Origin: Clostridiales bacterium
GTDB lineage: Bacteria; Bacillota; Clostridia; Oscillospirales; Oscillospiraceae
Assembly: GCA_004555205.1 (NCBI GenBank)
Contig: SFIY01000005.1
Location: 24,726-88,725, forward strand
DNA: 64,000 bases
Direction: 5' to 3'
The translations under genes were made by a program, and so were the position numbers. The notes under the pieces are model-generated. The model saw only the letters and a program-made list of their open reading frames with translations, did not search any database and was not told the DNA's origin. Positions 1-64,000 of this stretch are shown here, piece after piece (positions within the stretch are counted from its first letter, which is position 1; each line of letters begins with the position of its first letter).

Positions 1-442
1 CGTGGTATCCCATCTCCACCAGCACCGAGGGGAACCGCGGCTGACGCACCTCACCCAAGGCGGTGGTGGCGCGGGTGGTCACCCGATCGGGCAGCGGATA
101 GATCTTCTTGAGATTGTCGGCGATGATCTCCGCGCCGCGCCGTCCGTTGGTGCTGGTGGGATAGTAAAAGGCAACGATCCCCCGCGCTCTGCCCTCTACG
201 CTGCCGTCACCGGAGGCGTTGGAGTGCAGGGCAAGATAGAAGTCATACTGTCCGCGGTTGGCCTGCGCAATAGAGCTGGCAGCGGTCATGTCGGGCGAAT
301 TGCGGTCAAATTGAATACCGCTTGACAGCAGATACGGCTCCATGGCGTCGGCAATGAGATTCATGAAATATTCCTCAGAGCCGTTCCCCGTGATGTAGGG
401 ATTATACTCCTGTGTGGAGGGACTCAAATAAATTTTAGGCAT
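1..442 (-). CDS. N-acetylmuramoyl-L-alanine amidase (Amidase_3 type), N-terminal part only; C-terminus lies left of the window
   Basis: Not in the ORF track because it runs off the edge. Hand translation from ATG at 442 gives MPKIYLSPSTQEYNPY...FYLALHSNASGDG...FPSVLVEMGYH, the typical Amidase_3 motif context. SD AAAGGGG lies about 8 nt upstream. Confidence 0.8.
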   Translation of the reverse strand, partial: MPKIYLSPSTQEYNPYITGNGSEEYFMNLIADAMEPYLLSSGIQFDRNSPDMTAASSIAQANRGQYDFYLALHSNASGDGSVEGRARGIVAFYYPTSTNGRRGAEIIADNLKKIYPLPDRVTTRATTALGEVRQPRFPSVLVEMGYH

Positions 443-543
443 AGTCGTACCCCTTTCTTCCATCAATATATGGCGCGGCGCGGGAAAATGTGATAGAATA
501 GGGATAATATGTAAAGATTTTCTTCAGAAAGGCGGTGGGCGCC

Positions 544-1764
544 ATGCGTCCCTATGCGGCAATTACGGTCACCCCCAAGGGGGAATCTTCCCTCCTGAAA
601 GGCCACCCCTGGGTATATGAGGCAGAGGTCAGCGCCATTGACGGCGATGTCAAGGACGGCGACTTGGTGGATGTGCGCAGCCGTAAAGGCAGCTACCTTG
701 GCACCGGCTTTTATAACAGCCATTCCCTCATCCGCGTGCGCCTTGTCTCACGCAATGCCAACGACAGATTTGACGAGGCCTTTTGGGGCCGCCGGGTACA
801 GTATGCCTGGGACTATCGCAAAACCGTCATGGGGCAGCAGGACAGCCGTTGCTGCCGTATCATCTTCGGCGAGGCAGACCAGTTTCCCGGCCTGACAGTG
901 GACCGCTATGAAAATGTGCTGGTGGCGCAGGTGCTGTCGCTGGGGATTGAGCAGCGCAAGGATGTGATCTTTTCCCAGCTCCTGCGCGTTCTGCGTGAGG
1001 ACGGGCAGGAGATCGCGGGTATTTTCGAGCGCAACGATGTGTCGATCCGCGAAAAAGAGGGCATGGCACAGGGCAAGGGCTGGTATCTTTTGCCCGGCGA
1101 GTCCGCGCCCGACATGTCCGCCGTGGACATCACCGAGAACGGCATCGTCTATACGGTGGATTTCGTCAACGGACAGAAAACCGGCTTTTTCCTGGACCAG
1201 AAATACAACCGCCTGGCGGTCAGCAAGCTGGCCGAGGGCAAAACCGTACTGGACTGCTTCACCCATACCGGCTCCTTTGCCCTCAACGCCGCCAAGGGCG
1301 GCGCCAAGCATGTTACCGCCGTGGATGTGAGCGATTTTGCCGTGCAGTGCGCCCGGGAAAACGCGCGGCGCAACGGTCTGGACGGTGTGATGGAGTGCGT
1401 ATGCGCCAATGTATTTGAGCTGCTGCCGGAGCTGGAAAAGCAGCCGCGCCGCTATGATTTTATTATTCTCGATCCGCCGGCCTTTACCAAAAGCCGCAGA
1501 ACCGTTGCCAAGGCCATGACCGGCTATAAGGAGATCAACTACCGCGCCATGAAGCTGCTGCCCCGCGGCGGCTATCTGGCCACCTGCTCGTGCAGTCACT
1601 TCGCCTCGGAGGAGCTGTTTATCACCATGCTCCGCAGTGCCGCCGCTGACGCCGGCGTACAGCTCCGGCAAATCGAGGTGCGCCAGCAGTGCGCCGACCA
1701 CCCCATCCTCTGGGGCGTGGAGGAAACCAATTATCTCAAATTTTTCCTCTTTCAGGTGGTCTGA
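544..1764 (+). CDS. Class I SAM-dependent rRNA (cytosine-C5) methyltransferase, RlmI/YwbD-like (PUA + MTase)
   Basis: ORF 535..1764. N-terminal LLKGHPWVYEAEV PUA-like start, SAM-binding LDCFTHTGSFAL and DPPAF motifs. ATG at 544 preferred over GTG at 535. Confidence 0.8.
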   Translation: MRPYAAITVTPKGESSLLKGHPWVYEAEVSAIDGDVKDGDLVDVRSRKGSYLGTGFYNSHSLIRVRLVSRNANDRFDEAFWGRRVQYAWDYRKTVMGQQDSRCCRIIFGEADQFPGLTVDRYENVLVAQVLSLGIEQRKDVIFSQLLRVLREDGQEIAGIFERNDVSIREKEGMAQGKGWYLLPGESAPDMSAVDITENGIVYTVDFVNGQKTGFFLDQKYNRLAVSKLAEGKTVLDCFTHTGSFALNAAKGGAKHVTAVDVSDFAVQCARENARRNGLDGVMECVCANVFELLPELEKQPRRYDFIILDPPAFTKSRRTVAKAMTGYKEINYRAMKLLPRGGYLATCSCSHFASEELFITMLRSAAADAGVQLRQIEVRQQCADHPILWGVEETNYLKFFLFQVV

Positions 1765-1813
1765 GGCGATAATATATTGTATTTTCTACCTTGTATATTG
1801 TTCTTTTAATCTG

Positions 1814-1843
1814 AAAAAAGGTGCGCTTTACGCGCACCTTTTT
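1814..1843. terminator. Bidirectional rho-independent terminator between convergent rlmI-like gene and putP
   Basis: A-run, GGTGCGC stem (1820-1826), loop TTTAC, GCGCACC (1832-1838), T-run. Confidence 0.75.
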
Positions 1844-1853
1844 CTTGTATCTC

Positions 1854-3386
1854 TCACGCTTGGCCTACCTTTACCCGCTCAAATTCCGCATCGATGGAGG
1901 CGTCCGTCTGCTTGGTGCAAAGGGATACCGCCACAATGACCAGTGAGCTGAAAATAAACGCCGGCAGCAGCTCGTAGATCCCCCATATGCCGCCCAGCGG
2001 CTTTATGACGCCGCGCCAGAAGAACACCATCGCGCCGCCGGAGATCATGCCTGCAATGGCCGCGGGATAGGTAATGCGCTTCCAGAACAGGGAGAAGAGC
2101 ATCAGCGGACCGAACGCCGCACCGAAGCCCGCCCATGCAAAGGCGGTGATACCGAAAATGGTAGAGTTGGAGTTCCAGGCAATGACCATGGCAATGAGGG
2201 TAATCACCGTAAGGGTAATGCGGGTACACCACATCACCTGTTTCTCCGTGGCGTTCTTTTTCAGAATACCGCGATAGATATTCTGGCTGACGGCACTGGC
2301 GGAAATCAGCAGATAGGAGTCCGAGGACGAGATGGCGGCCGCCAGCACGCCGGCGCAGGCAAATCCCGCCAGCACAGGGGGCAAAAAGCGGGTGGCCGCG
2401 TCAATAAATACATTTTCCGCATCGCTGTTGGACAGATAATCCAGCCCGGTAACGCTGCGCGCCACAATGCCAATGAGCACGGCCGCCGCCATGGAGATGA
2501 CGACCCACACGATGGCCACGCGGCGGGACAGGCGCAGTTCCTTCTCCGAGCGGATGCCCATGAACCGCAGCAGTACCTGGGGCATGCCGAAGTAACCCAG
2601 ACCCCAGGCCAGGCACGAGGCGATAGACAGCACGCCGTAAGCCTTTCCTTCGCCGAATGTGTTGACCTCTGCCGTGGAGGGCGTGGCTGTGGCAAACAGG
2701 GAGAAAAATCCGTCGTATTCCTTGGCGTTTGCCATGGCAGCGGCGAAGCCGCCCGCCTCGCCTACGGACAAAATGAGAATGAGCACCAGTACGGAGACCA
2801 TCACCACCGCCTGCATGAAATCCGATGCGCTCTCGGCCAGAAAGCCGCCCAAGAAGGTGTAGAGCAGCACGAACACCGCCGCCACGATCATCATTCCCTC
2901 ATAGGACAGTCCGAACAAATTGGCGAACAGCTTGCCGCAGGTGCTCAGGCACTGCGCGGCGTAGACGGAGAAGAATACGATGATCGTCAGCGAGGAGACC
3001 ATCATCAGCACCTTCTTCTTTTCATGGAACCGGTGCGAGAAGAAGTCCGGCACCGTAAAGGCGTTCACCGCCACGCTGTAGCGCCGCAGCCGCTTGGACA
3101 CGATCAGAAAATTCAGATAGGTGCCCAGCGCCAGACCGATGCAGGTCCAGCCGGCGTCCGCAAGTCCCGTCCAGTACGCCAGACCCGGCAGGCCCATCAG
3201 CAAATAGCCGGACATATCCGACGCCTCGGCGCTGAACGCCGTTACCCACGGGCCCAAGCTCCGCCCGCCTAAAAAATAGGACTCCGCGTCCTTGTTGGCG
3301 CGGCGCGCAAAAATCACGCCGATCACCACCACCGCCGCCATGTATAGCGCCATGGCCAACAGGTGTTGTATGTTTTCCGTATTCAT
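1854..3386 (-). CDS. putP: Sodium:proline symporter (SSF family)
   Basis: Track ORF 1854..4406 is a read-through fusion. The real start is the internal MNTENIQHLL... ATG at 3386. SYFLGGRSLGPWVTAFSAEASDMSGYLLMGLPG is the PutP signature region. 510 aa with many TM segments. Confidence 0.85.
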   Translation of the reverse strand: MNTENIQHLLAMALYMAAVVVIGVIFARRANKDAESYFLGGRSLGPWVTAFSAEASDMSGYLLMGLPGLAYWTGLADAGWTCIGLALGTYLNFLIVSKRLRRYSVAVNAFTVPDFFSHRFHEKKKVLMMVSSLTIIVFFSVYAAQCLSTCGKLFANLFGLSYEGMMIVAAVFVLLYTFLGGFLAESASDFMQAVVMVSVLVLILILSVGEAGGFAAAMANAKEYDGFFSLFATATPSTAEVNTFGEGKAYGVLSIASCLAWGLGYFGMPQVLLRFMGIRSEKELRLSRRVAIVWVVISMAAAVLIGIVARSVTGLDYLSNSDAENVFIDAATRFLPPVLAGFACAGVLAAAISSSDSYLLISASAVSQNIYRGILKKNATEKQVMWCTRITLTVITLIAMVIAWNSNSTIFGITAFAWAGFGAAFGPLMLFSLFWKRITYPAAIAGMISGGAMVFFWRGVIKPLGGIWGIYELLPAFIFSSLVIVAVSLCTKQTDASIDAEFERVKVGQA

Positions 3387-3401
3387 CAATTTTCTCCTCT
3401 C

Positions 3402-3430
3402 TTGACAATTGACACATGAAGATTTATAAT
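3402..3430 (+). promoter_or_regulatory. Consensus sigma-A promoter for the LysR-family gene
   Basis: TTGACA (3402-3407), 17-nt spacer, TATAAT (3425-3430), about 75 nt upstream of the ATG at 3507. Confidence 0.7.
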
Positions 3431-3471
3431 GTATCATATCAATAATTTGAATGTATGGGCGTATCATATCA
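3431..3471. promoter_or_regulatory. Two exact copies of GTATCATATCA spaced 30 bp apart; candidate LysR operator
   Basis: GTATCATATCA at 3431-3441 and 3461-3471, in the putP/lysR divergent intergenic region just downstream of the -10. Confidence 0.4.
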
Positions 3472-3506
3472 CCGTGCAGAGGAAAAAGCAAGGGGCGGTC
3501 AGTTAA

Positions 3507-4397
3507 ATGGATGTTAAGAAATACGAGGTCTTTGTAAAGATTGTGGAGAAATCCTCCCTGACCAAGGCGGCGGAGGCGATGGGGCTGACCCAGTCCGGCG
3601 TGAGTCATATCGTTGCCGCCATGGAATCGGAGCTTGGCGTTGCCCTGCTGCGCCGCAGCCGGACCGGCGCGGTGCTTACACCGGAGGGCGAACGGCTCAT
3701 GCCGCATATCCGCGCCATTGTGACGCAGGAAACGCAGCTTCGCCATGCAGCGGAGGCGCTGCGTTCCCAGGTGGCGGGAAAGCTGCGGGTGGGCACCTTC
3801 ACCAGCGTGGCGACCCACTGGCTTCCCGCCATGATGATGGAATTTCAGCGCCTGCATCCGTCGGTGGAATTCACGCTGTTCAACGGCGATTACCATGATG
3901 TGGTACGCTGGCTGGAGGACGGCAGCGTGGACCTGGCGTTTACCGCCGTACCGGCGCCGGCGGACTGCCGCTGCATCCCGCTGTACCGCGATCCGCTTCT
4001 GGCGGTACTGCCCCGGGGGCACCGCCTGTGCCGTGTCCCGGTCTGTCCGGCGGAGGAGCTTGCGAAGGAGCCGATGATCGGCCTGCCGGATAACTCCGAC
4101 CACGATATACGGCGCGCCCTCGCCGCCGTCGGCAGCAAGCCGGACATCTGTCTGCGCACGAAGGACGACTATGCCGTTATCGCCATGGTGCGGCAGGGGC
4201 TGGGCGTGAGTATCATGCCGTCGCTGCTCCTGCACGGCAACAATGACGGCGTGGAGCTGCGGCCGCTGGACCCGCCGGCAAGCCGCACCATTGAGCTGGC
4301 CCTGCCGGCCGGCGATATCCGTCCCGGTGCGGCGGCCTTTGCCGAGTTTGCGGCCGCCTGGGTGCGCGACAACGAAAAGAAGGCGTTCTCTCCCTGA
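3507..4397 (+). CDS. LysR-family transcriptional regulator
   Basis: N-terminal wHTH (FVKIVEKSSLTKAAEAMGLTQSGVSHIV) plus a LysR substrate-binding domain. Divergent from putP. Confidence 0.85.
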   Translation: MDVKKYEVFVKIVEKSSLTKAAEAMGLTQSGVSHIVAAMESELGVALLRRSRTGAVLTPEGERLMPHIRAIVTQETQLRHAAEALRSQVAGKLRVGTFTSVATHWLPAMMMEFQRLHPSVEFTLFNGDYHDVVRWLEDGSVDLAFTAVPAPADCRCIPLYRDPLLAVLPRGHRLCRVPVCPAEELAKEPMIGLPDNSDHDIRRALAAVGSKPDICLRTKDDYAVIAMVRQGLGVSIMPSLLLHGNNDGVELRPLDPPASRTIELALPAGDIRPGAAAFAEFAAAWVRDNEKKAFSP

Positions 4398-4409
4398 TCG
4401 CAGCAAAAA

Positions 4410-4442
4410 AATAAGAGGTACGCACGGTGCGTACCTCTTATT
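4410..4442. terminator. Bidirectional terminator
   Basis: 15-bp perfect stem AATAAGAGGTACGCA / TGCGTACCTCTTATT with a 3-nt loop, flanked by an A-run and a T-run. Confidence 0.8.
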
Positions 4443-4453
4443 TTCATTTTCGC

Positions 4454-6193
4454 TCAGGTTTTCGGCACAAGTGAGACGGCATAGGTGTCAAGGATCGTCT
4501 CCTCACCTGCCATATACTGTACCCTGACGGTATCGCCAACGCTCAGCAGCGCCGCGCTGCGCTGATCGGCAGAGGAAACGGCATAGTACACATCCCCCTG
4601 TTCCAGACGCAGATAGTACCAGGTGTTGCCCTCGATAACGGCACTGCGAATTTCAGCGATCACGCCGGTGACCTCCTGCTGATCGGAGGGCTGTACCTCC
4701 GTGTCCTCCTGGGAGATCAGGTTGTTCCGCGCCAGCATCACGCGGTAGTTGCTCTCACACTCGGCAACCGTATTGCCGGTGGCCACGATCTGGTACTGGC
4801 TGACATTGACCATCGCATACATCTTCACCAGACCTGCGGCATCCTTCAGCGCCATGAAATAGGTGGGCTGGTCGGAAATGTTCAGCAGCAGCGGGAAGGT
4901 GGCCTCATACTTCATCTGCTGCACCTGACCCTGGGCACTGTCCATGGCGGAATATTCCTCCGCACCGGCCACAGAGTAAAAATGGGTTTCCTTGGTGCGC
5001 TGGTTGGACAGAATGAAGCCGATGTTGGATTCATCACTGACCACCGAGGTGATGCCGGTATACATATACACATCGTCACCGATGGCAATATAGTTGTAGC
5101 CGTCCGTGGTCACCGTCACATCGCGCTGACCGAACAGGGAATTGATGAAGCCGTTCACATAAGTGCCGTGGTAGTCATATTGCTGGATAATCAGGTTGGC
5201 GGTATACACATGGTCCACCCACTGGGGCACATCGTCCACCTCGTAGTAGGTGCACTCGCCGCTGACGGCATCCACCAGCACGGCGCCGATAATGTCCGTA
5301 CCGCCGAACAGACCGATGGTGCGGCTGATACGCGGGCACACCCAGTAGGGATTGCCCTGCTCATCGATCTCAAAAGCAGGCTCATCAAAAAGGTAGGTGG
5401 GATAGTGGAAACGCAGATAGCGGTAGAGATTGCGTCCGAAATGCTCCGCCGTGGTGTAGCGAATACCGTCCTCCAAACGGTGGACTTCCACATTCTGGGT
5501 CACCATGTCGATGACCAGATAGGCGGGCAGGCCGTCGGCACGGTTATTAAGCCACTTGATGATGTCGCCGTAGCGCAGGGGCGTCACACGGACGGGACGG
5601 CCCTTAAAATTGATCTGGGTGTAGTCGTCGGCCACTTCAAACTGAGATACCATGTCTGCCAGCTCGCCCAGCTTGCGGTTGCCCAGCTTCTTGGCGCTGG
5701 CGCTGTCCAGCATGGGGATCTGGTCAAAGCTGATCTCCTCCACTTCGGCGGCAAAGTCGCCCTCTTCCACCGCCAGCAGGTCACGGTAATCCGCAGCGCG
5801 GAATACCTCCCACGAAATAATGGAGCCCACCAAGGCCACAGCCAGCAGGCCTACCGTCAGGAAAAAAGGCACCTTGCACTGCTTTTTCACAAATTTGAAA
5901 TAGCCCTTGGCACCTGTCCCCTGAAAGCCGGAGGTAATCACGGCGCACACACAGTACACCACGGCCAGCAGCACAAAAAAGGTGTAAAACTCCGCCGTTT
6001 TGAGGTTGATGGCCGGCAGTACCACATAATAGTAGACGGCGGCAAACAGCAGCGTCACCGCCAGATTGATGGCCGTGCGTGCCGCAGGCGTGCCGATGGG
6101 CTTGCGTTCCTTCTTGGGGCGGTTCGTTTTGCGTGCAAAGGGATTTTGCCCCGCAAAGCCCTCAAAATTGGGGTCATTCCAATTAACGTTCAT
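4454..6193 (-). CDS. Conserved membrane-anchored protein of unknown function (3-4 N-terminal TM segments, about 440-aa extracytoplasmic domain)
   Basis: 579-aa ORF with SD AAGGAG 7 nt upstream of the ATG at 6193. Basic cytoplasmic N-terminus followed by hydrophobic helices. I recognise no catalytic motif. Confidence 0.6.
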   Translation of the reverse strand: MNVNWNDPNFEGFAGQNPFARKTNRPKKERKPIGTPAARTAINLAVTLLFAAVYYYVVLPAINLKTAEFYTFFVLLAVVYCVCAVITSGFQGTGAKGYFKFVKKQCKVPFFLTVGLLAVALVGSIISWEVFRAADYRDLLAVEEGDFAAEVEEISFDQIPMLDSASAKKLGNRKLGELADMVSQFEVADDYTQINFKGRPVRVTPLRYGDIIKWLNNRADGLPAYLVIDMVTQNVEVHRLEDGIRYTTAEHFGRNLYRYLRFHYPTYLFDEPAFEIDEQGNPYWVCPRISRTIGLFGGTDIIGAVLVDAVSGECTYYEVDDVPQWVDHVYTANLIIQQYDYHGTYVNGFINSLFGQRDVTVTTDGYNYIAIGDDVYMYTGITSVVSDESNIGFILSNQRTKETHFYSVAGAEEYSAMDSAQGQVQQMKYEATFPLLLNISDQPTYFMALKDAAGLVKMYAMVNVSQYQIVATGNTVAECESNYRVMLARNNLISQEDTEVQPSDQQEVTGVIAEIRSAVIEGNTWYYLRLEQGDVYYAVSSADQRSAALLSVGDTVRVQYMAGEETILDTYAVSLVPKT

Positions 6194-6273
6194 AGATGAC
6201 TCCTTTCCGATTCAAAATAATAGCTGTTGCTATCGTATCATAGTTTGCGCCATGGCTCAACCTTTTTTTCAAA

Positions 6274-6303
6274 ATACAGCCGCCGTAGGTAGCGGCGGCT
6301 GTA
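6274..6303 (-). terminator. Terminator downstream of clpC
   Basis: ATACAGCCGCC ... GGCGGCTGTAT hairpin directly after the clpC stop (6309), followed by a U-rich tract on the minus strand. Confidence 0.65.
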
Positions 6304-6308
6304 TTTTT

Positions 6309-8765
6309 TTACTTTTCAATGACCACCTTGCCGTCCTTCAAGCGCACATGGGCGGTATCGCCGCTGAGCAGCTTGCCCTCCAGCATCAGCTCGGCCACGG
6401 CGTCCTCCACCGTGTTCTGGATGGCACGGCGCAGGGGTCTGGCACCGTACTGGGCATCGAATCCGGTCTTGGCCAGTGCCGCCACGGCGTCATCGTCGGC
6501 CTGCAGCGTAATGCCCTGCTGGGCCATACGCCCGCCGGTCACTTCCAGCATACGCCGTGCGATCTTGCGGATGTCCTCCTCATCCAACTGACGGAACACG
6601 ATGGTCTCGTCAATACGGTTAAGGAACTCCGGACGGAAGGTGCGCTTGAGCTCCGCCATGACCGCTTCGCGGATGCGGGCAAAGCGCTTGGCCTCGTCAT
6701 TCTCCTGCTCGCCGCCATCAAAGCCCAGTCGTGCCGTGTCGGCGGCGGTAATGTTCTTGGCGCCCACATTGGAGGTCATCACGATGACCGTGTTCTTGAA
6801 ATCCACCCGCCGGCCCTGGGAATCGGTCACAATGCCGTCCTCCAGAATCTGCAGCAGGATGTTCCACACATCCTCATGGGCCTTTTCTATCTCGTCGAAC
6901 AGCACCACGCTGTAGGGCTTGCGGCGCACCTTCTCGGTGAGCTGGCCGCCCTCTTCGTGGCCCACATAGCCCGGAGGAGAGCCGATCAGGCGGGATACGG
7001 TGTGCTTTTCCATGTACTCCGACATATCAATGCGGATCATGGCATTCTCGTCACCGAACATGGCCTCTGCCAGCGTTTTGCACAGCTCCGTCTTGCCCAC
7101 ACCGGTGGGGCCCAGGAACAGGAACGAGCCGATGGGCCGCTTGGGGTCTTTCAGACCCACACGGCCGCGGCGAATGGCCTTTGCCACGGCAGTAACGGCT
7201 TCATCCTGGCCTACCACGCGCTCATGCAGCGTGTCTTCCAGGCGCAGCAGGCGCTGTCCCTCATCTTCCGTCAGCCGCGTCACGGGGATACCCGTCCAGC
7301 CTGCCACCACGGCGGCAATATCGTCGGCAGTCACACTGCCGCGATTCTGCTGCATCTGGCGGTGCCACTTGTCCCGCTCGATCTCCACCTGCTCGGTGTA
7401 GTTCTTCTCAATATCGCGCAGCTGCGCGGCCTTTTCAAAGTCCTGTGCGGCAATGGCCTCCGCCTTTTCACGGTGCAGCGCGGCGATCTTCTCCTCAAGG
7501 GACTTCAAATCGGGCGAGGCGGATTCCGCCTTCATGCGCACCTGGCTTGCCGCCTCGTCCATCAGGTCAATGGCCTTATCAGGCAGGAACCGGTCGTTGA
7601 TATAGCGGCTTGAGAGCATGACCGCCGCTTCGATGGCCTCATCGGTAATGGTCAGCTTGTGATGGGCCTCGTACTTATCGCGCAGGCCCTTCAAAATCTC
7701 CACGGATGTCTCTGCGGTAGGCTCGCCCACCGTCACCGGCTGGAAACGGCGCTCCAGTGCGGCATCCTTTTCGATGTATTTGCGGTATTCGTCCAGCGTG
7801 GTGGCGCCGATCACGCGGATTTCGCCACGGCCCAGGGCAGGCTTGATGATATTGGCGGCATCCACCGCGCCCTCTGCGCTGCCTGCACCCACGATGGTGT
7901 GCAGCTCGTCGATGAACAAGATCACATTGCCGGCCTGCTTGACCTCCGCCAGCGTGTTTTTGATGCGCTCTTCAAATTCACCGCGGTACTTGGTGCCTGC
8001 CACCATGCCCGAAAGGTCAAGGGACAGGATCTTCTTATCCAGCAGCTCCTCCGGCACATCGGCTGACACAATACGCTGCGCCAGACCCTCGGCGATGGCG
8101 GTCTTGCCCACGCCAGGCTCACCGATCAGTACGGGATTGTTCTTCGTGCGGCGGGAGAGGATCTGAATCACACGCTGTACCTCCTGCTCGCGGCCGATCA
8201 CCGGGTCCAGCTTGCCCTCACGGGCCGCCTCGTTCAGGTCGCGGGTAAATTCGGACAGCGTCTTGCCCTTCTTGCCCTCCTCCTTATTGGGTGTGGCCGC
8301 ACCGCTGGTGACGGTGCGCGGCGATTCGTTGAGCTTCTTCACCACGCTTGCATACATCTTGCGCGGGTCCACGCCTACGGTACGCAGAACGCGCAGCGCC
8401 ATGTTGTTGCCCTCCCGCAAAATACCCATCAGGAGATGCTCCGTGCCGATGTATGTGCAGTTTGTGCGGATGGATTCCGAAACGGCCAGCTCCACAATGC
8501 TCTTGGCCCGGGGCGTCAGACCCTGGGAAGGCGCTGCACCGGCAAGTCCGGTGCCTACCGTGCGCTGCAAAATGGAGCAGATCATCTCGTCCGTCAGGCC
8601 GTATTCCGTCATCACGCGGTGGGCAATGCCCTCTTCCTCACGCATCAACCCCAGCAGCAAATGCTCGCTGCCCACATAGCCGTGACCCATTTCCTCGGCG
8701 GCTTCCTGCGCCAGACGCAGGGCTTCCTCCGCCCGGGGGGTAAACTTATTTTCACGCATATTCAT
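6309..8765 (-). CDS. clpC: ATP-dependent Clp protease ATP-binding subunit ClpC (class III stress AAA+)
   Basis: Clp_N repeats, two Walker A motifs ([16 protein letters not shown]) and a UVR-like middle domain. Start set at the [11 protein letters not shown] (8765), which has AAGGAG upstream. Confidence 0.95.
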
Positions 8766-8775
8766 CGCTCCTTTC

Positions 8776-9201
8776 TTACTGCTGCAAGGCACGGATCGCA
8801 TCGCGCAGGCGTGCCGCTTCCTCAAAGTTTTCCTCTTCGATGGCGTTCTTCAGCTGCGCCTGCAAAGCGTTGCGCTCGCGCTGGCTCTTCCATTTTTCCT
8901 GTTCCTCATTTTCCACCAAATCCTTCTCCCGCACCGCCACAGGGGCCTTCTCGTCCTCGCTCAGCGGCTCGGGGAACTCCGTCAGCAGCCTTGCGTTCAT
9001 CGGCTCAAACAGCGGTTCAAACAGACGGAAGGGACGGGTGAAAAAGTCGTCATCGAACAGGCTGCGGGGACGCAGCCGCTCGGTATAGCCCAGCTTGCCG
9101 GCACAGTCCGCGCACAAATGCTGCTCGGTGATTTTTCCGTTGATATTGCTCTTAAAATAGAAAGTTGCTTCGTTCTTTCCACAGCGTTCACATTTCATCA
9201 T
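8776..9201 (-). CDS. mcsA: McsA-like UvrB/UvrC-motif protein (CxxC zinc finger + C-terminal UVR)
   Basis: MMKCERCGKNEATFYF...HLCADCAGK zinc-finger pair and C-terminal EEENFEEAARLRDAIRALQ UVR motif. Sits between ctsR and clpC. Confidence 0.7.
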   Translation of the reverse strand: MMKCERCGKNEATFYFKSNINGKITEQHLCADCAGKLGYTERLRPRSLFDDDFFTRPFRLFEPLFEPMNARLLTEFPEPLSEDEKAPVAVREKDLVENEEQEKWKSQRERNALQAQLKNAIEEENFEEAARLRDAIRALQQ

Positions 9202-9222
9202 GATTTCCTCCTTATCAAAAAT

Positions 9223-9672
9223 TCAAACCTGTTGTATCAAAACTTGCTTCAAAAGGTCGGCCCGTACCGTATTGCGCGCTTCCTGCGGCACGGCACGCAG
9301 CGTTTTGTCGTCCATGGACACCAACAAGGCCCGCCCTACGGCAAGGTCAAGCGCCTCGGACTCCACCAGGTTGGTAATCATGGCCCTTGCACTGGCCATG
9401 TCCAGCGTTTCGCCCACGGAGTTGATCACATGCATCAGCAGTGTCTGCCGATCCACACGCACCCGTGTGATACGGATGTAGCCGTTTCCGCCCCGCCGGC
9501 TCTCCACGATATAGCCCCTCTCGGGGGAAAATCGGGTGGACATGACATAGTTGATCTGGCTGGGCACACAGTTAAAGCGCTGTGCCAGGTCGCTGCGCTG
9601 CAATTCCAGTACGCCGCCCATCTCCTCCAGCTCCTGCTGAATGAACCCGGCGATCACATCAGATATACCCAT
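9223..9672 (-). CDS. ctsR: Class III stress-gene repressor CtsR
   Basis: ISDVIAGFIQQEL...RSDLAQRFNCVPSQINYVMSTRFSPERGYIVESRRGGNGYIRI is the conserved CtsR core. Confidence 0.9.
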   Translation of the reverse strand: MGISDVIAGFIQQELEEMGGVLELQRSDLAQRFNCVPSQINYVMSTRFSPERGYIVESRRGGNGYIRITRVRVDRQTLLMHVINSVGETLDMASARAMITNLVESEALDLAVGRALLVSMDDKTLRAVPQEARNTVRADLLKQVLIQQV

Positions 9673-9691
9673 CTTTTCATTCCTCCCGTCT

Positions 9692-9777
9692 TTTGACTTT
9701 GTCTTTCTTTGACCTTTGATGGTAGTATAGCACGGTGACAGGGAAAGTCAAGGGGTATTTTTTGACTTTCTTTGACT
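9692..9777 (-). promoter_or_regulatory. ctsR operon promoter flanked by two CtsR operators
   Basis: Minus-strand reading: AGTCAAAGAAAGTCAAA (9761-9777), then -35 TTGACT (9746-9751), 16-nt spacer, -10 TATACT (9724-9729), then GGTCAAAGAAAGACAAAGTCAAA (9692-9714). Both match the CtsR heptad direct-repeat consensus (A/G)GTCAAA-NAN-(A/G)GTCAAA. Confidence 0.8.
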
Positions 9778-9807
9778 ATTTTGCAAACAAATTGTGAATA
9801 AAGGAAA

Positions 9808-9833
9808 ACAGAGCCGCCTTTTGGCGGCCCTGT
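9808..9833 (-). terminator. Terminator after mtnA
   Basis: ACAGAGCCGCC-TTTT-GGCGGCCCTGT hairpin just below the mtnA stop (9840), with a U-rich tail on the minus strand. Confidence 0.65.
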
Positions 9834-9839
9834 CTGCTG

Positions 9840-10922
9840 TTATATCACCATTTCATAGGGGCCCAGATCGCTTTGGGCCAGATAGCGCTTCAGATCGTAG
9901 GGGGAATAGATGCCCAGATCCGTCACCACGCCGGAGATCAGGCCGGGCGGTGTCAGGTCGAAGGCGGGATAGTAGCCCTTTACCCCGTCGGCGGCGGTTT
10001 TCACGCCCATAGCCTGCAGCGTAAAGTTGGGATCGCGCCACTCGATGCGGACACTGTCCTTGGTGGGGTGCCCTGCGTCGGGCACGCCGGTGATGAACAC
10101 CGGAATACCCATGTACTTGGCGGCGATGGCGATCTGGAAGGTGCCCACCTTGTTGGCCACATAGCCGTCGCAGCAGATGGCGTCAGCCGCGCAGGTGAAT
10201 ACGTCCACTTTTTCCTGCTGCATCACATAGGCGGGCATATTATCGGTAATCACCGTCACATCAAAACCCATGTCACGGCAGACGGTGGCGGTAAGCCGTG
10301 CGCCCTGAAAGTAGGGGCGCGTTTCCGGGCAGAACAGGCGGATGTTCTTGCCGCGCTCACGACATTCTTTGAGCATTTGTCCCACGATGGTTTCGGCAAA
10401 GCACTGGGTCATGACCGTACCGTTGTCGGGGAACATATCCACCAGATACTTGGCGATCTGCCCCACCTTGTTATAGCGGCGGTTGTTGGCGGCCACGGTG
10501 TAATCGCGGATAGCCATCGCAATGTCGCCTTCCCCTGCCGCCAGGGCAGCTTTGGCCGCCTCCAGACAGCCGCCGGTGATGAGCTGCATCCGGCTGACGG
10601 TGGTGGGGCGGGCATGAGAGATGGTGTATGCCGCCCGTTCCAGATAGGCGATCTGCTCCGCCGCCGTTTTTTCACGGCACTCATAGGCGGCCAGCGCCAT
10701 ACCCATCGCCGCCGCCGTAAAGGGGCCTGTGGACTGGGTCACCATGTCCGTCAGCGCCTGCGCCACCTCGCCGTGGGTCTTGCAGGCAACAAATTCCACC
10801 TTACGGGGATAGACGCGCCTGTCAAGGATGCGTACTTCCCCTGCGTCATACCACGCCACATTTTCATATTGCAGCATAAAGGCCAAGCCCTTGTCAGCCC
10901 GTTCCATATCGTTTCCCCTCAT
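9840..10922 (-). CDS. mtnA: S-methyl-5-thioribose-1-phosphate isomerase (eIF-2B alpha/beta/delta family)
   Basis: 360 aa with eIF2B-like fold motifs (ILDRRVYP..., ...VITDNMPAYVM..., ADAICCDGYVANKVGT). ATGA start/stop overlap with the upstream deaminase gene. Confidence 0.8.
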   Translation of the reverse strand: MRGNDMERADKGLAFMLQYENVAWYDAGEVRILDRRVYPRKVEFVACKTHGEVAQALTDMVTQSTGPFTAAAMGMALAAYECREKTAAEQIAYLERAAYTISHARPTTVSRMQLITGGCLEAAKAALAAGEGDIAMAIRDYTVAANNRRYNKVGQIAKYLVDMFPDNGTVMTQCFAETIVGQMLKECRERGKNIRLFCPETRPYFQGARLTATVCRDMGFDVTVITDNMPAYVMQQEKVDVFTCAADAICCDGYVANKVGTFQIAIAAKYMGIPVFITGVPDAGHPTKDSVRIEWRDPNFTLQAMGVKTAADGVKGYYPAFDLTPPGLISGVVTDLGIYSPYDLKRYLAQSDLGPYEMVI

Positions 10923-12211
10923 TGATACAGTCTCTTTACAACCGCTTTGGCTTCCGCCATGATCTTCTCGCGGTCCAGCGTCAGATATGCGCCGTTTTCA
11001 TACAGAATCCTGCCGTCCACCATGGTCAGGCACACATCGCTGCCCTGCACGGCGTAGGTAACCAGACCTGCCGCATCCAAACAGGGGTACAGATGGGGTT
11101 TATCCATGTCAATGGCGATAATATCCGCCTTTTTGCCTGCTTCCAGCACCCCCGTGTCGTCCCGGCCCTGTGTCAGCGCACCGTTCCGGGTCGCCATTTG
11201 AAGCATCACGGCGGCAGGCAGGAGCGTAGCGTCGCAGCGATGGCCGTTATGAATCACGGAGGCCAGATGCAGCTCCTCCATCATGTTCAGATTGTTGTTG
11301 CTGGCTGTGCCATCCGTGCCCAGGGCCACGCGGATGCCCCGGGCCACCATATCGGGAACAGGCGCGAAGCCGCTGCCCAGCTTCATGTTGCTGGAGGGAT
11401 TGTGGACGGCTGTCACGCCCTTTTCCGCCATCAGCGCCATGTCACCCTCACTGACCCACACGCAGTGTGCCGCCGCGCAGGGCACATCGAATACGCCCAT
11501 CTTGTTGAACCATTCCGCCGGTGTCAGACCGCCGCGCCGCGCCTTGCACTCCTCATGCTCGGCGGCGGTTTCACTCATGTGAATGTGCATACGCAGGTGG
11601 TTATCCTTGGCAAAACCTGCCACACCCCGGGCCACATCCTCGCTGAGACAGGTATATTCACCGTGCAGGCAGGCGTCTACGCGGATACGGCCGCCGCCCT
11701 TTCCGTGCCAGTTCCTGTGCAGCCGTTCCATCTTGCGCGCATACTCGTTGTTGTCATAGCGGTCCGACGCATCAAAGGCCTGCACATGCTGACAGATATT
11801 GGCCTTCATCCCGCTGCGGCAAACGGTGTCCGCCAGCAGGTCGGAGCTGAAATACATATCGGAAAAGCCGGTGGTGCCGCAGGCAAGCATCTCCAGCATG
11901 GCAAGCTCGGCGCCCACGGCAATGTCCGCCTCCGTCATTTTTGCCTCCACAGGAAAGATCTCGTCAAACAGCCATTTCTGCAGCGGCAGGTCGGTACCCA
12001 CGCCGCGCAAAAGCGTCATGGAGGCATGGGTATGGCAGTTTACCAGACCCGGCAGCAGCAGCTTGCCGCTCATGTCCTTCTCACTGTCAAATTCACCTGC
12101 CGGACGCTTCGTGCCGACGGACTCGATCGTGTCGCCGTTAACGGCGATAAAGCCGCTGTCAATCACGCCCGCAGGCGCATAGATCATGGCATTTTTCAAA
12201 AGAAGACGCAT
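10919..12211 (-). CDS. mtaD: 5'-methylthioadenosine / S-adenosylhomocysteine deaminase (amidohydrolase)
   Basis: LLPGLVNCHTHASMTLLRG metal-binding HxH motif. 430 aa of the MtaD/SsnA-type amidohydrolase family. Confidence 0.75.
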   Translation of the reverse strand: MRLLLKNAMIYAPAGVIDSGFIAVNGDTIESVGTKRPAGEFDSEKDMSGKLLLPGLVNCHTHASMTLLRGVGTDLPLQKWLFDEIFPVEAKMTEADIAVGAELAMLEMLACGTTGFSDMYFSSDLLADTVCRSGMKANICQHVQAFDASDRYDNNEYARKMERLHRNWHGKGGGRIRVDACLHGEYTCLSEDVARGVAGFAKDNHLRMHIHMSETAAEHEECKARRGGLTPAEWFNKMGVFDVPCAAAHCVWVSEGDMALMAEKGVTAVHNPSSNMKLGSGFAPVPDMVARGIRVALGTDGTASNNNLNMMEELHLASVIHNGHRCDATLLPAAVMLQMATRNGALTQGRDDTGVLEAGKKADIIAIDMDKPHLYPCLDAAGLVTYAVQGSDVCLTMVDGRILYENGAYLTLDREKIMAEAKAVVKRLYQ

Positions 12212-12214
12212 CGT

Positions 12215-13036
12215 TCAGATCCTTTCTATCACACGCTTCAGGTAGGCGCTGAACCGATCTGCCACTACATGGCCCACCTCGTTCACTTCCTCATCGGTCA
12301 GCGGCTGGTCAAGGATACCCGCCGCCATGTTGGTGATCACGGAGAATGCCAGGCAGGGCAAGCCGCAGTGTGCCGCCGTCAATGCCTCGGTCACGGTGGA
12401 CATGCCCACCGCATCGCCGCCCAGCAGACGGATCGCGCGAATTTCGGCCGGTGTTTCAAACTGCGGGCCGGGCATGAAGAAATAGCAGCCCTCATGGACC
12501 GTCAAACCGCTGCCCTCGGCACATTCCCTTGCCAGTTGACGCAGCGCCGGCGTATACATCTGCTGCACATCGAAAAACCGCGGGCCGAACGCCTCCACAT
12601 TGGGTCCGCGCAGGGGTGATGCGCCGTTGAATTTGATCTGATCGTTAATAATCATCACATCCCCCGGTTTATAGCCAAGGTTCACACCGCCTGCCGCGTT
12701 GGTCAGGACCGCCGCGCGGCAGCCCAGCAGCTTAAACAGTCGGATCGGCGCGGTGAGCTGTTCAAAATCGTATCCCTCGTAGGAATGGAATCGGCCGGAC
12801 ATGCATACCACTCTCTTCCCTGCAAGCATGCCGCAAATCAGCTTGCCGGCATGGGTACTGACAGTGGAGCGCAGGAAATGCGGTATTTCCTCATAAGGGA
12901 TCACGATGGGGTTTTCGATCTGCTCCGCCAAGGGGCCGCAGCCCGAGCCGAGAATCATGCCGATCTCCGGATCAAACCCGATTTTTTCGCGCACATAGTC
13001 CGCGCTGACCTTAAAATATTCATATGTGTATGCCAT
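12215..13036 (-). CDS. Purine nucleoside phosphorylase, PNP-I/PunA family (possibly methylthioinosine phosphorylase)
   Basis: GIILGSG-type start (MILGSGCGPLAEQI), STVSTHAGKL, and GMSTVTEALTAAHCG, the trimeric PNP signature. Confidence 0.8.
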   Translation of the reverse strand: MAYTYEYFKVSADYVREKIGFDPEIGMILGSGCGPLAEQIENPIVIPYEEIPHFLRSTVSTHAGKLICGMLAGKRVVCMSGRFHSYEGYDFEQLTAPIRLFKLLGCRAAVLTNAAGGVNLGYKPGDVMIINDQIKFNGASPLRGPNVEAFGPRFFDVQQMYTPALRQLARECAEGSGLTVHEGCYFFMPGPQFETPAEIRAIRLLGGDAVGMSTVTEALTAAHCGLPCLAFSVITNMAAGILDQPLTDEEVNEVGHVVADRFSAYLKRVIERI

Positions 13037-13065
13037 ACGCTTCTCCCTTCACTTTTTATATATTG

Positions 13066-13094
13066 ATTGTAGCATATTGGTTAAACTGTGTCAA
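13066..13094 (-). promoter_or_regulatory. Consensus promoter for the PNP-mtaD-mtnA operon
   Basis: Minus strand: TTGACA (13089-13094), 17 nt, TACAAT (13066-13071). The short leader leaves no room for a riboswitch. Confidence 0.65.
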
Positions 13095-13163
13095 TTTACC
13101 GTCTTTTGGCACTTTTACCTATGAAAAACAAACTCTTCTTTATTTTTTTCTGTATACTGGGTC

Positions 13164-13191
13164 TTGCTTTTTTTGTTTTTCATGATACAAT
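13164..13191 (+). promoter_or_regulatory. Extended -10 promoter for the ferredoxin gene
   Basis: TTGCTT (13164-13169), 16 nt, TGaTACAAT with the -10 at 13186-13191. Confidence 0.5.
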
Positions 13192-13221
13192 GATTGTACA
13201 AATCTTAATGGAGGTGCTCAC

Positions 13222-13395
13222 ATGGCTTATCAGATCAGTTCTGCTTGCGTCAGCTGCGGCGCTTGCGCAGATGTTTGCCCCGTCGGTGCTATTTCCCAGG
13301 GCGACGCTTCTTACGTGATTGATGCTAATGCTTGCCTGGACTGCGGTTCTTGCAGCGATACCTGCCCCAACGGCGCTATCAATCCCGCTGACTAA
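13222..13395 (+). CDS. fdx: 2x[4Fe-4S] clostridial-type ferredoxin, 57 aa
   Basis: Below the track size cut-off. Hand translation: MAYQISSACVSCGACADVCPVGAISQGDASYVIDANACLDCGSCSDTCPNGAINPAD, with two CxxCxxCxxxCP clusters. SD GGAGGTG lies upstream and a terminator follows. Confidence 0.9.
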   Translation: MAYQISSACVSCGACADVCPVGAISQGDASYVIDANACLDCGSCSDTCPNGAINPAD

Positions 13396-13413
13396 TTACA
13401 TAGCGAGCTAAAA

Positions 13414-13442
13414 ATGCCGGACGGTATGTCCGGCATTTTTCC
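13414..13442 (+). terminator. Terminator after ferredoxin
   Basis: ATGCCGGAC-GGTA-TGTCCGGCAT hairpin followed by TTTTT. Confidence 0.8.
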
Positions 13443-13513
13443 TTCTCTTGCACATGGGGCGGATTTATATTACAATGGTACAATGGTGTAAAACGGCGAA
13501 AGGAGCATACGGC

Positions 13514-14236
13514 ATGGAACGCATGGATCAACTGTGGCCCGGCGGCTATCGGTTTTACTTCGATGACACGCTCTTTCAGCCCTCCACGGATTCTTTCCTG
13601 CTGGGCGCCTTTCCCAAGCTGCGCCGCGGTGATCGCGTGTGTGATTTAGGCGCCGGTACCGGTCTGTTGGGGCTGCTGCTTTTGGCGCGGGAACCGTCGC
13701 TTCATGTCACCAATGTGGAGCGGCAGGCCGCCTCTCACGCACTCTCCGTCCGTAACGCCGCCTTGAACGGTCTGGACAGGCAGGTCACCTGTCTCCACGG
13801 GGATCTGCGCGACAAGGCACAGCTTCCCACCGCAGGGTCTTTCGATCTGGTCGTATCCAATCCCCCCTATTTCCCCGCCGGCTGCGGTTTGGTGTCCCCA
13901 CAGGCATCGCGCCGTGATGCCCGCTCTGAGGTCACCTGCACATTGGGGGATGTTTGCGCGGCCGCCGCGCGGCTTTTGCGGTATGGCGGCCGCTTTGCGG
14001 TGGTCTTTCGCCCTGATCGGCTGGTGGATCTGACGGACACGCTGCGCCAAAGCCGCTTGGAGCCGAAGCGTCTGCGTTTTGTGCAGCACACCGCGGCCGA
14101 CGCTCCGTCGCTTCTGCTGCTGGAGGCCAGAAAAGGCGGCCGTCCCGGTTTGACCGTAGAGCCGCCGCTGCTGCATTATACGGACGGCGCGGAGAGTGCG
14201 GAATGGCAGCGCATGTATTTTCGAGATAAGGAGTAA
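13514..14236 (+). CDS. tRNA (adenine-N6)-methyltransferase, YabB/TrmN6-like (NPPY motif)
   Basis: VCDLGAGTGLLGLLL SAM motif and VVSNPPYF catalytic motif. Start at the MERMDQL ATG with AAAGGAG upstream. Conserved neighbour of rsmI. Confidence 0.75.
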   Translation: MERMDQLWPGGYRFYFDDTLFQPSTDSFLLGAFPKLRRGDRVCDLGAGTGLLGLLLLAREPSLHVTNVERQAASHALSVRNAALNGLDRQVTCLHGDLRDKAQLPTAGSFDLVVSNPPYFPAGCGLVSPQASRRDARSEVTCTLGDVCAAAARLLRYGGRFAVVFRPDRLVDLTDTLRQSRLEPKRLRFVQHTAADAPSLLLLEARKGGRPGLTVEPPLLHYTDGAESAEWQRMYFRDKE

Positions 14237-14241
14237 ACCCC

Positions 14242-15069
14242 ATGGCCGGAACATTATATCTGGTGGCGACCCCCATCGGCAATCTGGGCGATTTTTCGCC
14301 CCGCGCGGTGGAAACGCTGCAAAACGCGGACTTTATTGCCGCCGAGGACACCCGTGTGTCCATGAAATTGTTGCATCATTTTTCCATCAAAAAACCGCTT
14401 GTCAGTTATCACGAGCATAACCGCGCCGCGGCCGGACAGGCCATTTTAGAGCGTATACTGGGCGGTGAAACCTGCGCCCTTGTCACCGATGCCGGCACGC
14501 CTGCTATCAGCGATCCCGGCGAAGAGCTGGTGCGGCTGTGTGCCGACAACGGCGTAGAGGTGCAGAGCATCCCCGGCTGCTGTGCCTGCATCACGGCGCT
14601 GGCAGTATCGGGTCTCCCCACCCGCCGCTTTGCCTTTGAGGGGTTTCTCTCCGCCAACCGCACCGAGCGCAAAGAACAACTGCAGAATCTGCGCAGCGAA
14701 GAGCGCACCATGGTCTTTCACGAGGCGCCTCATAAGCTGCGCGCCACCTTGTCGGATATGCTGGCCGTTCTGGGTGACCGTCCTATCGCTCTGTGCCGCG
14801 AGCTGACCAAGCTGCACGAGCAAACGCTGCGCATGACGCTGTCGGCCGCCGTGGACTACTATAACGCCAACGAGCCGCGAGGGGAATATGTGCTGGTGGT
14901 ATCGGGCCGCGAAAAGCGCACCGGCCCCGCCGTCACCTTGGAAGAAGGCGTAGCCATGGTGCTGCAGCGCAAGGCGGAAGGCCTGCGCATGAAAGACGCC
15001 GTCCGTCAGGTGGCAGACGACACCGGTCTGAACCGCAACGAGCTGTATGATGCCGTCTTACACGCATAA
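14242..15069 (+). CDS. rsmI: 16S rRNA (cytidine1402-2'-O)-methyltransferase
   Basis: GTLYLVATPIGNLGDFSPRAVETL...IAAEDTR is the tetrapyrrole-methylase-like RsmI signature. Confidence 0.9.
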   Translation: MAGTLYLVATPIGNLGDFSPRAVETLQNADFIAAEDTRVSMKLLHHFSIKKPLVSYHEHNRAAAGQAILERILGGETCALVTDAGTPAISDPGEELVRLCADNGVEVQSIPGCCACITALAVSGLPTRRFAFEGFLSANRTERKEQLQNLRSEERTMVFHEAPHKLRATLSDMLAVLGDRPIALCRELTKLHEQTLRMTLSAAVDYYNANEPRGEYVLVVSGREKRTGPAVTLEEGVAMVLQRKAEGLRMKDAVRQVADDTGLNRNELYDAVLHA

Positions 15070-15117
15070 CTGAAAAGGAGAAGCACTTCGCTTTTGCCAA
15101 GTGCTTCTCCTTTTCAG
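15070..15117. terminator. Bidirectional terminator (19-bp stem) between rsmI and abrB-like gene
   Basis: CTGAAAAGGAGAAGCACTT (15070-15088) pairs perfectly with AAGTGCTTCTCCTTTTCAG (15099-15117). Confidence 0.85.
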
Positions 15118-15363
15118 TTAGAGTACGTTCTTCAGCTCACGGATGCATTTTACGCAGACATTCTTTCCTTTGAAGTCACGCACATCCTTGCTGCTGTCGC
15201 AAAACATACAGTTCGGACGGTACTTCTTCAAAATAACGGAAGAACCTTCCACATAGATCTCGAGCGCATCCTTTTCGGCAATGTCCAGTGTGCGGCGTAA
15301 CTCAATGGGCAATACGATCCGCCCCAGTTCATCCACCTTTCTTACAATACCGGTCGATTTCAC
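15118..15363 (-). CDS. abrB: AbrB/SpoVT-family transition-state regulator with a C-terminal Cys4 tail
   Basis: GTG start at 15363 with AGGAGAA upstream. VKSTGIVRKVDELGRIVLPIELRRTL is the SpoVT-AbrB swapped-hairpin domain. C-terminus reads CMFCDSS...CVKC. Confidence 0.8.
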   Translation of the reverse strand: MKSTGIVRKVDELGRIVLPIELRRTLDIAEKDALEIYVEGSSVILKKYRPNCMFCDSSKDVRDFKGKNVCVKCIRELKNVL

Positions 15364-15536
15364 GCAATTTTCTCCTGTTTTCCCCAATATTCGGAAATTT
15401 CTCCCCTTACCCCGATGGGTTACTATAATTATGATACATCTTATGTAAAAAGTCAACAATATTCCGACAATTTATTCCATTTATTCCATAAATAATGAAC
15501 CCTCTTTACCGCATATACATACGCAGAGGTGATTAT

Positions 15537-16115
15537 ATGGCAATGGCATGGGTTTGGACAGGGATGGCGGCCCTTTCGCTGCTGTTTGGTATAGGAAGCG
15601 GCCATATCGGGCAGGTGGGTACGGCTGCGTTGGACGGTGCTGCCGCTGCGGTGGAATTGTGTCTGTCTATGGCAGGCGTTATCTGCCTGTGGACAGGAGT
15701 GATGGAGATTATGAATCGCTGTGGGCTGTCCGCACTTCTGGCGCGTTTGTTCCGCCCGATCCTCCACCGTCTGCTGCCTCAAAGCAGCAAGGACGAGATC
15801 ACGCTCAGCGCCGTATCGGCCAACATTTCCGCCAATCTCTTAGGGCTTGGCAACGCCGCTACACCGCTGGGTATCCGGGCCGCACGGCGCATGGCTCTCG
15901 GTGCCGAAGGCACCGCCAGCGATGAGCTGTGTCTGCTGGTGGTGCTGAACACCGCCTCCATCCAACTGCTGCCCACCACGATTGCCGGTGTCCGTGCGGC
16001 GCATGGCTGCCGCACCCCCTTTGACATTCTGCCCGCCGTGTGGTTTTCTTCCGTTCTTTCGGTGGCGGCCGGACTGCTCATGGCGAAATTACTATCCAAA
16101 CTCTGGAGGAACTGA
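15537..16115 (+). CDS. spmA: Spore maturation protein A (nucleoside-recognition membrane domain)
   Basis: MAMAWVWTGMAALSLLFG...AGVICLWTGVMEIM typical SpmA sequence. ATG at 15537 with GAGGTG upstream. Confidence 0.8.
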   Translation: MAMAWVWTGMAALSLLFGIGSGHIGQVGTAALDGAAAAVELCLSMAGVICLWTGVMEIMNRCGLSALLARLFRPILHRLLPQSSKDEITLSAVSANISANLLGLGNAATPLGIRAARRMALGAEGTASDELCLLVVLNTASIQLLPTTIAGVRAAHGCRTPFDILPAVWFSSVLSVAAGLLMAKLLSKLWRN

Positions 16116-16116
16116 C

Positions 16117-16638
16117 GTGGATATTTCTTCTTTCGTTGTACCCGTTCTGCTGGCAGGCACGGCACTTTTCGCCCTGTCGCGCAAGGTGGATGTGTACAGT
16201 GCCCTCACCGCCGGTGCAGGCGAGGGTCTGAGTGTGATGGTGAAGATCTTCCCTGCTCTTGTGGCATTGCTCTCAGCGGTGTATATGTTCCGTGCCTCCG
16301 GCGCCATGGACTTTCTCACCCGGCTGCTTGCCCCGGCTCTTGAAAAGCTGGGCATCCCGCCGGAGACCGCCGCCATTTTGCTCATCCGTCCCCTCAGCGG
16401 CAGCGGCGCCCTGGCGGTGGGCAGCGAATTAATGGCGCAATACGGTGCAGATTCCTATATCGGACGCACGGCGGCGGTCATGCTGGGCTGTACGGAAACC
16501 ACCTTTTATACCATCGCCGTCTATTTCGGCGCCGCCGGCATCCACCGCACACGCTATACTATCCCCGCTGCATTAACCGCCGACATTACCGGTTTTGTCG
16601 CTGCCGCCCTGGCGGTCCGTCTGTTTTTCGGCACATAA
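16117..16638 (+). CDS. spmB: Spore maturation protein B
   Basis: GTG at 16117, one nt after the spmA stop, with GGAGGA upstream. Membrane protein; the spmA-spmB pairing is conserved. Confidence 0.75.
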   Translation: MDISSFVVPVLLAGTALFALSRKVDVYSALTAGAGEGLSVMVKIFPALVALLSAVYMFRASGAMDFLTRLLAPALEKLGIPPETAAILLIRPLSGSGALAVGSELMAQYGADSYIGRTAAVMLGCTETTFYTIAVYFGAAGIHRTRYTIPAALTADITGFVAAALAVRLFFGT

Positions 16639-16668
16639 AAAACGGCTGTCCGCAGACAGCCGTTTTTT
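16637..16668. terminator. Bidirectional terminator
   Basis: AAAAAACGGCTGTC-CGCA-GACAGCCGTTTTTT. Confidence 0.85.
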
Positions 16669-17077
16669 ATTCCATATCCACGCTGATGTTGTCCGTTCCG
16701 TGACGCTCAAATTCACCCAGATACACATTCATGCGCTCCATCACCTCGTCGTAATTCTCCGCTGTGATGGGAGGATCGTCCATGTCTCTGAGCGCCAGCT
16801 CCTGGGCCAGGATCTCAAAAAAGGTGGCGTCCTCATACGCCATGATCGCCTCATGAATCCCACCCTCGGCAAAGGCCCGGGAAGGGATCAGCTCACCCTC
16901 ATACAGCTCCGTCAGCGGCGCCATGCCGTGTCTCAGGCAGTTGGCAAACACCAGGCTTTCCACTTCGTCATACTGCCGGATGCGGTCGTCGCCCCGTGCG
17001 GAGTTCAGCACCCAGTTCCCGATGTATACCAGATCCAGCAAACGCCGGAACTGTTTTTCCGTCATTTTAATCTCCAT
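16667..17077 (-). CDS. Hypothetical acidic cytoplasmic protein, 136 aa
   Basis: Clean ORF bounded by a terminator and a promoter region. No family recognised. Confidence 0.5.
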   Translation of the reverse strand: MEIKMTEKQFRRLLDLVYIGNWVLNSARGDDRIRQYDEVESLVFANCLRHGMAPLTELYEGELIPSRAFAEGGIHEAIMAYEDATFFEILAQELALRDMDDPPITAENYDEVMERMNVYLGEFERHGTDNISVDME

Positions 17078-17232
17078 AAGCCACCTCCGTGGGTCGTGAT
17101 TTTCCTATTTGTTCCCATTATAGCAAAGCAGATTATAAAATACCACTGAAAAAAGTGCTCATTTTATCTAAATTTTGGCTTGTTAAGCGGGGGCATCCAT
17201 AGTACAATAGTTAAGTTAAAGGAGAATATGCC

Positions 17233-18045
17233 ATGGATAACAGACCTATCGGGGTGTTTGACTCCGGGCTGGGCGGATTGACTGCCGTGCGCCAGATGCG
17301 GAGCATTCTCCCCTCTGAAAACATTATATACTTCGGTGACACGTCCCGTGTCCCTTATGGCGGCCGCTCGCAGGAAATTCTGCTCAAGTACGGCCGGCAG
17401 GATGTGCGTTTTCTGCGCTCGTTTGATATCAAAGCGATTGTTGTCGCCTGCGGCACCGTGTCTACGACGGCCCTGCCCACGCTGCGAGCAGAAAATGACC
17501 TGCCGATTCTGGGGGTGGTGGAGCCTGCCTGCCGCCGCGCGGTAGGGCAGACGCGCAATAAGCGCGTCGGTCTGATTGCCACCGCCGCCTCTGTCCGCTC
17601 CGGCTCTTATGAGCGTACCATCCATGCGCTGGACGAGGGTGTGGAGGTCATCAGCAAGGCCTGCCCTCTGTTCGTTCCCCTGGTGGAGAACGGGCGCTAT
17701 CAGGTGGGCGACAGCGTGATCGAAACCGTAGCGCGTGAGTATCTGGTGCCTCTGCGCGACACCGGCATCGACACGCTGATTTTGGGCTGTACCCACTATC
17801 CCCTGCTTACGGAGATCATCGGCCGCATCATGGGTCCGGATGTAATGCTGATCGATACCGGCGAGGAAGCCGCGTGGGAGCTGAAGCGTACACTGACGGC
17901 ACAGGATATGCTGGCGGAGGAGCGCATGGGAGAGGCCACCTTCTATGCCAGTGACCAACCCAGTGATTTCGGCGCTTTGGCAAGCTGTTTTTTGCGTGAG
18001 CCGATGGAAAAGGCCGTCCTGCCGGTGGATATTGAGACCTATTGA
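17233..18045 (+). CDS. murI: Glutamate racemase
   Basis: IGVFDSGLGGLT and ACGTVS / LGCTHYP catalytic Cys motifs. Confidence 0.95.
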   Translation: MDNRPIGVFDSGLGGLTAVRQMRSILPSENIIYFGDTSRVPYGGRSQEILLKYGRQDVRFLRSFDIKAIVVACGTVSTTALPTLRAENDLPILGVVEPACRRAVGQTRNKRVGLIATAASVRSGSYERTIHALDEGVEVISKACPLFVPLVENGRYQVGDSVIETVAREYLVPLRDTGIDTLILGCTHYPLLTEIIGRIMGPDVMLIDTGEEAAWELKRTLTAQDMLAEERMGEATFYASDQPSDFGALASCFLREPMEKAVLPVDIETY

Positions 18046-18053
18046 GGTATGCG

Positions 18054-18485
18054 ATGGACGGATATGTAAAAGTGGCAGTCACCAGCCGCAGCACCTTCGG
18101 CGGCGTGGACGATGTGCTGCGCTTTCTGGGCGACGGCACCGTTGCACGCACGGATTACGGCTGGCATCTGCATTATGAGGCGAAAAACACGGAGGATGGC
18201 AGCGCAGTTGCCTCGGATGTGAAAATCGAAACGAAAAACGGACGCGCCGTACTGATCAGCGAGGCCGACGCCGGCGGTTACGGGCTGCTGCTTGACCCCA
18301 AACGGCCGACGGCCATGCAGATTCCGGCGGACACCGGCGCGCTGACGCTGCAGGTGGTGACGAAGAAAGTCGCCTTCGATCTGGGCCGCAAAAAAAGCGG
18401 CGCGATCACATTGGAATATACGCTTTTGATGGGAAATCAGCCGGTATCGGCGCTGCGCGTTCACATTGAATTGACGAAAGAATAA
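18054..18485 (+). CDS. DUF1934 (YwiB-like) beta-barrel protein
   Basis: About 143 aa, immediately upstream of argS as in the Bacillus ywiB-argS arrangement. ATG at 18054 preferred over TTG at 18042. Confidence 0.6.
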   Translation: MDGYVKVAVTSRSTFGGVDDVLRFLGDGTVARTDYGWHLHYEAKNTEDGSAVASDVKIETKNGRAVLISEADAGGYGLLLDPKRPTAMQIPADTGALTLQVVTKKVAFDLGRKKSGAITLEYTLLMGNQPVSALRVHIELTKE

Positions 18486-18498
18486 GGAGAACACAACC

Positions 18499-20241
18499 AT
18501 GAATATGATCCAAAACGCCAAAGACCAGATCCTGCATCTGACGGTTGCATCTTATGAAAAGGCCGCGGCGGCAGGGCTTCTGCCCCAGGGCGTCAGCGTA
18601 ACACCCTCGGTGGAGATCCCCAAGGATACCGCCAACGGGGACTATACCACCACCTACTGTCTGGCAGCCGCCAAGGCCATGGGCAAAAATCCCCGTGAGG
18701 TCGCCGGTATCCTGAGAGAGAACATGTTGCTTGACGGCACCTACTTCACCTCTGTGGAGATCGCAGGCCCCGGTTTTCTGAACTTCCGTCTGGGCGACAA
18801 GTGGTTTGCCGATACCGTTGCCTGCATTGAGGACGAGGGCGCCGACTACGGCTGCAACGACATGCTCAAGGGCAAGAAATACATGGTGGAGTTTGTTTCC
18901 GCCAACCCCACCGGCCCCATGCACATGGGCAATGCCCGCGGCGGCGTGCTGGGTGATACGCTGGCCTCCGTGCTGCAAAAGTCCGGTGCGCAGGTGTGGC
19001 GTGAGTTCTATGTCAACGACGCCGGCAACCAGATCGAGAAGTTCGCCAGAAGTCTGGAGGCCCGCTACTTCCAGCTTATCAAGGGCGAGGACGCCGTGGC
19101 GTTTCCCGAGGACGGCTACCACGGCGATGACATCCGTGAGCTTGCCCGGCTTTTCTATGAAAAAGAGGGCGACAAATATCTCGATTGCGACGAGCAGAGC
19201 CGCCATGACGCACTGGCGCAGTTCGGTTTGCAGCACAACATCCCCAGGATGCGGTCCGATCTGGAGCGCTACGGCATCCGCTACGACCAGTGGTTCTTTG
19301 AATCCTCCCTGCATGAGAGCGGCTATGTGGCCGACTCGGTCAAAGAGCTGACCGAAAAGGGCTACACCTATGAAAAGGACGGCGCCCTGTGGCTCAAGAC
19401 CGGTCAGATTATAGCGGAGAACCTGAAAAAAGCCGGTAAGTCCGACGAGGACATTGCCAAGCTGGAGCTGAAAGACGACGTGCTGCGCCGCGCCAACGGT
19501 TTTTATACCTACTTTGCCGCCGACATCGCCTATCACCGCAACAAATTTGCCGTGCGCGGCTTTGACAAGGTCATCAACATCTGGGGTGCCGACCACCACG
19601 GCCATGTGGCCCGTCTGAAAGGCGCCATGGACGCACTGGGCCTCAACGGCACCGAGCGGCTGGACATCGTGCTGATGCAGCTTGTGAAGCTGGTGCAGGA
19701 CGGCGAGGTCGTCCGCATGAGCAAGCGCACCGGCAAGGCCGTCAGCCTGACCGACCTGCTGGACATGGTGCCGGTGGATGCCTGCCGGTATTTCTTCAAC
19801 GCCAAGCCCGAAACCCAGATGGAATTTGATCTGGGGCTGGCTGTCCGCGAAGACAGTGAGAATCCCGTCTACTATGTCCAGTACGCCCATGCCCGTATCT
19901 GTACGCTGCTCAAAGCACTGGCCGCCGAGGGCTATACCGTTCCTGCGGCCCGGGATGTGGACTTGAGCGTGCTGAGTGATGACACCGAAAAGGCGCTCAT
20001 CAAGGAGCTGGCCCATTATAGCGTGGTCGTCCGTCTGGCCGCCCGGGATTATGACCCCAGCTTTATCAACCGCTATCTCACCGAGCTGGCGGCAGCGTTC
20101 CATAAGTTCTACAACGCCTGCCGCATCAAGGGTGAGCGGGAGGATGTCCTGCTGGCCCGCCTGAAGCTGGCCGATACCGCCCGGGCCGTACTGAAAAACG
20201 GCATGACGCTGATCGGCTGCAGCGCACCGGAGAAAATGTAA
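18499..20241 (+). CDS. argS: Arginine--tRNA ligase
   Basis: FVSANPTGPMHMGNARG (HIGH region) and RMSKRTGK (KMSKS-like). Confidence 0.95.
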   Translation: MNMIQNAKDQILHLTVASYEKAAAAGLLPQGVSVTPSVEIPKDTANGDYTTTYCLAAAKAMGKNPREVAGILRENMLLDGTYFTSVEIAGPGFLNFRLGDKWFADTVACIEDEGADYGCNDMLKGKKYMVEFVSANPTGPMHMGNARGGVLGDTLASVLQKSGAQVWREFYVNDAGNQIEKFARSLEARYFQLIKGEDAVAFPEDGYHGDDIRELARLFYEKEGDKYLDCDEQSRHDALAQFGLQHNIPRMRSDLERYGIRYDQWFFESSLHESGYVADSVKELTEKGYTYEKDGALWLKTGQIIAENLKKAGKSDEDIAKLELKDDVLRRANGFYTYFAADIAYHRNKFAVRGFDKVINIWGADHHGHVARLKGAMDALGLNGTERLDIVLMQLVKLVQDGEVVRMSKRTGKAVSLTDLLDMVPVDACRYFFNAKPETQMEFDLGLAVREDSENPVYYVQYAHARICTLLKALAAEGYTVPAARDVDLSVLSDDTEKALIKELAHYSVVVRLAARDYDPSFINRYLTELAAAFHKFYNACRIKGEREDVLLARLKLADTARAVLKNGMTLIGCSAPEKM

Positions 20242-20242
20242 C

Positions 20243-20279
20243 AAAAAAAGAAGGCCGACGCTGTCGGCCTTCTTTTTTT
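20243..20279. terminator. Bidirectional terminator
   Basis: AAAAAAAGAAGGCCGAC-GCT-GTCGGCCTTCTTTTTTT. Confidence 0.85.
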
Positions 20280-20284
20280 CCCGT

Positions 20285-21658
20285 TTACTGCTGCTGCGCC
20301 AGGTACCGCGCCACATAGACGCCGCTGGCGCTGGCATGGCTCAGCGAGTGGGTCACGCCGCTGCCGTCACCGATGATGAACAACCCCTTATGGCAGGTTT
20401 CCAAATGCTCATCCAGCGTCACTTCCATGTTGTAGAACTTGACCTCCACGCCGTAAAGCAGGGTGTCGTCGTTGGCCGTGCCGGGGGCGATCTTATCCAG
20501 CGCATAGATCATTTCCATGATGCCGTCCAGAATACGCTTGGGCATCACCAGGCTCAAGTCGCCCGGCGTGGCCGACAGCGTAGGATGGACATAGCTCTCC
20601 GCCATGCGCTTGGGCGTGGAGCGTTGACCGCGTATCAGATCGCCGAAGCGCTGCACCATGACACCGCCGCCGAGCATATTGCTCAGCCGTGCGATGCTCT
20701 CGCCGTAGCCGTTGGAATCCTTGAACGGCTCGGAGAAATGCTTCGCCACCAGCAGCGCAAAGTTGGTGTTCTCGGTGTGCAGTTTCGGATCTTCATAGCT
20801 GTGACCGTTGACGGTGACAATGCCGTTGGTATTTTCGTTGACCACCACGCCCTTGGGGTTCATGCAGAAGGTACGCACCTTGTCCTGATAGCGCTTGGTG
20901 CGGTAGACGATCTTGCTTTCATACAGTTCATCGGTCAGATGGGCAAACACCTCATAGGGCAGCTCCACCCGCACGCCGATGTCCACCCGGTTGGAGTTGG
21001 TCTTGATGTCCAGTGCGCGGCACACCGTTTCCATCCACTTGCTGCCGCTGCGTCCCACGGATACGATACAGTAGCGCCCCTCAAAGTCACCATGATCCGT
21101 GGTCACGCAATAGCCGTCCGTCTGCTTTTCAATGGTGCGGGCCGGTGTTTCAAAAAATATCTCCACACCCTGTCCTACCAGCGTCTTATACAGGTTTTCC
21201 AGCACCACATAGTTGATATCCGTGCCCAAATGACGCACCGAGGCGTTGAGCAGATGCAGGTCATTTTCCAGACAGAGCTTGGTGATCTTCGGTGACCCGG
21301 CATGGTAAATGTGTGTTCCCTCGCCGCCGTTGGCTACGTTGATCTCGTCCACATACTCCATCAGCGCCATGGCCTCGTCCCGCCCGATATACTCATACAG
21401 CGTGCCGCCGAACTCATTGGTCATGTTGTATTTCCCGTCGGAGAAGGCGCCTGCGCCGCCAAAGCCGTTCATAATGGCGCAGGAGGGACACTTGATGCAG
21501 CTTTTCACCTTCACCCCGTCAATGGGGCAATGGCGCTTATCCAACGCCCGACCGGCCTCCAGCATGGCAATTTTCGCCGTCGGCCATTTCTGCACCAGCT
21601 CGTATGCCGCAAAAATACCGCCCGGTCCGCCACCGATAATCAATACATCGTATTTCAT
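20285..21658 (-). CDS. FAD-dependent oxidoreductase of unknown substrate (COG2509-like)
   Basis: MKYDVLIIGGGPGGIFAA dinucleotide-binding motif and a Cys cluster CIKCPSCAI. Start at 21658 with GGAGGG upstream. Confidence 0.7.
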   Translation of the reverse strand: MKYDVLIIGGGPGGIFAAYELVQKWPTAKIAMLEAGRALDKRHCPIDGVKVKSCIKCPSCAIMNGFGGAGAFSDGKYNMTNEFGGTLYEYIGRDEAMALMEYVDEINVANGGEGTHIYHAGSPKITKLCLENDLHLLNASVRHLGTDINYVVLENLYKTLVGQGVEIFFETPARTIEKQTDGYCVTTDHGDFEGRYCIVSVGRSGSKWMETVCRALDIKTNSNRVDIGVRVELPYEVFAHLTDELYESKIVYRTKRYQDKVRTFCMNPKGVVVNENTNGIVTVNGHSYEDPKLHTENTNFALLVAKHFSEPFKDSNGYGESIARLSNMLGGGVMVQRFGDLIRGQRSTPKRMAESYVHPTLSATPGDLSLVMPKRILDGIMEMIYALDKIAPGTANDDTLLYGVEVKFYNMEVTLDEHLETCHKGLFIIGDGSGVTHSLSHASASGVYVARYLAQQQ

Positions 21659-21780
21659 AACAGTTGCCCTCCGTTCCATAGTTTTTTCTAATACCATTTC
21701 ATATTATATTAAATATGCTTCTGTGTCGCAAGTAATTTTTACTAATGGCAGATATGGCCTCCGCTTCATGCTCTTTTCTC

Positions 21781-21809
21781 TTGCACGGCGCTGCCGTTCA
21801 TGATATGAT
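21781..21809 (+). promoter_or_regulatory. Promoter for thyA-folA
   Basis: TTGCAC, 17 nt, TGaTATGAT (extended -10) ending at 21809. Confidence 0.55.
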
Positions 21810-21840
21810 AAATAAAATACGACCATGCGGAGGAATCACG

Positions 21841-22671
21841 ATGAGCTACGCTGATGAAATTTTCAAGCAGAACTGCCGCGATATTTTGCGAAACGGCGTC
21901 TGGGATACCGATTTAAATGTCCGTCCCCATTGGGAGGACGGGGCACCGGCCCATACGGTGAAGAAGTTCGGCATTGTCAACCGCTATGATCTGCAGGAGG
22001 AGTTTCCCATTCTGACGATTCGCCGCACCTATTTCAAGACCTGCATTGACGAGCTTCTGTGGATCTGGCAGCAGAAGTCCAACAATATTCACGACCTGCG
22101 CGGCCATATCTGGGATAGCTGGGCCGATGAAAACGGCTCGATCGGCAAGGCCTACGGCTACCAGTTAGGCGTCAAGCACCAATACCCCGAGGGTGAGATG
22201 GATCAGGTGGACCGGGTGCTGTACGATCTGAAGCATAACCCCGCCTCCCGCCGTATCCTTACCAATATCTATAACTTTGCAGACCTGCATGAGATGGCGC
22301 TCTATCCCTGCGCCTATTCCATGACCTTCAATGTGTCCGGCAATACGCTCAATGCTATTTTGAACCAGCGCAGTCAGGATATGCTGGCCGCCAACAACTG
22401 GAATGTGGTGCAGTACAGCGTACTGGTCCACATGATGGCACAGGTCTCGGGCCTGCAGGCAGGCGAACTGGTGCATGTGATCGCCGACGCGCATATCTAT
22501 GACCGCCATGTGCCTATCATTGAGAAAATGCTGGAAAAGGACGGCCGCAGCGCGCCCCGGTTTATCATGGACAAGTCTGTCACCGACTTCTATCAGTTTA
22601 CCCGGGACAGCTTCTCACTGGAGGGGTATGACCCCCATCCCTTTGACGACAGGATTCCTGTCGCTATCTGA
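21841..22671 (+). CDS. thyA: Thymidylate synthase (ThyA)
   Basis: DELLWIWQ, PCAYSMTFNV (catalytic Cys) and NQRSQDM motifs. Start at MSYADEIF with GGAGGA upstream. Confidence 0.95.
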   Translation: MSYADEIFKQNCRDILRNGVWDTDLNVRPHWEDGAPAHTVKKFGIVNRYDLQEEFPILTIRRTYFKTCIDELLWIWQQKSNNIHDLRGHIWDSWADENGSIGKAYGYQLGVKHQYPEGEMDQVDRVLYDLKHNPASRRILTNIYNFADLHEMALYPCAYSMTFNVSGNTLNAILNQRSQDMLAANNWNVVQYSVLVHMMAQVSGLQAGELVHVIADAHIYDRHVPIIEKMLEKDGRSAPRFIMDKSVTDFYQFTRDSFSLEGYDPHPFDDRIPVAI

Positions 22672-22680
22672 GGTTGTGCC

Positions 22681-23145
22681 ATGAACGCTATCGTAGCCAT
22701 TTCCGAAAACGGCGGCATCGGCAAGGATAACGGGCTGCTCTTTCATATCAGCGCTGATTTGAAGCGTTTTAAAGAGCTGACCTCCGGCCACACGGTCATC
22801 ATGGGCCGCAAAACGCTGCAGTCCCTGCCCGGCGGCCGCGGATTGCCCAACCGCCGCAATATCGTCATTACCCGTGACATCGATTTTACGGCTGAGGGCG
22901 CCGAAATCGTCCACTCCGTGGATGAAGCGCTGGCCCTGGCGGAGGAGGACGCGTTTGTCATTGGCGGTGCGAGTATTTATCAAGCCATGCTCCCCTATTG
23001 CGACAAGGTGTATCTGACCATGGTGTATGCCGACGCAGAAGCGGATGTTTTCTTCCCCTCGCTGGACGGCTGGCAGATCCTCCGCCGGAGCGAAATGCAG
23101 GAGGAAAACGGTCTCCGCTTCCAATATATTGATTACATGCGCTGA
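22681..23145 (+). CDS. folA: Dihydrofolate reductase
   Basis: MNAIVAISENGGIGKDNGLLFHISADLKRFKELTSGHTVIMGRKT is the classic DHFR N-terminus. Confidence 0.95.
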   Translation: MNAIVAISENGGIGKDNGLLFHISADLKRFKELTSGHTVIMGRKTLQSLPGGRGLPNRRNIVITRDIDFTAEGAEIVHSVDEALALAEEDAFVIGGASIYQAMLPYCDKVYLTMVYADAEADVFFPSLDGWQILRRSEMQEENGLRFQYIDYMR

Positions 23146-23202
23146 CACGAAAGATTGCGGCGCATAAGCCGCGGATGCGTACGGGAATTATGTATATTGA
23201 AA

Positions 23203-23234
23203 AAAGGAGTAGTCTCTTTCGAGATTACTCCTTT
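23203..23234 (+). terminator. Terminator after folA
   Basis: AAAGGAGTAGTCTC-TTTC-GAGATTACTCCTTT. Confidence 0.75.
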
Positions 23235-23489
23235 TACTTGCCTCACGGCAGACAACCGCCGCTTGTTGTCCCTCCGTTTCTGCACACATTCAACAACAGG
23301 TCACATCTATCCTCATATACGAACAATTCTCCGCTGCAAAGCTTTGATATGCTGCCATGCACGGTTTTGCGGCAGGTTTTTACCCTCCATCCGCGAAAAC
23401 CCATGTAAAACATTGCCCGAATTTCATAAGCTCCGTTCATTTGTATTCTCTCCCACCCACTTTATTTACATGGAAAAGCAATAAAGCGC

Positions 23490-24579
<1,090 letters not shown>

Positions 24580-24614
24580 TTGTTTGTCTCCTCATTTTTC
24601 TTCCATACTCATTT

Positions 24615-24658
24615 GCACAGCAAAGCCGCCTTCTGTGCCGGAAGCGGCTTTGCTGTGC
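24615..24658 (+). terminator. Terminator after gap
   Basis: GCACAGCAAAGCCGC (24615-24629) pairs with GCGGCTTTGCTGTGC (24644-24658), followed by TTTAT. Confidence 0.7.
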
Positions 24659-24819
24659 TTTATGCAAACAATAGTGCACTGATCGGCGCAATACCACAGG
24701 CCGTTTGTTCCCTGGCAGCCTGAATTGGCATGAATTGTTTTGCAAATTAGATTTTATTTGTAATTTCCGCACGCCAATGCTACAATGAAGTGTAGTATGT
24801 GAAAAAGGGGGTTGCGGTC

Positions 24820-26874
24820 ATGCCGGCCTTGCAAACGGATGTGCGCTATATCAAGGGTATCGGAGAAGCACGCGCCAAGGCGCTTAATAAATTGGGCATT
24901 TTTACCCTCCGCGATCTGATCTCCTACTTCCCCCGCACCTATGAAGACCGCACTCTCACCCGCCCCATTCGTGAGCTGATGTTGGGCGAACACGCCTGCG
25001 TTCGCGCCATGATCGCCGCCGAGCCTACGGCGCACCGTATTCGCGGCGGCAAGATGCTGGTAAAGGTACGCGCCGTGGACGACAGCGGCTCGATGGATGT
25101 GGTCTTTTTCAATCAGGAGTACCGCAAAAGCAGCCTCCATGCCGGTCAAACCTATATTTTTTACGGCAAAGTGGAGGGCGACCTGATTCGCCGTCAAATG
25201 GTCAACCCCATTTTGGAGCCGGAGGGACGGCAAATGCTCACCGGGCGCATTATGCCTGTCTATCCCCTGACCGCCGGGGTCAGCCAGTTGATTTTGAGCA
25301 AGACCGTGCGCCAGGGCTTGGACGCCTGCCGTGAATTGATGAGCGATGTATTGCCGGACGATGTTCGCCGCGCCCACCGGCTTTGCTACGCCAATTACGC
25401 CTACGAAAATATCCATTTCCCCACTGCGCCCGAAGCACTGGAGGCGGCGCGCCGCCGCTTGTCGTTTGAAGAGTTGTTTTTGCTCACCTGCGGGCTGTCC
25501 ATGCTCCGCCGGCGCCGCCGCGATGCGGCAGGCCCTGCCTGTCATGCGGTGGATCTGTCGGTTTTCTGTCAGGCGCTTCCCTTCCCCCTGACCGGTGCGC
25601 AAAAGCGGGCCATTGACGATGCCGTCGCCGACATGATCGGCGGGAAGCCTATGAATCGCCTGTGTCAGGGCGATGTGGGCAGCGGCAAAACCATGGTCGC
25701 CGCCGCCTGCGTATGGTTTGCCGCGCAAAACGGCTGGCAGTCGGCGCTGATGGCCCCTACCGAAATTCTGGCACGCCAGCACTATGAAAATTTGGCACCG
25801 CTGTTTGAGCGCTTCCATATCCGCTGCGCGCTTTTGACCGGCTCGGTGAGGGCTTCGGCGCGCCGCGAGATTTTATCCGCTCTTCGCAGCGGCGAGATCG
25901 ACCTGTGTATCGGTACCCATGCCCTGCTCACTGACGATGTAGCCTACTGCCGTCTGGGGCTTGTCATCACCGATGAGCAGCACCGCTTCGGCGTCAACCA
26001 ACGCGCGCTGCTGTCGCAAAAGGCGGAAAACCCTCATATGCTGGTGCTCTCCGCCACACCCATTCCCCGCACGCTGGCGCTGGTCATCTACGGCGATTTG
26101 GATGTGTCGGTCATCAATGAGCTGCCGCCCGGCCGTCAAAAGGTGGATACCTTTTCGGTGGGCGAGGACTATCGCAGCCGCATCAACGCCTTTATCCGCA
26201 AGCAGGTCAGCCAGGGCCATCAGGTGTTTATCGTCTGTCCGCTGGTGGGTGATGACGATACCGTCCCCGATGAGCGCAAGGCGGTCACGGCCTATGCCGG
26301 GAAGCTGCAGGAGGAAACCTTCCCTGATCTGCGCGTCAGCGTCCTGCACGGCAAGATGAAGGCCAAGGAAAAGGAGTCCGTCATGGCCGCCTTCGCCGCA
26401 GGCGAGAGCGACATTCTCGTTTCCACCACGGTAATCGAGGTGGGCGTGGATGTGCCCAATGCCAATACGATGGTGGTGGAAAACGCCGACCGTTTCGGCC
26501 TCTCCCAGCTTCACCAGCTCCGCGGCCGTGTGGGCCGCGGCAGCGCCAAGTCCTATTGCATCCTGCTTTCCGACACGCAAAATGAGGAAACCCGCCGCCG
26601 CTTAAAGGTGATGACCCAGACCAATGACGGCTTCAAAATATCGGAGGAAGACCTGCGTCTGCGCGGGCCCGGCGACTTTTTCGGCGCACGGCAGCACGGT
26701 CTGCCTGCCTTGAAAATTGCCGATCTGAGCTGCGATATGCGGCTTTTGGACGAGGCGCAGCAGGCCGCCAGAGAGCTGATGTCCGTTGACCCGGAGCTGT
26801 CCCTGCCCGAACACCGCGCCTTGCGCGAGCGGATTGAGGAATTGTTCGCACTCCATGCCGACAGTCTGAATTAA
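24820..26874 (+). CDS. recG: ATP-dependent DNA helicase RecG
   Basis: Wedge domain plus GDVGSGKT Walker A, DEQHRFG and QLHQLRGRVGRG motifs. Confidence 0.95.
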   Translation: MPALQTDVRYIKGIGEARAKALNKLGIFTLRDLISYFPRTYEDRTLTRPIRELMLGEHACVRAMIAAEPTAHRIRGGKMLVKVRAVDDSGSMDVVFFNQEYRKSSLHAGQTYIFYGKVEGDLIRRQMVNPILEPEGRQMLTGRIMPVYPLTAGVSQLILSKTVRQGLDACRELMSDVLPDDVRRAHRLCYANYAYENIHFPTAPEALEAARRRLSFEELFLLTCGLSMLRRRRRDAAGPACHAVDLSVFCQALPFPLTGAQKRAIDDAVADMIGGKPMNRLCQGDVGSGKTMVAAACVWFAAQNGWQSALMAPTEILARQHYENLAPLFERFHIRCALLTGSVRASARREILSALRSGEIDLCIGTHALLTDDVAYCRLGLVITDEQHRFGVNQRALLSQKAENPHMLVLSATPIPRTLALVIYGDLDVSVINELPPGRQKVDTFSVGEDYRSRINAFIRKQVSQGHQVFIVCPLVGDDDTVPDERKAVTAYAGKLQEETFPDLRVSVLHGKMKAKEKESVMAAFAAGESDILVSTTVIEVGVDVPNANTMVVENADRFGLSQLHQLRGRVGRGSAKSYCILLSDTQNEETRRRLKVMTQTNDGFKISEEDLRLRGPGDFFGARQHGLPALKIADLSCDMRLLDEAQQAARELMSVDPELSLPEHRALRERIEELFALHADSLN

Positions 26875-26892
26875 ACGGAAGCACAACGTATA

Positions 26893-26918
26893 AGTGCCGG
26901 AGCATTCGCTCCGGCACT
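26893..26918. terminator. Terminator between recG and nudC (convergent)
   Basis: AGTGCCGGAGC-ATTC-GCTCCGGCACT. Confidence 0.75.
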
Positions 26919-26948
26919 TTCTTCATTCATGTTTCTCCCTTGGTCGCT

Positions 26949-27794
26949 CTATTCCATTCCCAGTCGAAATCGCTCCATCATCTCTGCCGTCAGGCTGATG
27001 TCGTTTTCCCGCGGCACGATCTCGTCGCGGCGCAGCCACACGCCCTCGCACAGCTCGTTGCGATCCAATGTAACATCTGCTTCGCCGTCCAGCTCGCAGT
27101 AGAAGCCCACCAGCATGGCGTCGGTAAAGGCCCAGGGCTGATTTTTGTAGTAGCGCAGGTTCTTTACCCGCAGCCCTACTTCCTCCATGACCTCCCGGTG
27201 CACGGTGTCCTCTAAGGTTTCACCGATCTCCACAAATCCGGCAATCAATGCCCAGCCGTTGTAGGGTCGGTTGGCATAGCGTGTCGCCAGCAGCCTCTCG
27301 CCGTCCCTCACCGCCACGATCACCGCCGGGCAAATCTTCGGATACTCTGTCAGGCCGCACGCAGGGCAAACGATCGCCCGCTCCGTCCGGCTGTGCTCCG
27401 TTTTCGCGCCGCACCGTCCGCAATAGGCGCGACATTCATACCACCGCCTTAGCTGCTCGCCGGTAACGGCGGCAAAGGCCACCTCCATCGGCCGCACCGC
27501 ACGCAAGCTGCGCATGGATACATATTCCCATGAGGTATCGGGCAGGTCTTCCTCGCTCATCTCCGTGTGCGCGGTAAAGCATCCCACGCCGTCAAGGGCG
27601 AACACATGGCAGGCCGCTTCGCCGTCCGGCCGCCACTGTGCCGGAAAATCGCCGAAGCGCGGCAGTGCATAGCTGGCTTCCTCCCGGCGCAGCAGCACCT
27701 TGCCCGCCCGGTAACACAGGGCAATATCCTGCGCCGTTGCCTTTTGCCGGGAATAGCTTCTGTCAAACTGATGGTTTCCGATGTCCTGAATCAT
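26949..27794 (-). CDS. nudC: NAD(+) diphosphatase (Nudix with zinc ribbon)
   Basis: Track ORF 26949..28751 is over-extended. Internal start MIQDIGNHQF at 27794. CGRCGAKT...CPACG zinc ribbon and Nudix box GFVEIGETLEDTVHREVMEEVG. Confidence 0.8.
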   Translation of the reverse strand: MIQDIGNHQFDRSYSRQKATAQDIALCYRAGKVLLRREEASYALPRFGDFPAQWRPDGEAACHVFALDGVGCFTAHTEMSEEDLPDTSWEYVSMRSLRAVRPMEVAFAAVTGEQLRRWYECRAYCGRCGAKTEHSRTERAIVCPACGLTEYPKICPAVIVAVRDGERLLATRYANRPYNGWALIAGFVEIGETLEDTVHREVMEEVGLRVKNLRYYKNQPWAFTDAMLVGFYCELDGEADVTLDRNELCEGVWLRRDEIVPRENDISLTAEMMERFRLGME

Positions 27795-27929
27795 AGCGCG
27801 CCTCGATTCGTGCATAATTATTTTTATTATATCCTGATTCTTGCAAAATACAATAGCGCAATTTTTCGTCTTTTCTTTTCTGTTTCGCCATGCTACAATA
27901 CTTTCAAATACCGAAGGGAGGTGTCGGGC

Positions 27930-29768
27930 ATGACAAGGGATGAGCTGCGTCAGAAAGCCAATGATCTGCCGCTGCAGCCGGGTGTCTATCTGATGATGGA
28001 TAAAACCGGCAGGGTCATCTATGTGGGCAAGGCGAAAAAACTGAAAAACCGTGTCAGCCAGTACTTCCAAAGCGGCGCAGGCCATAATGAAAAGACCCGT
28101 ACCATGGTCTCGCAGGTGGATCATTTCGATACCATCTTTGTCCGCACGGAGTTTGAGGCGCTGATTCTGGAAAACTCCCTTATCAAGCACCATCAGCCGC
28201 GATATAATATTCTGCTGAAAGACGATAAGGGCTATCCCTTTATCCGTCTGAACACCGGTGCCCCCTACCCTCGCTTTACGCTGGTCAGCAAGGCAGCGGA
28301 CGACGGCGCCAGGTATTTCGGCCCCTTCGGCGGCCGTCGGGAAACGCGGCTGGCCATTGACGCGGTATGCAGCGCCCTGAAGCTGCCCACCTGCCATCGG
28401 CAGTTCCCCCGCGACATCGGCAAAGACCGTCCGTGCCTGAACCACCACATCGGCCGCTGTGACGGGTTCTGTCTGCCTGACGGCCCCACGCAGGCGGAGT
28501 ATCGCCGCCGCATGGAGCAGGCCGTCCGTATTTTCAGCGGCCATTACCGTCAGCTCACTGCCGAATGGCAGCAGGAGATGGCGCAGGCCGCCGAGGATTT
28601 GCAGTTTGAAAAGGCCGCCGCCCTGCGTGACCGCATCCGCGCCGTTTCGGTGCTGGGCAAGCAGCAGCAGGTCATTGCCGGTGTGTGCGCCGATACGGAT
28701 ATTTGGGGCATTTATGCCGGCGAGGTGCGCTGCGGCGCAGCGGTACTGCATATTGAGGCGGGTAATCTCTTAGGCCGTGAAACGGAGGTCTTTCCTGCCG
28801 CCGCAGACGAGGGAGAGTCGGATATTCTCGCGGCGGTACTGAGCCAATACTATCTGGATAAACAGGTTCTTCCTTCGGAAATCGTTGTGCCTGCCTCCTG
28901 GGAGGATTGTGATACCTTTGCCGCGCTGCTCAGCCGGCGCTGCGGCCATAAGGTAAGCGTGCGCGTTCCACAGCGCGGTGAGCGCATGGAGCTTCTGCGT
29001 CTGGCCGGGCGCAATGCCCGCGAGGAGGTAGAGCGCATGACCACCGACTGTGAGCGCACCAACAAAACATTGGAACAACTGGGCGCATTGGCCGGTTTAC
29101 CCGAAGCGCCACGCCGCATGGAGGCCTATGATATTTCCCATACCGGCAGCGATGATATGGTGGCCTCCATGGTGGTCTTTGCAGACGGCAAGCCGCTCAA
29201 GCGCGACTATCGCCGCTTCCAGATCAAAACACTGACCGCACCGGATGACTATGCGGCCATGCGCGAGGTGCTGATGCGGCGCTTCCGCCGCTATTTGGAC
29301 GGCGATGAGAAATTCAAAGAGCGCCCCGATCTGCTGCTGATTGACGGCGGCGAAATGCATGCCCGTACAGCGCGGGAAGCGCTGTGGCAGTTGGGCTTGA
29401 CCGACATTCCCATCCTCGGCATGGTCAAGGATGACCGTCACCGCACCCGCGCCCTGATGACGCCCGACGGCAGCGAGCTGGGTATTCAGCAAAGCCCCTC
29501 CCTGTTCGCCCTGATCGGACGGGTACAGGAGGAAGTCCACCGCTTCGCCATCACCTATCACCATGAAAAGCACACCAAGAGCGCCTATCGCTCCAAGCTG
29601 GACGGCATTCCGGGCGTGGGCGAAAAGCGCAAAGCCGCACTTTTGAAGCATTTTAAGAGCATCAAGGCCATTGAACAGGCTGACCCGTCAGCATTGGAGG
29701 CCGTCTTGCCCCACGCTGCCGCTCAGGCGGTTTACCGCCACTTCCACAAGGACGACGCCTCGCAATGA
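27930..29768 (+). CDS. uvrC: Excinuclease ABC subunit C
   Basis: Start MTRDELRQKANDLPLQPGVYLMMDKTGRVIYVGKAKKLKNRVSQYF (GIY-YIG), UVR motif FEKAAALRDRI, C-terminal HhH. Track ORF 27567.. is over-extended. Confidence 0.95.
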   Translation: MTRDELRQKANDLPLQPGVYLMMDKTGRVIYVGKAKKLKNRVSQYFQSGAGHNEKTRTMVSQVDHFDTIFVRTEFEALILENSLIKHHQPRYNILLKDDKGYPFIRLNTGAPYPRFTLVSKAADDGARYFGPFGGRRETRLAIDAVCSALKLPTCHRQFPRDIGKDRPCLNHHIGRCDGFCLPDGPTQAEYRRRMEQAVRIFSGHYRQLTAEWQQEMAQAAEDLQFEKAAALRDRIRAVSVLGKQQQVIAGVCADTDIWGIYAGEVRCGAAVLHIEAGNLLGRETEVFPAAADEGESDILAAVLSQYYLDKQVLPSEIVVPASWEDCDTFAALLSRRCGHKVSVRVPQRGERMELLRLAGRNAREEVERMTTDCERTNKTLEQLGALAGLPEAPRRMEAYDISHTGSDDMVASMVVFADGKPLKRDYRRFQIKTLTAPDDYAAMREVLMRRFRRYLDGDEKFKERPDLLLIDGGEMHARTAREALWQLGLTDIPILGMVKDDRHRTRALMTPDGSELGIQQSPSLFALIGRVQEEVHRFAITYHHEKHTKSAYRSKLDGIPGVGEKRKAALLKHFKSIKAIEQADPSALEAVLPHAAAQAVYRHFHKDDASQ

Positions 29769-29873
29769 CTGTTTGCGATGATCGGCGGATCGGCCCGCTC
29801 CTGAACGCTCCGGCCCCAGCGCCGCGCGGCGGCTGATGATTGACGCAAAAGGCGGACTGCCAATAAAAAAGCT

Positions 29874-29907
29874 AAAAAAGCGACGGACGAAAGTCCGTCG
29901 CTTTTTT
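29874..29907. terminator. Bidirectional terminator between uvrC and ptsH
   Basis: AAAAAAGCGACGGAC-GAAA-GTCCGTCGCTTTTTT. Confidence 0.85.
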
Positions 29908-29917
29908 ATTGTATCAA

Positions 29918-30181
29918 TTATTCGCCGAAATTGTTCTCCACCAGAGTGCTCAGGGATTCCACGGCGGCCTGTTCGTCACTGCCGTCGGCGATCAGGGTAA
30001 TGGTCGTTCCCTGCATGATGCCCAAGGACAAAACACCCAGCAGGCTCTTGGCATTCACACGGCGTTCTTCCTTCTCCACCCAAATGCCGCTTTTGAACTC
30101 ATTGGCCTTCTGAATGAAATAAGTAGCAGGTCTTGCGTGCAGACCAACCTCATTTTTAATGGTCAGTTCCTTTGTAAACAT
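29918..30181 (-). CDS. ptsH: Phosphocarrier protein HPr
   Basis: MFTKELTIKNEVGLHARPA (His15 site) and NAKSLLGVLSLG (Ser46 site). 87 aa from the ATG at 30181. Confidence 0.9.
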   Translation of the reverse strand: MFTKELTIKNEVGLHARPATYFIQKANEFKSGIWVEKEERRVNAKSLLGVLSLGIMQGTTITLIADGSDEQAAVESLSTLVENNFGE

Positions 30182-30242
30182 CAAACAGCACTCCTTCGTA
30201 TGCAGCAATTTTTGATGAAAAGCGCTATGCTCTATAATACTT

Positions 30243-30270
30243 ATTATATCGGATTATCAAAAGATTGCAA
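30243..30270 (-). promoter_or_regulatory. Promoter for ptsH
   Basis: Minus strand: TTGCAA (30265-30270), 16 nt, TATAAT (30243-30248). Confidence 0.6.
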
Positions 30271-30344
30271 TGGAGATTCCCACAAATTTTTTGCAGATTG
30301 TCACTTAATTATCAACCCTTTTTGTCACTTATGACAAAAATAAA

Positions 30345-32726
30345 TTATTTTAATTCCACCACGGTCACGCCGGCTTCGCCCTCACCGTAGCGTCCCAGGC
30401 GGAAGCTCTTGACGGCGCGGTTGCGCTTGAGCATTTCGTGCACCGCCTTGCGCAGAGCGCCGGTGCCCTTTCCGTGGATGATCGTCACCGTGCCCAATTT
30501 CGCCATGACAGCGGCGTCGATATAATTCTCCACCACGCTCTCGGCTTCTAAGGTTTCAAGGCCGCGGATATCCAGCTCCGATGCGGCGCGGGCGGCCAAC
30601 ACCACCTTGGGGCTTGCCACCGGCGCAGGCTTTTGCGTCTTTTTCGGTGCTCCCTCCATCAGGCGCACCTGTGAAGCCTTGGTGGTCATTTTCATCTTAC
30701 CGGCCTGCAGCAAAAGTGTGCCGTCGTCATTCACATGCAGCACCGTGGCGCCCATCTTCACGCCGGGCAGCTCCACCATATCACCTGCCGCAATGGGACG
30801 GCTGGGCGCAAAGGACGGCTCGGCTGTTTCCTCGCGGACATGAAGTGCCTGCTCCGCCTCCTTGAGCTGATGACGCACAGCGGCGCGGGCATCGTTCATC
30901 GCCTGCGCATTTGCCTGCTTCTGCTGTTTCTTCCGCAGTTCCTCCAGCTCGGCAAAAATCTGATCCGCCCGCTGCTGCGCCTCGCGGACAATGCGCTTGG
31001 CTTCCGCCTCACCCTTGCTGCGGGCATTCTCCTTGGCCCGTTCCATCTGTTCGCGGAAGGTGCGGGCCTTGCGGGCGTCCTCCTCCCGGCTGCGCCACAG
31101 GCGTTCGGCTTCATTCTGCGCCTTTTCCAAGCGCTGGCGCTTTTCCTCCAACTGTGCCAGCACATCCTCAAAGCGGACCGATTCGCTGTCCATCTGCGCC
31201 TTGGCGTCCTCAATAATGCGCTCGTCCAACCCCAAACGGCGGGAAATCGCAAAGGCATTGGACTTGCCGGGAATACCGATCAGCAAGCGGTAGGTAGGAC
31301 GCAGCGTGGCCACATCGAACTCGCAGGAGGCATTCTCCACCCCTGCCGTGGTCATGGCAAAGGTTTTCAGCTCCGCATAATGGGTGGTTGCTGCCGTCAA
31401 GGCGCCCTTGCTGCGGGCATTTTGGATAATGGCGATGGCCAGCGCCGCGCCCTCCACCGGGTCTGTGCCGGCGCCCAGCTCGTCGAATAAAAGCAGGCTC
31501 TTTTCATCGGCCTGACGCAGAATCTCTACCGTGTTGGCCATATGCGCCGAGAAGGTGGACAGGCTCTGCTCAATGCTCTGCTCATCGCCCACATCCGCCA
31601 GCACGCGTTCGAACACACGCACGGCACTGCCGTCATCGGCGGGGATGTGCAGGCCGCACTGGGCCATCAGGCTCAAAAGGCCCAGTGTTTTCAGCGTGAC
31701 CGTCTTGCCGCCGGTGTTGGGGCCGGTAATGACCAGCGTGTCAAACTGCTCGCCTAACCCCACGCTGATGGGCACAGCCTTGGACTGGTCCAGCAGCGGA
31801 TGGCGGGCACGGCGCAGCGTGATACCGCCGCGCTTACGCACCTCCGGACGGCTGGCATTCAGGTGGAAACTCAGTTGTGCGCGGGCAAAAATCACATCAA
31901 GGTGCACTAAATTGTCATAATCCGACAATATATTGTTCATTTGCGCGGCACACTCGCCGGAAAGGACACGCAGAATCCGGTCGATCTCTTTTTCCTCGCG
32001 GGACTGCAGCTCGCGCAATTCGTTGTTGGCCTGCACCACGCCCATAGGCTCCACAAACAGCGTCGCGCCGGAGGAGGAAATATCGTGCACCAGGCCGGGC
32101 AGACTGCCCTTACATTCCGCCTTCACCGGTACCACAAAGCGCCCGTCGCGCTGGGTAATCAGCGCCTCCTGCAGCACCTTGGCATAGGACGGCGAGGAGA
32201 TGATGCGCTGCAGGATTTGGCGTCCCTTGGACGCCGCCTGCCGCATTTTGCGGCGGATGTCCGCCAGCTCGGGGCTGGCTGTGTCGGCAATAGACTCCTC
32301 GTCGAGTATGACGGAGTGGATACGTTCCTCCAAATATTTGTTGGTATGCAGGGCGGAGAAAATATGGTCAATGACCGTAGCCTCGCCCTGCCGCTCCTCA
32401 TCATATTCCGCCACACGGCGGCTGGCTGTCAGCACACCGGCAATGTCCAGCAGCTCACGGGTGTTGAGCATGCCGCCATGGTCGGCACGCGTCAGCGGCG
32501 CGGACACATCCTTGACACCGGCAAAGGGCGGACTGCCGTGCAGGCCCAGCCTTGCCTTGGCCGCATCGGTTTCGTCCAGCAACCGCAGCACCTCCTCCGC
32601 CTCGGTGGCCGGCTTGAGATGCAGGCATTTTGCCTTGGCCGCATCGCTGACGGCAAAACGCGCCAACATGTCCAGCACGGCAGGAAGTTCCAGCGTGCGA
32701 ATTGATTTTTCAAACAGTTCACTCAT
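30345..32726 (-). CDS. mutS2: Endonuclease MutS2 (MutS ATPase + C-terminal Smr)
   Basis: ITGPNTGGKT Walker A, long coiled coil, and C-terminal Smr (LDIRGLETLEA...IIHGKGTGALR). ATG at 32726 preferred; a TTG at 32738 is possible. Confidence 0.9.
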   Translation of the reverse strand: MSELFEKSIRTLELPAVLDMLARFAVSDAAKAKCLHLKPATEAEEVLRLLDETDAAKARLGLHGSPPFAGVKDVSAPLTRADHGGMLNTRELLDIAGVLTASRRVAEYDEERQGEATVIDHIFSALHTNKYLEERIHSVILDEESIADTASPELADIRRKMRQAASKGRQILQRIISSPSYAKVLQEALITQRDGRFVVPVKAECKGSLPGLVHDISSSGATLFVEPMGVVQANNELRELQSREEKEIDRILRVLSGECAAQMNNILSDYDNLVHLDVIFARAQLSFHLNASRPEVRKRGGITLRRARHPLLDQSKAVPISVGLGEQFDTLVITGPNTGGKTVTLKTLGLLSLMAQCGLHIPADDGSAVRVFERVLADVGDEQSIEQSLSTFSAHMANTVEILRQADEKSLLLFDELGAGTDPVEGAALAIAIIQNARSKGALTAATTHYAELKTFAMTTAGVENASCEFDVATLRPTYRLLIGIPGKSNAFAISRRLGLDERIIEDAKAQMDSESVRFEDVLAQLEEKRQRLEKAQNEAERLWRSREEDARKARTFREQMERAKENARSKGEAEAKRIVREAQQRADQIFAELEELRKKQQKQANAQAMNDARAAVRHQLKEAEQALHVREETAEPSFAPSRPIAAGDMVELPGVKMGATVLHVNDDGTLLLQAGKMKMTTKASQVRLMEGAPKKTQKPAPVASPKVVLAARAASELDIRGLETLEAESVVENYIDAAVMAKLGTVTIIHGKGTGALRKAVHEMLKRNRAVKSFRLGRYGEGEAGVTVVELK

Positions 32727-32734
32727 ATATGTAG

Positions 32735-33493
32735 TCAATGCTCCGTTCGAATGGATTTATAGTAATCAAGTGTACGGAAGCCCCGTTCCAGTTGTGCGGC
32801 AATAAACGCCTCGGACACATGGTCCAGTTGATTAAGCGCCGGCTTGTCCAGCCTGAAGCTGTACAGCCGCTTGCTCTCACCGTAGAGCACATGGCGCAGC
32901 GCCGCCAAGGCCCCGGCGCCCAGCGGCAGGGACAGGCCGCCCATCTGTTTGCAGCCGGCACAATGCACCACGCCCTGCGTCACATCCAGCATGGGCTGCT
33001 CCGGCTCCGGCCTGCCGCACACGGCGCAGCCGTCCGCCAGCGGCTCAAAGCCGCTGAGCGCCATCAGGCGCAGCTCAAAGGCAGGCTTGACGAGCTGCGG
33101 GTCTTTTTGCAGCGTGCCGAGGGCATACAGCGCGTTGAGCAGCAGCGAAAGCACCTCCGGCGACGCATCATCGGCGTCCGTCAGTGTCTCGGTCAGCTCG
33201 GCAAAATAGGAGGCCAGCGACAGCAGTTCAAAGTCCTGCCGCACACCGTCAAATAATTCGATGGTGCCGGCCTCATCCAAATAGCACCAGTTGCCGCGCT
33301 GATAGATCGTCAGCTCGGAGTAGGCCAGCAGTTGGCAGGAGGCCGCCAGACGGCTGTTCTTGCGCCGTGCGCCGCGCGCAATGACGGCGATCTTGCCCCG
33401 GTCAGGGGTGAGGACCGTAAGGATCTTGTCCGTTTCCTTGGTGTCCGTCGATCGCAGCACGATGCCGGAGGTCACTTGTTTTCCGTTTTGCAT
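32735..33493 (-). CDS. recO: DNA repair protein RecO
   Basis: Internal start MQNGKQVTSGIVLRSTDTKETDKILTVLT with GGAGGAG upstream. Zn motif CAVCG...CAGC. Conserved era-recO adjacency. Confidence 0.85.
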   Translation of the reverse strand: MQNGKQVTSGIVLRSTDTKETDKILTVLTPDRGKIAVIARGARRKNSRLAASCQLLAYSELTIYQRGNWCYLDEAGTIELFDGVRQDFELLSLASYFAELTETLTDADDASPEVLSLLLNALYALGTLQKDPQLVKPAFELRLMALSGFEPLADGCAVCGRPEPEQPMLDVTQGVVHCAGCKQMGGLSLPLGAGALAALRHVLYGESKRLYSFRLDKPALNQLDHVSEAFIAAQLERGFRTLDYYKSIRTEH

Positions 33494-33641
33494 GATGTCT
33501 CCTCCTGCGCCGCGCGATAGAGCATATACAGCTCCGGCGCGCCTGTCCGGCTGAATAATTCCCAGTAGCTGTTTTCGTTCATGCATCCCACCTCCCACGC
33601 TTATTTTGCGTGGCGATTGGTGCATTTATGGGTGGTAATAA

Positions 33642-34541
33642 TTACTGCTCATTGTAGCCCTGTGAGCGAATAAAATTCACGTTGTCTCTCCAGTTTTCCT
33701 TCACCTTCACCCAGGTTTCCATATAGACCTGCGTTCCCATAAAGCGCTCAATGTCCTTGCGGGCCAGCGTGCTGATGCGCTTGATCATATCGCCGTGCTT
33801 ACCGATGATGATCCCCTTGTGGCTGGCCTTTTCGCAGTAGATGGTCACATCCAGGTCGATGATACCGCTGTCGCGCTCGGTAAAGCGGGTGACCTCCACC
33901 GCGGTGCCGTGAGGAATCTCCTTATCCAGACAGCGCAGCATCTTTTCGCGCACGATCTCGGCGCAGATCTGCGCATCGGGCTGGTCGGTGGTCATGCCGT
34001 CAGGGAATAGCTGCGGGCCTTCCTGGGCGTACTTGGCAAGCTGCGCCATCAGCTCCTCCAGACCGTCACCGGTACGGGCGGAGATGGGGATAATGGCGTC
34101 AAAAGCGGCGCCGGTTTCGCTGTAGGCCGCGATAACGGCCAGCAGGTCGTCCTTTTTCTCCACGGTGTCGATTTTATTGATGCAGAGAACGGCGGGAATC
34201 TTCTCCTCCGCAATACGCTGCAGCAGCACCTTCTCCGGCTCACCCACATGGGCGATGGGCTCCACAAGCAGCAGCGCGGCCTCCACATCGGCCAGACTTT
34301 CGCGCACGACCTTGACCATATAGTCGCCCAAACGGGAGCGGGGCTTGTGCAGACCCGGCGTGTCCAGCAGCACAAACTGCGTATCGCCGCGGTTGACCAC
34401 GCCGTAAATGCGGTTGCGTGTGGTCTGAGGCTTGTTGGACACGATGGCGATCTTCTCGCCCACCAGGGCGTTGGTCAGGCTGGACTTGCCCACATTGGGC
34501 CGGCCGCAGACGGTAATCATGGCGGTTTTTGTGATGTGCAT
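33642..34541 (-). CDS. era: GTPase Era
   Basis: GRPNVGKSSL G1, DTPG G3, NKID G4 and a C-terminal KH domain. Confidence 0.95.
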   Translation of the reverse strand: MHITKTAMITVCGRPNVGKSSLTNALVGEKIAIVSNKPQTTRNRIYGVVNRGDTQFVLLDTPGLHKPRSRLGDYMVKVVRESLADVEAALLLVEPIAHVGEPEKVLLQRIAEEKIPAVLCINKIDTVEKKDDLLAVIAAYSETGAAFDAIIPISARTGDGLEELMAQLAKYAQEGPQLFPDGMTTDQPDAQICAEIVREKMLRCLDKEIPHGTAVEVTRFTERDSGIIDLDVTIYCEKASHKGIIIGKHGDMIKRISTLARKDIERFMGTQVYMETWVKVKENWRDNVNFIRSQGYNEQ

Positions 34542-34623
34542 AGGTGATCCTCAACTTTCTTTATCTTTTGAGCAATTTTCAATAACTATCCGTCGTATTT
34601 TGGCAAAATATTGCCTTTTGTAT

Positions 34624-35106
34624 TCATTTTTCCAGCTTCAATACGGACATGACCGCTTCTTCGCGGCCGCGCATCCGGCGCTTCCTCTCGCCCTCGTCCA
34701 TGTGGTCGTAGCCCAGCAGGTGCAGCGTGGAGTGGACCGCCAGATAGCAGATCTCGCGCTCGAAGCTGTGGCCGTACTCCCGGGCCTGGGCATGGGCACG
34801 CTCCACGGAAATGCACATATCACCCAGCGGCACGCGGCCGGTTTCGGGGTCGCACTCGTCGGGATGTTCGCCCTCCGCCAGGTCAAACATGGGGAAGCTC
34901 AGCACATCCGTAGGCCGGTCCACGCCGCGCATGGCCAGATTGATCTCATGAATGCCCTCGTCGTCGGTAAGCAGGATATTCACCTCGCAGGGCTGCGTCA
35001 CACCTTCACTCTGCAGCGCCGTTTTCACGCTCCTGCGCAGCATGGCGGCAAGGGCGGGGGTGTTGATGCCCTTGCGGTTGCCGGTGACGGAAATCTGATG
35101 GGTCAT
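34624..35106 (-). CDS. ybeY: rRNA maturation RNase YbeY
   Basis: HSTLHLLGYDH metal-binding motif. Confidence 0.9.
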   Translation of the reverse strand: MTHQISVTGNRKGINTPALAAMLRRSVKTALQSEGVTQPCEVNILLTDDEGIHEINLAMRGVDRPTDVLSFPMFDLAEGEHPDECDPETGRVPLGDMCISVERAHAQAREYGHSFEREICYLAVHSTLHLLGYDHMDEGERKRRMRGREEAVMSVLKLEK

Positions 35107-36071
35107 TTTCTGCCGCCTCCCCGGTTCTCCTCGTACTTGGCATAGGCCTCGATAATGCGCTGCACCATCACATGGCGCACCACATCGTCCTGCGTCAGAT
35201 GGCAGATCCCCACGCCTTCCACACCCTTGAGTACCTTCATGGCCTCCTTCAAGCCGCTGGGCTTGTCGCCGGGCAGGTCGATCTGGGTAATATCGCCGGT
35301 GATGACCACCTTGGAGCCAAAGCCCATACGGGTAAGGAACATCTTCATCTGCTCGCGGCTGGTGTTTTGCGCCTCGTCCAGAATGATAAAGCTGTCATCC
35401 AACGTTCTGCCGCGCATATAGGCAAGAGGCGCCACCTCGATATTGCCGCGCTCCAGATACTTCTGATAGGTCTCGGCGCCCAGCATATCAAACAGAGCGT
35501 CATACAGCGGCCGCAGGTACGGGTCCACCTTACTCTGCAGATCGCCGGGCAAAAAGCCCAGCCGCTCGCCGGCTTCCACTGCCGGTCGGGTCAGGATAAT
35601 GCGGTTGATCTGCTTATCGCGGAACGCGGCCACGGCGGCCGCCACCGCCAGATAGGTCTTGCCGGTACCGGCAGGCCCCACACCGATGGTGACCGTCTGA
35701 TGCAGGATGGCATCCACATACTGCTTTTGCCCGATGGTCTTGGGCTTGACGGGACGGCCCTTGGAGGTGATGCAGATCACATCCTGGGTCAGTTCGGCAA
35801 TGCGCTCAGACTGACCGCTGCGGCACAGGCCGATCACATAGCGCACATGCTGGGCATTGATGCTCTCCCCTTTCGCCGAAAGCGTCAGCAGCGCCTGCAC
35901 CGCCTTGGTGCCCAGCATCACATTCTCCGGCTCGCCGGAGATGCAGATCTCCCCCTCACGGTTGGTGACGACGACCTGCAGCTCCGATTCCAGCAGGCGG
36001 ATATTCTCATCGAAAGAGCCAAAGAGATTGATGGCCTCCTCCATTCGTTCGATCCCGATGCGCTGTTCCAA
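35103..36071 (-). CDS. phoH: PhoH-family ATPase
   Basis: GPAGTGKTYLAVA Walker A and PhoH core. TTG at 36071 with GAAGGAGG 8 nt upstream gives 322 aa; ATG at 36044 is an alternative. The track ORF is over-extended. Confidence 0.85.
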   Translation of the reverse strand: MEQRIGIERMEEAINLFGSFDENIRLLESELQVVVTNREGEICISGEPENVMLGTKAVQALLTLSAKGESINAQHVRYVIGLCRSGQSERIAELTQDVICITSKGRPVKPKTIGQKQYVDAILHQTVTIGVGPAGTGKTYLAVAAAVAAFRDKQINRIILTRPAVEAGERLGFLPGDLQSKVDPYLRPLYDALFDMLGAETYQKYLERGNIEVAPLAYMRGRTLDDSFIILDEAQNTSREQMKMFLTRMGFGSKVVITGDITQIDLPGDKPSGLKEAMKVLKGVEGVGICHLTQDDVVRHVMVQRIIEAYAKYEENRGGGRK

Positions 36072-36090
36072 CTGCGCTCCCTCCTTCGTA

Positions 36091-37281
36091 TTATTCCGCG
36101 ACCTCAATGGGCACGCTTTCACCGATTTGTTCCAAACACTCCGCGCTGAGCAATACCTGCAGCACGTCTCCTTGCCGCGAAACGGAAAATTTCGTATTCT
36201 CCACCGTGGCCTCCGGCGGCAGCATTTCCTGCAGGGCCTGCAAAAGTGCCGCTTCGCCCTCCTGCTGTGCCTCTTTCTCCGTGCGTTCATAGGCGGCGGT
36301 ATCGTACTGCCTCACCGTTTCTGTCACCAGTGTCACGGGCAGTCGATAGCCGCCGGGCAAGGTCCAGGGTTTGTATCGTATTATTTTATCACATTCGTCG
36401 CCTGTAATGCTACCCTTTCCGTATAATTTTATGCGGTGTTTCCCAAAATCAAGGGCCAAACGGGATATTTTCCGGCTCTCGTTGACCTTTTCCGTCCCCT
36501 GCAGCGGCACGCTGACAGACAATTCATACCATGTGCGTGCCCAGACCTTGCCCATACCGTGGCTCAAACGCACGCCCACCGTGTCAAAATCCGTCACGCC
36601 GGATATGAGTAACTGTCCCTCTGTGACCACCGTGCCCACCATGACTTGGGCGTGGCCTCCCAGCGCTTCCACACGCGTCACCAATCCGGCGCGGCGCGCC
36701 ACCACATTGGAGCGCTCCTCATCGCAGACAATGGTCGGCGGCCGGTGGCGCTCCACCACCTGCACATGGGCCGTGCAGCCGCGTACATTGACTGCCATCC
36801 ACGACACATCATGCAGCTCCAGCAGCACATGATTGCGCAGGTCCTCCTGGTCAATGGACAGACTCAATGTGCCCACGCGCACGCCGTAGTCCTCCAAGGC
36901 GCGGAGTATGGTTTCCGTAGGGATGGTCTCGTTGCCCTCCACTTCAAAATCCCAAATAAAGATATGGCCGCACAGCAGCAAAACGCCGAACACCGCCGCT
37001 CCGGCAAGCAGCACATAACGCTTGCGAAAGCGGCGCAGAAAACCGGGCACGCCGCGTTCGCGTCCCGCGGTGACCGTGCAGGCCACAGACGCTGTTGCCT
37101 TCTTTAACCGCCACGCATTCCGGCGCGTGGTACGCAGCGTAAAGGTAGTCTCATCCATCCACCGCAGGTCCCAGAATGTGATGCCGTGGACGCCGCACAG
37201 ATTGATTACCCGCTCGGGATAGGGGCTTTCTATCTGCAGCAGGATATTGCCCTGCAAAAAATTGAACAGCGAACGATACAT
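36091..37281 (-). CDS. yqfD: Sporulation protein YqfD
   Basis: MYRSLFNFLQGNILLQIES...RVINLC start typical of YqfD, one central TM segment, and the conserved yqfC-yqfD-phoH order. Confidence 0.8.
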   Translation of the reverse strand: MYRSLFNFLQGNILLQIESPYPERVINLCGVHGITFWDLRWMDETTFTLRTTRRNAWRLKKATASVACTVTAGRERGVPGFLRRFRKRYVLLAGAAVFGVLLLCGHIFIWDFEVEGNETIPTETILRALEDYGVRVGTLSLSIDQEDLRNHVLLELHDVSWMAVNVRGCTAHVQVVERHRPPTIVCDEERSNVVARRAGLVTRVEALGGHAQVMVGTVVTEGQLLISGVTDFDTVGVRLSHGMGKVWARTWYELSVSVPLQGTEKVNESRKISRLALDFGKHRIKLYGKGSITGDECDKIIRYKPWTLPGGYRLPVTLVTETVRQYDTAAYERTEKEAQQEGEAALLQALQEMLPPEATVENTKFSVSRQGDVLQVLLSAECLEQIGESVPIEVAE

Positions 37282-37282
37282 A

Positions 37283-37573
37283 TTATCCCACCAACTCCAC
37301 CTTTTCAATGCGTCCGGTAATGCGCAGCTCGTCGTCCGTCATGGCCAGCAGCTGCAAGTCACGGCCGCTCAGGCGCACCGCCACGCTGCCGCCGCCGATT
37401 TCTACCAATTCCGTGCTGTAGGACAGTACGCCCTTATGCCGGTCCATATAAAATTCCCGGTTGCCGACCAGCTCCACCCGCGGAACACCCAAAGCGATTT
37501 CGCCCGGCAGATCGAGTTTTTCCATGGCCGCCTGACCTGCCTGCGCCAGTTTGCGTTTTTCCAGTCGTCCCAT
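37283..37573 (-). CDS. yqfC: Sporulation protein YqfC
   Basis: 96 aa with LDLPGEIALGVPRVELVGNREF..., the YqfC family pattern. Confidence 0.8.
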   Translation of the reverse strand: MGRLEKRKLAQAGQAAMEKLDLPGEIALGVPRVELVGNREFYMDRHKGVLSYSTELVEIGGGSVAVRLSGRDLQLLAMTDDELRITGRIEKVELVG

Positions 37574-37668
37574 TGCGCCACCGCCTTTCCCTTAAAGCTA
37601 TGCCGCAGGGCAGAAAAACTTGCATGAAATATCACGCTCCGCTCATAGAGTGGGACGAGGTGAAATCC

Positions 37669-38565
37669 ATGAGACGGCGTATCCTTCCGACACTTGGCCT
37701 TCTCGGCGTTATGGCGCTGCTGCTGCTCTGCTCCGCCGACGCCGCACAGGCGGTACGCGACGCGCTTGCGCTTTGCGTGCAGTCTGTCATTCCTGCGCTA
37801 TTCCCTTTTTTTGTGGTATCCTCCCTGTTTATCGACCTGGGCTGCGCCGCCGTGCTGGGCCGGTCCCTTGCGCCTATCATGCGGCGGTTATTCGGTGTGT
37901 CCGGTGCAGGCGGCACGGCCTTTCTTCTGGGCATCATCGGCGGTTATCCGGTGGGTGGGCGGACGGCAGGCGAGCTGTATCGCAGCGGGCAGTGTGAGCG
38001 CGAGGAGTGTGAGCGTCTGCTGGCCTTCTGCAACAATGCCGGGCCGTCGTTTATCCTGGGCATTGCCGGTCTTGGCTGCTTCGGCAGCGTAAGGGTCGGC
38101 GCATGGCTGTATCTCATCCATGTAGGTGCGGCGGTCATGGTGGGGCTGCTGTTTCGGTCAACATCCCGTCAAATGGGCCGTCCGGAAAAAACGGAAACGC
38201 CCCGGTGGGCCGATGCGCTGATCCAAGCCGTGCGCGGCGGTGCCATGAGTATGGTCAACATTTGCGCCTTTGTAGTGTTTTTCCTGGTCATACTGCGCTT
38301 ATTTTCACGCTTCACCGGCATACAGCACGGCGCCATATTGGGCATTGTCGAGATGACCAACGGCATTCTGCGGCTGGCAAACGACCGCCGGGGCTTCATA
38401 TGGGCGGCCGGCCTCTTAGGCTGGGGCGGACTGTCCGTGCATTGCCAGACGGCAGCCGTGCTGAGCGGAAGCGGTCTTTCCCTGAAGCGGTATTTCATCG
38501 GCAAGGCACTGCAGGCAGCCATTTCCATGGCCGCTGCGTGGCCTGTAAGCCTGCTCCTGCCATAA
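37669..38565 (+). CDS. ylbJ: Sporulation integral membrane protein YlbJ-like (nucleoside-recognition domain)
   Basis: Start MRRRILPTLGLLGV with GAGGTG upstream. Polytopic membrane protein with CVQSVIPALFPFFV and FCNNAGPSFILG motifs. Confidence 0.65.
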   Translation: MRRRILPTLGLLGVMALLLLCSADAAQAVRDALALCVQSVIPALFPFFVVSSLFIDLGCAAVLGRSLAPIMRRLFGVSGAGGTAFLLGIIGGYPVGGRTAGELYRSGQCEREECERLLAFCNNAGPSFILGIAGLGCFGSVRVGAWLYLIHVGAAVMVGLLFRSTSRQMGRPEKTETPRWADALIQAVRGGAMSMVNICAFVVFFLVILRLFSRFTGIQHGAILGIVEMTNGILRLANDRRGFIWAAGLLGWGGLSVHCQTAAVLSGSGLSLKRYFIGKALQAAISMAAAWPVSLLLP

Positions 38566-38579
38566 AAAAGCGTGAAAAA

Positions 38580-38621
38580 GCAACAAAAAAAGCGTGCCCC
38601 TCGGCACGCTTTTTTTGTTGC
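38580..38621. terminator. Bidirectional terminator (19-bp stem)
   Basis: GCAACAAAAAAAGCGTGCC-CCTC-GGCACGCTTTTTTTGTTGC. Confidence 0.85.
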
Positions 38622-38624
38622 TCC

Positions 38625-39656
38625 TTACCGTTGGCTCTTGTCGTAGGGGATACCCTCCGCCTTGGGTGCACGGGATTTTTTGGAAGTAAATGCCAGAACC
38701 ACCAGCGTGATGATATAGGGCAGCATCCGGTACAGATGGGAGCTGACGCCGATCTCCGCCAGCCAATACACGCCGTCGCCGTTAATATCAATGGACGAAT
38801 AGGCAGCCGCAACGCACTTGAACAGGCCGAACAGCAGCGATGCGCCGGCAATATTCAGCGGTTTCCAGTTGCCGAAGATCATCACCGCCAGCGCCAGGAA
38901 GCCGAAGCCTGCCACATCGCCGTTGGCGGTGCAGTTGGCGGTGGTCAGGGCGTAGACAAAGCCGCCCATGCCTGCCAGGAAGCCGGAGATCGTGGTGCCG
39001 GCATAGCGCATTTTATAGACATTGATGCCCAGCGAGTCAGCCGCCTGCGGATTTTCACCGCAGGCCCGCAGACGCAGACCGAACTTCGTCTTATACAGAA
39101 TGATCGACAGCACTACAAACAGGATAATGCAAATATAGGTGGCGATATAGGTTTTGTTCAGGAAGGTCTCACCGAAGAAACCGAGATCGGTATTCTTATC
39201 AATGCCGAGGGTGGATTTCTTAATCATAAACCAACTGGCGGAGTCGCCGGTCGCCATTTGCAGGGTGTTCTGGTTGGCAATGATGCGCACCAGGAACAGC
39301 ACCAGCGCCGGTGCCATCATGTTCAGCGCCGTGCCGCCGATCGTCTGGTCGGCACGCAGGTTGATGGATGCGAAGGACAGCAGCAGTGAGAAAATGGCGC
39401 CCATAATGCCTGCCGCCAGCATGGCCAGCAGCTCAAGGCCCTGCAGCGTTACCCAATCGCCGGCGGCTTTGGCCGCCAAGATGCCGCCGCTTGCCTGCAT
39501 GATACGTACAAACATAACGCCGATAAAGGCACCGAAAATCATGATACCTTCCAGGGCGAGGTTGATGATACCGCTGCGCTCGGCAAACACACCCGCCAGC
39601 GCCACGATCATCAACGGAATCGCATAGATCAGGGTCTGTTGGATCAAAAATGTCAT
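38625..39656 (-). CDS. Nucleoside (BMP-type) ABC transporter permease
   Basis: Start MTFLIQQTLIYAIPLMIVALAGVFAERSGIINLALEG. ATGA overlap with the upstream permease gene. Confidence 0.85.
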   Translation of the reverse strand: MTFLIQQTLIYAIPLMIVALAGVFAERSGIINLALEGIMIFGAFIGVMFVRIMQASGGILAAKAAGDWVTLQGLELLAMLAAGIMGAIFSLLLSFASINLRADQTIGGTALNMMAPALVLFLVRIIANQNTLQMATGDSASWFMIKKSTLGIDKNTDLGFFGETFLNKTYIATYICIILFVVLSIILYKTKFGLRLRACGENPQAADSLGINVYKMRYAGTTISGFLAGMGGFVYALTTANCTANGDVAGFGFLALAVMIFGNWKPLNIAGASLLFGLFKCVAAAYSSIDINGDGVYWLAEIGVSSHLYRMLPYIITLVVLAFTSKKSRAPKAEGIPYDKSQR

Positions 39657-40909
39657 TCTGCCTCGCCTCCTTCCTCCGGCTGCACAAGGGCATCCGGTGT
39701 TTGGTCCGTGATTTTTGCCTCCTGCGGAATCGCCGCCGTATTCTCCTTTTTCTTCCTGCGGCCGGTCAGCCACATGCGGATGACCAGCGAGAAGGCGGCC
39801 AGATAGACGATGACGGCAATGATCACATCGGTAATATACTCGTTGTAGGCCGTCAGGTTGGTAAGCTGCAAGCCCACAATGTCCAGCATAGCCATGAACA
39901 CGGCGGCAAAGACCACGCCGATGGGATTGTTCAATGCCAGCAGGGCCACGGGAATACCGTTGAAGCCCGTGGCAGGCAAAGACTGGTAGGTGGACCAGAA
40001 GAACTCCGTATTACCGGCGAGGTAATACAGCGATGCACCGGCTGCAGCCAGCGCACCGGCAATGGCCATAGACAGCACGATATTACGCTTATCGCGAATA
40101 CCCGCATAACGCGCACTGTGGCGGTTGGCGCCGCAGGCCTTCAGCTCATAGCCCAGCGTGGTCTTATTCATCATGATATACATGGCCACGGCAAGCACTA
40201 TGGCGATCAGAATACCTGCATTGACCTGTGAGCCGGGAAAGATTTTATCCAAGCCCAGTTTAGGTGTTGCCACACCGTTGAAGCTGGTCTTATAGATATA
40301 GCCCGACTTGGTATTTTCCACCACATTCTTGAAATTACTGATATCGAACATCCAGGTGACCAGATTGGCGGCGATCCAGTTGGTCATAATGCACGCCAGC
40401 ACCTCGTTAATGTTCAGAAATGCCTTCACCAGGCCGGGGATGGCGCCCCACAGCGCGCCTGCCAGCATACCGCCCAGGAATGCCAGAACCCAGATCACAC
40501 CGGCCGGAACGGCGGTAGAGGGAATACCCAGTGCGATCATCAGCGTGACCATCGTACCCATCAGATACTGGCCGGGTGCGCCGATGTTGAAAAGGCCGGT
40601 CTTGAAGGCCACCGCCACGGACAGACCCGTCATAATCAGCGGCGTGGCGCGGAAGAGCATATTGCCCCAGTTGGCGGCATTAAAGCCCCATGTCAGCACG
40701 CCGGTGCTGCCTCGTCCGGTGGTAAAAATACCGGCAAAAATGATGCGCACACCGTCCCATGCACCGGAAAGCGAAATTTTCGGGGTAATCAGGCCCACAA
40801 TGAACACAACGATCGCGCCGATCACCAGACCGATCACAATGGAGATCAGAGAAGAAAGGACTTTTTTCGTGCCATCCTTACCGTAGAGTGTTGACAGCTT
40901 CTCTCTCAT
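39653..40909 (-). CDS. Nucleoside (BMP-type) ABC transporter permease
   Basis: 418-aa polytopic protein of the branched-chain/sugar-type permease family, within an operon with an ATPase and a BMP lipoprotein. Confidence 0.85.
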   Translation of the reverse strand: MREKLSTLYGKDGTKKVLSSLISIVIGLVIGAIVVFIVGLITPKISLSGAWDGVRIIFAGIFTTGRGSTGVLTWGFNAANWGNMLFRATPLIMTGLSVAVAFKTGLFNIGAPGQYLMGTMVTLMIALGIPSTAVPAGVIWVLAFLGGMLAGALWGAIPGLVKAFLNINEVLACIMTNWIAANLVTWMFDISNFKNVVENTKSGYIYKTSFNGVATPKLGLDKIFPGSQVNAGILIAIVLAVAMYIMMNKTTLGYELKACGANRHSARYAGIRDKRNIVLSMAIAGALAAAGASLYYLAGNTEFFWSTYQSLPATGFNGIPVALLALNNPIGVVFAAVFMAMLDIVGLQLTNLTAYNEYITDVIIAVIVYLAAFSLVIRMWLTGRRKKKENTAAIPQEAKITDQTPDALVQPEEGGEAE

Positions 40910-42456
40910 GCCGACTCGCCTCCCTTCTCCTCGCGCTTGGCGCCTGCCATATACAGGCCCAGCTCCTGCACCGAAATCTTCTTGGGATCAAATTCGCCCA
41001 CAATCTCGCCCTCGTAAAGCACCAGAATACGATCGCTCAGACTCATGACCTCGTCCAGCTCCAGCGACACCAGCAGCACCGCCTTGCCGCGGTCGCGCTC
41101 AGCCACCAGTTGGCTGTGGATATACTCGATAGCGCCCACATCCAGACCGCGGGTAGGCTGCACCGCCACGATCAGCGGCTTGTCGCGGTCCACTTCGCGG
41201 GCAATAATCGCCTTTTGCTGGTTGCCGCCGGACATACTGCGTGCCACCGTAATGGGGCCCTGTCCGCTGCGGACATCGTACTGCTCAATCAGTTGTTCGG
41301 CATACTCACGCACTGCATCAAAACGAATGAAGCCGTTCTTCTGGAACCGCGGCTCCTGATAGCGCTGCAGTACCATGTTCTGTTCCAGCGTGAAGTCCAG
41401 AATCAGGCCGTGTTTATGGCGGTCCTCCGGAATATGGCTCATATTTTCGCCCCGCTGCTTGATAGGCAGATGGGTTATATCCTTGCCGCACAGCATGATG
41501 GTGCCCTCGCTCACCTTATCAAGTCCGGTCAGGCCGTGAATCAGTTCCGTCTGGCCGTTGCCATCAATACCGGCAATGCAGACGATCTCACCGGCACGCA
41601 CATCAAAGCTGACATGCTCCACCGCGTTTTTCTTATGTAAGTGCGACGGCACGCACATATCACGCACGCTGAGCACGGTATCCGCCGGCTTGGCTTCGTC
41701 CTTCACCACCTCCAACTGCACCGGACGGCCCACCATCATGTTGGACAGCTCCTGCTTGTTGGTATCGGCGGTATTGACAGTACCTACATATTTGCCCTTA
41801 CGCAAAACAGTGACACGATCCGCCACCTCCATGATCTCGTTGAGCTTATGGGAGATAAAGAGGATGGATTTACCCTCCTTACTGAGGTTTTTCATAATTG
41901 ACATCAGCTCGTCGATCTCCTGCGGAGTCAGAACGGCAGTGGGTTCATCAAAAATCAAAATCTCATTATCGCGGTAGAGCATCTTCAGGATTTCCACACG
42001 CTGCTGCATACCCACGGTAATGTCCTCCACTTTGGCATCCACATCCACCTTCAGGCCGTAGCGCTCAGATAGCTCCTGCACCTTTTCGCGAGCCTCTTTC
42101 TTTTGAATAAAGCCCAGCTTCGTGTTTTCTGCGCCCAAAATGATATTGTCCAGCACGGTAAACACATCCACCAACTGAAAATGCTGGTGCACCATGCCGA
42201 TGCCCAAAGCTGTGGCATCATTGGGGTCATTGATTTTCACTACCTGTCCGTTTTTGCGGATCTCGCCGATCTCAGGCTGATAAAGCCCGAACAAAACGGA
42301 CATTAAGGTAGATTTTCCGGCGCCGTTTTCGCCCAAGAGCGCGTGGATCTCACCCTTGCGAAGCTGCAGCGTAATGTCGTCATTCGCCTTAATGCCGGGG
42401 AACTCCTTGGTGATGTGATTCATTTCAATCACATACGGGGTTACACTCTCCATCAT
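40906..42456 (-). CDS. Nucleoside ABC transporter ATP-binding protein (tandem ATPase domains)
   Basis: GENGAGKST Walker A, LSGGNQQK signature, two NBDs, 516 aa. Confidence 0.9.
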   Translation of the reverse strand: MMESVTPYVIEMNHITKEFPGIKANDDITLQLRKGEIHALLGENGAGKSTLMSVLFGLYQPEIGEIRKNGQVVKINDPNDATALGIGMVHQHFQLVDVFTVLDNIILGAENTKLGFIQKKEAREKVQELSERYGLKVDVDAKVEDITVGMQQRVEILKMLYRDNEILIFDEPTAVLTPQEIDELMSIMKNLSKEGKSILFISHKLNEIMEVADRVTVLRKGKYVGTVNTADTNKQELSNMMVGRPVQLEVVKDEAKPADTVLSVRDMCVPSHLHKKNAVEHVSFDVRAGEIVCIAGIDGNGQTELIHGLTGLDKVSEGTIMLCGKDITHLPIKQRGENMSHIPEDRHKHGLILDFTLEQNMVLQRYQEPRFQKNGFIRFDAVREYAEQLIEQYDVRSGQGPITVARSMSGGNQQKAIIAREVDRDKPLIVAVQPTRGLDVGAIEYIHSQLVAERDRGKAVLLVSLELDEVMSLSDRILVLYEGEIVGEFDPKKISVQELGLYMAGAKREEKGGESA

Positions 42457-42594
42457 GTCACCTGCTTTCCTCGTATTTGCCTCTTTCTCCTATTATTTTC
42501 ATCTTTACAGAGTTTAGACAATTATAACCGTTTCCACTCAAAATTGCAAGGTTTGTACGAATCTCAGGGCTTTGCCGGCGCATTTTTTTGTATA

Positions 42595-42628
42595 AAGAAT
42601 AAAGAGGGCTTGTGCCCTCTTTATTCTT
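42595..42628 (-). terminator. Intra-operon stem-loop after the binding-protein gene (partial terminator or mRNA stabiliser)
   Basis: AAGAATAAAGAGGGC-TTGT-GCCCTCTTTATTCTT, 15-bp perfect stem, 12 nt after the stop at 42641. Confidence 0.6.
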
Positions 42629-42640
42629 ATGCTGCATCAA

Positions 42641-43756
42641 TCAGATGATGTTCAAAGCAACATGCTCGGTGGAAGCCAGTTTATTGAAGTCGGCGTCAAT
42701 GGTAATGGTGCCGTCCACGATCTTGGCAAACATATCGTTGTACTCTTCCACACTCCAGTTTTCCAGGGACCAGGTGGCGGTGGGCAGACCCACAGCGCCC
42801 TCAGCAGCACCCAGGTTGGCGCAGTTATCGCCGCCGAACTTCTCAACGAAGGTGCCGTCGTAGGCAGCAGTCAGCGCCATCTGCGCAGCCTCACCAATAC
42901 CCTTCAGAGCAGAGGTGATAACGGTATCGGAGGCGAAGGACTGGTCAACGTCCACACCGATCACAGCGGCATCGTTAGCGGATGCAGCAGCCGCGATGGA
43001 ATCGAAGATGGAGCCGCCGCAGGAGAAGATGACCTCAGTGCCGTTCTCATACCAGCCGGAAGCCAGCGCCTGCAGCTCGGCAGAGGGCTGGAAGTTGGCG
43101 CCATACTGCCAGGTGTAGTTCATTTCGACATTCACACCCTTGACAGCCGCAGCAGCCTCAGCGCCCTGCACATAACCGTAACCGTAACGGCAGCAGGCAT
43201 CGTTGGTGCCGCCGCCACCGCCGCAGAAGCCCAGCTTGGTGTAGCCTTCCATCACGGCAGCATAGCCGGCCAGATAGCCGCACTGCTCCTCATGGAAGAC
43301 GATACCGGCCACATTGTCCATACCCAGGGACCAGCCATCGATGAATACGAACATGACATCCGTAAATTCGGCAGCAGCCTTTGCCAATGCGTTGCCCTGC
43401 ATAAAGCCGGCGCAAACGACGACCTTGGCGCCGTTCTCAACGGCAGCCTTCATGGCGTCATAGCGGTCATCATCGGTAGCCTCAGCGCCGTTAGCAGGCT
43501 GATAATACTTGTAGGACTTTTCGTTCTTGGCAGCAAACAGCTTCACGCCGTCGTAAGTACCCTGGTTAAAGGACTTATCCTTCAACTGGCCAACGTCGGT
43601 CACGAAAGCGATCTCATACTTGCCGTCTTCGCTGGTCATCTCATCAGCGATGCTGTCGGGATTGGTTCCATCTGTCTGGCCGCCACCGCAGGCGACCAGA
43701 GAAAGCGCCATCACCAGAGCCAGGAGCAGGGATAAAAACTTTTTCATAATCTTCAT
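42641..43756 (-). CDS. BMP-family (PnrA/Med-like) nucleoside-binding lipoprotein
   Basis: Lipobox LSLVACGG and BMP-family body. Confidence 0.85.
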   Translation of the reverse strand: MKIMKKFLSLLLALVMALSLVACGGGQTDGTNPDSIADEMTSEDGKYEIAFVTDVGQLKDKSFNQGTYDGVKLFAAKNEKSYKYYQPANGAEATDDDRYDAMKAAVENGAKVVVCAGFMQGNALAKAAAEFTDVMFVFIDGWSLGMDNVAGIVFHEEQCGYLAGYAAVMEGYTKLGFCGGGGGTNDACCRYGYGYVQGAEAAAAVKGVNVEMNYTWQYGANFQPSAELQALASGWYENGTEVIFSCGGSIFDSIAAAASANDAAVIGVDVDQSFASDTVITSALKGIGEAAQMALTAAYDGTFVEKFGGDNCANLGAAEGAVGLPTATWSLENWSVEEYNDMFAKIVDGTITIDADFNKLASTEHVALNII

Positions 43757-43927
43757 ACCTTCCTTTCAATTTTGAGGGACATCCCCTTATGGGCATTATA
43801 GCAAAGGAACTATGCAAAGGCAAGTCTTTTGTGAATTTTATCCAATTTTGCCTGCAAAGCGACAGTGCCCGTCCTTTTCACAAGGACAAGCACTGCGAAT
43901 AATTTGTTTATATCGTACACATATTGG

Positions 43928-44590
43928 TTATTTTTCCATCATTTTGACGGTTTTTACAATGCGGCTGGTCCCCAATCTGTCAGCTCCCAGCGCCACAAAA
44001 TCGCGGGCATCGTCCAGACCGGCAATACCGCCGGCCGCCTTGATTTTCACATGAGGCGAAACATGTGCCTTGAACAGGGCAATGTCCTCCCGTGTGGCGC
44101 CACCGCCGCCAAAGCCGGTGGAGGTCTTGATAAACTCGGCGCCGGATTCACTGACCACGCGGCACATTTCGATCTTTTCCTCGTCCGTCAGCAGGCAGGT
44201 TTCGATAATCACCTTCAGCAGCTTACCGCCGCAGTGCGCCTTCACCGCGCGGATCTCCTCCAAAACCTGATCGTACAGACCGTCCTTGACCCAGCCGATG
44301 TTGATGACCATGTCGATTTCATCGGCGCCGTTCTTCACCGCGTCGGCCGCCTCAAAGCATTTTACCGCGGTGGTCGAATAGCCGTTGGGGAAGCCGATCA
44401 CCGTGCAGATGGCGATTTTCCCCGCCGCATATGCCGCCGCCTGCTTCACATAGGAAGCCGGAATACAGACGCTGGCGCAGCCATAGCGGATGCCGTCGTC
44501 ACAAATGGCTTGAATCTCAGACCAGGTGGCATTCTGCGCCAGTAAGGTATGGTCTACCTTAGCGAGGATCTCCTGTATCTCCTGTTTCAT
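43928..44590 (-). CDS. deoC: Deoxyribose-phosphate aldolase
   Basis: [22 protein letters not shown] (Schiff-base Lys). Confidence 0.93.
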
Positions 44591-44669
44591 ATTGTTTCTC
44601 CTTTTTACAAGCTATTGGCAGGAAATCTACCGTCATTGCCGGAAAATATGTATCCCCTGCACAGGGAAA

Positions 44670-44696
44670 GCAGGGCGGAGAATCCCTCCGCCCTGC
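44670..44696 (-). terminator. Terminator after rubrerythrin
   Basis: GCAGGGCGGAG ... CTCCGCCCTGC hairpin just below the stop at 44706. Confidence 0.75.
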
Positions 44697-44705
44697 AAAT
44701 GATTC

Positions 44706-45266
44706 TTAGAAGTAGCGCTTCAGCAGGCCCTCGAAAGCCTTGCCGTGACGGGCCTCGTCGCGGGCCATCTCGTGGACGGTATCATGGATCGCATCCAGAT
44801 TGTACTTCTTGGCCAGCTTAGCCAGCTCGAACTTACCGGCGGTAGCGCCGTTCTCGGCATCCACGCGCATAGCCAGATTCTTCTTGGTAGAATCGGTGAC
44901 AACCTCGCCCAGCAGCTCGGCAAACTTGGCAGCGTGCTCAGCCTCCTCCAGGCCGGCCTTCTCCCAGTACATGCCGATTTCGGGATAGCCCTCCCGGTGT
45001 GCCACACGGGCCATCGCCAGATACATACCGACTTCCGTGCACTCGCCCTCGAAGTTGGCGCGCAAACCTGCGATGATCTCTTCCTGCACCTCGGCGGGAA
45101 CATCATTGCCGAACACCTTGCCTACGCCCACAACATGCTCTGCCGCCCAGCTCTTCTCCTCGGACTGCTGGATAAACTTATCAGCGCCAACATGGCAAAC
45201 GGGGCACTCAGCCGGAGCCGTATCACCTTCATGCACATAACCGCATACACTGCAAACCCATTTCAT
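44706..45266 (-). CDS. rbr: Reverse rubrerythrin (N-terminal rubredoxin, C-terminal ferritin-like diiron domain)
   Basis: [14 protein letters not shown]...CPVC rubredoxin at the N-terminus, then [14 protein letters not shown] / EEAEHAAKF diiron ExxH motifs. Confidence 0.9.
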
Positions 45267-45329
45267 TTTCGTAATCTCCTTTTCATTATCATTTTATTAT
45301 TTGAAGCGCAAAGTTTCCTTTGCGGCAGT

Positions 45330-45710
45330 TCACATTTGACAGTCGCTGCAGCATCCGTGGAACAGCACGGTATAATCTGTCAGCTCATAGCCGCAGCGAT
45401 CCTCCACCGCAGCGCACAAATCACCCAAAGGCGGCATTTCCACATCGTCCATCCTGCCGCACACATCGCAATGGACATGGTAGTGCGGGTGCGTTTGGTG
45501 ATCGTAATGATAGGCGCCGTCCGCCACCGGTATACGCAAAATCGTTCCCTGCTCTGCCATGCGGTTGAGCACACGGTAGACCGTCGCCTTACTGATTGTA
45601 GGATGCGCAGTACGCACATGCTCATACACCTCATGGGCCGTAGGGTGATTTTTCAGCTCACACAGGGCGGCATAGATCATATTCTTTTGTACGGTATGCC
45701 GCTCATGCAT
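45330..45710 (-). CDS. perR: Fur-family repressor, PerR-like
   Basis: Start MHERHTVQKNMIY with AAGGAG upstream. HPTAHEVYEHV wHTH, HHYHVHCDVCG...CCSDC metal sites. Sits 62 nt upstream of rbr. Confidence 0.8.
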   Translation of the reverse strand: MHERHTVQKNMIYAALCELKNHPTAHEVYEHVRTAHPTISKATVYRVLNRMAEQGTILRIPVADGAYHYDHQTHPHYHVHCDVCGRMDDVEMPPLGDLCAAVEDRCGYELTDYTVLFHGCCSDCQM

Positions 45711-45757
45711 CGGTGTCGCTCCTTGTTGCCGCTTATTGATATCTATTCTCAATTAGT

Positions 45758-45785
45758 ATTATATCCCATTTTTGTAATTTGTCAA
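45758..45785 (-). promoter_or_regulatory. Promoter of the perR-rbr operon
   Basis: Minus strand: TTGACA (45780-45785), 16 nt, TATAAT (45758-45763), followed by an AT-rich imperfect palindrome TTGAGAATAGATATCAA (about 45736-45752), a possible Fur/PerR box. Confidence 0.65.
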
Positions 45786-45800
45786 TAGGAAAATTGAAAA

Positions 45801-45830
45801 AAATACGACTGTCTTTCGACAGTCGTATTT
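45801..45830 (-). terminator. Terminator after the EF-G paralogue
   Basis: AAATACGACTGTC-TTTC-GACAGTCGTATTT with a U-run on the minus strand. Confidence 0.8.
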
Positions 45831-45840
45831 TAACAGGCAG

Positions 45841-47904
45841 TTATTCAGCCTCCGCCAGTGCTTTCGCCTCGGCGATCGCCTTCTCCTGCGCCGCAGCGGG
45901 GCAATCCTCGTAGCGGACGAAGTTGAAGGTAAAGGTACCGCGGGACTGGGTCATGGAACGCAGATCGATCGCATAGCTCATCATCTCAGCCATGGGCACT
46001 TCGGCCTCCAGCACCTGCTCACCGTCGCCGGTGGGATTCATACCCATGACGCGGCCGCGGCGCTTGTTCAAATCGCCCATCACATCGCCCAGATAGTTGT
46101 CGGGGATGGTGACCTTCAGCTCGCCGATAGGCTCCATCAGAACGGGCTTCGCCTCGGGCAGAGCGGCCTTGAATGCCAGGTTGGCGGCCAGCTTGAAGGC
46201 GATTTCGGAGGAGTCAACGGGGTGGTAGGAACCGTCGACCAGGGTGGCCTTCAGGTACACCACGGGATAGCCGGCCAGCACACCGTGCAGGCAGCTCTCG
46301 CGCAGGCCCTTTTCCACGGCGGGGAAGTAGTTCTTGGGCACGGAGCCGCCGAACACGTTTTCTTCAAAGATCATATCTTCCTGCTCGCTCTGCGGCTCGA
46401 AGATAATATGCACGTCACCGAACTGGCCGCTGCCGCCGGTCTGCTTCTTATAGCGGCCCTGCTTGCGGACGGTGGAGCGGATCTTCTCGCGGTAAGCAAC
46501 GCGCGGCGTATCCAGCTCAGCATCCACGCCGAAGCGGGACTTCAGCTTGGCGCACAGCACATCGATCTGGATGTCGCCGGCACCGGCGATGACGGTCTGG
46601 TGGGTTTCGGGATTATTGGTGACCTTGAAGGTGGGGTCTTCCTCGTTCAGCTTGTTCAGACCCGTACCCAGCTTTTCGATCTCCTGCTTGGTCTTGGGAG
46701 AAATGGCACGCTCATAGCAGGGCTGTGCATAATCCATGGCAGCCAGCTTGACAATGTTCTTGCCGTCGCACAGGGTATCGCCGGTCTTGACCTTATCCAT
46801 CTTGCCGATGGCGCCGATATCGCCGCAGCAGATCTCCTTGGTCTCTTCACTCTTCTTGCCCTTCATAAAGTACAGGCGGCCCAGCTTTTCGGTGTTGCCG
46901 GTGGTCACATTGTAAAGCGACATATCGCTGGTAACCTTGCCGCGAATAACCTTAATCATGGAGTACTTGCCGTACTGGTCGGAAATGGTCTTGAACACGA
47001 TGGCAGCGGTAGCGCCGTTGGGGTCGATAGCCACTTCCACGGCGTTGCCGTCCTCATCCTCAGCCGCCTCAGCGGGCATATCAGTGGCAACGGGAACCAG
47101 GTCGATGATGGTCTGCATCAGCATCTCAACGCCCATACCGGTCATAGCCGAGCCGCACAGCACGGGGCAGATGCTGCCGTCGCGCACGCCGATCTTCAGG
47201 CCCTTGGCCATATCCTCGGCGGACAGCTCCATGGTCTCGAAGAACTTCTCCATCAGCTCCTCATCCGCACCGGCGGCAGCTTCCATCAGCTCGGCGCGCA
47301 GCGCCTCCACCTCGTCAGCCATGTCAGCGGGGATGGCGCAGGCCGCCACCTTGCCGCCCTTGACTTCGTAAGCGGTATTGTGCAGCAGGTCAACGATCGC
47401 GGTGACCTTCTTGTTGTCGTCGATCACGGGAGCGACGATGGGAGCGATCACCTGACCGAACTTCGCCTTGATGGCCTCCAGGCAGGAGGCATAATCGCTG
47501 TTGTCTTCTTCCGTGCGGTTGACAAAGATCATGCGGGGCTTCTTACCCAGCATCTTCCAGGAACGCTCCATACCGACGGACAGGCCGTCCTTGGCGTTAC
47601 CCACGATTACGGCGCATTCGGCGGCGCGGATAGCGGACAGCGCTTCGCCGGAGAAGTCAAAGTTACCGGGGGCATCCATCACGTTGATCTTCACGCCCTT
47701 GTAGTTGACAGGTGCAAATGCCAGAGAAATAGAGATCTGGCGCTTGATTTCTTCTGCGTCGTAGTCACAGGTGGTGTTGCCGTCGGCCGTTTTGCCGAAA
47801 CGATCCGTGCCCTTGGTCATAAAGAGCATCTGCTCTGCCAAAGAGGTCTTACCGGAGCCGCCGTGGCCCAGCAGCGCGATATTACGAATATCATTAGCGG
47901 TCAT
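45841..47904 (-). CDS. Elongation factor G paralogue (stand-alone, divergent GTPase motifs)
   Basis: Five-domain EF-G architecture, about 687 aa. G1 GHGGSGKT, G3 DAPGNFDF, G4 NRTE. Not located in an str operon. Confidence 0.85.
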   Translation of the reverse strand: MTANDIRNIALLGHGGSGKTSLAEQMLFMTKGTDRFGKTADGNTTCDYDAEEIKRQISISLAFAPVNYKGVKINVMDAPGNFDFSGEALSAIRAAECAVIVGNAKDGLSVGMERSWKMLGKKPRMIFVNRTEEDNSDYASCLEAIKAKFGQVIAPIVAPVIDDNKKVTAIVDLLHNTAYEVKGGKVAACAIPADMADEVEALRAELMEAAAGADEELMEKFFETMELSAEDMAKGLKIGVRDGSICPVLCGSAMTGMGVEMLMQTIIDLVPVATDMPAEAAEDEDGNAVEVAIDPNGATAAIVFKTISDQYGKYSMIKVIRGKVTSDMSLYNVTTGNTEKLGRLYFMKGKKSEETKEICCGDIGAIGKMDKVKTGDTLCDGKNIVKLAAMDYAQPCYERAISPKTKQEIEKLGTGLNKLNEEDPTFKVTNNPETHQTVIAGAGDIQIDVLCAKLKSRFGVDAELDTPRVAYREKIRSTVRKQGRYKKQTGGSGQFGDVHIIFEPQSEQEDMIFEENVFGGSVPKNYFPAVEKGLRESCLHGVLAGYPVVYLKATLVDGSYHPVDSSEIAFKLAANLAFKAALPEAKPVLMEPIGELKVTIPDNYLGDVMGDLNKRRGRVMGMNPTGDGEQVLEAEVPMAEMMSYAIDLRSMTQSRGTFTFNFVRYEDCPAAAQEKAIAEAKALAEAE

Positions 47905-48061
47905 AATTCTGAGTTCTCCCTTCATTTGATAAAGCGTGTTTTTGAAAAAACGCGCAAATCGCTCAATATGCTGATTATATCTTATTTTTCCTAATCTGAC
48001 AACTACATTTTTCCGTTTTTTTGGTAGAATTTATCGTCAAAAATTTATTGTGTATGCCCAA

Positions 48062-48092
48062 AAACGCGGTTTGGCACATCCAAACCGCGTTT
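48062..48092 (-). terminator. Terminator after the 735-aa membrane protein gene
   Basis: AAACGCGGTTTGG-CACAT-CCAAACCGCGTTT with a U-run on the minus strand. Confidence 0.8.
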
Positions 48093-48098
48093 ACGGGA

Positions 48099-50306
48099 TC
48101 AGCAGTGTTTGACAAGGCCGCTGAGCAGCCCGGTCGGCAGCAGCCACAGCGTCAGGTAGAGCAGCATGTACAGCGCCGACAGGGCGTCAAAGTTCCCTGC
48201 GTGCGTGAAATAGTAGCTCAGCAGCAGGCCGCATACGCCGCCGGTATACGCCAGGATCGTGGTCAGCTTTACCGTGCGCACCAGGCGTCGGCTGCCGATG
48301 ACCGTCTCGGCAAAGGGCATCAGACCCTCGCGGTAGATGATGGCGTTGGGCTTCTCGCCCCGTTCATTGCACACATCCGACAGCGCCAGGCGCGTGGACA
48401 CATCCGGATAGACCGGCTTGACGTCCAAATTAAATTTGCGCTTGAGCAGCGACGGCGTGATATTGCCGCCGCGCACAGCCAGTACCGGCTCGATCCTGTT
48501 GCGGCGCAGGGCACGCAGCGCCCACTCCACATTGCGTGAGGGCTGGTACTTGATGGCAAAAACGGCGACCAGTACGCCGTCCACCGCCAGAAAAACGCCG
48601 GTCTTCAGCTTCAGATCCCGGGGCAGCGTCACCCGGGACTTCTTCATAAAGTACGCGCTGCCCATGGTAACGGTTTCGCCGCGGATCGTACCGCCCACGC
48701 CGCCTTCTTCATAGAAATGCAGGTCCTCCAGCTTCTCATGCACGCCGCCTTCACCGGCAAGCAGCTGGTCAAACAGCGGCGAGAGCTGGCTGCCTGCGGC
48801 GGCGGCCACCGTAGCGGCATAGGAGGCCACCTTACCGATCTCCTCACCGTACACCTTCAGGCCGTTCAGGCCCACCGTGCCGGGCGGGAAAATATCGCTG
48901 TCCGTCAGCACCATGCGGCGGCCGCGGCTGATCCATTTAGCCCCTTGATAACCGGCAACGGCACTGCCGCTTTTTTGCAGGCGGGCATTGAGCTGCTGCA
49001 AAGGCAAGCTCATCGTCAGCGGCAGCGACAAGGGCAGCGACGCCGACAGCATGGCCGACCAGACCCACAGGAAATGGCTCATGTCCTTGCGCGACAGGCA
49101 CACCACACCGGCAAGCACCGTTGCCGCCGACAGCAGCAGCGGCACCAGGGCAGACTGCCATACACGCACAGGGTCCCGTCCGCCGCTCATGCGGTAAAAG
49201 CCCTCCATCCGTCCCTTTTGCTTGCAGACACCGGCCGCTGTGCGGGACACCACATACGGCGGCGTACCGCCCAGGTTTGCCAGATGGAACCCTGCACGGC
49301 GGGCAGTAGCCGACAGCAGCAGGCCGTACTGGCACAGCCAGATCAGCACCGCCGCCACTGCCGAAAGCGGCAGGTTTTCGCTCTTTCCCGTGACAGCCCC
49401 GTAGACACAGTCCGCCAGCGACACCAACGCCGCCAGCGCCGCCGCCGTTTCGCAGCTTACGCGGCGATCACGCAGGCGCGCTGTCATTTCCTTCCATACA
49501 TCGGCGCATCCCAGTGCCGTCAGCACCAGCAATGCCGCCAGCACACCGCAGCGCACCGCGGCGTGATCGCGCCATACAGTCGGCAGCACGATCAGCTCAT
49601 GGAGCACCGACACGGCCACCGCCAGCAGCGCCGGTACCGCTGCCGCCAGCAGGTGGCTGCGCAGCTTCTTCATGCGCTGCTTTTCGTCATGATCCGCCTG
49701 TTCCATGTCCGGCTCCGGCTCCTGCGGCTCCTCCGGTTCGGTTTCCTCTTCCGCTTCCGGATGATCCCACAGTTCCTCCGTATCACCGATTACCGGTTCT
49801 TTCACCGGCCGCCGTTCTCTCATGGCAACAAGTCTGGCCGCCAAACGCTCGCGCCAGGTAGGCTGCACCTCCAAAATCTCATCGTTTTCTTCCAAAACGG
49901 CTTCCACCGTTTCGCTCATGATCCGGGTAAGGGGCACATCGTTGATATTGCCCTCCGGCTCGCCGGGATCCCGGTCCATGATAATCTCCGCCCGCTCCGG
50001 TGCGGTCGCTTTCTCCGCAGGCTCGGTCGGTGCTTCGGCAGAGATGCTCTCTTCCACAGGTGCGGTTATCTCCTCTTGTGGCGTGGTTGTCTCCTCTTGC
50101 GGTGTGGTCATCTCCTGCGCAGAAGGCTGCATTTCCTGTGCCGTTTCTTCCGTTTCCCGCTTTTGGGCAGGCTCCGCCCCACCCCGGCCAAATTCAGCCA
50201 GAATGGCGCCCAGCGAATATGCCTCGCCCTCCATGATTTCCACATCCTCCAAAAGGCGGGCCGTATCCAATGCGCTATGCAGTTCATCGCTGCGGTCTTT
50301 ACTCAT
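48099..50306 (-). CDS. Membrane protein with degenerate P-type (P1B-like) ATPase architecture and an acidic low-complexity N-terminus
   Basis: 735 aa. N-terminal 200 aa are E/P/T-rich with 7-aa repeats (TTPQEE). TM bundle, then a HAD-like region alignable by eye to CopA-type pumps but with the DKTGT, TGDN and GDGxND positions replaced. Confidence 0.6.
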   Translation of the reverse strand: MSKDRSDELHSALDTARLLEDVEIMEGEAYSLGAILAEFGRGGAEPAQKRETEETAQEMQPSAQEMTTPQEETTTPQEEITAPVEESISAEAPTEPAEKATAPERAEIIMDRDPGEPEGNINDVPLTRIMSETVEAVLEENDEILEVQPTWRERLAARLVAMRERRPVKEPVIGDTEELWDHPEAEEETEPEEPQEPEPDMEQADHDEKQRMKKLRSHLLAAAVPALLAVAVSVLHELIVLPTVWRDHAAVRCGVLAALLVLTALGCADVWKEMTARLRDRRVSCETAAALAALVSLADCVYGAVTGKSENLPLSAVAAVLIWLCQYGLLLSATARRAGFHLANLGGTPPYVVSRTAAGVCKQKGRMEGFYRMSGGRDPVRVWQSALVPLLLSAATVLAGVVCLSRKDMSHFLWVWSAMLSASLPLSLPLTMSLPLQQLNARLQKSGSAVAGYQGAKWISRGRRMVLTDSDIFPPGTVGLNGLKVYGEEIGKVASYAATVAAAAGSQLSPLFDQLLAGEGGVHEKLEDLHFYEEGGVGGTIRGETVTMGSAYFMKKSRVTLPRDLKLKTGVFLAVDGVLVAVFAIKYQPSRNVEWALRALRRNRIEPVLAVRGGNITPSLLKRKFNLDVKPVYPDVSTRLALSDVCNERGEKPNAIIYREGLMPFAETVIGSRRLVRTVKLTTILAYTGGVCGLLLSYYFTHAGNFDALSALYMLLYLTLWLLPTGLLSGLVKHC

Positions 50307-50310
50307 ACGC

Positions 50311-51093
50311 TCACTTTCCGTTCCTGCGCTGGCGCACCGCCTCGTACAGCAAAATAGCTGCCGCCGCCGATGCGTTCAAGGAAGAAATCTGACCCTTCAT
50401 GGGTATACTAACCAAAAAGTCACAGTTTTCCGTTACCAAGCGGCTCATGCCGTCGCCCTCGCTGCCGATCACAATGGCGGCCGGGCCCTTCAAATCGGCG
50501 TCATACAGCGTGGTGGTCCCCTCCGCGGCGGTGCCGAACACCCACACGCCCTGCTTTTTCAAATCCTTCAGCAGCGCCGCCATATTCGGCACACGGGCCA
50601 CGGGCATATAGCTCACCGCACCGGCAGAGGTCTTGGCCACCACGGCCGTCAAACCGGCACTGCGGCGCTTGGGAATAATGACGCCGTGGGCACCGGCACA
50701 CTCTGCCGTGCGCAAAATGGCGCCCAGATTGTGGGGGTCGGAGATCTCATCGCACACCACCAGCAAAGGCGCTTCGCCTTTTTCCGCCGCCGCCTCCAGA
50801 ATGGACTGCACGCTCACATATTCGCGCACGGCAGCCAGCGCGATCACGCCCTGATGGGCATGGGTGCGGCTCATATGATCCAGCTTGCGGCGATCCGCCT
50901 CCACCACGACAATCCCCCTGTCCCGGGCCTTGGAGGCAATGTGGCCCAGCGTTTTATCCGTTTCGCCCTTGGCAATATAAATCTTGTCAATGGCCGTTTC
51001 GGTGCGCAGCGCCTCAATCACGGCGTTGCGGCCTTCAATCATCCCGTCCGATATCGCTTCGTCAAAGGTTTTTTTCGTTTCGTGTTCTCTCAT
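50311..51093 (-). CDS. rlmB: 23S rRNA (guanosine-2'-O)-methyltransferase RlmB (SpoU/TrmH family)
   Basis: SpoU substrate-binding N-terminus plus DPHNLGAILRTAECAGA and IPMKGQISSLNASAAAAILLYE motifs. Confidence 0.9.
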   Translation of the reverse strand: MREHETKKTFDEAISDGMIEGRNAVIEALRTETAIDKIYIAKGETDKTLGHIASKARDRGIVVVEADRRKLDHMSRTHAHQGVIALAAVREYVSVQSILEAAAEKGEAPLLVVCDEISDPHNLGAILRTAECAGAHGVIIPKRRSAGLTAVVAKTSAGAVSYMPVARVPNMAALLKDLKKQGVWVFGTAAEGTTTLYDADLKGPAAIVIGSEGDGMSRLVTENCDFLVSIPMKGQISSLNASAAAAILLYEAVRQRRNGK

Positions 51094-51339
51094 ATGTTGA
51101 CCCTCAGTTTGGCGTCCTATTGGATTTCAGTCCCTACCGCGCCATTCGGGCACACTTGGCCTGCGCGGCGATTTTTCTTTTGGATTATAGCATATTCTTT
51201 CGTCAAGATAAAGCACCATTCATAGAAAATTTACAGAAAAACACGCCTTGTCCGACTTGTGAGTTTGTCGTTAATATGGTATACTGCCAAATAAATGAAA
51301 AGGTAACGCCTCGGCGTTTTTTATGGAAGGAGGGCCTTT

Positions 51340-53469
<2,130 letters not shown>

Positions 53470-53506
53470 GCAAAAAAAGACACCCGATCGGGTGTCTTTT
53501 TTTTGC
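53470..53506. terminator. Bidirectional terminator between ftsH and thrB
   Basis: GCAAAAAAAGACACCC-GATC-GGGTGTCTTTTTTTTGC. Confidence 0.85.
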
Positions 53507-53510
53507 TCTT

Positions 53511-54386
53511 TTACACAACCTGCACACCGGTATGATCCACCGCCATAGGCAGCATACGCCAGCGGCCGGGCAATTCCTCCATGTGCTTGGCCATCTCCTG
53601 CTCAAACGCCTCGCCGAAGCTCAGGCAGAGCAGCGTTGGGCCTGCGCCGGAGATGCAAAATGCGGTGCAGCCGCAGGAGAGCGCCATGTCGCGCACTTCC
53701 TCGTAGCCTGCAATCAGTTTGCCGCGAAACGGCTGGTGCAGGCGATCCTGCAGCGAGCGGGCAATGATGGCCCGGTCGCCTGTTTCCAGTGCCTTGAGCA
53801 GCACCGCCGCGCGGGACACATTGAACACCGCGTCGGCAAAGGGCACCTGTTTGGGCAGCGCACTGCGCGCCAAATGGGTGCTCAGTTCAAAGTCGGGGAT
53901 CAGCGCCGTAAAGCGCAGCTCCGGATGCAGGGCATAGCGCACTGCCACAGGGATACCGTCGTCCACATAGGAGGTCACCAGACCGCCCAGCAGGGCCGGC
54001 GCCAGATTGTCGGGATGCCCCTCGATGTCGTTGCAGATGCCCAGCAGTTCCAGCGGCGTATAGGGCGAGCCGTGGAGCGCATTGGCGGCGGACGCACCGG
54101 CGGCAATCATGGCGGCGGACGAGCCGAGGCCGCGGCAGACGGGGATGTCTGCCCGAATGGTCACGGACAGGCCGGGCATAGGCAGGCCCATGGCGTCCAT
54201 CACCTTGCGGTAGGCCACTACTGCCAGATTCTCTTCATTCTGGTAGGCTTCATCACAGCCGATAAAAATGTAGCCGGAGGGCGTTTCCTCAAAGGTTAGC
54301 GTATTATACAGCGCCAGCGCACAGCCAAAGGTATCAAAACCGGGTCCTATGTTGGCCGTGGTGGCGGGCACACGAACCGTTACCAT
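53511..54386 (-). CDS. thrB: Homoserine kinase
   Basis: VRVPATTANIGPGFD and GLGSSAA GHMP kinase motifs. Confidence 0.93.
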   Translation of the reverse strand: MVTVRVPATTANIGPGFDTFGCALALYNTLTFEETPSGYIFIGCDEAYQNEENLAVVAYRKVMDAMGLPMPGLSVTIRADIPVCRGLGSSAAMIAAGASAANALHGSPYTPLELLGICNDIEGHPDNLAPALLGGLVTSYVDDGIPVAVRYALHPELRFTALIPDFELSTHLARSALPKQVPFADAVFNVSRAAVLLKALETGDRAIIARSLQDRLHQPFRGKLIAGYEEVRDMALSCGCTAFCISGAGPTLLCLSFGEAFEQEMAKHMEELPGRWRMLPMAVDHTGVQVV

Positions 54387-55852
54387 TGTGCCTCACCTAC
54401 TTTCTTCAAAACATAGCTGAGCATATCCTCGCGGTCGATCACATCCCGATGCAGAACGCTCTTGTTCTGCAGCTGTGCCAGTCCCTTGGGCACGCTGACG
54501 CCGGTGGCACGCCGGAGCTGCTCCATCATGGCAAACTCATTCTCATCGGGCTTCCGGCCCAGTGCCTGCAGCACCGCCGCGGGGAATTTATAGGGCGAAG
54601 CGGTGGACAGCACCACCACAGGGGCCTTGTCCGTCTGCTGGGCCATAAACTGATCGGCGACCGTCCACGCCACCGCCGTGTGGGGGTCGCACAGGTAGTG
54701 CTCCTTTGCCCAGACTTTGCCGATGGTCTTTTCAGCGGTCTCATCATTGCAGCAGCCGCAGGAGAACAGCGCCTGCAGCTTGGCCAGCATTTCATCATGG
54801 ATCTGATAGCTGCCCGTGGCAGCCAACTGCTCCATCAGCGAGGCCACATATTTCTCATCGCCGCACAGCAGGTACAAAAGCCGCTCCAGGTTGCTGGACA
54901 CCAGGATGTCCATGGACGGAGAGATGGTCTTGTAGAACGGTCGGCACTTGTTATACCGTCCGGTGGAGATAAATTCCGTCAGCACATCGTTGGCATTGGA
55001 GGCGCACACCAGCCGTCCCACGGGCAAGCCCAGAAGTTTGGCAAAATAACCGGCCAGGATGTCACCGAAATTGCCGGTGGGCACCACAAAATGCACCTTG
55101 TCGCCCACGCGGATGCGTCCGGCATGTACCAAATCGGCATAGGCCTTGAAATAATACACCACCTGCGGCGCCAAACGGCCGATATTGATGGAGTTGGCCG
55201 AGGACAGCCGCGCACCGCCCAGGTCCATGCCGGCACACTGGGCAAATATGTTCTTTACGCCGGTCTGGGCATCGTCAAAGTTGCCGCGCACCGCGCACAC
55301 ACAGACATTACGGCCCTCCTGCGTGACCATCTGCGCCTGCTGCACGGCAGACACGCCGCCTTCGGGATAAAAGACAATGATCCTCGTGCCGGGCACATCG
55401 CGGAAGCCCTCCAGCGCCGCCTTGCCGGTATCACCGGAGGTGGCCGTCAGGATCACCGTATCGCCGCTGACACCCTCGCTCTGACGGGCAGCGGTGATGA
55501 GCTGGGGCAGAATACTCAGCGCCACATCCTTAAACGCGCTGGTAGGCCCGTGAAACAGCTCCAGCACATAGCGGTCGCCCACCTTGACCAGCGGGGTCAG
55601 CTCGTCGCTTTCAAATTTACCGGCATAGCCCCGCTGCACCAGCTCGCCCATGTCGTCAAAGTCCGGCAGCAGGGCCGACAGAATCCGCCGGGACATGGTA
55701 AAGGTGTCCTCCTCCAGCAGGGAGCGCCAGTCGAAATCTGCCTGCAGCAGATCCCGGGAAATGTAGAGTCCGCCATCGGGCGCAATACCCTCCAGTACGG
55801 CACGGGTGGAGGAGACTGTCCAGCAGCGATTGCGTGTACTTTGATAGTTCAT
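54380..55852 (-). CDS. thrC: Threonine synthase
   Basis: Start MNYQSTRN... with GGAGAA upstream. FHGPTSAFKD PLP-lysine motif. Overlaps thrB by 7 nt. Confidence 0.93.
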   Translation of the reverse strand: MNYQSTRNRCWTVSSTRAVLEGIAPDGGLYISRDLLQADFDWRSLLEEDTFTMSRRILSALLPDFDDMGELVQRGYAGKFESDELTPLVKVGDRYVLELFHGPTSAFKDVALSILPQLITAARQSEGVSGDTVILTATSGDTGKAALEGFRDVPGTRIIVFYPEGGVSAVQQAQMVTQEGRNVCVCAVRGNFDDAQTGVKNIFAQCAGMDLGGARLSSANSINIGRLAPQVVYYFKAYADLVHAGRIRVGDKVHFVVPTGNFGDILAGYFAKLLGLPVGRLVCASNANDVLTEFISTGRYNKCRPFYKTISPSMDILVSSNLERLLYLLCGDEKYVASLMEQLAATGSYQIHDEMLAKLQALFSCGCCNDETAEKTIGKVWAKEHYLCDPHTAVAWTVADQFMAQQTDKAPVVVLSTASPYKFPAAVLQALGRKPDENEFAMMEQLRRATGVSVPKGLAQLQNKSVLHRDVIDREDMLSYVLKKVGEAQW

Positions 55853-56082
55853 CGTTTCATTCTCCATTCTTTTGCGAATATCGTGAAAACCCTTGTCGGT
55901 TAAGATATCCAAATTCCTGCAAATTTTTTCTTGCATTTTGCATAACGCTATGATACACTGTCTTTGACAAAAAATCAAGTGTTTTTATCTCATGGACATT
56001 TCGTAGAAAATTGTCAATTCAAGTACACTTGTCCCCTGCCCCGGGCAAAAGGGTTGATCCCAGCAAAGAGAGGTAAAAAAGT

Positions 56083-57399
56083 ATGCTGAAAGTGTTGAAA
56101 TTCGGCGGATCCAGCATGGCTGACGCCACGCAGTTCGCCAAGGTGAAGTCCATTGTGGAATCAGACGAGAGCCGCCGGGTGGTGGTTGTGTCCGCCGCAG
56201 GAAAACGATTTAAGGACGATCATAAGCTGACCGACCTTTTGTATCTGTGCCACGCGCATCTGAAATACGGCGTTAGCTGTGACAGCGTCTATCAGATGAT
56301 CGTGGATCGCTATACCGCCATCCGTGATGAGCTGCATTTGAATGTGGATCTGGAGAGCGAGTTTGCCGCACTGCGCCGGAAGATGGACAAGGGCATTTCC
56401 CAGGACGAATTGGTCTCCCGCGGCGAGTATTTTGCCGCCAAGCTGATGGCCGCCTATCTGGGCTTTGCCTTTTTGGACAGCGAGCTGTGGCTGAAATTCA
56501 AGCTGGACGGCAGCGTGGATCAGGAGGCCACCTATGAGGCCCTGCGGCACGCGGCAGAGGGACGCAAGGTGGTCATTCCCGGCTTCTACGGCACCATGCC
56601 CGACGGCTCCATCAAGACCTTCTCCCGCGGCGGCAGCGACATTACCGGTGCGCTGGCCGCAGCCGCATTGGATGCCGATGTGTACGAAAACTGGACGGAT
56701 GTGTCCGGCTTCCTGATGGCCGATCCCAAAATCGTGCCCGATCCCGAGCCCATTGAGCGCATTACCTATTCCGAGCTTCGAGAACTGAGCTATATCGGCG
56801 CTCAGGTGCTGCACGAGGGCACCATCTTTCCGGTGCGGGAGAAGAACATCCCGCTGAACATCCGCAACACCAACCAGCCCGATCATCCCGGCACCATGAT
56901 CCGCGAGTCCTTTGAGGAAGTGGAGATGCCGGGCGACCGCTTCATTACCGGTATCGCCGGCAAGAAGGATTTCTCCGTCATTACCGTCACCAAGAACGGC
57001 ATGTCCAGCGAGCTGGGCGTCCTGCGCCAGATGCTGGAGGTGCTGGAAAAGTATCAGGTCAATGTGGAATACCTCCCCTCCGGCATCGACTCGGTATCGC
57101 TGGTGGTGGCCTCGGATAAGGCACAGCCGTGCCTGTATCAGATGATGGGCGATTTGCAGAAGGCTGTGAAGCCCGACAGCATCCATGTGACAGACAATAT
57201 GGCCATTGTGGCCGCCGTCGGCCGTAAGATGGCATTTAAGCCCGGTATTTCCGGCAAGATTTTCGCCACGCTGGGCGAAAACGGCATCAACATCCGTATG
57301 ATTACCCAAGGTCCGGAGGAGCTGAACATTATTGTCGGCGTGGACAACAAGGATTTCGCCTCCGCCATCCGTGTGCTGTACAACAGCTTTGTAAAATAA
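56083..57399 (+). CDS. Aspartate kinase
   Basis: VLKFGGSSMAD kinase N-terminus and C-terminal ACT domains. Confidence 0.9.
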   Translation: MLKVLKFGGSSMADATQFAKVKSIVESDESRRVVVVSAAGKRFKDDHKLTDLLYLCHAHLKYGVSCDSVYQMIVDRYTAIRDELHLNVDLESEFAALRRKMDKGISQDELVSRGEYFAAKLMAAYLGFAFLDSELWLKFKLDGSVDQEATYEALRHAAEGRKVVIPGFYGTMPDGSIKTFSRGGSDITGALAAAALDADVYENWTDVSGFLMADPKIVPDPEPIERITYSELRELSYIGAQVLHEGTIFPVREKNIPLNIRNTNQPDHPGTMIRESFEEVEMPGDRFITGIAGKKDFSVITVTKNGMSSELGVLRQMLEVLEKYQVNVEYLPSGIDSVSLVVASDKAQPCLYQMMGDLQKAVKPDSIHVTDNMAIVAAVGRKMAFKPGISGKIFATLGENGINIRMITQGPEELNIIVGVDNKDFASAIRVLYNSFVK

Positions 57400-57418
57400 G
57401 GAAAGGAAGTTTTTTGAT

Positions 57419-58423
57419 ATGAAGCAGTATAAGGTAGCCATCCTCGGCGCAACGGGCGCCGTGGGCCGTGAAATGATGAAAATTCTCGCCGAGCGCGATT
57501 TCCCCGTCAGCGAACTGCACCTGCTGGCCTCTCCCCGCTCTGTGGGGCAGAAGATCGCGTGGAAGGGTCAGGAGCTGACAGTGGAGCTGGCAGAGGATAA
57601 GGCCTTTGCAGGCATGGACATCGTTCTGGGCGCTGCCGAGAACGATATTGCCAAGAAGTTTGCTCCCGCCATCGTGAAGGCCGGCGCCGTGTTCGTGGAT
57701 AACTCCAGCGCATTCCGCATGGACCCCAATGTGCCTTTGATCGTGCCTGAGATCAACCCGGAAGATGTTAAAAATCACAAAGGCATCATCTCCAATCCCA
57801 ACTGCACCACCATTGTGTCCCTGGTGGCCGTCAATGCCCTGAATCAGGACAGCCCCATCCAATCCATGATCGCCTCCAGCTATCAGGCCACCTCCGGCGC
57901 CGGTGCAGGCGGCCCCATTGAGCTGATGAACGAAGTGGAGGCCCTGCGGGAGGGCAAGTCCTATGCGCCCAAGGTCTTCCAGTATCAGATTGCCTACAAT
58001 GTCATTCCCCAAATCGGCGGCGAGGCATTTGACGGCTATACCTCCGAGGAGATGAAGATGCAGAACGAGGGCCGCAAGATCATGCACCTGCCCGAGCTGA
58101 AGGTAAGCTGCACCTGTGTGCGCGTGCCTGTCATCCGCAGCCACAGTGTGTCCATCGTGGTACGCACCAAGGAGAAAATCAGCGTTGAACGTGCCCGCGA
58201 GCTGATCGCAGGCGCTCCCGGCTGCCGTCTGGTGGATGATCTGAAGAACAAGCAGTATCCCATGCCGCTGGACACCTCCGATCAGGACACCGTGTTTGTC
58301 GGCCGTATCCGCGATGATCTGACCAGCGACAACGGTCTGAACATCTGGTGCTGCGGCGACCAGGTCCGCAAGGGCGCTGCCACCAACGCCGTGCAGATCG
58401 CCGAGCTGCTGATTGAAAAGTAA
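57419..58423 (+). CDS. asd: Aspartate-semialdehyde dehydrogenase
   Basis: VAILGATGAVGREM and SNPNCTTI active-site Cys. Confidence 0.95.
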   Translation: MKQYKVAILGATGAVGREMMKILAERDFPVSELHLLASPRSVGQKIAWKGQELTVELAEDKAFAGMDIVLGAAENDIAKKFAPAIVKAGAVFVDNSSAFRMDPNVPLIVPEINPEDVKNHKGIISNPNCTTIVSLVAVNALNQDSPIQSMIASSYQATSGAGAGGPIELMNEVEALREGKSYAPKVFQYQIAYNVIPQIGGEAFDGYTSEEMKMQNEGRKIMHLPELKVSCTCVRVPVIRSHSVSIVVRTKEKISVERARELIAGAPGCRLVDDLKNKQYPMPLDTSDQDTVFVGRIRDDLTSDNGLNIWCCGDQVRKGAATNAVQIAELLIEK

Positions 58424-58436
58424 GGCGCACCGTATA

Positions 58437-58463
58437 AGGGCAGGAGGCCATGCCTCCTGCCCT
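58437..58463 (+). terminator. Terminator after asd
   Basis: AGGGCAGGAGGC-CAT-GCCTCCTGCCCT followed by TTTTT. Confidence 0.85.
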
Positions 58464-58564
58464 TTTTATGTCCGGCCTCCGGCGCAGAAGCGCAGCGATT
58501 CTTCGGCGCGCTTTTTCTGCTCCCCCCCTTTTTTCGATAAAAAGGGGCTGTCGCATTAAAGGCG

Positions 58565-58748
58565 ATTTGCACAAATCAGTGCCTCCCTCTGACGAGGGAG
58601 GTGGCACGGCTTTGCCGTGACGGAGGGAGAGAAGGGGTAAAGCCGCATAAAAATGCAACTTTTTCTCTCCCTCAGTTTCGCTACGCTCAACAGCTCCCTC
58701 GTCAGAGGGAGCCTTGAACTTAATAAAACTATTTCAGTTTGTGCAATT
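58565..58748. repeat. Roughly 185-bp nested inverted-repeat element (MITE/REP-like) in a convergent intergenic region
   Basis: Three arm pairs: ATTTGCACAAA (58565-75) with TTTGTGCAATT (58738-48); CCTCCCTCTGACGAGGGAGG (58582-601) with CTCCCTCGTCAGAGGGAG (58694-711); GAGGGAGAGAA (58623-33) with TTCTCTCCCTC (58663-73). Extra local hairpin CACGGC-TTT-GCCGTG. Confidence 0.6.
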
Positions 58749-58776
58749 TTACCATAACGCGACGGCCCTTTTTTAT

Positions 58777-59562
58777 TTAAGTCAGCAGCATACGGTCGTT
58801 GTCCAGCGTCTTCCCTGCACCGATCCTGAATCGGTCGAGCAGGTCGTCCACGCTCATGTTTTCCCGCTCTTCGCCCGCTACGTCCAGCACAATGCGGCCG
58901 CTGTCCATCATGATGGTGCGGTTGCCCAGCTCCAGCGCCTGGCGCATATTATGGGTCACCATCAATGTGGTAATGCGGTCCTTCGCCACGGTTTCGCGGG
59001 TGATCCTCAGCACCTTTTCCGCCGTGGCCGGGTCCAGCGCCGCCGTGTGCTCGTCCAGCAGCAGCAGCTTGGGCGGATGGAAGGTGGCCATCATCAGCGT
59101 CAGCGCCTGACGCTGACCGCCGGAGAGCAGCCCCACCGGCTGACGCATACGGTCCTCCAGCCCCATATCAAGCAGGCTGAGCCGGTCGCGGAAAAGCTGT
59201 TTTTCCTTTTTGCCCACATGGGAGAACCAGCCGCGGCTGCCCGCCGCCAAGGCCAGATTCTCCTCAATGGTCATATGCGGCGCGCTGCCGCGCATGGGAT
59301 CCTGAAACAGGCGGCCGATCTGACGGGCCCGCCGGTATTCGGGGGCAAAGGTCACATCCTCACCGTCGAGCACAATAGCGCCGCTGTCGGTAAGGAAGCT
59401 GCCGCAGATGGCGTTGAACAGGGTGGACTTGCCCGCGCCGTTGGAGCCGATAATGGTCACGAAGTCTCCCGGCGCAAGATGCAGGCTCAGATCGTTCAGG
59501 GCCAGCTTTTCATCCACCGTGCCGGGATGAAAGGTTTTGGAGATATGAGAAATGTCCAGCAT
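58777..59562 (-). CDS. ABC transporter ATP-binding protein (COG1101 type)
   Basis: GSNGAGKST Walker A, LSGGQRQAL signature, LLLDEHTAALD Walker B. Confidence 0.9.
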   Translation of the reverse strand: MLDISHISKTFHPGTVDEKLALNDLSLHLAPGDFVTIIGSNGAGKSTLFNAICGSFLTDSGAIVLDGEDVTFAPEYRRARQIGRLFQDPMRGSAPHMTIEENLALAAGSRGWFSHVGKKEKQLFRDRLSLLDMGLEDRMRQPVGLLSGGQRQALTLMMATFHPPKLLLLDEHTAALDPATAEKVLRITRETVAKDRITTLMVTHNMRQALELGNRTIMMDSGRIVLDVAGEERENMSVDDLLDRFRIGAGKTLDNDRMLLT

Positions 59563-59563
59563 C

Positions 59564-60490
59564 TTACCGCCCTCCTTTCCGTGCCGCCAGACGGCGGCGC
59601 AGCACAGGCATCTGCCGCTTGAGATACGGTGTGGCGATGGCCAGAATGACGATCACCGAGGACACCAGCTTGAGCATAAAGGCCGGCATATTCAATCGCA
59701 GGGCGATGGTATACACCAGGCGGAAGGCAAACGCGCCCACCACCATACCGATGGCGCGCTTCAAAATGCTGCCCCTGCCCATGAGCACCTGCCCGATCAG
59801 CAAAGAGGCCAGCGCCACGGTGACCATACCGGTGCCGATGTCAATGCTGACGGACTTCTGGGACTGGGCCAGCAAGCAGCCGGAGAGGCCTGTAAACGCA
59901 TTGGCCACGCAAAGACCCACGGTGGTGGTGAAAACGGGATTGATGGACGACGAGCGCACCATGTCGGGGTTATCGCCGGTCGCGCGGATGGCGAGACCCA
60001 AACGCGTATTGAGAAACACCGTCAGGATGGCCACCGTGGCTGCCACGGCAATCAGCGCCACAAGCAAGCGATACTGCTCGGCAAAGACCGTTCCCTCCAG
60101 CAGGGCTTTGGCCTTGGTGAACACCGTTTCGGTCTTGTTCATATTCAGAAGGGACGAGCCGTCCATGATCGCGATATTGATGGAATACAGGCCCGTATTG
60201 ACGATGATGCCCGCCAAAAGGCTGTCGATGCCCATGCGTGTCTGCAGGACTGCCGTAATCAGGCCGGAGCAAATGCCGGCTGCCATCGCCGCCGGAATGG
60301 CCAGATAGGGATGGCCGGAAATGGCCACCACTGCCCCCACGGCGGCGCCCAGAGTGAAGCAGCCGTCCGTGGACAGGTCGCAGACATTGAGCATGGAATA
60401 GCTCAGAAACAGTGCCAGCACCGTCAGCGAGCAGATCAGGCCCAATTCCAGGGCAGTCTGGCCCAATGACAGGAAGGATAGGACATTCAT
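59564..60490 (-). CDS. ABC transporter permease (COG4120 type)
   Basis: 308-aa polytopic protein between the matching ATPase and binding-protein genes. Confidence 0.85.
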   Translation of the reverse strand: MNVLSFLSLGQTALELGLICSLTVLALFLSYSMLNVCDLSTDGCFTLGAAVGAVVAISGHPYLAIPAAMAAGICSGLITAVLQTRMGIDSLLAGIIVNTGLYSINIAIMDGSSLLNMNKTETVFTKAKALLEGTVFAEQYRLLVALIAVAATVAILTVFLNTRLGLAIRATGDNPDMVRSSSINPVFTTTVGLCVANAFTGLSGCLLAQSQKSVSIDIGTGMVTVALASLLIGQVLMGRGSILKRAIGMVVGAFAFRLVYTIALRLNMPAFMLKLVSSVIVILAIATPYLKRQMPVLRRRLAARKGGR

Positions 60491-60516
60491 AAGATGGGAC
60501 TCCTTTGTGTGGTCGG

Positions 60517-61569
60517 TTAGTTCAGATCGTCGAAGCTGTCAGCGGTGACAATGCTCTGCACCTTGGTGCAGAGAGGAGCAAATGTGCTCCGGATGGTCTC
60601 AAAATCCAGGCCCAATTGCCGGCAGGTCTCCGTGTTGACGGTAGCAGTGCCGTTATCAAAGGTCTTCACCGAAAGCGTAGCAGGTTCGGCGCCGTTGAGC
60701 AAGATTTCTGCGATCATATTGGCCGTTTCCACGCCCAGATTGGTGTAATCCACGCCGTAGCCGAGAAATGCGCCGTTGAGTGCAAAGGAATCCGCGCCGG
60801 TGTAATGGGGGATACCGGCCTTTGCCAGCGTTTCATAGATAGACAGCTCCGCCGTCATGATGGTGTTGTCGGTGGGTGTGAAGATAGCGTCCACCTGATC
60901 GTTGATCAGTGCGTTGACAGCCAGCATGACCTCGTCGGTGGTGGTACCGGTGCGCTCGACGCACTTCACGCCCTTGGCAGCCAGATATGCCTTGGCATTG
61001 TTGATGGGTGTGGTGGACGAATCCTGACCCGGATCGTACAGCAGGCCGATGGTGTCCGCATCGGGATCCGCCGCGAAGATCAGATCCAGAATGGCGTCGG
61101 TATCCAGATAGTCGGAGGTGCCGGTGATGTTGGCGCCGGGAGCCTCCAGGCTTTCCACCAGGCCGGCGTCTATGGGGTCGGACACGGCGGCAAAGATAAC
61201 GGGAATACCGGTATCCTCCGTAGCCGCCTGCATGGCCATGGCCACAGGCGTTGCCACGCCCACCATCAGGTCCACCTGATCGACAATGAAGTTGGAGATG
61301 ATCTGGTTCATCACGGTGGCGTCGGCGTTGCAGTTATCATATGCAATGTCGAAGGTGACACCCTGCGCCTGGCCGATGGCGTTGAGCCGCGCGGTGATAT
61401 TGTCAACGATCTGGTTCAGGGATGCGTCGTCCACATAGTTGCAGATGCCGACTTTGAAGGTCTTGCCGTCAGCAGGTGCGTCGTTCTTGCTGCCGCAGGC
61501 GGCCAGCGTCAGCAGCATGATCGCTGCAGCCACCAGGGAAATAATGCGCTTCAATGTGTTCTTTTTCAT
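60517..61569 (-). CDS. ABC transporter substrate-binding lipoprotein (COG2984 type); predicted tryptophan-related uptake
   Basis: Start MKKNTLKRIISLVAAAIMLLTLAACGS (lipobox) with GGAGGT 8 nt upstream. The track ORF is over-extended into the leader. Confidence 0.85.
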   Translation of the reverse strand: MKKNTLKRIISLVAAAIMLLTLAACGSKNDAPADGKTFKVGICNYVDDASLNQIVDNITARLNAIGQAQGVTFDIAYDNCNADATVMNQIISNFIVDQVDLMVGVATPVAMAMQAATEDTGIPVIFAAVSDPIDAGLVESLEAPGANITGTSDYLDTDAILDLIFAADPDADTIGLLYDPGQDSSTTPINNAKAYLAAKGVKCVERTGTTTDEVMLAVNALINDQVDAIFTPTDNTIMTAELSIYETLAKAGIPHYTGADSFALNGAFLGYGVDYTNLGVETANMIAEILLNGAEPATLSVKTFDNGTATVNTETCRQLGLDFETIRSTFAPLCTKVQSIVTADSFDDLN

Positions 61570-61655
61570 GGTTTTGTACCTCCATATTTGCCTTTTCGGC
61601 GTAAAATAATGTTTGGGCGGCTGATGGAGGGCTATCAAAATCGTTTTTGGTAAAA

Positions 61656-61941
61656 CAAAAAAGAGCCTCCGTCCCCTACTATGGGACAAAAGCTCCAGCT
61701 TCTGCGATACCACCCAAATTGGCATATAAAATGCCCGCTCGCTTTCCGCGCCATCACGCGTACCCGATGGATAACGGGTGGGATCCCGTCGGCATCTACT
61801 GAGAAATCATTCCGTTCAAGCCGCCCTCGAAAGGCCATTCACATCACCGCGCACCGCCTTGATCTCACCGCCCAAGGCTCTCTTTGGGATTGCTTTGTCA
61901 TGCTACTTTTCTTTCTCACAGGTTTGTTTGTTTAATTGCTA
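61656..61941 (-). ncRNA. T-box leader (tRNA-sensing riboswitch), specifier UGG = Trp
   Basis: Minus-strand reading shows: AGTA, AGAGAG bulge, GCCTTG-GGCGGTGAGAT-CAAGGC distal loop, GAA-UGG-C specifier (UGG = 61845-61847), F-box CCGTTA, T-box AATTTGGGTGGTATCGCAG (61702-61720), and a 13-bp terminator helix plus U6 (61656-61696). Confidence 0.85.
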
Positions 61942-61947
61942 GGTATC

Positions 61948-61976
61948 ATCATATGCTCTTTTGGCCGCTTTGTCAA
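61948..61976 (-). promoter_or_regulatory. Promoter of the T-box-controlled ABC operon
   Basis: Minus strand: TTGACA (61971-61976), 17 nt, TATGAT (61948-61953). Confidence 0.7.
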
Positions 61977-62063
61977 GCACAATTTTTCTTTTTGCGGAAA
62001 AAAGTTTTCTTAAGGGAAACCACACAGCGCTTCTTGCTGAAACGATCTTATAAAAAGCAAAAA

Positions 62064-62090
62064 GCACGCAAATCCGAAGATTTTGCGTGC
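62064..62090 (-). terminator. Terminator directly 3' of the tRNA-Thr fragment
   Basis: GCACGCAAA (62064-72) pairs with TTTGCGTGC (62082-90), with a U-run on the minus strand. Looks like the native terminator of the tRNA gene. Confidence 0.75.
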
Positions 62091-62098
62091 TTTTCTCA

Positions 62099-62143
62099 TG
62101 GAGCTGCTGGGCGGATTTGAACCGCCGACCTCATCCTTACCAA
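62099..62143 (-). other. 3' half of tRNA-Thr(GGU), anticodon loop to CCA; att-type remnant, not a complete tRNA
   Basis: Minus strand: TTGGTAA-GGATG-AGGTC-GGCGG-TTCAAAT-CCGCC-CAGCAGC-T-CCA, i.e. anticodon loop (GGU), 3' anticodon stem, variable loop, T-arm, acceptor 3' strand, discriminator and CCA. The upstream sequence (GCCGG...) cannot pair with GGATG, and there is no D-arm or 5' acceptor strand. Confidence 0.75.
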
Positions 62144-62330
62144 CCGGCTTATCCCTCTCCAGTCACTGCTATACAAGGTTTTCCGGACTTTTTGACTGCA
62201 AACAGGAGGCTATCGGATTCTGTTTATCCCACTGCTTCCGTTCCCCGTGTGGGCCAGAAAGAGGAGCCACGGATTGGAATCAACCTTCCAAAAATGGCAA
62301 CACTGTAACCATAGAAAAGGTCACCCATGG

Positions 62331-63200
62331 CTACATGAAGAAACTGTCTATTTCTTCACGACAGGAAAGAATATCTTCATCTCTCACTCCTGCGGCTTTT
62401 GCCAGAAGGATAGATTGTAAGAAAGCATTTCTGAAATTCGGGACGAACGCATTTTCTACCAGTAAGTAGAACTGCTCGGCTTGATTATTCAGCTCTGCAA
62501 GAAAAAGCGTATATTTATGCTCCAGTTCCTCATCCAGCTGATACTGAGATATGATAAACTGGTTTACGATTTCCTGCTCTCTTCTGTAAAGCATCAATCT
62601 TCCATACTCAAATGCGAAGGATGCCACTGCCTGAGAAAAATCAGTAATTCTCTTATCGCCCATCAGTGCTGTCGCAGAAGCAAGGAGCTTTACCATCGCT
62701 TCAAGAGCAGCCCATAAGCAGTCTTCCGTGTACTTTACCTCGGTAATGATTCCGTTCCGCAACAATTCTGCGTTATTGTGAAGTTCATCGGCCAAGGCAT
62801 TGATTGTGTCGATAATCTTAGAGGGAACAACGCCTTTTATCAGTTCAGCAGAACAACGAATGTATCTTTCGAATAGGGTGAAGATGAAAACGCTGTATTC
62901 CTGATCGCTCGGAAGAATCGCAAACTTTGATACCGCACCGGCGATGTCCTTCCAATCGTCTGCTTCAAACTTTGATGGACTTTTGCCTTCCGCAATTTTA
63001 CGCAGAATAGCAAATGTCGCTATCGTTGCAGCTTTCCCGCCGGTCAGCTCCTGCTCGCCCCGCTTTTCAAGAATGGCATAGAAATGGTTTTGGACTACCT
63101 GAATCGTCTCCATTGCCTGTCCGAGTTTTTCGCCAACAGGAGTATTCAATAGTTGGTCTAATGCCAGGTTTTTCAGGTAACTCTTAAGATTGTTCTCCAT
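62331..63200 (-). CDS. Hypothetical protein, 289 aa, helix-rich by composition, no TM segment, no family recognised
   Basis: ATG at 63200 with GGAGAGG upstream. Overlaps the stop of the upstream gene by 17 nt. AT-rich codon usage unlike the host genes. Confidence 0.65.
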   Translation of the reverse strand: MENNLKSYLKNLALDQLLNTPVGEKLGQAMETIQVVQNHFYAILEKRGEQELTGGKAATIATFAILRKIAEGKSPSKFEADDWKDIAGAVSKFAILPSDQEYSVFIFTLFERYIRCSAELIKGVVPSKIIDTINALADELHNNAELLRNGIITEVKYTEDCLWAALEAMVKLLASATALMGDKRITDFSQAVASFAFEYGRLMLYRREQEIVNQFIISQYQLDEELEHKYTLFLAELNNQAEQFYLLVENAFVPNFRNAFLQSILLAKAAGVRDEDILSCREEIDSFFM

Positions 63201-64000
63201 TTTCCTCTCCGATTATCTTTCCAAACAGCGCAGCCAGCGCCTTGGTATTATTTACCAATGCTCCCAGGAGATACTTTTGTTCTTCATCAAGAGATAAGTA
63301 GTCTGCGCCATACAGGGGCAATGCTCTTGCCAACATATCATTTAATCCTGTCCGTGTCATGGCCGTTTCGGATAGGACCACACCAATTTTAGCATCCATT
63401 TCACGCACCGACTCAATGTTCTGCTTGACAGCTTGAATCTCTTGATTCTTCTGCTTATTCAATTTAGTCTTCTTTGCAGTGAAAATCAGTATAGAGGACA
63501 GCAGAGTTGCTCCGGCAATCGTCCAGCCAACAGGGCCGGCCAATGCCAGCAAGGCATTACCCGCCGCCATTCCACCGCCGCTTGCAGCAAGCGCGCCACC
63601 GCCGAGCCAAGCCAATGCTGCATTTGTTGCCGCGGCACCTGAGAGCGTTGAAATTGCTGCGCCAGTAGACGCAGTGCCAAATGTAGTTGCTATCCACATG
63701 GCCGCAGTAGGTGCCATAAATGCTACGGAAGCACCGGCGGCTAATCCTGCACCTGCTCCCGTGGCTGCTTTTCTTGCTTCCTGAAGCTCACGATTCGCAA
63801 ATTCACAGGAATCCGTAAATTTTTTCCTGTTGGTCAGAATCTCTTCAAATTCTGCGTCAAAAGACTTCGGGCGATTTGCGATACTGTTAACAAGGCCCTC
63901 TACAAAAGATATAGTATCAACTGCGCGGCTTCTCTCAACATAGAGCCGTATCCCTTTATCGTTCATCATGGTGTAAGCATCATTATATTCCGTTACAGCT
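63184..64000 (-). CDS. Hypothetical membrane protein with a Gly/Ala-zipper hydrophobic core; probably 5'-truncated by the window edge
   Basis: The track starts it at ATG 63969, but the frame stays open to 64000 (..AVTEYNDAYTMMNDKG..) and there is no SD before 63969. Residues about 68-164 of the visible part (nt about 63478-63768) are small-xxx-small repeats (GAGAGLAAGAS, LAWLGGGALAASGGGMAAGNALLALAG). These are flanked by charged regions that are probably helical. Confidence 0.65.
   Translation of the reverse strand, partial: AVTEYNDAYTMMNDKGIRLYVERSRAVDTISFVEGLVNSIANRPKSFDAEFEEILTNRKKFTDSCEFANRELQEARKAATGAGAGLAAGASVAFMAPTAAMWIATTFGTASTGAAISTLSGAAATNAALAWLGGGALAASGGGMAAGNALLALAGPVGWTIAGATLLSSILIFTAKKTKLNKQKNQEIQAVKQNIESVREMDAKIGVVLSETAMTRTGLNDMLARALPLYGADYLSLDEEQKYLLGALVNNTKALAALFGKIIGEENGEQS

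Follow-up and report, generated by a model that had tools for sequence, protein, structure and literature searches.

Does a short copy of the 3' half of a tRNA gene, found where the base composition of a chromosome drops, mark the far end of a large integrated island, or is it all that is left of a smaller one? The question is raised by the right-hand end of a 64,000-nt stretch of clostridial DNA (the window), for which a first-pass annotation had favored the large island. As set out below, the half copy is probably the right end of a decayed islet of 3.1 kb that has lost its integrase. All comparison sequences used here are metagenome contigs, none of them a closed genome.

The tRNA half copy in the window

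The features of the locus are given below in window coordinates.

61988-62063, minus strand: remainder of the strain-invariant block, ending where the cassette-less strains regain homology, just upstream of the T-box promoter
62064-62090, minus strand: hairpin and T-run resembling an intrinsic terminator (from fold energy and z-score)
62091-62098, minus strand: TGAGAAAA, which lengthens the direct repeat to 53 nt in the window strain
62099-62143, minus strand: att core, a displaced fragment of the target gene (45-nt tRNA-Thr(GGU) 3' half, anticodon loop to CCA)
62144-62260, minus strand: degenerate element arm (P arm) adjoining the core (from alignment to element arms)
62331-63200, minus strand: 289-aa gene, PDC-M09B-like second gene of a candidate defence pair (PADLOC PDLC04408)
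63184-64000, minus strand: PDC-M09A-like gene, the 3' 272 codons of a 341-aa gene (PADLOC PDLC04406)

Positions 62099-62143 of the minus strand read TTGGTAAGGATGAGGTCGGCGGTTCAAATCCGCCCAGCAGCTCCA. This 45-mer is identical to the 3' 45 nt of the intact tRNA-Thr(GGU) gene, as located by ARAGORN on contigs of the same locus (L001-L011), and it occurs a single time in the window when up to 3 mismatches are allowed (0 of 100 shuffles). The bases 5' of the fragment are GCCGG where the intact gene has CATCC, and the 5' half of the tRNA is therefore truly absent. ARAGORN found zero tRNA genes over the whole window. A permissive Rfam search of 61900-62400 returned a T-arm-sized match to the tmRNA/tRNA clan and noise, with no other RNA family. 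Both the identity of the 3' half and the loss of the 5' half had been recognized by the first-pass annotation and are borne out.

The fragment is followed at 62064-62090 by a hairpin with the stems AAAAGCACGCAAA and TTTGCGTGCTTTT and the T-run TTTTTGCTTTTT. Its fold energy is -19.7 kcal/mol (z = -4.0), and none of 200 shuffles was equally stable. By sequence and fold, this GC-containing hairpin directly 5' of the U-run UUUUUGCUUUUU has the make-up of an intrinsic (Rho-independent) terminator, in agreement with the earlier proposal of a terminator at this position; a simple terminator scan missed it. Transcripts of cassette and fragment would be stopped at the hairpin, short of the T-box operon. 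A functional tie of the tRNA half to the neighboring T-box was rejected: the bulge of the T-box, UGGU, pairs with a discriminator A, and this tRNA-Thr has U. The specifier region of the T-box holds no Thr codon in the authors' own reading of the alignment. The sharp drop in GC noted at the junction is real, from 57.6% (window 1-61987) to 46.6% (62144-64000).

The intact tRNA and the repeat-bounded interval

Contig k141_16398 of ERZ27309564 (L008/L011) is 100% identical to the window over 9001 nt and extends past position 64000; ERZ940877 is another of the samples with the locus. On L011 an intact tRNA-Thr(GGU) gene occupies 1984-2059, equivalent to window 65235-65310 and thus ~1.2 kb past the window end. 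The window fragment lies at 5151-5195 on the plus strand, as does the intact tRNA-Thr; intact tRNA-Asp and tRNA-Thr(GGU) are found 3136 nt upstream of it in direct orientation. A repeat search on this contig gave a direct repeat of 53 nt with 100% identity and a spacing of 3136. In L009, L111 and L116, where an alternative hairpin follows the intact tRNA, the shared stretch is 45-46 nt only.

The interval between the repeats measures 3091 nt. Its GC content is 45.1% overall and 44.6% in the 97-aa part, compared with 57.6-57.9% in the flanks. Its genes on L011 encode proteins of 97, 341 and 289 aa, none with PF00589. No integrase gene was found in the interval on L011, and a tblastn search for an integrase pseudogene with 11 integrases of same-core elements gave nothing below E = 0.1. 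Further right, a single recombinase was seen: ~3.2 kb past the window end lies the 3' end of a serine recombinase, part of a separate insertion in another gene.

The first-pass annotation had thus read the window correctly as showing an integration junction at the tRNA-Thr 3' half, with compositionally foreign DNA leading to an intact tRNA-Thr right of 64000. It had also placed the integrase and most of the cargo there. L011 has no integrase gene or detectable pseudogene in the interval, and 1857 nt of the interval (60%) lie inside the window.

The element arm and other copies of the core

The 115 nt located 5' of the fragment are homologous to the arm of the GACCCACAC-repeat element family. 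BLAST with the arm alone gave no match, and alignment scores were therefore judged against shuffles. The local alignment reached z = 21-22 with L159 and L193 and z = 10-12 with L161, L149 and L171; arms of other att families, used as controls, stayed at z <= 2.3. In four of the five closest arm relatives the core is followed by an integrase gene or by the contig end. One GGCCCACAC arm-type repeat is kept in the window at 62247-62255, and the second repeat has been lost together with 9 further nt. A second genome has this arm, with both repeats, after a cassette 91% identical to the present one. Exact searches of viral contigs for the arm-core junction, the hairpin and relatives of the 341-aa protein returned 0 matches each.

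Other exact copies of the 45-mer are frequent in public viral and metagenome contigs, and 52 of the 90 are non-tRNA att copies (8 of 9 in IMG/VR and 44 of 81 metagenome occurrences). All 52 begin at the same base as the window fragment, and almost all are followed by a hairpin and T-run. Of the 44 metagenome fragment loci, 16 have a tyrosine-integrase gene ~190-1670 nt past the core. Judging by these copies and the arm homology, the fragment is a genuine site-specific recombination scar.

The window hairpin is ~85% similar, core included, to the hairpins that follow the core in L167, L192, L199, L209, L151 and L197. An integrase gene is present on each of these loci with the exception of L199, and it lies within ~500 nt after the hairpin in L167, L209, L151 and L197. 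That 62064-62090 is the native terminator of the tRNA gene is no more than a possibility, as its closest relatives adjoin mobile-element integrase genes. The hairpin type after the intact tRNA (H-type) is chromosomal in a related lineage (L150, L172), where a MatE gene then follows. Both types have been found in both settings, chromosomal and element. At the present locus, the intact tRNA is followed by the chromosomal type and the fragment by the integrase-associated type. A single simple integration would give the opposite pairing, and the finding speaks against the reading preferred below.

The cargo genes

The 341-aa gene starts at window-equivalent 64209 (full gene: L011 3085-4110). The window end truncates it to a 261-aa ORF, which is why an exact lookup of that ORF was empty. 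The full-length protein matches PADLOC PDLC04406 over its entire length (E = 3.6e-121) and contains a Gly/Ala-rich hydrophobic core at residues 150-245. It has >6700 homologues; among the matches listed, none is named by its source. The 289-aa protein matches PDLC04408 (E = 1.5e-26) at profile positions 264-485 of 486, and Pfam, PHROG and PDB searches with it gave no match.

The A and B genes are adjacent and overlap by 17 nt, the adjacency that PADLOC expects of PDC-M09. The pairing of B with A recurs in other species, where the two genes are found among AbiE, Nmad/WYL, NERD and SLFN-helicase genes. The pair may have a role in defence. The genes right of the junction had been described as orphan, which holds for Pfam (neither of the two ORFs is above threshold) and fails for PADLOC (both match candidate-defence profiles). 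The remaining 97-aa ORF matches phrog_37230 (E = 5.8e-13).

The AlphaFold models of the pair are poor. The A model has a pLDDT of 52.7, and the B model, which is all-alpha, one of 67.8 and no fold match. Foldseek returned nothing below E = 0.2 and PDB sequence searches for the cargo proteins nothing below E = 0.05. Among the matches listed, 10 of 10 for the exact 341-aa protein and 10 of 10 for the 289-aa protein lie at the present locus.

Strain variation and the search for an empty site

Six contigs of the locus are without the cassette (L016, L111, L116 and L128-L130). They retain the 560 nt nearest to the tRNA, including the 97-aa ORF, and are missing a 2685-nt block, whose borders fall at window-equivalent 64672 and 61988 and not at the repeats; the right border is at window 61987/61988. 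The block is replaced by 30 nt of unrelated filler, for which neither the islet nor the L001 island offers a source. A search for transposon-like ends of the block found no terminal repeats, inverted or direct. A 12-nt repeat common to the block and the T-box promoter was considered as a transposon-like end and rejected, as it is within chance expectation. A search for a decayed second core at the junction of the cassette-less strains gave nothing above chance.

Where the block is present it is strikingly uniform, with 0-2 mismatches across 10 strains compared with 10-49 in comparable flank segments. The fragment, terminator and tail show 0-1 mismatch per 156 nt in 10 strains, and the tRNA-proximal 560 nt vary normally between strains. 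The flanks of the block-bearing strains differ by 1-2%. Since the right 2.7 kb (cassette, arm, core and hairpin) are almost invariant amid these diverged flanks, they look recently spread within the species. This spread looks most simply explained by homologous recombination in the flanks.

The empty site would read CATCC + 45-mer + TGAGAAAAGCACGC, and the excised circle would read GGATAAGCCGG + 45-mer + TGAGAAAAAACCCTGCAACC. A precise empty site, in which tRNA-Thr is directly followed by the 62064-62090 hairpin, is found on no contig; its junction 36-mer had 0 matches in the metagenome collection, and no excision product was seen in the contigs searched. A genome collection, with the ABC substrate-binding protein as anchor, gave as best relatives MAGs of Oscillospiraceae and other Clostridia with only 76% identity; none has the 45-mer nearby, so that synteny yields no empty site either. 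The empty site predicted for related genomes was thus not recovered, and the cassette-less strains differ by a block with other borders. Both points weigh against the preferred reading.

In strain L001 a 7.7 kb island separates the tRNA from the islet. It brings a third core copy and encodes a tyrosine integrase, an HTH repressor and a D5_N primase. The tRNA-Thr target is therefore still in use. This island has its own AAGTTGCAAC arm repeats and the islet has none of them; because the arm repeats differ, the island is not the parent of the islet.

Origin of the islet

In the preferred reading, to which a probability of about 0.55 is assigned, the fragment is the right-end att site (arm and 45-nt core) of a decayed tyrosine-integrase element that had integrated into tRNA-Thr(GGU). 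The observations on which it builds are the repeat, the arm homology, the lack of an integrase, the cargo matches, the strain polymorphism and the tandem island of one strain. The likely course of events is the following. A tyrosine-integrase element would have inserted into the segment of tRNA-Thr(GGU) from the anticodon loop to the 3' end. Integration would have rebuilt the tRNA at the left end, ~1.2 kb past the window, and displaced the original 3' half with its downstream sequence to the right end seen in the window. The element would then have decayed to the 3.1 kb islet, losing its integrase and most of its genes as well as one of the two arm-type repeats and 9 nt of the arm. The presumed survivors are the phage-like 97-aa ORF, an AT-rich promoter region and the PDC-M09-like two-gene candidate cassette, which would have been placed next to the arm, the usual cargo position in such elements. 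The hairpin after the fragment may now end cassette transcription and thereby shield the ABC transporter operon controlled by the T-box. Excision of the islet is probably no longer possible.

A tandem array is a possible but rather unlikely source of the same arrangement. The scar would then be an attP-joint remnant composed of one element's arm, the core and the arm on the integrase side of a second element; or else the 2.7 kb block arrived whole. In the first case, the second element would have entered the displaced copy, and the distal element would later have been deleted with the native flank up to the T-box promoter. In the second case, a block from another lineage would have recombined into an ancestral order of tRNA-Thr, hairpin, 97-aa ORF and T-box. 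Such histories would account for the ~85% similarity of the window hairpin to those of the six loci above, with an integrase within ~500 nt in four, and for the chromosomal H-type hairpin after the intact tRNA in L150 and L172. They also suit the cassette-less strains, which are common and show normal diversity at the junction, next to a nearly invariant block that includes fragment and hairpin and has borders other than the repeats; L001 proves that tandem arrays at tRNA-Thr exist. However, at 44.6% GC the 97-aa region equals the cassette in AT-richness, and since its ORF has a phage-family match as well, the cassette-less arrangement is not a clean native site. Moreover, the cassette-less junction holds no decayed core, and 62052-61988, downstream of the hairpin, matches no element arm. 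The hairpin types are freely swapped between hosts and elements and are therefore weak markers.

It is doubtful, though conceivable, that the near-invariant 2.7 kb block is an integrase-less candidate defence cassette still moving between strains, with borrowed integrases or with the att remnant as a recombination handle. If this were true, decayed att scars at tRNA genes would be both landing pads and carriers for defence genes.

That the whole islet is still mobile in the manner of a CIME, being excised, transferred and re-integrated in trans or in cis by the integrase of a related element at the same tRNA and so taking the candidate defence cassette from strain to strain, is improbable. In favor of such mobility are the perfect 53-nt direct repeat, the near-zero diversity of the cassette block in strains with diverged flanks, the integrase island in tandem in L001 and a core common to many integrase elements. 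The low-diversity block, however, is not the repeat-bounded unit, as the tRNA-proximal 560 nt vary normally. The AAGTTGCAAC arm repeats of the L001 island are also missing from the islet, in whose own arm one repeat and 9 nt have been lost. A precise empty site is on no contig, and the exact 341-aa and 289-aa proteins occur at one locus only among the matches listed (10 each).

The far junction of a large intact island, with integrase and main cargo beyond 64000, is very improbable. The direction was correct, with an intact tRNA-Thr to the right, and L001 does carry an integrase island right of the islet. That island has its own core copy, however, and is a separate, additional element. On L011 the 3.1 kb between intact tRNA and fragment hold three small ORFs and lack an integrase, and the large island is refuted for the genome that L011 represents. 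Finally, a tRNA pseudogene, formed by local duplication or by decay of a second tRNA-Thr gene with no mobile element involved, hardly deserves credit despite the tRNA gene cluster nearby: the copy has 100% identity with the live gene, ends at the anticodon loop at the same base as the 52 non-tRNA copies, is flanked by an element arm and shows no trace of a 5' half.

Significance

The locus is a familiar kind of genomic scar; it involves no new mechanism and leaves the understanding of such elements unchanged. It illustrates that what a tRNA half with a terminator flags can be a very small remnant devoid of an integrase and need not be a large island, and island finders that require an integrase will miss such islets. 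In gut Clostridia, the stretch between anticodon loop and CCA of tRNA-Thr(GGU) is very heavily used for integration, more than half of the sampled 45-mer copies being att copies in mobile DNA. Tied to the integration traffic at this tRNA is an uncharacterised pair of candidate defence genes that has thousands of homologues, and the near-invariant cassette block in otherwise diverged strains suggests recent spread.

Comparison with known systems

In the Islander survey of Hudson, Lau and Williams 2015 (PMC4383910), the anticodon crossover class is the commoner of two (2083 of 3919 islands). The islet shares with such tRNA islands the regenerated tRNA and the displaced 3' fragment that mark both ends in direct orientation, here on one replicon in L011 with the intact partner outside the window, as well as the compositionally foreign intervening DNA. 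As in the anticodon-centred attP class, the fragment starts at the canonical crossover sublocation, with identity beginning at the first anticodon-loop base. In contrast to Islander islands, it is very small (3.1 kb), has no tyrosine integrase inside the interval and is known from no empty-site allele bordered by the repeats. Islander's integrase filter would therefore reject it.

PDC-M09 is one of 145 phage-defence candidates from guilt-by-embedding (bioRxiv 10.1101/2024.01.29.577857). The name is absent from the main text of that preprint, and no other paper naming it was found. The islet pair resembles PDC-M09 in the full-length A match, the B match and the overlap of the two genes, which move together and often lie near known defence genes. 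It differs in that the 289-aa protein covers only the C-terminal half of the 486-residue PDC-M09B profile; a B form of ~290 aa is the rule in this clade.

The 7.7 kb island of L001, which lies outside the window, can be likened by its genes to PICI or P4-like phage satellites, as it has the set of integrase, repressor and D5-type primase. It uses the 45-nt core of the islet with different arm repeats.

A review (PMC5704250, citing Pavlovic 2004 and Bellanger 2011) defines CIMEs and tandem accretion for streptococcal ICESt1-type elements. The islet, like a CIME, retains attL and attR, as seen in the perfect 53-nt direct repeat and the element-type arm at the right copy. The second, integrase-bearing element in tandem at the same target gene in L001 fits the three-step scheme of decay and then accretion given in that review. 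The likeness is one of sequence, and there are differences: the arm repeats of the tandem island are missing from the islet, whose own arm is degenerate, and the incoming island of L001 sits at the tRNA side and not at the displaced copy. The islet is read here as a decayed island remnant, close to a CIME, and its parent is more likely to have been a small element of phage or satellite type than an ICE.

A displaced tRNA-Thr half and its partner beyond the window

The minus strand of the window carries a 45-nt copy of the 3' half of tRNA-Thr(GGU) (the fragment), reading TTGGTAAGGATGAGGTCGGCGGTTCAAATCCGCCCAGCAGCTCCA. Its surroundings were followed on contig k141_16398 (ENA ERZ27309564; loci L008, L011 and L108), which is 100% identical to window 55000-64000, runs 3293 nt past 64000 and, on this 9 kb of identity, is taken to be the window's continuation. 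Contigs bearing the locus come from pig and other gut metagenomes.

Features of the locus (positions beyond 64000 are window-equivalents on k141_16398)
65314-65390, minus: tRNA-Asp
65235-65310, minus: intact tRNA-Thr(GGU)
64735-65028: 97-aa ORF
start at 64209, minus: 341-aa gene, the complete form of the ORF running off the window end
within the window at higher coordinates than the fragment, minus: 289-aa ORF, upstream of the fragment
62143-62099, minus: tRNA-Thr 3'-half copy
62064-62090, minus: hairpin (13+13 bp) and T-run directly after the fragment, -19.7 kcal/mol, z = -4.0
61976-61948, minus: near-consensus promoter downstream of the fragment hairpin
61928-61679, minus: T-box leader (RF00230), 102 bits against a threshold of 93
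downstream of the T-box, minus: ABC transporter operon (PF04392 binding protein, permease, ATPase)

The first-pass annotation had read the fragment as a tRNA half lacking its 5' part, and both claims hold. The copy runs exactly from the GGU anticodon loop through the 3' anticodon stem, variable loop, complete T-arm and 3' acceptor strand to discriminator U and CCA; 5' of the loop stands GCCGG, where the live tRNA-Thr gene has CATCC, and an ARAGORN scan of the entire window yields no tRNA. The window contains the 45-mer only once even when up to three mismatches are allowed, and 0 of 100 shuffles contain it. The proposed terminator was confirmed as a stable hairpin with T-run, although a simple terminator scan does not pick it up. 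The reported GC drop is likewise real, from 57.6% left of 61988 to 46.6% in 62144-64000.

The intact tRNA-Thr expected to the right of 64000 lies on the identical contig. It forms with the fragment a direct repeat of 53 nt (45-mer plus TGAGAAAA) at a spacing of 3136 nt. Between the two copies lies an interval of 3091 nt (the islet), 60% of it inside the window, with three small genes. The annotation had also placed an integrase and most of the cargo beyond 64000, which did not hold: no integrase gene is among the three, and tblastn with eleven integrases from core-using elements reveals no integrase pseudogene in the interval. In the genome for which the identical contig stands, no large intact island can lie beyond the window. 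The whole interval is foreign by composition (45.1% GC; 44.6% in the 97-aa part).

Further out, L011 1-1690 (about 65604-67293) encodes a 220-aa RelA_SpoT-domain protein (PADLOC PDC-S33, E = 1e-22) between tRNA-Trp and tRNA-Asp, with a 307-aa HTH_3 membrane protein as partner. The strain of the window lacks the first 46 codons of the HTH gene; in their place is the terminal part of an element, the last gene of which encodes a DUF4368 (large serine recombinase) protein.

The fragment as a recombination scar

Three lines of evidence identify the fragment as a recombination scar: the use of its 45-mer as an attachment core, the homology of the adjoining arm (the element DNA next to the core), and the linkage of arm and cassette (the 341-aa and 289-aa gene pair) elsewhere. 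In IMG/VR, 8 of 9 exact 45-mer copies are non-tRNA copies in viral contigs. The metagenome collection holds 81 copies. Of these, 44 are non-tRNA copies and show fifteen or more different left flanks; 16 of the 44 have a tyrosine-integrase gene about 190-1670 nt past the core. All non-tRNA copies share their starting base with the window copy, and nearly all precede a hairpin and T-run. An anticodon-centred integration site is the commoner class (PMC4383910).

Among sampled copies of the tRNA-Thr 3' half, more than half are attachment copies in mobile DNA (metagenome loci L133-L212), with at least 15 distinct arms. L170 and L206 resemble complete, repeat-flanked islands of about 7 kb with an integrase adjoining the displaced copy; one contig (L140 and L161) carries two fragment copies and no intact tRNA.

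One core-using family has an arm homologous to the 115 nt that adjoin the fragment on its 5' side (62144-62260); alignment scores are 21-22 SD above shuffles for L159 and L193 and 10-12 SD for L161, L149 and L171, against at most 2.3 SD for the arms of seven other families. In the homologous family a pair of GACCCACAC repeats lies about 105-130 nt away from the core, a position that would be expected of arm-type integrase binding sites. The window arm keeps one repeat, GGCCCACAC at 62247-62255, and has lost 9 nt. In GCA_019972935.1, the same arm, here with both repeats, comes after a 91%-identical two-gene cassette and is then cut by an IS256-family insertion. That cassette (L264-L267, the NCBI assembly and ENA contigs) stands beside lipoate and 2-oxoacid dehydrogenase genes. 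Another homologue, with an A protein (the 341-aa type) 95% identical, adjoins an ISL3 transposase (L253).

One pig-gut contig (L001/L254) has three core copies, in the order intact tRNA-Thr, 7.7 kb island, core copy, 3.1 kb islet, core copy. The island encodes a tyrosine integrase (PF00589, E = 5e-30), an HTH repressor and a D5_N/DUF5906 primase-helicase. Near its ends it bears AAGTTGCAAC repeats of its own, two on the left and four on the right; none occurs near the islet ends. The tRNA-Thr site is thus still visited by elements.

Strain comparison and readings of the locus

Same-species contigs can be sorted into three types by the sequence that immediately precedes the T-box promoter. Type A (20 of the loci examined, window included) has cassette, fragment and hairpin. 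Type B (L016, L111, L116, L128, L129, L130) reads tRNA-Asp, tRNA-Thr, hairpin, 97-aa ORF, 30 nt of unrelated sequence and promoter, and lacks both the cassette and a second core. In type C (L013) other AT-rich DNA is found, with almost the same breakpoint. From this comparison it follows that types A and B differ by a block whose borders are not the repeats (2685 nt, window-equivalent 64672 to 61988). Over ten strains the block shows 0-2 mismatches; the same strains differ by 2-33 per 1471 nt in the T-box/binding-protein segment, 18-28 per 1823 nt in permease/ATPase and 10-40 per 2700 nt in asd/ask. The left part of the invariant block (L011 2675-2686) and the T-box promoter spacer (L011 5331-5342, window 61952-61963) share an exact 12-nt repeat, CAAAAGAGCATA, and are somewhat similar around it; the repeat does not exceed what chance would give in a region this large.

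At its start the interval has a hairpin resembling the integrase-side arm of the L001 island (about 78% similarity over 58 nt), and it ends in a recognisable element arm plus core. These two ends and the foreign GC therefore favour a single old integration, a reading to which we assign a probability of roughly 55%. An element would have integrated once at tRNA-Thr and then decayed; type B would have arisen by deletion, and recombination in the flanks would account for a recent spread of the type A block.

The stretch directly after the intact tRNA-Thr is hypervariable, with at least three hairpin versions showing compensating stem changes, and the 53-nt repeat length holds with only one of them. 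This hairpin (L011 2060-2113; equivalent position in L009, L016, L111, L116, L001 and L021) has a conserved CAAYGGTTAC centre, and the DNA on either side is 98-99% identical. The variability may be the scar of repeated visits by elements with look-alike arms. The type that follows the intact tRNA is part of the chromosome in a related lineage, with MatE after it, and also occurs on three elements (L001, L021, L210); the type after the window fragment is mostly found beside element integrases. The hairpin types thus do not sort as a single integration predicts. The main rival holds that fragment and hairpin are the joint of two former tandem elements, or arrived within an imported block; it is judged a distinctly less probable account. 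The predicted empty site, tRNA-Thr followed directly by the 62064-62090 hairpin, failed to appear on any contig, and its junction 36-mer has no match in the metagenome collection. Present-day trans-mobilisation of the islet is improbable.

The neighbouring T-box operon

The full T-box leader governs the PF04392-type ABC transporter operon, which adjoins asd/ask/thrC/thrB. Its tRNA-end-binding bulge is UGGU; because this implies discriminator A while the adjacent tRNA-Thr carries U, tRNA-Thr is not the tRNA to which the T-box is tuned. AUG or UGG is the probable specifier. With the transporter protein as probe, the best genome relatives were Oscillospiraceae and other Clostridia MAGs, at identities of at most 76%; the representative genomes reached in this way did not include the species itself. 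Two short GC dips to about 47% (51000-51500 and 55750-56250) are by position intergenic (FtsH/SpoU-methylase and thrC/ask) and outside islands. L110 11258-13611 (about window 51.3-53.5 kb) carries a 690-aa opposite-strand gene without Pfam domains where other strains have FtsH, and thrC alleles of 490 and 518 aa occur among strains.

Cargo of the islet

The two ORFs right of the fragment had been called orphans, and neither the 341-aa nor the 289-aa protein matches a Pfam family above threshold. In PADLOC, the former matches PDC-M09A over its full length (E = 3.6e-121) and the latter the C-terminal half of the PDC-M09B profile (E = 1.5e-26). The PDC systems are 145 untested candidates from 'guilt by embedding' (bioRxiv 10.1101/2024.01.29.577857); no mention of PDC-M09 by name was found in the literature searched. 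Public assemblies contain the 289-aa protein in 129 blocks. Over 6700 homologues exist for the A protein; of the 120 that were listed, not one bears a source name. In other species the A gene and a B gene of about 290 aa form the same overlapping pair, amid AbiE, SLFN-like helicase, Vsr/methylase, Nmad2/3-WYL and NERD genes or alone amid housekeeping genes, with no tRNA fragment beside it. Long helices around a Gly/Ala-rich hydrophobic core (residues 150-245) lead us to predict that the A protein is a membrane protein. For the cargo proteins, neither structure prediction nor a fold search produced a usable result. The 97-aa ORF matches solely a phage protein family of unknown function.

Comparison with known systems

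In orientation and sublocation, the feature resembles the displaced-fragment end of a tRNA-gene island; it differs in having no integrase, and no empty site is known. The decay-then-accretion scheme of cis-mobilizable elements (CIMEs) fits the islet (PMC5704250), although mobilisation, the property that gives them their name, looks doubtful here. The locus belongs to an already known kind of feature.

Follow-up and report, generated by a model that had tools for sequence, protein, structure and literature searches.

Introduction

PDC-M09 is one of 145 phage-defence candidates that were added to PADLOC, and its function is unpublished. It is a computational 'guilt by embedding' prediction only, for which at least one of the founding instances behind each profile, though not every member, had to lie in a locus of RM type I, BREX or DISARM (Payne et al., bioRxiv 10.1101/2024.01.29.577857). 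Supplementary table 8 of that study lists cassette CAS_00055 with the entry 'Assign as candidate PDC-M09' and a count of 380, homologues of the cassettes having been searched in RefSeq v209. A full-text literature search for 'PDC-M09' returned no paper and we found no experimental test; the pair goes unmentioned in the lactococcal defence papers, and names of cluster members were obtained from no source. The bacterial dynamins are the other described proteins of relevance here. The paddle of BDLP1 and LeoA is a hydrophobic, glycine-rich tip that inserts into the membrane (PMC4159319), and a role of Bacillus subtilis DynA in phage resistance is cited in PMC11381338. Here we analyse a pair of genes at one end of a 64,000-nucleotide stretch of DNA from a Clostridiales bacterium (the window), and compare it with these systems.

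Organisation of the gene pair

The pair consists of gene A and gene B, both on the minus strand and adjoining a repeat derived from a tRNA gene. The features discussed below are as follows.

62091..62143, minus strand: attR-like 53-bp direct repeat, a displaced copy of the tRNA-Thr(GGT) 3' end and of a few bases beyond it (100 % identical copies)
62144..62330, minus strand: non-coding right end of the islet, from the stop codon of B to the att repeat (no ORF with homologues)
62331..63200, minus strand: gene B, short form of PDC-M09B, 289 aa (ORF and match to PADLOC PDLC04408)
63184..63210, minus strand: coupling junction, with the GGAGAGG Shine-Dalgarno sequence at 63204-63210, the ATG of B at 63198-63200 and the TAA of A at 63184-63186 (read from the sequence)
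63184..64000, minus strand: gene A (PDC-M09A), 3' part, codons 71-341 and TAA stop (frame open to the window edge)
63475..63768, minus strand: membrane domain of A, residues 148-245 (composition, hydropathy and conservation)

An earlier note on this DNA had described two overlapping minus-strand genes, the second with its own Shine-Dalgarno sequence, and both observations were confirmed: the overlap is 17 nt (63184-63200), and GGAGAGG lies immediately 5' of the ATG of B at 63200. The note had also expected the upstream product to be larger than the window shows, as it proved to be when the 5' part of the gene was taken from contig L008, which matches the final 10 kb of the window with 100 % identity. 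This contig adds 70 codons, so that full-length A, read from L008 3085-4110, is a protein of 341 aa. Its true start at L008 3085 is preceded by an AGGAGG Shine-Dalgarno sequence, and a promoter-like TTGACA-18-GATAAT element is located upstream at L008 2898-2927. No terminator-like hairpin was found in the non-coding segment that follows B (62144..62330).

Co-occurrence of the two genes in other genomes, for which a check had been proposed, was seen in two phyla, Bacillota and Actinomycetota. A homologue of B is found directly 3' of A and in the same orientation in 73 of 80 genome loci, with an A-to-B spacing of -20 to +26 nt in nearly all of the 73. At four further loci (L085, L067, L056 and L035) there are B ORFs that either had been missed by the first search or are truncated or split, and most of the remaining loci are cut off by the end of their contig. 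Conservation beside the pair does not extend to any third gene in the 80 loci. A 97-aa ORF upstream of A was considered as a third component and ruled out, having neither a homologue in the 80 other loci nor a match to any family. A and B are not paralogues, as hhalign gave a probability of only 1 % for the two. A is always better conserved than B, with median identities to the window proteins of 67 % for A versus 39 % for B in loci with a short B, and 52 % versus 25 % in those with a long B.

Family assignment

The earlier statement that no family could be recognised holds for the general collections, since neither A nor B gave anything above noise in Pfam, NCBIfam or PHROGs, and no relatives emerged from PDB sequence searches, for which both individual proteins and profiles of A and long B served as queries. 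It does not hold for PADLOC-DB, in which both proteins match PDC-M09. A matched PDLC04406 (PDC-M09A) with E=3.6e-121 from position 10 to position 326 of the 330-position profile, and PDLC04407 with E=1.6e-92. B matched PDLC04408 (PDC-M09B) with E=1.5e-26 over positions 264-485 of 486; this is confined to the C-terminal 46 % of the profile, and the locus might escape the coverage filters of PADLOC itself. The window pair is a short-B variant of PADLOC's two-gene PDC-M09 candidate, and is very probably a PDC-M09 relative that constitutes a self-contained, two-gene, membrane-associated module. The family is represented by at least 406 loci among species-representative genomes, and its hosts are for the most part commensals of the gut and actinomycetes from soil. 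In streptococci and Nocardia the pair has a stable place on the chromosome, and elsewhere it is also carried on plasmids.

Architecture of A and comparison with pore-forming toxins

The AF2 model of A contains helices at residues 25-109, 115-151, 237-299 and 309-329. Block-mean pLDDT values are ~85-99 over residues ~60-140 and ~250-330, and the hydrophobic domain, across which AF2 confidence is low, lies between. The N- and C-terminal halves are modelled as a single long helical stalk with the Gly/Ala domain at its tip. The Gly/Ala stretch of about 95 residues with small-xxx-small repeats and charged flanks, which had been noticed in the partial protein, corresponds to residues 148-245 of A: 98 residues of which none is charged and 49 % are Ala or Gly, with 41 small-xxx-small pairs over 96 positions and Lys/Arg-rich segments on either side. 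A domain of this length would be long enough to accommodate two to four membrane helices. It is also the best-conserved part of the A family, with a column conservation of 0.72 versus 0.39 in the flanking helices and 12 invariant residues, which include G178, G183, G191, G203, G204, G217 and G228. The core of A recurs as the C-terminal module of proteins of 450-780 aa with variable N-termini, among them Zn-ribbons and an ADP-ribosylglycohydrolase domain.

The α-helical pore formers are built as a long helical bundle that ends in a hydrophobic tip, and two of the three options raised in the earlier note were pore formers. In the form considered here, either A and B would form a secreted binary pore former of the ClyA/YaxAB/Smh type, or A would be an LXG-type polymorphic toxin and B its immunity protein, in both cases directed at other cells. 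The top Foldseek matches of the A model in the PDB were indeed the ClyA pore protomer 2wcd_A (probability 0.98), SmhB, AhlB and AhlC. However, none of these matches is significant (best E 0.018, TM 0.29-0.34, rmsd >20 Å, being 23 Å for ClyA), nothing was found at E<=1e-3 in either the PDB or the viral structure library BFVD, and the B model had no match in the PDB. Furthermore, Pfam detected no LXG, WXG or other trafficking or secretion domain in the pair, no signal-peptide-like hydrophobic core was seen by eye at the N-terminus of A or B, and T7SS or T6SS genes do not recur among the neighbours. Lys/Arg on both sides of the hydrophobic domain suggests a resident membrane protein, and the placing of the conserved module at the C-terminus and the variable parts at the N-terminus is the reverse of that in polymorphic toxins. 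Both options are disfavoured by these results, and we regard a secreted toxin as very unlikely, taking the ClyA, Smh and Ahl matches as no more than a lead.

The Gly/Ala domain is related to that of LeoBC-type dynamins

Among 58 diverse homologues of A, 51 matched the profile of the dynamin-like Eleos protein LeoBC with E<=1e-3, the lowest E value being 5.8e-10. Residues 12-294 of the window protein align to positions 302-547 of the 601-position profile, and in the lactococcal A the match sits on the membrane domain (positions 457-543). Since the similarity is concentrated in a low-complexity hydrophobic segment, part of the LeoBC score could be compositional. Comparison of the A alignment with HTH-dynamin proteins using hhalign gave probabilities of 72-85 % (E 7e-6 to 3e-5), and the motif AL(A/G)GPxxWxI is common to both. 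By profile comparison, the membrane domain of LeoBC-type bacterial dynamins is the sole reproducible sequence relative of the Gly-rich domain. The premise that a glycine zipper points to a pore former has accordingly to be revised. Pfam found no GTPase or Dynamin_N domain in A or B, a Walker A motif is absent from both, and no dynamin structure was among the top 50 Foldseek matches of A. On Lactococcus lactis plasmid pSD96_06 the pair is flanked by two dynamin-family genes and adjoins a DUF262/HEC-06 protein, and at one other locus (L088) an HTH-dynamin is encoded two genes from the pair.

The surroundings of the pair were sampled as 150 flanking proteins from 37 loci. Defence-type families among them were YhcG/PDC-S02 (twice), ResIII (twice), N6_Mtase (once) and mad1/2 (twice), RM-type neighbours were rare, and the commonest neighbours were DUF4230, DUF6591 and MerR. 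The enrichment in defence genes is weak. In five genomes of mitis-group streptococci the pair occupies the same slot between genes for a CoaB-like ligase, formate-THF ligase and LysRS, which looks like stable vertical inheritance.

These observations bear on the idea that the pair is a constitutive module for membrane maintenance or remodelling, in which A, when the envelope is under stress, would serve to scaffold the membrane, seal it or curve it, with B as a cytoplasmic adaptor. A would then be a GTPase-less stalk/paddle relative, working alone or with dynamin-like partners, and any effect on phage would be indirect, as for DynA. The LeoBC similarity across the whole A family, the hhalign link to HTH-dynamins, the membrane-inserting tip described for BDLP1/LeoA and the phage-resistance role cited for DynA are all consistent with such a function, as are the housekeeping slot in streptococci, the weak defence enrichment and, both at L088 and on plasmids of lactococci, the proximity of genes of the dynamin family and of DUF4230. 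On the other hand, a dynamin gene is found near only 2-3 of ~80 related loci, neither protein has a GTPase or Walker A motif, and B evolves much faster than A. In the present genome the pair forms the cargo of an islet that has a low GC content and att repeats at its ends, and a related strain lacks it, which is unusual for housekeeping genes. We consider a maintenance function rather unlikely.

Short and long forms of B

B in the window is acidic (pI 4.8), with a single weak hydrophobic peak and no long hydrophobic segment. The expectation from its composition that it would be helix-rich agrees with the AF2 model, which is entirely helical with a pLDDT of 71.5 when only homologues of at least 56 % identity were used for modelling. 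The usual form of B in the family is longer, at ~485 aa, and the short form of ~290 aa is limited to gut Clostridia. The canonical long B has an additional, highly conserved N-terminal domain of ~200 aa containing the motifs NRGG..G.HGFIAE, NGP.DL, IQQKF and YQIP.D, and a hydrophobic segment of its own, GQxxIPxPVLGAVIGNTVG. Six long-B proteins gave no match in Pfam. A pattern E79...D109...Q118-x-K120 in the N-terminal domain of long B, for which the Coprococcus comes protein (L045 8855-10315) may serve as an example, might conceivably reflect a PD-(D/E)xK-like fold. The window form is without the N-terminal domain and the hydrophobic segment; it appears to have lost both, and would thus represent a minimal version of the system.

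The pair is carried by a small islet at a tRNA gene

The att site proposed in the earlier note was verified: the 53 bp at 62091-62143 reproduce the tRNA-Thr(GGT) 3' end and its first following bases without a mismatch. ARAGORN detected no tRNA within the window, the piece at 62091-62143 being a 3' fragment only, and Rfam gave a weak match to a tRNA-like 3' end at 62110-62127. The intact tRNA-Thr(GGT) gene, with the other copy of the repeat, lies outside the window at L008 1984-2067. The two copies, at L008 2015-2067 and 5151-5203, show 100 % identity and are separated by 3,136 bp, and the ORFs between them are the 97-aa orphan, A and B. GC content is 40-50 % in the islet versus 55-63 % in its flanks, which contain tRNA genes and a T-box/ABC transporter operon. 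No integrase or recombinase is encoded by the ORFs of the islet. The mobile island that had been suggested is thus correct as to context but not as to size, as it is an islet of only ~3.1 kb without an integrase.

A second contig (L001) contains three copies of the repeat and has the islet in tandem with an integrase/primase element that uses the same site; sequence 78-82 % similar is found just inside the left att copy of the integrase element. One strain variant is without A-B. Looking up the flanking ABC-transporter gene returned mostly contigs that were broken at the repeat. Searches of the JGI metagenomes for the empty att site and for any copy of the junction gave 0 matches each, and the lack of any junction copy indicates that the species is absent from that collection.

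As att repeats flank the locus, it might be asked whether A and B are a lysis or structural pair of a phage (holin/spanin or tape-measure-associated proteins) left by a decayed prophage. A check for a confident match to such families found none; PHROGs gave weak matches to a tape-measure family (E 0.029). The islet contains no phage genes, BFVD provided no significant fold match, and the family is nearly absent from phages: there is one weak, partial match in 50,697 phage genome records and there are 11 loci in 2.9 million viral contigs, compared with the number of loci in species-representative genomes given above. Judging from these sequence data the pair does not appear to be a phage gene set, and its origin as a phage remnant is hardly credible.

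Carriage on an integrase-less islet and on plasmids, tight translational coupling and strict co-occurrence, and the combination of a membrane-active domain with a soluble, acidic partner would all be in keeping with a toxin-antitoxin-like addiction or immunity pair, in which A depolarises the membrane, B neutralises it, and the main effect is to stabilise the islet or plasmid. However, the putative toxin gene comes first, and each of the proteins is of a size that would be large in a type II system. The stable chromosomal location in streptococci and Nocardia argues against addiction as the main role, and neither the extra conserved globular domain nor the hydrophobic segment of canonical B would be expected of a simple antitoxin. 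We therefore think this explanation improbable; it is not exclusive of a role in defence.

A possible membrane-acting defence module

The reading that we tentatively favour is a membrane-acting defence module with A as the effector and B as a sensor or regulator, and a part for the pair in anti-phage defence is a distinct possibility. Among the three options in the earlier note, the best fit is an effector module serving defence or abortive infection, by way of the match to PDC-M09; PDC-M09 is itself a prediction, and enrichment of defence genes in the neighbourhood is only weak.

Given the positive charges on both of its sides, the hydrophobic domain probably makes an even number of passes through, or dips into, the membrane, so that the stalk would remain cytoplasmic. 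B, translated together with A, could bind the stalk and hold A inert. B would be the variable, target-facing partner, and a phage cue acting on B would free A, in which the invariant small-residue faces of the helices might then perturb the membrane by repacking or forming oligomers. The outcome could be depolarisation or leakage, resulting in abortive infection, or remodelling of the kind performed by a dynamin paddle that would block phage entry or lysis. This specific sequence of trigger and release is doubtful in its particulars.

In weighing the defence module, we counted in its favour the PADLOC matches, the obligate pairing, the asymmetry between a conserved A and a variable B, the architecture, the dynamin link, the mobility and accessory status, and the rarity in phages. 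Counted against it were the thin neighbourhood support, the streptococcal housekeeping slot, the possibly compositional LeoBC score, the partial match of B and the lack of a structural match.

A more speculative proposal, which we hold to be unlikely as a whole, is that PDC-M09A is an offshoot of the dynamin stalk and paddle that has no GTPase and serves as a stand-alone immune effector, that the short-B form is its minimal version, and that the Gly/Ala domain is the active part in a manner other than that of a toxin-type pore.

Implications

The analysis provides PDC-M09 with an anatomy, in which A has a stalk and a dynamin-paddle-like domain and its partner B evolves fast, and from which a testable hypothesis can be drawn. 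The short B is a natural minimal variant that is widespread in gut Clostridia, and shows which half of B is dispensable. The candidate is also linked in this way to Eleos and the bacterial dynamins, which to our knowledge are the least understood class of membrane-based immunity. Should the proposal of a GTPase-less dynamin offshoot be true, Eleos-type dynamin immunity and PDC-M09 would have one membrane-acting mechanism, and this mechanism would be accessible in a system of 630 residues without nucleotide hydrolysis. If the pair is defensive, the 3.1-kb islet is an instance of defence cargo at a tRNA hot spot without an integrase of its own; if it is not, the locus is a caution against taking 'guilt by embedding' candidates as defence systems.

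Comparison with known systems

The arrangement of the islet resembles that of CIMEs and of tandem accretion at tRNA genes. In these, too, perfect att-type repeats of the tRNA 3' end enclose a segment with no integrase inside, and the tandem with an integrase-bearing element at the same site in L001 is likewise of this type. The present islet differs in being only 3.1 kb with three genes, and its mobilisation in trans is putative, being suggested indirectly by the tandem in L001.

With the ClyA family (ClyA, SmhB, AhlB/C and YaxAB), A shares the elongated helical bundle and hydrophobic tip, as modelled, and the binary members of that family are encoded by two adjacent genes, as is the case here. 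Unlike these proteins, A has the charge pattern of a resident membrane protein and no signal-peptide-like N-terminus by eye; its similarity to them is not significant in structure or sequence, and B does not have the ClyA fold.

In Eleos LeoBC, BDLP1 and DynA, as in the model of A, a helical stalk is tipped by a membrane domain that is hydrophobic and rich in glycine. However, these dynamins carry a GTPase, whereas A and B have no match to a GTPase or Dynamin_N domain and no Walker A motif. Eleos has a paired, LeoA-like second dynamin, and none is encoded in this islet or its flanks. The BDLP1/LeoA paddle, from its description (PMC4159319), looks shorter than the 98-residue domain of A.

The closest counterpart is PDC-M09 itself. 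A matches the PDC-M09A profile from end to end and B matches PDC-M09B, and the two cassettes agree in the order, strand and close spacing of their genes. The canonical B of ~485 aa is replaced here by a protein of 289 aa without the N-terminal domain and the hydrophobic segment, and while at least one founding instance for each PDC-M09 profile lies in an RM, BREX or DISARM locus, the window pair is embedded in none of these and is instead carried by its own att-flanked islet.

The gene pair belongs to the PDC-M09 family

The window ends in two minus-strand genes: A, encoding a Gly/Ala-rich membrane protein, and its downstream partner B. The features concerned are as follows.

62091-62143: att-like repeat, a perfect 53-bp copy of the tRNA-Thr(GGT) 3' end and a few following bases
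62331-63200, minus strand: gene B, 289 aa
63184-63186 (TAA), frame open at base 64000, minus strand: 3' part of gene A
63475-63768, minus strand: membrane domain of A (residues 148-245), with no charged residue and 49% Ala+Gly

The two frames overlap by 17 nt, and the ATG of B is closely preceded by GGAGAGG (63204-63210). The window was extended on a contig (L008; ENA ERZ27309564 k141_16398) that is 100% identical over the window's last 10 kb. On this contig, full-length A comprises 341 aa; it starts 70 codons past the window edge behind AGGAGG, and a promoter-like TTGACA-18-GATAAT lies ~160 bp upstream of the start. Lys/Arg-rich segments were found on either side of residues 148-245. B is acidic (pI 4.8) with a single weak hydrophobic peak, and its AF2 model, built on a shallow alignment (pLDDT 71.5, pTM 0.50), was all-helical; a Foldseek search with this model gave no structural match (best E 0.22). 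The observation in the earlier note, of overlapping minus-strand genes of which the second has its own Shine-Dalgarno sequence, an upstream protein extending beyond the window with a charge-flanked Gly/Ala stretch, and a helix-rich downstream product, was confirmed. An exact look-up in the public assembly collection returned the B sequence in 129 blocks, L008 being one of the contigs.

Searches of Pfam, NCBIfam, PHROGs and PDB sequences returned nothing significant for either protein. The PDC-M09A profile of PADLOC-DB was covered completely by A (E=3.6e-121), and PDC-M09B was matched by B at positions 264-485 of 486 only (E=1.5e-26). The earlier statement that the pair had no recognisable family thus holds for the first four collections and fails for PADLOC-DB. 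PDC-M09 is a phage defence candidate proposed because of its occurrence inside RM, BREX and DISARM loci ('guilt by embedding'); it corresponds to cassette CAS_00055 (FAM_02775>>FAM_02807; count 380, supplementary table 8), and candidates of this kind are predictions (bioRxiv 10.1101/2024.01.29.577857). A later study assayed eight candidate systems (seven PDCs and one HEC), four of which were active, and did not include PDC-M09 (PMC12881386). A full-text literature search for 'PDC-M09' retrieved no paper. The pair is a short-B variant of this catalogued but uncharacterised candidate defence cassette. The family itself is already in PADLOC, and the new points are the short-B class, the link to dynamins and the islet context.

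The pair lies in a tRNA islet and is variably present

An intact tRNA-Thr(GGT) is located off-window, 3,136 bp from the copy at 62091-62143, which bears out the att site proposed beside the island. Only a 97-aa orphan, A and B lie between the repeat copies, with no integrase, and the GC content of this islet is 40-50%, compared to 55-63% in the flanking operons (T-box/ABC transporter, asd and thr). The orphan (L008 2266-2559, off-window, upstream of A) is acidic and has its own AAGGAGG Shine-Dalgarno; it showed no family match and no homologue in other PDC-M09 loci.

A pig-gut metagenome contig (ERZ940877) carries a 7.7-kb element (442-7920) in tandem between the tRNA-Thr and the islet, encoding a tyrosine integrase, an HTH repressor-like gene, a D5_N/NrS1-type primase and several small ORFs. 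With this insertion the contig has three att copies; immediately internal to them, the left end of the element and the islet share 78-82% sequence similarity. The element has the appearance of a satellite or a small integrative element. Overall, the arrangement is that of elements accreted in tandem at a tRNA hot spot, the islet being CIME-like. A further contig (Logan SRR31546783, 1-1010), compared with L008 2067-5923, retains the 97-aa gene at 94.6% identity and lacks L008 2622-5306, that is, A, B, attR and the old tRNA terminator. The pair is therefore variably present between strains. Another locus (L092) also diverges upstream of L008 5307, a position that may be a recombination junction. 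No empty attachment site was found in the JGI collection, from which the species itself is absent.

Two neighbouring features were recorded. A T-box leader (61679-61928, minus strand; RF00230, 102 bits), the sole Rfam family at gathering score within the 64-kb window, lies ahead of an ABC-transporter operon (substrate-binding protein at 60517-61569, then permease and ATPase), suggesting amino-acid-responsive control. Off-window, just past the tRNA-Asp/tRNA-Thr pair (L008 158-1690), is a 220-aa RelA_SpoT-domain protein of the small alarmone-synthetase type, adjoining a 307-aa HTH protein in most strains. It matches the PADLOC candidate PDC-S33 (E=1e-22), so that this tRNA hot spot may adjoin another candidate gene for defence or of the toxSAS type.

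The pair is conserved, and B exists in two classes

The A family comprised 3,069 cluster representatives at E<=1e-3, 392 of them at E<=1e-30. A scan of one genome per species confirmed at least 406 A-encoding loci, and 80 of these were retained for comparison, from Bacillota (Clostridia, Streptococcus, Erysipelotrichaceae), many Actinomycetota (Nocardia, Arthrobacter, Collinsella, Bifidobacterium) and one Desulfovibrionaceae. A B homologue directly followed A on the same strand at 73 of the 80 loci. With the long-B profile, further B ORFs that had been missed, truncated or split were recovered at L085, L067, L056 and L035, and most loci still lacking B stop at a contig edge. Spacing between A and B was -20 to +26 nt in nearly all loci, outliers being over-extended ORF starts in crude gene calls. 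Since this adjacency is conserved and no third gene accompanied the pair among the compared loci, the two genes form a self-contained unit. Several short-B loci (L020 6746-7687, L032 6709-7635 and similar) have a MerR-family regulator and a DUF6591 protein immediately upstream of A and in its orientation, and DUF4230 proteins lie near the pair in five loci; neither association is universal.

The B proteins fell into two length classes:

Long B: 48 loci, ~485 aa, both phyla
Short B: 25 loci, ~290 aa, Bacillota only, mostly gut or rumen Clostridia

Short B, always paired with an A at least 54% identical to that of the window, corresponds to long-B profile positions ~258-485 after ~55 unrelated N-terminal residues. 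It lacks both the hydrophobic GQxxIPxPVLGAVIGNTVG segment and the N-terminal domain of long B. This domain (~200 aa) is very conserved between phyla, with the motifs NRGG..G.HGFIAE, NGP.DL, IQQKF and YQIP.D and invariant H74, E79, D109, Q118, K120, H136 and D155 (e.g. L045 8855-10315, L057 8926-10392); it had no Pfam or PDB relative. Its E...D...QxK spacing is reminiscent of PD-(D/E)xK nucleases, a tentative resemblance. As no other ORF in short-B loci supplies the domain, the window carries a minimal variant of the cassette.

At all loci B had diverged much more rapidly than A. Relative to the window proteins, median identity was 39% for B and 67% for A in the short class, and 25% and 52%, respectively, in the long class, the asymmetry to be expected if B is a specificity or sensor protein and A the conserved effector.

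A possible role in defence

Among the readings considered, a membrane-acting defence module is the likeliest, in which A would be the effector and B the sensor or regulator. In favour of defence are the PADLOC candidacy, the mobile, accessory status at the window locus, the occurrence on plasmids of lactococci, Rhodococcus and Curtobacterium, the DUF262/HEC-06 neighbour seen in four contexts, and the effector/sensor asymmetry. A phage lysis or structural role is excluded by the near-absence of the pair from phage genomes, which also counts towards defence. Against it, the commonest families among 150 neighbours from 37 loci were DUF4230 (5), DUF6591 (4) and MerR (3), with defence-type matches scattered, and the pair sits at a single conserved position, between a CoaB-like ligase, formate-THF ligase and LysRS, in five genomes of mitis-group Streptococcus. 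We propose a defence role tentatively, at slightly less than an even chance; the main rival, a non-suicidal role in membrane maintenance, appears unlikely. The earlier interpretation is partly supported, its toxin and pore-former readings faring worst, as described below.

Protein A resembles the stalk and paddle of dynamin-like proteins

The AF2 model of A (58-sequence alignment; pLDDT 75, pTM 0.67) contained long helices at residues 25-109, 115-151, 237-299 and 309-329, with the hydrophobic domain placed between the two halves. Block-mean pLDDT reached ~85-99 in two stretches, residues ~60-140 and ~250-330, and fell below 50 in residues 191-240. Conservation was 0.72 in the membrane domain, 0.39 in the stalk halves and 0.13 in the N-terminal extension, with twelve invariant positions, mostly glycines, across the family; this pattern is opposite to that expected of a simple anchor. 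The core (residues ~55-335) also occurs alone in ~280-aa proteins, and as the C-terminal module of 450-780-aa proteins whose varied N-termini include Zn-ribbons and an ADP-ribosylglycohydrolase domain. Here the C-terminal module is conserved and the N-termini vary, whereas polymorphic toxins have the reverse arrangement, which speaks against that reading.

Foldseek searches with the model of A gave nothing at E<=1e-3 in the PDB, and nothing significant in a viral structure library. The top PDB matches were the ClyA pore protomer (E 0.018, TM ~0.3), SmhB, AhlB and AhlC, among axonemal coiled coils and designed bundles. The alpha-helical pore-former reading is disfavoured, and the ClyA likeness of the model is taken as a shape analogy only.

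A weak PADLOC match of A, to the Eleos dynamin-like protein LeoBC, recurred in 51 of 58 diverse family members (best E 5.8e-10), with E-values comparable to those of bona fide HTH-dynamin proteins against the same part of the profile (2e-12); the score may be partly compositional. Using hhalign, residues 215-294 of A aligned with residues 605-684 of a lactococcal dynamin-family protein (probability 72-85%, E 7e-6 to 3e-5), and both proteins contain AL(A/G)GPxxWxI within a similar Gly/Ala-rich hydrophobic stretch. The membrane domain of A is probably homologous to that of LeoBC-type dynamin-like proteins. At one locus (L088) an HTH-dynamin gene lies two genes from the pair. On Lactococcus lactis plasmid pSD96_06 (NZ_CP043518.1 13958-25033), a long-B pair lies between two HTH-dynamin genes that are 90% identical and in opposite orientation, flanked by a DUF262/HEC-06-type protein and, on the opposite side, by a DUF4230 protein; its A homologue is also present on three other lactococcal dairy plasmids.

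Bacterial dynamin-like proteins have a helical trunk whose tip bears a hydrophobic, glycine-rich paddle that inserts into the bilayer (PMC4159319). A follows the same trunk-and-paddle plan but lacks the GTPase, showing neither a Dynamin_N match nor a Walker A motif. The best description of A is a GTPase-less relative of the stalk and paddle in LeoBC-type dynamin-like proteins, not a toxin-type pore former.
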